IMG/VR virus record: IMGVR_UViG_3300020041_000023
Coordinates: 1-6,261 of that record
Origin: a virus
Reading direction: 5' to 3' (one strand)
Length of the DNA: 6,261 bases
Positions 1-6,261 of this stretch are shown here, piece after piece. Positions within the stretch are counted from its first letter, which is position 1. Each line of letters begins with the position of its first letter. Position numbers and translations under genes: made by a program. The notes beneath the pieces were generated by a model that made no database searches, had not been told where the DNA came from, and was given only the letters and a program-made list of their open reading frames with translations.

Positions 1-121
1 CTCAGGAATTGAAGAATCTTCAGTTTGCTGAACGTCTGTCTGCTGCTCAGGAGACTCAGATTCTTTTGAATTCTGAGGCTCAACGTATATTAAACCGTTA
101 TCTTGATGAACAACAGCAAGC
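1..121. repeat. Terminal redundancy copy 1, a circular-genome assembly overlap identical to 6141..6261
   Basis: Base-by-base comparison shows 1..121 (ctcaggaattgaagaatcttcag...caacagcaagc) equals 6141..6261 exactly. The reading frame of the ORF leaving the window end (codon phase 2 mod 3) matches the ORF entering at position 3 once 6140 is subtracted. Confidence 0.97.
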
Positions 122-584
122 CGACCTCTTTATTAAAGGTCAAACCTTGGTTAATCTTCAATTGAACGGTGCTCTTACGGACAAACAGATTCAGACCGAA
201 ATCCAGCGTGCTATCCTGACGGCTGCCCAGGCCTCTGGTCAAAAGATTTCTAACAATATCGCTGCGAGCACTGCTGACTCTTTGATTAAGGCTTCGAATG
301 CTGCTTATCAGTTACAGTATCGTGACGCCTCTTATGATTCTGCTAATGTTAAATTACGCAAGCATATCGAGTATAATACCGCTAAGGCTCAGCAAAAGCT
401 ATATGAATATGGTGCCGATTTAGCTCGGAAAAAGGGTCGTACCCATTATTGGGAATCTGTCTCGAATGGACTTAGTTCTATTGCTTCTGGTGCTGGTAAT
501 GTTATCGGATCTATGCGTCCTGGTGCCCAGGTTTTCCGTAATGATTATGGTCCTCGTAATACTACTATTTATAACGGTCGGTAA
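3..584 (+). CDS. VP2: DNA pilot / minor capsid protein VP2, C-terminal part. It continues the CDS that starts at 5603 across the circular junction. The TTG 'start' at 9 in the ORF track is an artefact of linearisation.
   Basis: The frame is open from the window edge to TAA at 582..584 and is in phase with 5603..6261 after removing the 6140-nt unit. The sequence is long and Gln/Ala/Leu-rich (AQELKNLQFAERLSAAQETQILLNSEAQRILNRYLDEQQQ...), which looks helical as expected for an H/VP2-type pilot protein. Third codon positions are T-rich. Confidence 0.88.
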   Translation, partial: QELKNLQFAERLSAAQETQILLNSEAQRILNRYLDEQQQADLFIKGQTLVNLQLNGALTDKQIQTEIQRAILTAAQASGQKISNNIAASTADSLIKASNAAYQLQYRDASYDSANVKLRKHIEYNTAKAQQKLYEYGADLARKKGRTHYWESVSNGLSSIASGAGNVIGSMRPGAQVFRNDYGPRNTTIYNGR

Positions 585-603
585 ACTTAATTTTCATCCT
601 TTA

Positions 604-810
604 GGACTAGAAGCCCATCGCGGCGCTTGAGCGATATACACCCGCTGCCCGCGTAGGGCCTGGTCGAAAAATGGAGCGGAGCGACTTCCTTATAGGAGCG
701 CCCCGCTCCGGTATTTTAGCACGGAGTGCGCAAAGGCAAGACAGTCCTGCCTTGCCGTGCCTATACACCCCTGTATACATCCACTTGTTAATTAAGCGAA
801 GCCCCTAGTT
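604..810 (+). other. GC-rich, hairpin-dense non-coding island inside the single large intergenic region (585..992). It is a candidate origin, primosome-assembly site or structured RNA.
   Basis: I counted 100 G+C in 611..780, about 59%, while the rest of the genome is visibly AT/T-rich. There are four consecutive stem-loops. H1 is 613-623/649-659 (GCCC..CGCGG with CCGCG..GGGC, 9 bp with a 2x2 internal loop). H2 is 673-679/703-709 (GGAGCGG/CCGCTCC) and can extend inward to about 14 bp. H3 is 719-724/755-760 (GCACGG/CCGTGC) plus an inner stem 733-738/748-753 (AAGGCA/TGCCTT). H4 is 762-767/772-777 (TATACA cccc TGTATA). A possible closing helix is ACTAG 606-610 with CTAGT 805-809. No ORF here carries the phage codon signature. 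Confidence 0.6.
673..718 (+). terminator. Possible intrinsic terminator downstream of VP2 (hairpin H2 plus a short T tract)
   Basis: A GC-rich stem GGAGCGG...CCGCTCC is followed by ggtaTTTTa. The T tract is only 4 nt and lies 4 nt after the stem, so this is weak. Confidence 0.25.
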
Positions 811-823
811 GTGTCCGAAAGGA

Positions 824-846
824 AATTTGAGTTATCATCTCAAATT
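824..846 (+). other. Perfect 8-bp hairpin AATTTGAG (ttatcat) CTCAAATT in the AT-rich half of the intergenic region
   Basis: The inverted repeat 824-831/839-846 with a 7-nt loop is read directly from the sequence. It is preceded by TCC-GAAA-GGA (814-823), a possible GNRA-type mini-hairpin. Confidence 0.5.
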
Positions 847-889
847 CGGTCTCTCTTGTCTATAAACGCACAACTCACACCCAACTGTA

Positions 890-992
890 GAATAAAAAAA
901 CTCCGAAATATTTTGTTTATTCAAAAATAATGTTTTCCTTTGCCCCTGTAGAAACCAACTCATTAAATTATTAACATTTAAAATTTAGCATT
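890..992 (+). promoter_or_regulatory. AT-rich leader and probable promoter region for the ORF64 - TM27 - M15 - VP4 - VP1 gene string
   Basis: This is the only substantial non-coding stretch upstream of the uninterrupted + strand gene array. It is very AT-rich (A7 run at 894-900). It has only near-matches to Bacteroidota-type elements (TAtTTTG at 909-915, TTTG at 939-942), and no exact consensus was found. Confidence 0.3.
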
Positions 993-1187
993 ATGCAGAA
1001 ATTTATTATCTCTCTTAAAGAAAAACAAACTGGTCGTGATGTTATGCCGCCTTATATTGTCAATTCTCTGGATGGTCTTGGAAATTATTCTGAGCGAGTT
1101 TCTCCGTTGGGTCTTATTGTTATTGTGGATTCAATTAAAGAAGAAGATAGTTTTGTTGAACTTAAAACTCAAAGTGATGAAAAGTAA
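993..1187 (+). CDS. Hypothetical protein, 64 aa, with no recognisable family
   Basis: The ORF runs ATG to TAA. T occupies the third codon position in 37 of 64 codons (hand count), matching the genome-wide coding signature. The overlapping alternative frame has only 8 of 47. It is the first ORF after the intergenic region. Confidence 0.62.
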   Translation: MQKFIISLKEKQTGRDVMPPYIVNSLDGLGNYSERVSPLGLIVIVDSIKEEDSFVELKTQSDEK

Positions 1188-1260
1188 TAATATTTGGAAA
1201 ATTATTATCGGTGCAGTATCTGCTGCTCTTGGTTATATTCTTAATGCTATCGGATTATGA
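1177..1260 (+). CDS. 27-aa single-pass membrane micro-protein (MKSNNIWKIIIGAVSAALGYILNAIGL), a candidate holin-like or membrane-disrupting lysis partner
   Basis: The ATG at 1177 is in the frame of track ORF 1036..1260. There is a short polar/basic N-terminus followed by an uninterrupted hydrophobic stretch of about 20 residues. T is at the third position in 17 of 27 codons, matching genuine genes. Without this ORF, 1188..1256 would be non-coding in a very compact genome. Its stop TGA (1258-1260) overlaps the ATG (1257-1259) of the peptidase as ATGA. Its start overlaps ORF64 by 11 nt. Confidence 0.55.
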   Translation: MKSNNIWKIIIGAVSAALGYILNAIGL

Positions 1261-1565
1261 ATATGTCTCTTATGCTTTTTCTTGATTACTTGTTGTGTTC
1301 TAATGTTCATTTTTCGGTAACTAGTGCAAGGCGTACTCCTGAACAGAATAAGGCTTGTAATGGTGCTCCTAATTCTCAACATTTAACAGGCGAAGCTATT
1401 GATATCAAACCTTACGGTTCTACTAGTTTTAGTAAGCTGCTTGAGATGACTCATGATTATTCTGATCAAATTTCTCCTCATGACCAGCTTATTATTTATC
1501 CTGGTTTTATTCATATTTCCTTTGGTCCGCGTTGTCGTCGCCAGGTGATTGATAAAAGAAAATAA
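1257..1565 (+). CDS. Zinc peptidoglycan peptidase, Peptidase_M15 (M15A/M15_3-like, LAS superfamily), a compact 102-aa endolysin-type enzyme
   Basis: The sequence SARRTPEQNKACNGAPNSQHLTGEAIDI contains the family hallmark SxHxxGxAxD (S40..D49, nt 1374..1403; His42 and Asp49 are the predicted zinc ligands). The C-terminal IIYPGFIHISFG (His86, nt 1512..1514) corresponds to the family's terminal 'fvHvD' block. It is start-coupled to the upstream TM micro-ORF, and its stop lies 2 nt before the VP4 ATG. Confidence 0.85.
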   Translation: MNMSLMLFLDYLLCSNVHFSVTSARRTPEQNKACNGAPNSQHLTGEAIDIKPYGSTSFSKLLEMTHDYSDQISPHDQLIIYPGFIHISFGPRCRRQVIDKRK

Positions 1566-1567
1566 TT

Positions 1568-3403
1568 ATGAAATATACTCCTGATTCACTTAAAGCTGCT
1601 GATCATTGCCAGCATCGTTCTTTTATAACTAATCGTTACACAGGTCAGCGCATTGCTGTAGATTGCGGACAATGTGATTACTGTATTCATAAGCGTGCTC
1701 AAAAAGCGTCCATGCGTGTGAAGACCGCTGGAAGTGCTTTCCAGTATTCTTATTTTGTAACTCTTACTTATGATAATGAGCATATTCCTTTGATGAATTG
1801 TGAGGTTCTGGATAGTGAGTATCAAGATGCTTTAAGTATTTCAGGAGATAAAGTTTTTGGTTATGAACGTCATTCTTATATCCCTGTTTCTGACTATCAA
1901 CCTGAGGATTCTTCCCTTTTGCGTCATATATTCTTCACGCAAGTTCAAGGCACAGTGCCGTTTGACCGTGAAATCAAGGAATATGTTTCTGTTAAGGACA
2001 ATTGGTTTCTTAGTATGGATGCTATTCGTAGTTTTATCCGTAAAACGCAGGCCGTTGACAATTCAGTATATCCCGTTGCTGAAAAATACGGTGTTGATAA
2101 CCTTATACCCTTTCTGAATTATGTTGATGTTCAGAACTATATTAAACGCTTACGTAAATATTTATATAAAGTTTTAGGTTCTTATGAAACGTTACACTTC
2201 TACGCTGTGGGTGAATACGGACCAGTCCATTTCCGCCCGCATTATCATATCTTATTATTCACTAACTCGAAAGAAGTCTCAGAGGTATTACGACAGTGTC
2301 ATGATAAGAGTTGGAAGCTCGGTCGTTCAGATTTCCAGGTTGCCCGCGGTGGAGCTTCATCATACGTTGCGAGTTACGTTAACAGCCTTAGCTCTGCTCC
2401 CTTGTTATATCGGTCATGCCGCGCATTCAAGCCCCGACAAAGAGCGTCTCTTGGATTTTTTGAAAAAGGCGAGGTTTTTGAGGAAGGTGAGGACGTCTAT
2501 CACGCGATTGAACAAAAGATCGATTCTGTCGTTAATGGACGAGTCTATAACTTCAACGGGATTAGTGTTAAATCAACTCCCCCCATGTCGTATATACGTA
2601 CCTTACTCCCCCGATTCTCAAGTGCTCGCTATGACGATGCTGTTGCGATTGCTAGAATTATTCGTGCTGTTGCAGATGCGCCAAAAAGAATTGCAAGGTT
2701 CGGTATTATAGATTATGATTCCGGTTCTATCCTTTCTATTGTTCGTGCTTATTATCAGTATCTTACATTGAATCATCACCTAACCAATGAAGACGAAATT
2801 GTATTACATAGTGCTCGGTGCCTTACTAGGCTCTGTAACTGTTCTTCTGATGTCGATATTGAATCTTATCTTAATAAGTTGTATCGGTTATTCCTTTATG
2901 TCAGCAAGTTCCTTAGGAATTGGCATCTGCCTCCCATCGGTGGCAATCTTGATTCTTATGCCAATCGTATTAATTTTATCATCAAAACCGGAATAGAATA
3001 TGAAAAGAAAGCCGATTATGTACGAATGTGTGATGCGCTCCGAATTCAAGAAACATGTGAATTCCCTTTATTGCGATATTTTTATTTACCAGCCTCAGGA
3101 TGTGAAGTGTCGACCGTTAAGGAGGAGGAAGACGGAACATTTTCCACGTACACTATTCGAGACAGAATGGCAGGAATCAAGCCGCTCGTCTTACATTTTG
3201 ATGACCCCCGAAAATTATTACTTTCCCCAGCTCTTTCTCGTTTGGTCGGACCATCCTTTAAAGCCTCGCAACCTGCAAATTACAACGATTTGTGCGACGA
3301 CTTACAAAGGTGTTTGGATAGCCGTTCATCGAAATACTGTCGCGATATGATTAAGCATAAGAAATTGAATGATGCAAACAATATATTTAACCGTATGGTT
3401 TAA
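1568..3403 (+). CDS. VP4: Rolling-circle replication initiator VP4 (HUH endonuclease, phiX174 gpA-like), 611 aa
   Basis: There is an N-terminal CGQCDYC cysteine cluster (aa 33-39). Motif I is FVTLTY (aa 63-68, nt 1754..1771). The HUH motif is HFRPHYHILLF (aa 221-231, nt 2228..2260). The double-tyrosine motif YVASYVNS (aa 266-273, nt 2363..2386) is almost identical to the phiX174 gpA active-site YVAKYVNK. Confidence 0.95.
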   Translation: MKYTPDSLKAADHCQHRSFITNRYTGQRIAVDCGQCDYCIHKRAQKASMRVKTAGSAFQYSYFVTLTYDNEHIPLMNCEVLDSEYQDALSISGDKVFGYERHSYIPVSDYQPEDSSLLRHIFFTQVQGTVPFDREIKEYVSVKDNWFLSMDAIRSFIRKTQAVDNSVYPVAEKYGVDNLIPFLNYVDVQNYIKRLRKYLYKVLGSYETLHFYAVGEYGPVHFRPHYHILLFTNSKEVSEVLRQCHDKSWKLGRSDFQVARGGASSYVASYVNSLSSAPLLYRSCRAFKPRQRASLGFFEKGEVFEEGEDVYHAIEQKIDSVVNGRVYNFNGISVKSTPPMSYIRTLLPRFSSARYDDAVAIARIIRAVADAPKRIARFGIIDYDSGSILSIVRAYYQYLTLNHHLTNEDEIVLHSARCLTRLCNCSSDVDIESYLNKLYRLFLYVSKFLRNWHLPPIGGNLDSYANRINFIIKTGIEYEKKADYVRMCDALRIQETCEFPLLRYFYLPASGCEVSTVKEEEDGTFSTYTIRDRMAGIKPLVLHFDDPRKLLLSPALSRLVGPSFKASQPANYNDLCDDLQRCLDSRSSKYCRDMIKHKKLNDANNIFNRMV

Positions 3404-3424
3404 AAATTTTAATTATTAACTATT

Positions 3425-5149
3425 ATGAGTGATTTTAATCCGCTAGACCGAGCGAAAGTTGCCGTGCATCGCTCTTCCTTTGACTTGTCTAGTAAAAAAT
3501 TGTTTACGGCAAAAGTTGGAGAGATTCTTCCTTGTTATTGGCAGATTGCTATTCCTGGTAACAAGTATCGTATTTCTTCTGATTGGTTTACTCGTACTGT
3601 TCCTGTTAATACGGCCGCATATACTCGTATTAAAGAGTATTATGACTTTTACGCTGTGCCGTTACGTTTGATTTCTCGTGCGCTTCCGCAGGCGTTTACT
3701 CAAATGACGGATTATATGACGTCTGCCGCTAGTAATACAGCTAACACCGAGATGTTGACTTCTGTACCGAATACTACTTTGAACCTGTTGTCTCTGAGTC
3801 TTCAAACGATCAGTGGACATGATGTCTTAGATGATGCCGGTCTTCCTTATGTTTATGGTGCTTCTAAGTTATTAGACATGCTTGGATATGGTTCTTTCCT
3901 TCATTCTACTAATACAGCTAAATCCATCATTACTCAGGCTTATCTAGGTAAAGATATGGATAATGATACTTATAACCCTTTGGTTTACAGTGTTAGTCAG
4001 ACTGTAAATCTTCTTCCGTTGTTGGCTTATCAGAAGATCTACTACGATTTCTTCTCTGAATCTCAATGGGAAAAGCACTTGGCTTATTCTTACAATGTTG
4101 ATTATTGGGACGGTAAATCTCAATTGAATCTTGCTTCTGAGATGCTTCAGCTGCGTTATGCTAATTATCCGAAAGACTACTTTATGGGTATGCTTCCTGC
4201 TAGTCAGTATGGTGCGGTTGCTGTTTTCCCGTCTATTTATATGCCTGAAGCTTCTTCTAATTCTGTCGTCGCTGTTGGTAATCCTAATGTGGACTATGTT
4301 GTTAATCCTGCTTCTTCTAGTACTGTCTCTACTTCTGGTGCGTTCACCTCTAAGCGTAATGTTACTATTAATTCCGATTTATCCGCCCTTTCAATCCGTG
4401 CAACAGAGTACCTACAGCGTTGGAAAGAAGTAGTTCAGTTCTCTAGTAAGGATTATTCAGATCAGATGGCAGCCCAGTTTGGTATTAAAGCCCCCGAATA
4501 CATGGGTAATCATTCTCATTATATTGGAGGTTGGTCTAATGTAATCAATATCAATGAAGTTCTCAATACCAACCTTGAAGCGGCTGATTCTCAAGCCGTA
4601 GTCGCTGGTAAAGGTGTTGGCTCTGCTTCTGGCCATATATTGACTTATGATTGTGGTGCCGAACATCAGGTGATTATGTGTGTATACCATGCTGTGCCTA
4701 TGGTTGATTGGAATCTGACTGGCCAGAATCCTCAGTTGACTGTTACGGCTATTACTGACTTCCCCCAACCTGCGTTCGACCAGCTGGGTATGCAGCCTGT
4801 CCCTGCTCTGAATCTTCATAACAACCCGTCTCGTTCTGTTTCTGGATCTATCGGTTATAATCTTCGCTACTGGCCATGGAAGACTAATATTGATACTGTT
4901 CATGCTGCGTTCCGTTCTGGTATGGCGTATCAGTCTTGGGCTGCTCCTATTGATGGTTGGGATGTTCTCACCTCTTCTGGTGCTTGGTCTTATCAGTCAA
5001 TGAAAGTTCGTCCTCAGCAATTGAATTCTATTTTTGTTCCTCAGGTTTCTGGAGAAAACTGTTCTGTTGCATTTGACCAGCTGTTGTGTAATGTCAATTT
5101 CCAAGTTTATGCTGTTCAGAACTTGGATAGAAATGGTTTACCTTATTAA
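3425..5149 (+). CDS. VP1: Major capsid protein VP1 (Microviridae F-protein family), 574 aa
   Basis: The N-terminal region HRSSFDLSSKKLFTAKVGEILPCYWQIAIPGNKY...YYDFYAVPLRLISR matches the conserved gokushovirus/phiX F-protein N-terminus (RSSFD..., ...G.L.P....LPGD..., ...FFVPLRLIW). The size, T3 codon bias and position after VP4 all fit. Confidence 0.96.
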   Translation: MSDFNPLDRAKVAVHRSSFDLSSKKLFTAKVGEILPCYWQIAIPGNKYRISSDWFTRTVPVNTAAYTRIKEYYDFYAVPLRLISRALPQAFTQMTDYMTSAASNTANTEMLTSVPNTTLNLLSLSLQTISGHDVLDDAGLPYVYGASKLLDMLGYGSFLHSTNTAKSIITQAYLGKDMDNDTYNPLVYSVSQTVNLLPLLAYQKIYYDFFSESQWEKHLAYSYNVDYWDGKSQLNLASEMLQLRYANYPKDYFMGMLPASQYGAVAVFPSIYMPEASSNSVVAVGNPNVDYVVNPASSSTVSTSGAFTSKRNVTINSDLSALSIRATEYLQRWKEVVQFSSKDYSDQMAAQFGIKAPEYMGNHSHYIGGWSNVININEVLNTNLEAADSQAVVAGKGVGSASGHILTYDCGAEHQVIMCVYHAVPMVDWNLTGQNPQLTVTAITDFPQPAFDQLGMQPVPALNLHNNPSRSVSGSIGYNLRYWPWKTNIDTVHAAFRSGMAYQSWAAPIDGWDVLTSSGAWSYQSMKVRPQQLNSIFVPQVSGENCSVAFDQLLCNVNFQVYAVQNLDRNGLPY

Positions 5150-5159
5150 TGTATTGATT

Positions 5160-5603
5160 ATGAGAAGTTTTGCGTATAAAAATGAGAATTTTGAAAAGAA
5201 TTCGTATGTTCCTGTGTTGAAGGAAGGCAATCCGTGTTATCAGGCTTCTGTTTATGATTCGGTTATGTATGACGAGACTCCTGATGGTGACTTGATTCAA
5301 TGCGATATGACCCAGATCCTTTTGAATCAGGAAAAGTACCGTCGTTTGCTTGGTGATATGAACGTCAATAATATCCTTGCTCAAATGCATCCTACTCAAT
5401 CTACTGTGATGGACGGTATGACAGACGAGGAACGATTTAAATGTGTTATATCCCGTCATTGCCAGACAATGTCTGAACGTCAGGCTGTATTGTCTGAATT
5501 GGCGTCTCAACATTCTGAGTTGTCTAAGTTCGCTGAGTCTATGTTGGCAGAGCAAAGTGCAGAGCCCGCTCCTGATGCGTCCGCCACTGCACCTAGTGCT
5601 TAA
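5160..5603 (+). CDS. Hypothetical 147-aa acidic protein between VP1 and VP2, possibly an internal scaffolding (VP3-like) protein
   Basis: The ATG at 5160 is the first start after the VP1 stop (5147..5149). The upstream part of track ORF 5034..5603 overlaps VP1 and is an artefact. The stop TAA (5601..5603) overlaps the VP2 ATG (5603..5605) as TAATG. The protein is acidic and looks helical, with a low-complexity tail AEQSAEPAPDASATAPSA. I recognise no family motif. Confidence 0.6.
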   Translation: MRSFAYKNENFEKNSYVPVLKEGNPCYQASVYDSVMYDETPDGDLIQCDMTQILLNQEKYRRLLGDMNVNNILAQMHPTQSTVMDGMTDEERFKCVISRHCQTMSERQAVLSELASQHSELSKFAESMLAEQSAEPAPDASATAPSA

Positions 5604-6261
5604 TGGGTCTATTTGATGCTATCGCCTCCACTGTCGGTAATCTTACCGACAATGTGATAGGCATGGTTAACCAAAATCATCAGAATAAGGTTAACCTCCG
5701 TATGATGCGTGAGCAGAATTCGTTTAATGCTGAGCAAGCTCAGCTTCAGCGTGATTGGCAAGAAGATATGTGGGATAAGAATAATGCTTACAATTCTCCG
5801 GATGCTATGATTTCCCGTGGCTTGAATCCATTTGTTCAAGGTTCTGCCGCTATGGCTGGCTCTAAATCTCCCGCCTCTGGCGGTGCTGCCGCTACAGCCG
5901 CCCCTGTTCCATCTATGCAGGCTTTTAGGCCTAATTTTTCCAACGTCTTTAATAGTTTGGCTTCCCTCGCTCAAGCGAAAAAAGCACAATCAGAATCTAA
6001 TAATATTGATGCTATTACTCCTCAGATTGCTAACTATTATAAAGGTATGACAAATTGGAAGAATCTGGCTATCGGTGAGTCTGGCTATTGGAATAAGGAT
6101 ACTGGTCGTATCTCTGCTTCTTTGGATCAGTCTACAGAAGCTCAGGAATTGAAGAATCTTCAGTTTGCTGAACGTCTGTCTGCTGCTCAGGAGACTCAGA
6201 TTCTTTTGAATTCTGAGGCTCAACGTATATTAAACCGTTATCTTGATGAACAACAGCAAGC
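5603..6261 (+). CDS. VP2: DNA pilot / minor capsid protein VP2, N-terminal part. It has no stop in the window and continues at position 3 after circular wrap-around. The full CDS is 1122 nt, 373 aa.
   Basis: I translated it by hand with no stop codon: MGLFDAIASTVGNLTDNVIGMVNQNHQNKVNLRMMREQNSFNAEQAQLQRDWQEDMWDKNNAYNSPDAMISRGLNPF... The block N.FNAEQAQ..RDWQE.M....AY.....M...GLNP (nt 5717..5830) is the conserved signature of gokushovirus-type VP2 proteins. The ORF is missing from the supplied track only because it runs off the window end. Confidence 0.9.
   Translation, partial: MGLFDAIASTVGNLTDNVIGMVNQNHQNKVNLRMMREQNSFNAEQAQLQRDWQEDMWDKNNAYNSPDAMISRGLNPFVQGSAAMAGSKSPASGGAAATAAPVPSMQAFRPNFSNVFNSLASLAQAKKAQSESNNIDAITPQIANYYKGMTNWKNLAIGESGYWNKDTGRISASLDQSTEAQELKNLQFAERLSAAQETQILLNSEAQRILNRYLDEQQQ
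6141..6261. repeat. Terminal redundancy copy 2, identical to 1..121
   Basis: Exact 121/121 identity with the window start. It lies inside the VP2 coding sequence. Confidence 0.97.

Follow-up and report, generated by a model that had tools for sequence, protein, structure and literature searches.

The only large non-coding gap in the genome of a gut microvirus contains a folded, strand-specific element of about 280 bases, composed of a 5′ module (positions 604–785) and a 3′ module (786–884). Based on its sequence pattern, the element is interpreted here, with moderate confidence, as a complementary-strand (minus-strand) origin, that is, a single-strand initiation signal that would act as folded single-stranded DNA (ssDNA). 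The window (the whole stretch of 6,261 nt that was analysed) holds a circular genome of 6140 nt with a terminal redundancy of 121 nt. In its list of open reading frames (ORFs), the gap spans 585–992 and begins directly after the stop codon (582–584, + strand) of VP2, which is named as the DNA pilot protein in the annotation of relatives. A first-pass annotation had described a GC-rich, compositionally foreign island at 604–810, with four tandem hairpins and a possible closing helix, and had suggested that complementary-strand synthesis is primed there. The location in the only large intergenic region, the high GC content (58.8% at 611–780 against 40.7% genome-wide) and the four copies of GAGCG (at 629, 674, 679 and 696) are all confirmed, but the conserved folded block extends over approximately 604–884 rather than 604–810. 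The island does not appear to be foreign, as no host or plasmid copy was found. Among 185,579 species genomes, an exact 20-base motif of the element had a single chance match, in a coding stretch that by eye resembles pyrH, on a GC-rich Bacteroidaceae contig, and one further match in a microvirus contig binned into a metagenome-assembled genome (MAG), while a blastn search of 72,556 plasmids gave none. More than 115 distinct homologues of the element were found, all of them microviral and all at the equivalent position.

Architecture of the two modules

The 5′ module (604–785, + strand) corresponds to the GC-rich island and is limited to the clade of the window. Profile HMMs of this module matched one of 142 more distant genomes, itself a member of that clade. 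The module is missing from the genomes L129, L134, L141, L146, L152 and mar56, some of which are complete, and a plain hairpin followed by a T-run is found in its place. In L129, the hairpin equivalent to H2 is followed by TTTTTT. The 5′ module is a clade-specific accessory, and of all parts of the element it is the one whose role is least certain. The two modules meet at a variable insertion point (782–786), which in relatives is occupied by a hairpin of ~35 nt, by a threefold tandem repeat (L073) or by ~140 nt (L018 and L146).

Of the four tandem hairpins originally drawn in the island, H2 and H3 are backed by compensatory changes in 86 homologues, whereas H1 and the closing helix are unsupported and H4 is dispensable. 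The covariation of H1 as first drawn (613–659), which is also the minimum-energy pairing, is no better than that of column shuffles, and the helix is broken wherever its columns vary. The minimum-energy fold of 604–665 is contradicted by covariation and was rejected. A corrected H1 hairpin (617–635) pairs 617–621 with 631–635 around a 9-nt loop, and its pair 620:632 is G-C in 67 sequences, A-T in 12 and C-G in five, with 100% of cells paired. The conserved box GATATACACC (633–642), unpaired past 635, contains the first copy of TATACAC, a motif found in the genome at 635 and 762 only. The box is almost invariant in the alignments, but it belonged to the search pattern that collected the sequences. 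It is followed by two crossing, pseudoknot-like stems (643–659), S1 (643–645:651–653) and S2 (647–650:656–659), in which all cells are paired at 643:653 (C-G 77, T-A 5, G-C 4), 650:656 (C-G 82, T-A 4) and 648:658 (C-G 84, G-C 2).

Hairpin H2 (672–710) has 15 pairs, carries GCGGAGC (676–682) in its 5′ arm, and is followed by the T-rich tract GGTATTTTA, which ends at 718. Its pair 679:703 is G-C in 73 sequences, A-T in four and G·T in many. H3 (719–760) consists of H3a (719–722:726–729, with the loop GGA) and H3b (730–732:758–760 and 735–740:751–756), with A-T in 67 and G-C in 19 sequences at 721:727, and G-C in 44, G·T in 23 and A-T in 16 at 739:752. The second box, CCTATACACC, in which CCTATAC is invariant, lies together with H4 (762–767:772–777) at 761–777. 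The 3′ arm of H4 is deleted in nine of the 86 homologues. The sequences are compatible with the proposed closing helix (606–610 with 805–809), yet it shows no double changes. Its G610 is replaced by A, facing the almost invariant C805, in a large, uncounted share of homologues, and its 3′ strand shares bases with a well-supported helix (807–814:868–875). A pairing of 673–683 with 796–804, predicted by RNAalifold, was also rejected, since its columns are invariant and it clashes with both H2 and a mini-hairpin of the 3′ module.

The 3′ module (786–884, + strand) forms a three-way junction and is common to the wider family. Its covariance model (R1) matches in 110 of 143 sources, mostly more distant microviruses with capsid identities down to ~37%. 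The other 33 sources have no match at E ≤ 1, for which divergence, incomplete contigs and true lack are all possible explanations. The 3′ module always follows the pilot-protein gene, at a median of 1914 nt past the end of VP1, and is the putative ancestral, indispensable core of the element. Near its 5′-end is the mini-hairpin GCGAAGC (796–802), with two pairs and a GAA triloop. Across the family, it occurs as GCGAAGC, ACGAAGT, GTGAAAC, ATGAAAT or GCGTAGC, with an outer pair of G-C (57) or A-T (25) and a closing pair of C-G (66) or T-A (13). Helix H5 (807–814 with 868–875) closes the junction and has double changes at three pairs within the clade and at six of its eight pairs across the family. 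Inside the junction, hairpin H6 (815–822) has the form N-C-G-N-A-G-N′ and reads CCGAAAGG in the window, CCGAAGG in 23 homologues, and CCCGAAGGG, TCCGGAGGA or CCTGAAAGG across the family. Its triloop is GAA, GGA or GTA in most relatives, the C-GNA-G triloop is found in ~72 of the 86 homologues, and pair 815:822 is G-C in 47, C-G in 31 and A-T in six. A possible tertiary pair, 815:848, was dropped because about nine sequences disrupt it. Hairpin H7 (824–846), whose 8-pair stem carries the conserved loop TTATCAT, is double-changed at six of eight pairs within the clade and at all eight across the family. The junction also contains the conserved tract CTTGTCTATAAACG (855–868), in which 855–867 are unpaired and G868 is the 3′-terminal base, part of H5. 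The CTTGTC of this tract is retained in the wider family. The element is a target of at least one CRISPR array of a host, in which a spacer starts within the tract and matches the corresponding portion of the relatives' 3′ modules. Downstream of the element is a run of seven A (894–900), and most homologues, though not all, keep a stretch of 6 to ~13 A there or close by.

Folding strand, covariation and constraint

As single-stranded DNA, the + strand of the region folds more stably than its dinucleotide shuffles, with z-scores of −3.7 for 600–815, −5.25 for 585–992 and −4.5 for 604–785. The minimum-energy DNA fold of the 3′ module shows the three-way junction (z = −2.7), and the RNA fold of the region has z = −3.1. 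Comparison with related microviruses revealed compensatory changes in every helix of the supported structure. Among the 86 homologues, 23 of the 66 proposed pairs change on both sides, against 10.7 in shuffles, none of 500 of which scored as high, and 97.9% of cells are paired, against 27–49% when the partners are slid. In the 3′ module, compared among distant genomes, 18 of 20 pairs are double-changed and 98.3% of cells are paired. The sequence sets were gathered with two exact motifs, and conservation at 634–655 and 862–880 is therefore overstated.

In the homologue alignment, G·T cells far outnumber A·C cells (328 vs. 45), and G·T is the majority state at four pairs. This asymmetry identifies the virion (+) strand as the folding strand. 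All 110 copies of the 3′ module recovered by the model search also lie on the VP1 (coding) strand. As in single-strand initiation signals, the conserved structure is found on the packaged strand only. In the Microviridae, the virion strand has mRNA sense, and covariation is therefore equally compatible with folded DNA and folded RNA.

The two modules are 0.86–0.92 identical between the window and its relatives, in comparison with 0.49–0.66 at the third codon positions of VP1 to VP4, which indicates constraint above that acting on synonymous sites. The element shows little variation while the VP4 replication protein ranges from 62 to 96% identity, a pattern that suggests a slowly evolving host partner.

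Proposed complementary-strand origin and alternative readings

Priming of the complementary strand is the best-supported explanation of the element, although the evidence lies mainly in 786–884, mostly outside the island first reported. It comprises the virion-strand-specific fold, the conserved GNA mini-hairpins, a site upstream of a promoter, and the lack of an Rfam match. At capsid identities down to ~37%, two hairpins of the 3′ module, with stems of two to three pairs, still have a GNA triloop that is closed by C-G or T-A. The motif is conserved with covariation at 796–802 and 815–822, and likewise at 676–682 and 721–727. Sites of the form N-C-GNA-G-N′ occur five times on the + strand of the genome, three of them inside the island, and nowhere on the minus strand. 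Mini-hairpins of the type d(GCGNAGC) have melting temperatures of 70–76°C, as opposed to 39°C for r(GCGAAAGC) (Kimoto and Hirao, 2026, PMC13037366). Stability and exclusion of single-strand binding protein (SSB) are properties given for GNA or GNNA mini-hairpins in that study. Such motifs are present at the complementary-strand origins of G4, St-1 and alpha3 and, as CCGAAGG, in RSF1010 ssiA (PMC13037366). The presence and covariation of the motif in the element, combined with the published stability value (PMC13037366), are consistent with SSB-resistant mini-hairpins. The conserved loops represent a DNA-type signature.

A predicted Bacteroidota-type promoter of the downstream operon is located at 912–942 on the + strand, with a −33 TTTG (912–915) and a −7 box TTCCTTTG (935–942). 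Its consensus is that of Bacteroides promoters, and in relatives the −7 box reads TATCTTTG, TACATTTG or TATATTTG. In 70 of 104 distant genomes, the motif TAnnTTTG follows the 3′ module at a distance of no more than 200 nt, compared with 10 of 104 control stretches. By eye, the 3′ module lies downstream of a hairpin and T-run that come after the VP2 stop in approximately nine of 12 genomes (the window and eleven relatives). Situated after a terminator-like hairpin and before a promoter, the 3′ module would thus occupy the least transcribed spot of the genome, an argument that combines the promoter result with the by-eye view of the eleven relatives and the window. Two systematic searches for terminators ahead of the 3′ module did not discriminate, one being too permissive (37 vs. 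31 hits) and the other too strict (3 vs. 0). Transcription of the VP2 gene probably continues at least as far as H2, with this part forming the 3′-end of its message.

The structure of the element, its strand, conservation, position and modularity are shown by these comparisons, and from them we infer a function in priming and activity as DNA rather than as RNA. The two-module element would act in cis as folded ssDNA of the packaged (+) strand. After injection of the DNA, host SSB would coat the genome, while very stable hairpins (the two GNA mini-hairpins, H5 to H7, H1, the crossing stems, H2 and H3) would stay folded. The folded site could then mark the start of the complementary strand for the priming machinery of the host, which is probably a member of the Bacteroidota. 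Candidates for this machinery are a primase, a PriA-type primosome or RNA polymerase, and priming would convert the ssDNA into the double-stranded replicative form. As RNA, H2 and its T-tract probably also terminate the upstream capsid/pilot-protein operon. Every microvirus should have a hairpin origin for its complementary strand, and such origins have been predicted for other clades (PMC9865509).

Alternatively, the element could be a structured RNA, either carried at the 3′-end of the message for the pilot protein or produced as a separate transcript, with a non-coding, cis-regulatory or stabilising role, in which the crossing stems would form a true pseudoknot and H2 an intrinsic terminator. 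This is unlikely, though it accounts for several observations. The folding strand is also the mRNA-sense strand, pairs of the G·U type are abundant and more usual in RNA, the covarying crossing stems at 643–659 have the look of an RNA-style pseudoknot, and the RNA fold is itself stable (z = −3.1). GC-rich islands in AT-rich genomes, such as this one, are a classic mark of structured RNA. H2 and its tract, U-rich as RNA, were flagged as terminator-like in a consensus scan. The RNA alternative is weakened by the results of the Rfam searches, by the position of the most conserved module between a terminator-like hairpin and the next promoter, and by GNA triloops on stems of two to three pairs, which are strong in DNA and weak in RNA. 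No match was found at the gathering threshold among 4227 covariance models over the whole window, nor was any Rfam match accepted even at E = 10, the best sub-threshold match in an E-value scan of 500–1100 having E = 2. A search for tRNA and tmRNA genes found none. A scan with a simple sigma-70-type consensus, outside which Bacteroidota-type promoters fall, found no + strand promoter upstream of the element, and a 6-kb phage would be short of room for a 280-nt RNA gene without a protein partner.

It is doubtful that the element holds the plus-strand (rolling-circle) origin, where VP4 would bind and nick, for example, a TATACAC box, or a signal coupling replication to packaging. The invariant boxes GATATACACC and CCTATACACC do lie in or beside hairpins, and distant clades, too, have TATAC(A)CC-like boxes ahead of the 3′ module. 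Elsewhere, rolling-circle origins often present their nick site on a hairpin, and filamentous phages carry both origins in one intergenic region. The known plus origins of microviruses (phiX174), however, are unstructured stretches of ~30 nt inside the replication gene. Genomes without the 5′ module and both boxes have VP4 proteins of 65–84% identity, within the normal range of 62–96%, and the presence of the 5′ module shows no link to VP4 divergence or to the type of replication protein; the 3′ module, being common to the family, carries no information on this point. The element also changes little while VP4 diverges widely, and a separate candidate is found within VP4 at 2849–2878, which is nearly invariant and constrained at synonymous sites. 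A phiX-like origin core, ATATTAATAA, is not enriched in distant genomes (11 forward vs. 11 reverse).

An attachment site for host XerC/XerD-type recombinases, perhaps used as folded ssDNA as in CTX phage, is highly improbable. Related Bacteroidetes microvirus proviruses are apparently integrated at dif-like sites, which, going by the figure legends of that study, lie in the equivalent intergenic region (PMC3091885). In the window, a search with the general bacterial consensus (11-bp arms on either side of a 6-bp spacer) and E. coli dif gave nothing better than chance: the highest score, 21 of 28 positions, falls outside the gap, and shuffle maxima average 21.3. The scan of 185,579 species genomes with the 20-base motif revealed no integrated copy, and a 28-bp recombinase site would leave ~280 nt of covarying helices unexplained. 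That the island is nothing special, being an acquired host fragment, a small protein gene or a chance fluctuation in GC, has a negligible probability: although ORFs of 45 and 57 codons overlap it and some GenBank records annotate "hypothetical proteins" over the element, its numerous homologues are confined to equivalent positions in microviruses, neither host nor plasmid carries a copy, the start codon of the + strand ORF (671–673) is ACG in 39 of 86 homologues (T672 to C), nine homologues lack the segment in which the minus-strand ORF begins, and substitutions in the helices are compensatory, with no three-base periodicity. A protein-coding function was rejected because start codons and frames are not conserved.

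Known initiation sites and significance of the element

The closest parallels to the proposed complementary-strand origin are found among sites at which folded ssDNA is primed. The DnaG primase-dependent origins of G4, St-1, alpha3 and phiK lie in the F-G intergenic region of their microvirus genomes, and the element is likewise intergenic. They work as + strand ssDNA folded into several neighbouring hairpins, which evade SSB, and contain GNA or GNNA mini-hairpins (GCGAAAGC in G4, PMC13037366). The element also has adjacent hairpins and GNA mini-hairpins, and escape from SSB is proposed for it. The G4-type origins are ~140 nt long, form three tandem hairpins and function in Enterobacteria, whereas the core of the element is ~100 nt, combines a three-way junction with a separate mini-hairpin, and would be primed in a host that probably belongs to the Bacteroidota. 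The element, which has no apparent sequence similarity to these origins, is not filed in the G4 family, whose marks are sequence homology and a 5′-CTG-3′ start site beside hairpin I. A blastn search of a phage collection returned relatives of the window only. The primosome assembly site of phiX174, an n′/PriA hairpin in the F-G spacer, is also an intergenic ssDNA hairpin that starts the complementary strand, as proposed for the element, but it is a single site of ~55 nt for PriA and has no homology to the element.

Plasmid single-strand initiation sites and origins (ssiA and ssiB of RSF1010, ssoA, ssoT, ssoU and ssoW) are folded ssDNAs of 40–300 nt that are specific for strand and orientation, and their conserved loops are read by host or plasmid priming enzymes. 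Conserved motifs of the plasmid sso include RSB and CS-6. The mini-hairpin of RSF1010 ssiA is identical to the H6 heptamer of 23 homologues, but these plasmid sites share no homology with the element, in line with the empty plasmid search. Ff phages (M13, f1 and fd) have one large non-coding region in which several hairpins (minus origin, plus origin and packaging signal) lie between a terminator and a promoter. They belong to another virus family without homology to the element, and to RNA polymerase their minus origin looks like a sigma-70 promoter, a mimicry that is not demonstrable in the element. In reekeekee- and roodoodooviruses, computed intergenic DNA hairpins with compensatory substitutions have been proposed, without certification, as complementary-strand origins (PMC9865509). 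Those are one or two simple hairpins of 13–64 nt in the tiny genomes of other clades, whereas the element of the window has multiple helices in two modules and far deeper comparative support.

In the body of literature that was searched, no earlier description of the element was found. Tentatively, it may constitute a new class of folded nucleic acid, in which a junction and a pseudoknot-like module recruit the replication or transcription machinery of Bacteroidota in an undescribed way, a possibility we consider improbable but not far-fetched. Such an element could be a phylum-specific ssDNA promoter or primase-loading platform, or could have a dual role as DNA origin and as RNA terminator or 3′ structure.

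Microviruses of this kind are among the commonest DNA phages of mammalian guts. To our knowledge, nothing is known experimentally about how gut microviruses of probable Bacteroidota hosts start their replication. The exact boundaries of the element, its covariation-backed structure and the targets it offers (the GNA loops, H5 to H7 and the CTTGTC tract) make the question of priming testable. The element is also a sensitive marker with which to find and orient such genomes, given that its covariance model works at 37% capsid identity, and several "hypothetical proteins" that databases place over it are arguably spurious. If the element does represent a new class, it would be the first defined replication signal for these abundant gut microviruses and would provide a handle on priming in Bacteroidota.

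Genomic setting and conservation of the element

The first 121 bases of the window are repeated at its end, and the genome is therefore circular, with 6,140 nt. Its long ORFs lie without exception on the + strand and are named from annotations carried by relatives: the pilot protein VP2 (ending at 584), a peptidase (1257–1565), the replication initiator VP4 (1568–3403) and the major capsid protein VP1 (3425–5149). An ORF at 5160–5603 occupies the position of the ‘internal scaffolding protein’ gene in distant relatives. The ORF list adds a 64-codon ORF at 993–1187, whose nucleotide-level conservation is the highest of the genes (0.87, 0.94 and 0.83 by codon position); its third-position conservation suggests an extra constraint, such as the overlapping ORF 1036–1260 or a cis signal. 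The nearest database records are faecal microviruses of lemurs, dogs and humans.

The sole large non-coding gap, recognised as such in the first-pass annotation, is 585–992. Its sequence was matched by blastn in 35 phage records, with conservation equal to or above that of the surrounding genomes, and two exact-motif scans of IMG/VR recovered 115 distinct full-length copies, each on a contig of roughly 6 kb. The search motifs were 634–655 and 862–880, where invariance is partly by construction. Alignment A2 holds 86 copies, 72 of them mutually less than 93% identical. The island had been placed at 604–810; in A2 the conserved block extends further, over approximately 604–884, comprising a 5′ module (604–785) and a 3′ module (786–884). 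Across 52 aligned genomes, identity with the window reaches 0.92 at 604–671, 0.90 at 672–718, 0.81 at 719–785 and 0.86 at 786–884, and third codon positions from VP1 to VP4 give 0.49–0.66. The 19 bases 3′ of the VP2 stop are poorly conserved (identity 0.35). The reported GC enrichment was reproduced (58.8% at 611–780; genome, 40.7%; remainder of the gap, 24%), as were the four copies of GAGCG at 629, 674, 679 and 696.

Covarying helices and two modules

Compensatory changes, not energy, defined the helices, which were counted afterwards. Both sides change in 23 of 66 pairs, compared with 10.7 in column shuffles, and none of 500 shuffles reached 23. Over all 66 pairs, the paired fraction of cells is 97.9%, compared with 27–49% when partners are slid by one to three columns, and every helix contains at least one double change. 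On the + strand, the 5′ module comprises a corrected H1 (617–621:631–635), two short crossing stems (643–645:651–653, in which pair 643:653 occurs as C-G, T-A and G-C, and 647–650:656–659), H2 (672–710), H3a (719–729) and H3b (730–760). The 3′ module contains a two-pair mini-hairpin, GCGAAGC (796–802), and H5 (807–814:868–875), which closes a junction holding H6 (815–822) and H7 (824–846). H2 and H3 had been proposed in the first-pass annotation and are backed by these changes. The long H1 proposed there, identical to the minimum-energy pairing, does no better than shuffles and is broken wherever its columns vary; the closing helix (606–610 with 805–809) is sequence-compatible but invariant, and overlaps H5. 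H4 (762–777) is present in most copies but absent from nine of the 86. Which bases follow H7 (847–850; TTCGG or TTCTCC) varies with the orientation of the stem pair in H6 (CCG..GG or GCG..GC), and this could reflect a tertiary contact or merely common ancestry; a candidate tertiary pair, 815:848, is disrupted in some nine sequences.

The + strand also folds better as ssDNA than dinucleotide shuffles, with z = −3.7 for 600–815, −4.5 for 604–785 and −5.25 for the whole gap. Since z-scores are also negative with RNA parameters and for the opposite strand, energy alone settles neither strand nor molecule.

An insertion hot spot lies between the modules (approximately 782–786 in the window); near 784/786, relatives carry either tandem repeats or 35–140 nt of inserted sequence. 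Among these are a roughly 35-nt hairpin (CCTAGATCTATTAGTAATGGATCTAGG) in approximately 20 relatives (L011, L017, L048, L050 and L052 among them), a 23-nt hairpin unit repeated three times in tandem in L073, and an insert of about 140 nt common to L018 and L146. Six complete genomes (L129, L134, L141, L146, L152 and mar56, also L206) lack 604–785 and keep 786–884; in four of them (L129, L134, L141 and L152) a plain hairpin with a T-run follows the VP2 stop, that of L129 being H2 itself followed by TTTTTT. Profile HMMs detected the 5′ module in one of 142 more distant genomes, which belongs to the window's clade. Covariance model R1 of the 3′ module was run on 143 sources, for the most part microvirus genomes at a greater distance; 110 gave a match, and capsid identity falls as low as about 37%. 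Every copy lies on the VP1 strand, at a median of 1,914 nt past the VP1 end, which corresponds to the post-VP2 gap. Within this set, double changes are seen in 18 of 20 pairs and the proportion of paired cells is 98.3%, figures that lean towards structure because the alignment was fitted to the model. Given its breadth beside a clade-bound 5′ module, the 3′ module is, as judged from these sequences, the ancient core, and the reported GC-rich island mostly a clade-specific addition. In distant clades, the interval from the VP2 terminator to the common 3′ module contains stretches of their own that are rich in GC and in hairpins (L201:3440–3650, L202:3440–3790, L204:3700–3870 and L205:3600–3780). 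These hold a TATAC(A)CC box as well as further C-GAA-G mini-hairpins (GCCGAAGGC, GCGCGAAGCGC, GGCGAAGCC), and look like the equivalents, in those lineages, of the window's 5′ module.

Strand, molecule and predicted function

The paired columns hold 328 G·T cells and 45 A·C cells, a ratio that minus-strand folding would reverse, and it is thus the + strand that folds. The packaged strand of Microviridae is of mRNA sense, so that the folding strand is virion DNA or, equally, sense RNA. Some observations fit an element acting as RNA: G·T pairs are very frequent in its helices, the crossing stems at 643–659 resemble an RNA pseudoknot, and H2 and the T-tract after it have the appearance of an intrinsic terminator, which makes it probable that at least 585–718 is transcribed. 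Several others favour DNA as the active form. Throughout the family, the stems of the mini-hairpin and H6 are just two to three pairs long, and their loop remains a GNA triloop with C-G or T-A as the closing pair (GCGAAGC, ACGAAGT, GTGAAAC, ATGAAAT, GCGTAGC, CCCGAAGGG, TCCGGAGGA and CCTGAAAGG). The DNA mini-hairpin forms with GNA loops alone, and melting is at 70–76 °C for d(GCGNAGC) and at 39 °C for r(GCGAAAGC); such motifs occur in the complementary-strand origins of G4, St-1 and alpha3 and in N4 virion-polymerase promoters, and RSF1010 ssiA carries CCGAAGG (Kimoto and Hirao, PMC13037366). Genome-wide, five GNA mini-hairpin sites lie on the + strand, three of them within the island, and none on the minus strand. 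We also count for DNA the placement of the 3′ module, ahead of a Bacteroidota-type promoter and, in most genomes read by eye, behind a hairpin with a T-run, as well as the lack of any Rfam family match.

With DNA as the favoured form, the injected + strand would be coated by SSB except at the very stable hairpins of this region, and the 3′ module would present a fixed three-dimensional landmark made up of the mini-hairpin, H6, the H7 loop TTAYC and a single-stranded CTTGTC tract. Host priming machinery would begin the complementary strand there; primase, the PriA primosome and RNA polymerase are candidates among which the sequence does not discriminate. The 5′ module would contribute more stable structure, and H2 would probably also serve, as RNA, as the terminator of the upstream operon.

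Two conserved TATACAC boxes, with similar boxes in distant clades, make the element a candidate plus-strand origin; however, genomes without the 5′ module have ordinary VP4 proteins, and another candidate lies inside VP4, in a stretch nearly invariant even at synonymous sites. VP4 stretches 2849–2878, 2633–2662, 2231–2260 and 2000–2029 have third-position values of 0.92–0.96 (gene mean, 0.66). These near-invariant stretches are overlapped by ORFs 2184–2711, 2787–2996 and 3000–3350, and may mark an in-gene plus-strand origin or overprinted genes. At 2849–2878 most relatives read GATGTCGATATTGAATCTTATATTAATAAG, containing ATATTAATAA, the core of the phiX174 plus origin; the window reads ATCTTAATAA.

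Related proviruses are reported to use dif-like sites (PMC3091885); a search for such a recombinase site gave nothing above shuffles. Origin as a host fragment is not supported: a motif scan of 185,579 species genomes returned only a chance match inside a gene, and no copy was found in plasmids. Coding was rejected, the start codons of two small overlapping ORFs varying among homologues. GenBank ‘hypothetical protein’ calls over the element or its flanks (L001:658–984, PP511392; L003:994–1290, OP549867; L201:3581–3784, PP511330) are suggested to be spurious by the covariation pattern and the unconserved frames.

Host clues and relation to known systems

The Bacteroides-type promoter consensus comprises a −33 TTTG, a 19-nt spacer and a −7 TAnnTTTG. 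The 3′ module lies upstream of such a Bacteroidota-type promoter, with the −33 TTTG at 912–915 and the −7 TTCCTTTG at 935–942 in the window, a fit to the consensus ahead of the 993 operon. Within 200 nt downstream of the 3′ module, TAnnTTTG occurs in 70 of 104 distant genomes compared with 10 of 104 controls, an enrichment that points to Bacteroidota as likely hosts. Upstream of the module, a hairpin with a T-run was read by eye in about nine of 12 genomes, the window included; automated terminator scans there were uninformative.

Two IMG/VR contigs of about 21 kb carry a CRISPR array with 19 or more repeats (GTCACACCCTACGTGGGTGTGTGGATTGAAAC; L142:11835–13050 and L148:5488–6700) that looks like type I-C. 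The first 26 bases of one 34-nt spacer are identical to relatives' 3′ module (CTTGTCTATAAACGTTGAACTCACAC...); against relative L019 it has three mismatches in all, with TTC just 5′ of the protospacer. This array could reveal the host. A complete-looking, element-bearing microvirus contig (L157; JBDRIH010000083.1, 6,238 nt) sits in a ‘Candidatus Omnitrophota’ metagenome-assembled genome, a placement that is more likely a binning artefact than a clue to the host.

In predicted function, the element is comparable to the complementary-strand origins of phiX174 and of the G4 type, to the ssi/sso signals of plasmids and to the intergenic region of Ff phages with its several hairpins; it is homologous to none of these. 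A cautious link to minus-strand initiation has been made for conserved hairpins predicted in other clades of microviruses (PMC9865509). No prior description of the element was found in Rfam or in the searched literature, most subscription journals lying outside the search. As a kind, the folded ssDNA initiation signal is known; what appears to be new is the family to which this element belongs, how it is built and how widely gut microviruses carry it, and we infer for it a function in initiation.

Follow-up and report, generated by a model that had tools for sequence, protein, structure and literature searches.

M15 peptidases of microviruses and the closest characterized enzymes

Peptidases of the M15_3 type were described in 11 Microviridae genomes by Roux et al. 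(2012), who showed their horizontal acquisition and proposed a role as endolysins (PMC3394797). Kirchberger et al. (2022) later saw in them accessory genes associated with lysis that recur and connect many microvirus families, in a survey that explicitly ignored overprinted genes (PMC9239249). Among cultured microviruses an M15 peptidase is found in marine roseophages, in vB_RpoMi-Mini and in Bacteroides phage phiHBP1, and GenBank labels the corresponding CDSs of the clade studied here (Dulem viruses, Microvirus sp. OP549867, bajarodmic viruses) as 'peptidase'. These papers, the cultured carriers, the GenBank labels and the ~1,750 homologous clusters retrieved for the 102-aa ORF analyzed below show that the peptidase finding was already known, contrary to the statement in a preliminary description of this DNA that such ORFs had been seen only sporadically in microviruses. 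Microvirus M15 peptidases have been in print since 2012 and are now standard annotation, and the gene itself is ordinary; the modest interest that remains lies in a coupled 27-aa gene and in a predicted swap of D76 for D88. The companion statement, that none of these enzymes has been characterized, appears to hold for those encoded by microviruses: no biochemical characterization of a microvirus M15 enzyme was found in the searchable literature, which is incomplete. As apparently none has been assayed, lysis in microviruses other than the phiX type is still an inferred process.

Assays exist for three M15A endolysins of tailed phages. Muralytic activity is experimentally established for LysPM1 of Proteus phage Homer (116 aa, PMC13461873), the smallest characterized M15A endolysin found, and for the ST79 peptidase M15A of a Burkholderia phage (~18 kDa, PMC5025407). 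In LysPM1 the Asp of the H-x-D ending (D106) is proposed to act in proton transfer, and in the M15A type enzyme 1LBU R138 binds the substrate carboxylate and H195 of the HxH motif is the general base (PMC13461873). Homologues from cultured tailed phages are part of lysis cassettes: in Stenotrophomonas phage Siara, genes for an endolysin, a holin/antiholin, an i-spanin and an o-spanin follow one another.

The 102-aa protein described here has the Pfam family, the virus family and the proposed endolysin role in common with the published microvirus M15_3 peptidases, and nothing essential sets it apart from them, the 27-aa gene being without annotation in the close GenBank relatives checked. In the relatives that share its gene order the peptidases are 55-81% identical to it (81% for OP549867 and 55% for MZ089802), and the 134-aa enzyme of phiHBP1 is 39% identical over 80 residues. 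Like LysPM1 and ST79 it is a small globular protein made up of one Peptidase_M15_3 domain, has the SxHxxGxAxD motif, a third ligand in (W/F)xH and the Arg equivalent to R138, lacks a signal peptide and belongs to a Gram-negative host setting. It differs from them in its length (102 aa versus 116 aa and ~18 kDa), in being encoded by an ssDNA phage and in having a predicted activity. With respect to LysPM1, H-I-S takes the place of H-x-D and is accompanied by a D76-Q77 pair that is missing from the four H-x-D sequences compared, three of a sample of 107 and that of Proteus phage Myduc. The 1LBU enzyme, of 213 aa, carries an N-terminal peptidoglycan-binding domain that is lacking in the 102-aa peptidase, where Phe84 occupies the position of H195.

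Genome organization and probable host

In the window, that is the whole stretch of 6,261 nt analyzed (record IMGVR_UViG_3300020041_000023), the first 121 bp recur exactly at the end as a direct repeat (1-121 = 6141-6261). This repeat is read as an assembly overlap, and the window therefore represents a whole genome, a circle of 6,140 nt. All the listed genes lie on the + strand of this circle:

3425..5149, + strand, VP1 major capsid protein, 574 aa (Pfam Phage_F 1.7e-19; PHROG 514 1e-51)
5160-5603, + strand, 147-aa ORF
5603..6261, + strand, 5' part of the DNA pilot gene (VP2), ORF rebuilt over the circular junction
993..1187, + strand, acidic soluble 64-aa protein, function not assigned, conserved in all relatives
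1039..1260, + strand, possible 73-aa long form of the 27-aa frame, overprinting the 64-aa ORF
1177..1260, + strand, 27-aa hydrophobic peptide gene
1257..1565, + strand, M15A / Peptidase_M15_3 zinc peptidase, 102 aa, probable endolysin
1568..3403, + strand, VP4 / replication initiation protein, 611 aa (Pfam REP_ORF2-G2P 1.7e-15; PHROG 942 9e-35)

The VP1 protein is 86% identical to the major capsid protein of Dulem virus 254. The pilot gene runs from 5603 to 6140 and continues over the junction through positions 1-584, giving a protein of 373 aa; it has a weak match to the pilot family PHROG 1471 and the same position as the annotated pilot genes of OP549867 and MZ089802. The order capsid, hypothetical, pilot, small hypothetical, peptidase and Rep is shared with these two genomes. 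A GC-rich intergenic region separates the pilot gene from the 64-aa ORF, whose product (pI 4.7) has no hydrophobic segment and no match in Pfam or PHROG, and whose gene is placed directly upstream of the putative lysis pair. The peptidase ORF had been described as a 102-aa frame at 1257-1565, just upstream of VP4, with the sequences SQHLTGEAID and GFIHIS and taking up about 5% of the genome, and so it is: its stop codon lies 2 nt ahead of the VP4/Rep ATG (1568) and its 309 nt represent 5.0% of the 6,140 nt. Rfam and tRNA scans of the window found nothing.

The relatives of this virus were sampled from faeces, saliva and vagina. Among cultured viruses the capsid comes closest to that of the Bacteroides microvirus phiHBP1 (31% identity). 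The earlier gokushovirus label is not established. Shine-Dalgarno-like motifs were found upstream of none of the genes, which we take to be a Bacteroidota-like trait, and no prophage relative turned up when VP1 was searched against 185,579 reference genomes. A Gram-negative bacterium of the gut or of a mucosa is the probable host, and it may belong to the Bacteroidota.

Family membership and conservation of the peptidase

The 102-aa ORF is a real member of the Peptidase_M15_3 family (M15A in MEROPS) and not a chance match. It scores 38.7 bits (E=1.2e-9) against the Pfam profile Peptidase_M15_3 (PF08291), well over the gathering cutoff of 23.2 bits, and matches PHROG 894 'endolysin' at 1e-13; an identical protein is present in public databases with PF08291 precomputed. 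A search of the PDB with the single sequence returned only the T5 endolysin, at a non-significant level (E=0.77), so that a profile search was needed. The profile built from 91 relatives has its best match in 1LBU, at 7.7e-14, in an alignment that pairs R26, H42 and D49 with R138, H154 and D161 of that enzyme, and reaches the hedgehog N-domains at 1e-4 to 1e-3. The profile HMM search proposed in the preliminary description thus supports its reading of the ORF as an M15/LAS zinc-peptidase homologue in a microvirus.

The residues expected to bind the metal are all in place. The SxHxxGxAxD motif with zinc ligands 1 and 2 is present as S40-Q-H42-L-T-G45-E-A47-I-D49 (SQHLTGEAID, residues 40-49), and the (W/F/H)xH motif with the third ligand, near the C-terminus, is present as F84-I-H86 (within GFIHIS, residues 83-88); position 84 is F, W or H in 99 of 107 relatives. 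Further marked residues are R26, the D76-Q77 pair, S88 in the F84-x-H86-x-S88 stretch, and R94. Across 91 diverse relatives R26, N31, S40, H42, A47, D49 and H86 are invariant, the first of them being the equivalent of R138, the substrate-carboxylate Arg of 1LBU, and conservation reaches 90% or more at S23, G36, G45, D76, Q77, I79 and R94. The gene is under purifying selection, with a ratio of synonymous to nonsynonymous changes (S:N) of 11802:4981 in 33 unique close relatives.

Predicted fold

AlphaFold2, run on the alignment of relatives, gave a model with a pLDDT of 97.2 and a pTM of 0.88, and a LAS fold, with its central antiparallel sheet and flanking helices, is predicted confidently. When the model was compared with the PDB by Foldseek, the top 16 matches were all LAS/M15/hedgehog proteins, including 1LBU (the best structural match), ChiX, VanY, the T5 endolysin, LysB4, hedgehog-N and LdcB, so that the structure prediction that had been suggested as a check agrees with the family assignment. 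The statistics of these matches are weak to modest for this small domain (best E 1.7e-3, TM ~0.56-0.60, probability up to 1.00). Among the viral models of BFVD, a 76%-identical protein of 102 aa superposes at a TM of 0.97, and many 'Peptidase M15A, C-terminal' proteins, other microvirus peptidases among them, are matched as well. The hedgehog N-domains (Shh/Dhh/Ihh-N) show an H-V-S ending and an F-D motif in the profile match and a Foldseek TM of ~0.6; these are eukaryotic signaling ligands of ~150-175 aa, and the kinship is at the level of fold or superfamily only.

No signal peptide or transmembrane segment could be seen in the peptidase, no 19-residue window reaching a mean Kyte-Doolittle value of 1.6, as the preliminary description had anticipated for the signal peptide. 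The hydrophobic N-terminus is modeled as a helix (residues 3-14) inside the fold, with a pLDDT of ~97.

A short N-terminus and an H-x-S ending

The 108-position Pfam profile is matched from position 44 onwards. What is missing is the part covered by positions 1-43, with its F-x-x-x-E motif, and the protein has ~30 residues fewer at the N-terminus than the family consensus, in line with the earlier remark that it is shorter than its family. In relatives of 130-150 aa the aligned part starts near residue 50, and a length of ~100 aa is confined to the nearest clusters. As read from these alignments, the truncation removes a non-catalytic segment and leaves the predicted catalytic core unaffected.

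At the other end of the protein the counterparts of 1LBU H195 and LysPM1 D106 are both missing, and F84 and S88 stand there instead. The Ser found where an Asp had been expected after the last His is a true difference with respect to the H-x-D type, but the anomaly that the preliminary description saw in it disappears when the relatives are compared: in ~106 of them position 88, two residues after the His, is occupied 76 times by Ser, 20 times by Gly and 3 times by Asp. The H-x-S ending is therefore that of the majority of the subfamily, where it occurs with the D-Q pair. In a sample of 107, position 88 is S, G or A wherever D76-Q77 is present, and all 3 H-x-D sequences of the same sample are without D76, as is also Proteus phage Myduc. 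This mutual exclusivity of D76-Q77 and H-x-D points to two subfamilies that may differ in where the acidic residue is placed, and it is the one observation that suggests D76 as a candidate substitute for the Asp of H-x-D.

The loss of ~30 N-terminal family residues, together with a Ser at the position where LysPM1 has the Asp proposed for proton transfer, could also be taken as the mark of a catalytically dead remnant, crippled by the truncation and by the loss of H-x-D and retained for wall binding or otherwise repurposed, in the manner of the inactive wall-binding module considered earlier. We regard this as very unlikely. No variation is seen at the three metal ligands or at the substrate Arg, D76-Q77 is kept in 90% or more of the relatives, the purifying selection is clear, and the fold is predicted at very high confidence without the N-terminal segment; in addition, H-x-S with D-Q characterizes most members of a large subfamily, among them proteins of cultured phages annotated as endolysins (Siara, phiHBP1). 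We consider it quite probable that the 102-aa protein is an active muralytic enzyme used for lysis, with a predicted activity and bond specificity.

A coupled gene for a 27-aa hydrophobic peptide

A closer inspection of the DNA upstream of the peptidase revealed a short ORF (1177-1260) encoding the 27-aa peptide MKSNNIWKIIIGAVSAALGYILNAIGL. This ORF was overlooked in the preliminary description. Its TGA overlaps the ATG of the peptidase as ATGA (1257-1260). The peptide has a basic N-terminus and a single hydrophobic segment (residues 9-27, mean Kyte-Doolittle value 2.03), which by its hydropathy would provide the transmembrane segment looked for in a holin. The chain ends inside this segment (...YILNAIGL) and is without a hydrophilic C-terminal tail. 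Holins typically have a charged hydrophilic tail at the C-terminus, and the peptide is far smaller than any holin known to us.

Of the 54 relatives with upstream DNA, 53 carry a hydrophobic ORF of 22-36 aa that ends within a few bases of the start of the peptidase, and in the 54th the ORF has a probable GTG start. The ATGA overlap is kept in 46 of the 54. Where the peptidase is only 47-55% identical, the same slot is occupied by a second peptide type (type B, MKSETKSKIWSAIIAAAVSLLTSIAQIFS). Diversity in the 27-aa frame at codon positions 1, 2 and 3 amounts to 0.112, 0.005 and 0.272, and its S:N is 2885:472, as against 818:3191 and 158:3769 in the shifted frames; the ORF is therefore clearly a coding gene. 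The peptide is under tighter constraint than the peptidase (S:N 6.1 versus 2.4).

The peptide has no match in Pfam and no significant family in PHROG, where its best matches are the non-significant 443 'holin' (E=0.13, with the type-B peptide) and 937 (E=0.4). With the 73-aa frame described below as the query, all the database homologues of the reading frame belong to the same microvirus clade. The names CsbA, cytochrome c oxidase IV and TctA, which the sources offer for the long frame, were rejected: they are mutually inconsistent and were judged artefacts of hydrophobic composition. A similar, annotated ORF of 31 aa (MSTKNKTFETILRVIIAVASALAGAFGYSQF) precedes a full-length peptidase of 162 aa in the distant bajarodmic virus 1034. 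A small membrane ORF is nevertheless not a general companion of microvirus peptidases, none being present in phiHBP1, in bajarodmic viruses 766 and 550 or in MG945334. No description of the coupled mini-ORF was found in the searchable literature, which is incomplete, and the gene is possibly the only detail of the locus that is new.

The strong conservation of the peptide, tighter than that of the peptidase, invites the reading that the peptide (or its 73-aa form) is itself the primary lysis effector, a single-gene-lysis 'amurin' or membrane toxin comparable to phiX174 E or to the small Sgl peptides of ssRNA phages, with the peptidase merely speeding the breakdown of the wall. Its single hydrophobic segment and basic N-terminus presumably resemble the functional domains of Sgl proteins, and in many microviruses the peptidase occurs without a peptide of this kind, many others having neither, so that lysis solutions vary among them. 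We find this reading unlikely, both for the peptide as the effector and for the accessory part that it leaves to the peptidase: the peptide has no homology to known lysis proteins, and the strict ATGA coupling argues that peptide and peptidase act together. As a holin-like partner of the peptidase the peptide is a plausible candidate, and we put the chance that it permeabilizes the membrane in this way at a little under even.

A possible overprinted 73-aa form

The frame of the 27-aa gene can be extended upstream to a form of 73 aa with three hydrophobic segments. All 33 unique relatives (33 of 33) keep this long frame open, as compared with ~2% of synonymous resamplings, and the synonymous diversity of the 64-aa gene is halved in the overlap (0.137 versus 0.245-0.32). 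However, the extension is without purifying selection of its own (S:N 1597:3886), the ATG of the long form is a by-product of the 64-aa frame, where a conserved pair of Asp and Val codons imposes it, and the long frame is closed in three type-B relatives. To judge from these alignments, the true product of the frame may be either the 27-aa peptide or the longer form of 73 aa.

Proposed role in lysis

In the mechanism that we propose, the peptidase would be made in the cytoplasm, without an export signal, and late in infection it would meet the wall only once the inner membrane had been breached. A protein without an export signal needs such a membrane lesion, and the breaching agent would most likely be the 27-aa hydrophobic peptide, the gene of which lies immediately upstream. 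The ATGA stop/start overlap would couple the translation of the two, and peptide and peptidase would form a cassette of ~390 nt analogous to a holin plus an endolysin, in which the peptidase, acting as a phage endolysin, would cut the peptide stems of the peptidoglycan. The lack of an export signal and the adjoining, coupled hydrophobic gene fit the layout predicted for a holin-dependent endolysin. Overall, the 102-aa ORF probably encodes a functional, minimal M15A zinc peptidase of the LAS fold that serves as an endolysin and may be released via the 27-aa peptide.

The arrangement resembles that of the tailed-phage cassettes such as the one of Siara, in that a predicted cytoplasmic muralytic enzyme stands beside a co-translated small membrane protein. 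It differs from them in that the candidate partner is of only 27 aa, with one hydrophobic segment, no tail and no holin family, in that the partner gene is placed upstream rather than downstream, and in that no spanin equivalent, or other evident outer-membrane-disrupting gene of the spanin type, was found in the genome.

Tailed phages also use the domain in a different context, fusing M15A C-terminal domains to proteins of the tail or baseplate type (Gp5 OB-fold, large 'cell wall hydrolase'), and a virion-associated entry enzyme that opens the peptidoglycan locally for DNA delivery could be imagined here on that precedent. This is highly improbable for the present locus, where the enzyme is a free protein of 102 aa without a region for interaction with capsid or pilot, its gene is flanked by non-structural genes and coupled to that of a membrane peptide after the logic of a lysis cassette, and its closest tailed-phage homologues are stand-alone endolysins within lysis cassettes. 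Moreover, no T=1 capsid of a microvirus is known to enclose enzymes of this kind.

Within the endolysin reading, we raise more tentatively the idea that the pair is the smallest cassette of the holin-endolysin type yet seen, made up of a single-helix mini-holin with a small-residue face (GAVSAALG) and an M15A enzyme pared down at the N-terminus, whose catalytic acid would have moved from H-x-D to D76; we hold this to be somewhat doubtful. A longer, overprinted isoform of 73 aa may be part of it. If this idea is true, the locus would give the lysis mechanism of an abundant gut microvirus clade and a minimal model of holin function. The 102-aa protein is in any case a very small, confidently folded candidate for an activity test and for enzybiotic engineering, and the 27-aa gene offers a concrete and cheaply testable hypothesis for the route by which an enzyme without a signal reaches the wall.

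Peptidase start sites in public annotations

Two ways of joining the peptide to the peptidase in one product were considered. A programmed frameshift between both ORFs was rejected, as GGATTATGA offers no slippery heptamer. In Dulem viruses 238, 226 and 243 the annotated 'peptidase' is of 124 aa, and a fusion of peptide and peptidase was likewise discarded for them: the 21-residue extension is not conserved, whereas the small-ORF frame that it overlaps is. The peptidase CDS has in these three genomes been extended over the 27-aa gene in the wrong frame. Public annotations of the clade thus miss one gene and misplace some of the peptidase starts.

Pairing of peptide and peptidase genes

The arrangement of a short hydrophobic peptide gene in front of an M15 peptidase gene was also seen in bajarodmic virus 1034, a microvirus relative whose peptidase is of full length (162 aa). 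The upstream reading frame, placed 25 nt before the peptidase, is annotated as follows:

PQ007304, locus positions 615-710: 31-aa hypothetical protein, hydrophobic core ILRVIIAVASALAGAFGY

This core resembles that of the 27-aa peptide, and the peptide-peptidase pairing therefore extends beyond the compact-peptidase clade.

The same region is affected by misplaced starts in three GenBank entries:

PP511332, PP511396 and PP511322 (Dulem viruses 238, 226 and 243), locus positions 1138-1512: 124-aa CDS annotated as 'peptidase' or hypothetical

The annotated start lies 63 nt too far upstream, and the resulting extension, unconserved among the three viruses, is a wrong-frame reading of the conserved small-ORF region.

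The 64-aa protein and the overlapping frame

993-1187: soluble acidic protein of 64 aa (pI 4.7), conserved

No family match was found for this protein. By eye only, a stretch '...I.I.DSI...' is shared with the 54-aa protein at the equivalent position of phiHBP1, a cultured Bacteroides microvirus.

The frame of the 27-aa ORF continues upstream over positions 1039-1176, within the 64-aa ORF, where it is open in 33 of 33 relatives, as against approximately 2% of synonymous resamplings, and where synonymous diversity in the 64-aa gene drops by half. These two features suggest a possible overprinted membrane protein of 73 aa or, alternatively, another constraint on the region. The evidence is conflicting, since no purifying selection was detected in the alternative frame over 1039-1176 and some distant relatives do not keep this frame open, both of which count against the 73-aa form.

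Genome ends and gene coupling

Positions 1-121 are an exact direct terminal repeat (121 bp) of positions 6141-6261, and the contig represents a complete, circular genome 6,140 nt in length.

5603-6140 plus 1-584: pilot (VP2) gene, 373 aa, crossing the circular junction
1568-3403: VP4/Rep, long (611 aa)

The ORF at 5160-5603 has a stop codon that shares bases with the ATG of the pilot gene (TAATG), and 2 nt separate the peptidase stop from the start of VP4; the gene chain is therefore tightly coupled. No Shine-Dalgarno-like motif was found upstream of the starts at 993, 1177, 1257, 1568, 3425, 5160 and 5603, all preceded by A/T-rich contexts. In VP4/Rep, the Pfam Rep domain covers residues 186-272 alone and the PHROG match residues 22-272 alone, with no match in the C-terminal ~330 residues.

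An intergenic island with predicted structure

600-830: GC-rich island, intergenic, between the pilot stop (584) and the 64-aa ORF (993)

The GC content of this island is 0.59 (~0.35 nearby). Its predicted ssDNA structure is strong (-43.4 kcal/mol, z = -3.9), none of 200 shuffles being equally stable, and Rfam returned no match. The island is kept in relatives, in which it surfaces as a recurrent spurious 'MERSDFL...' ORF, and it could possibly represent a complementary-strand origin or other structured element.
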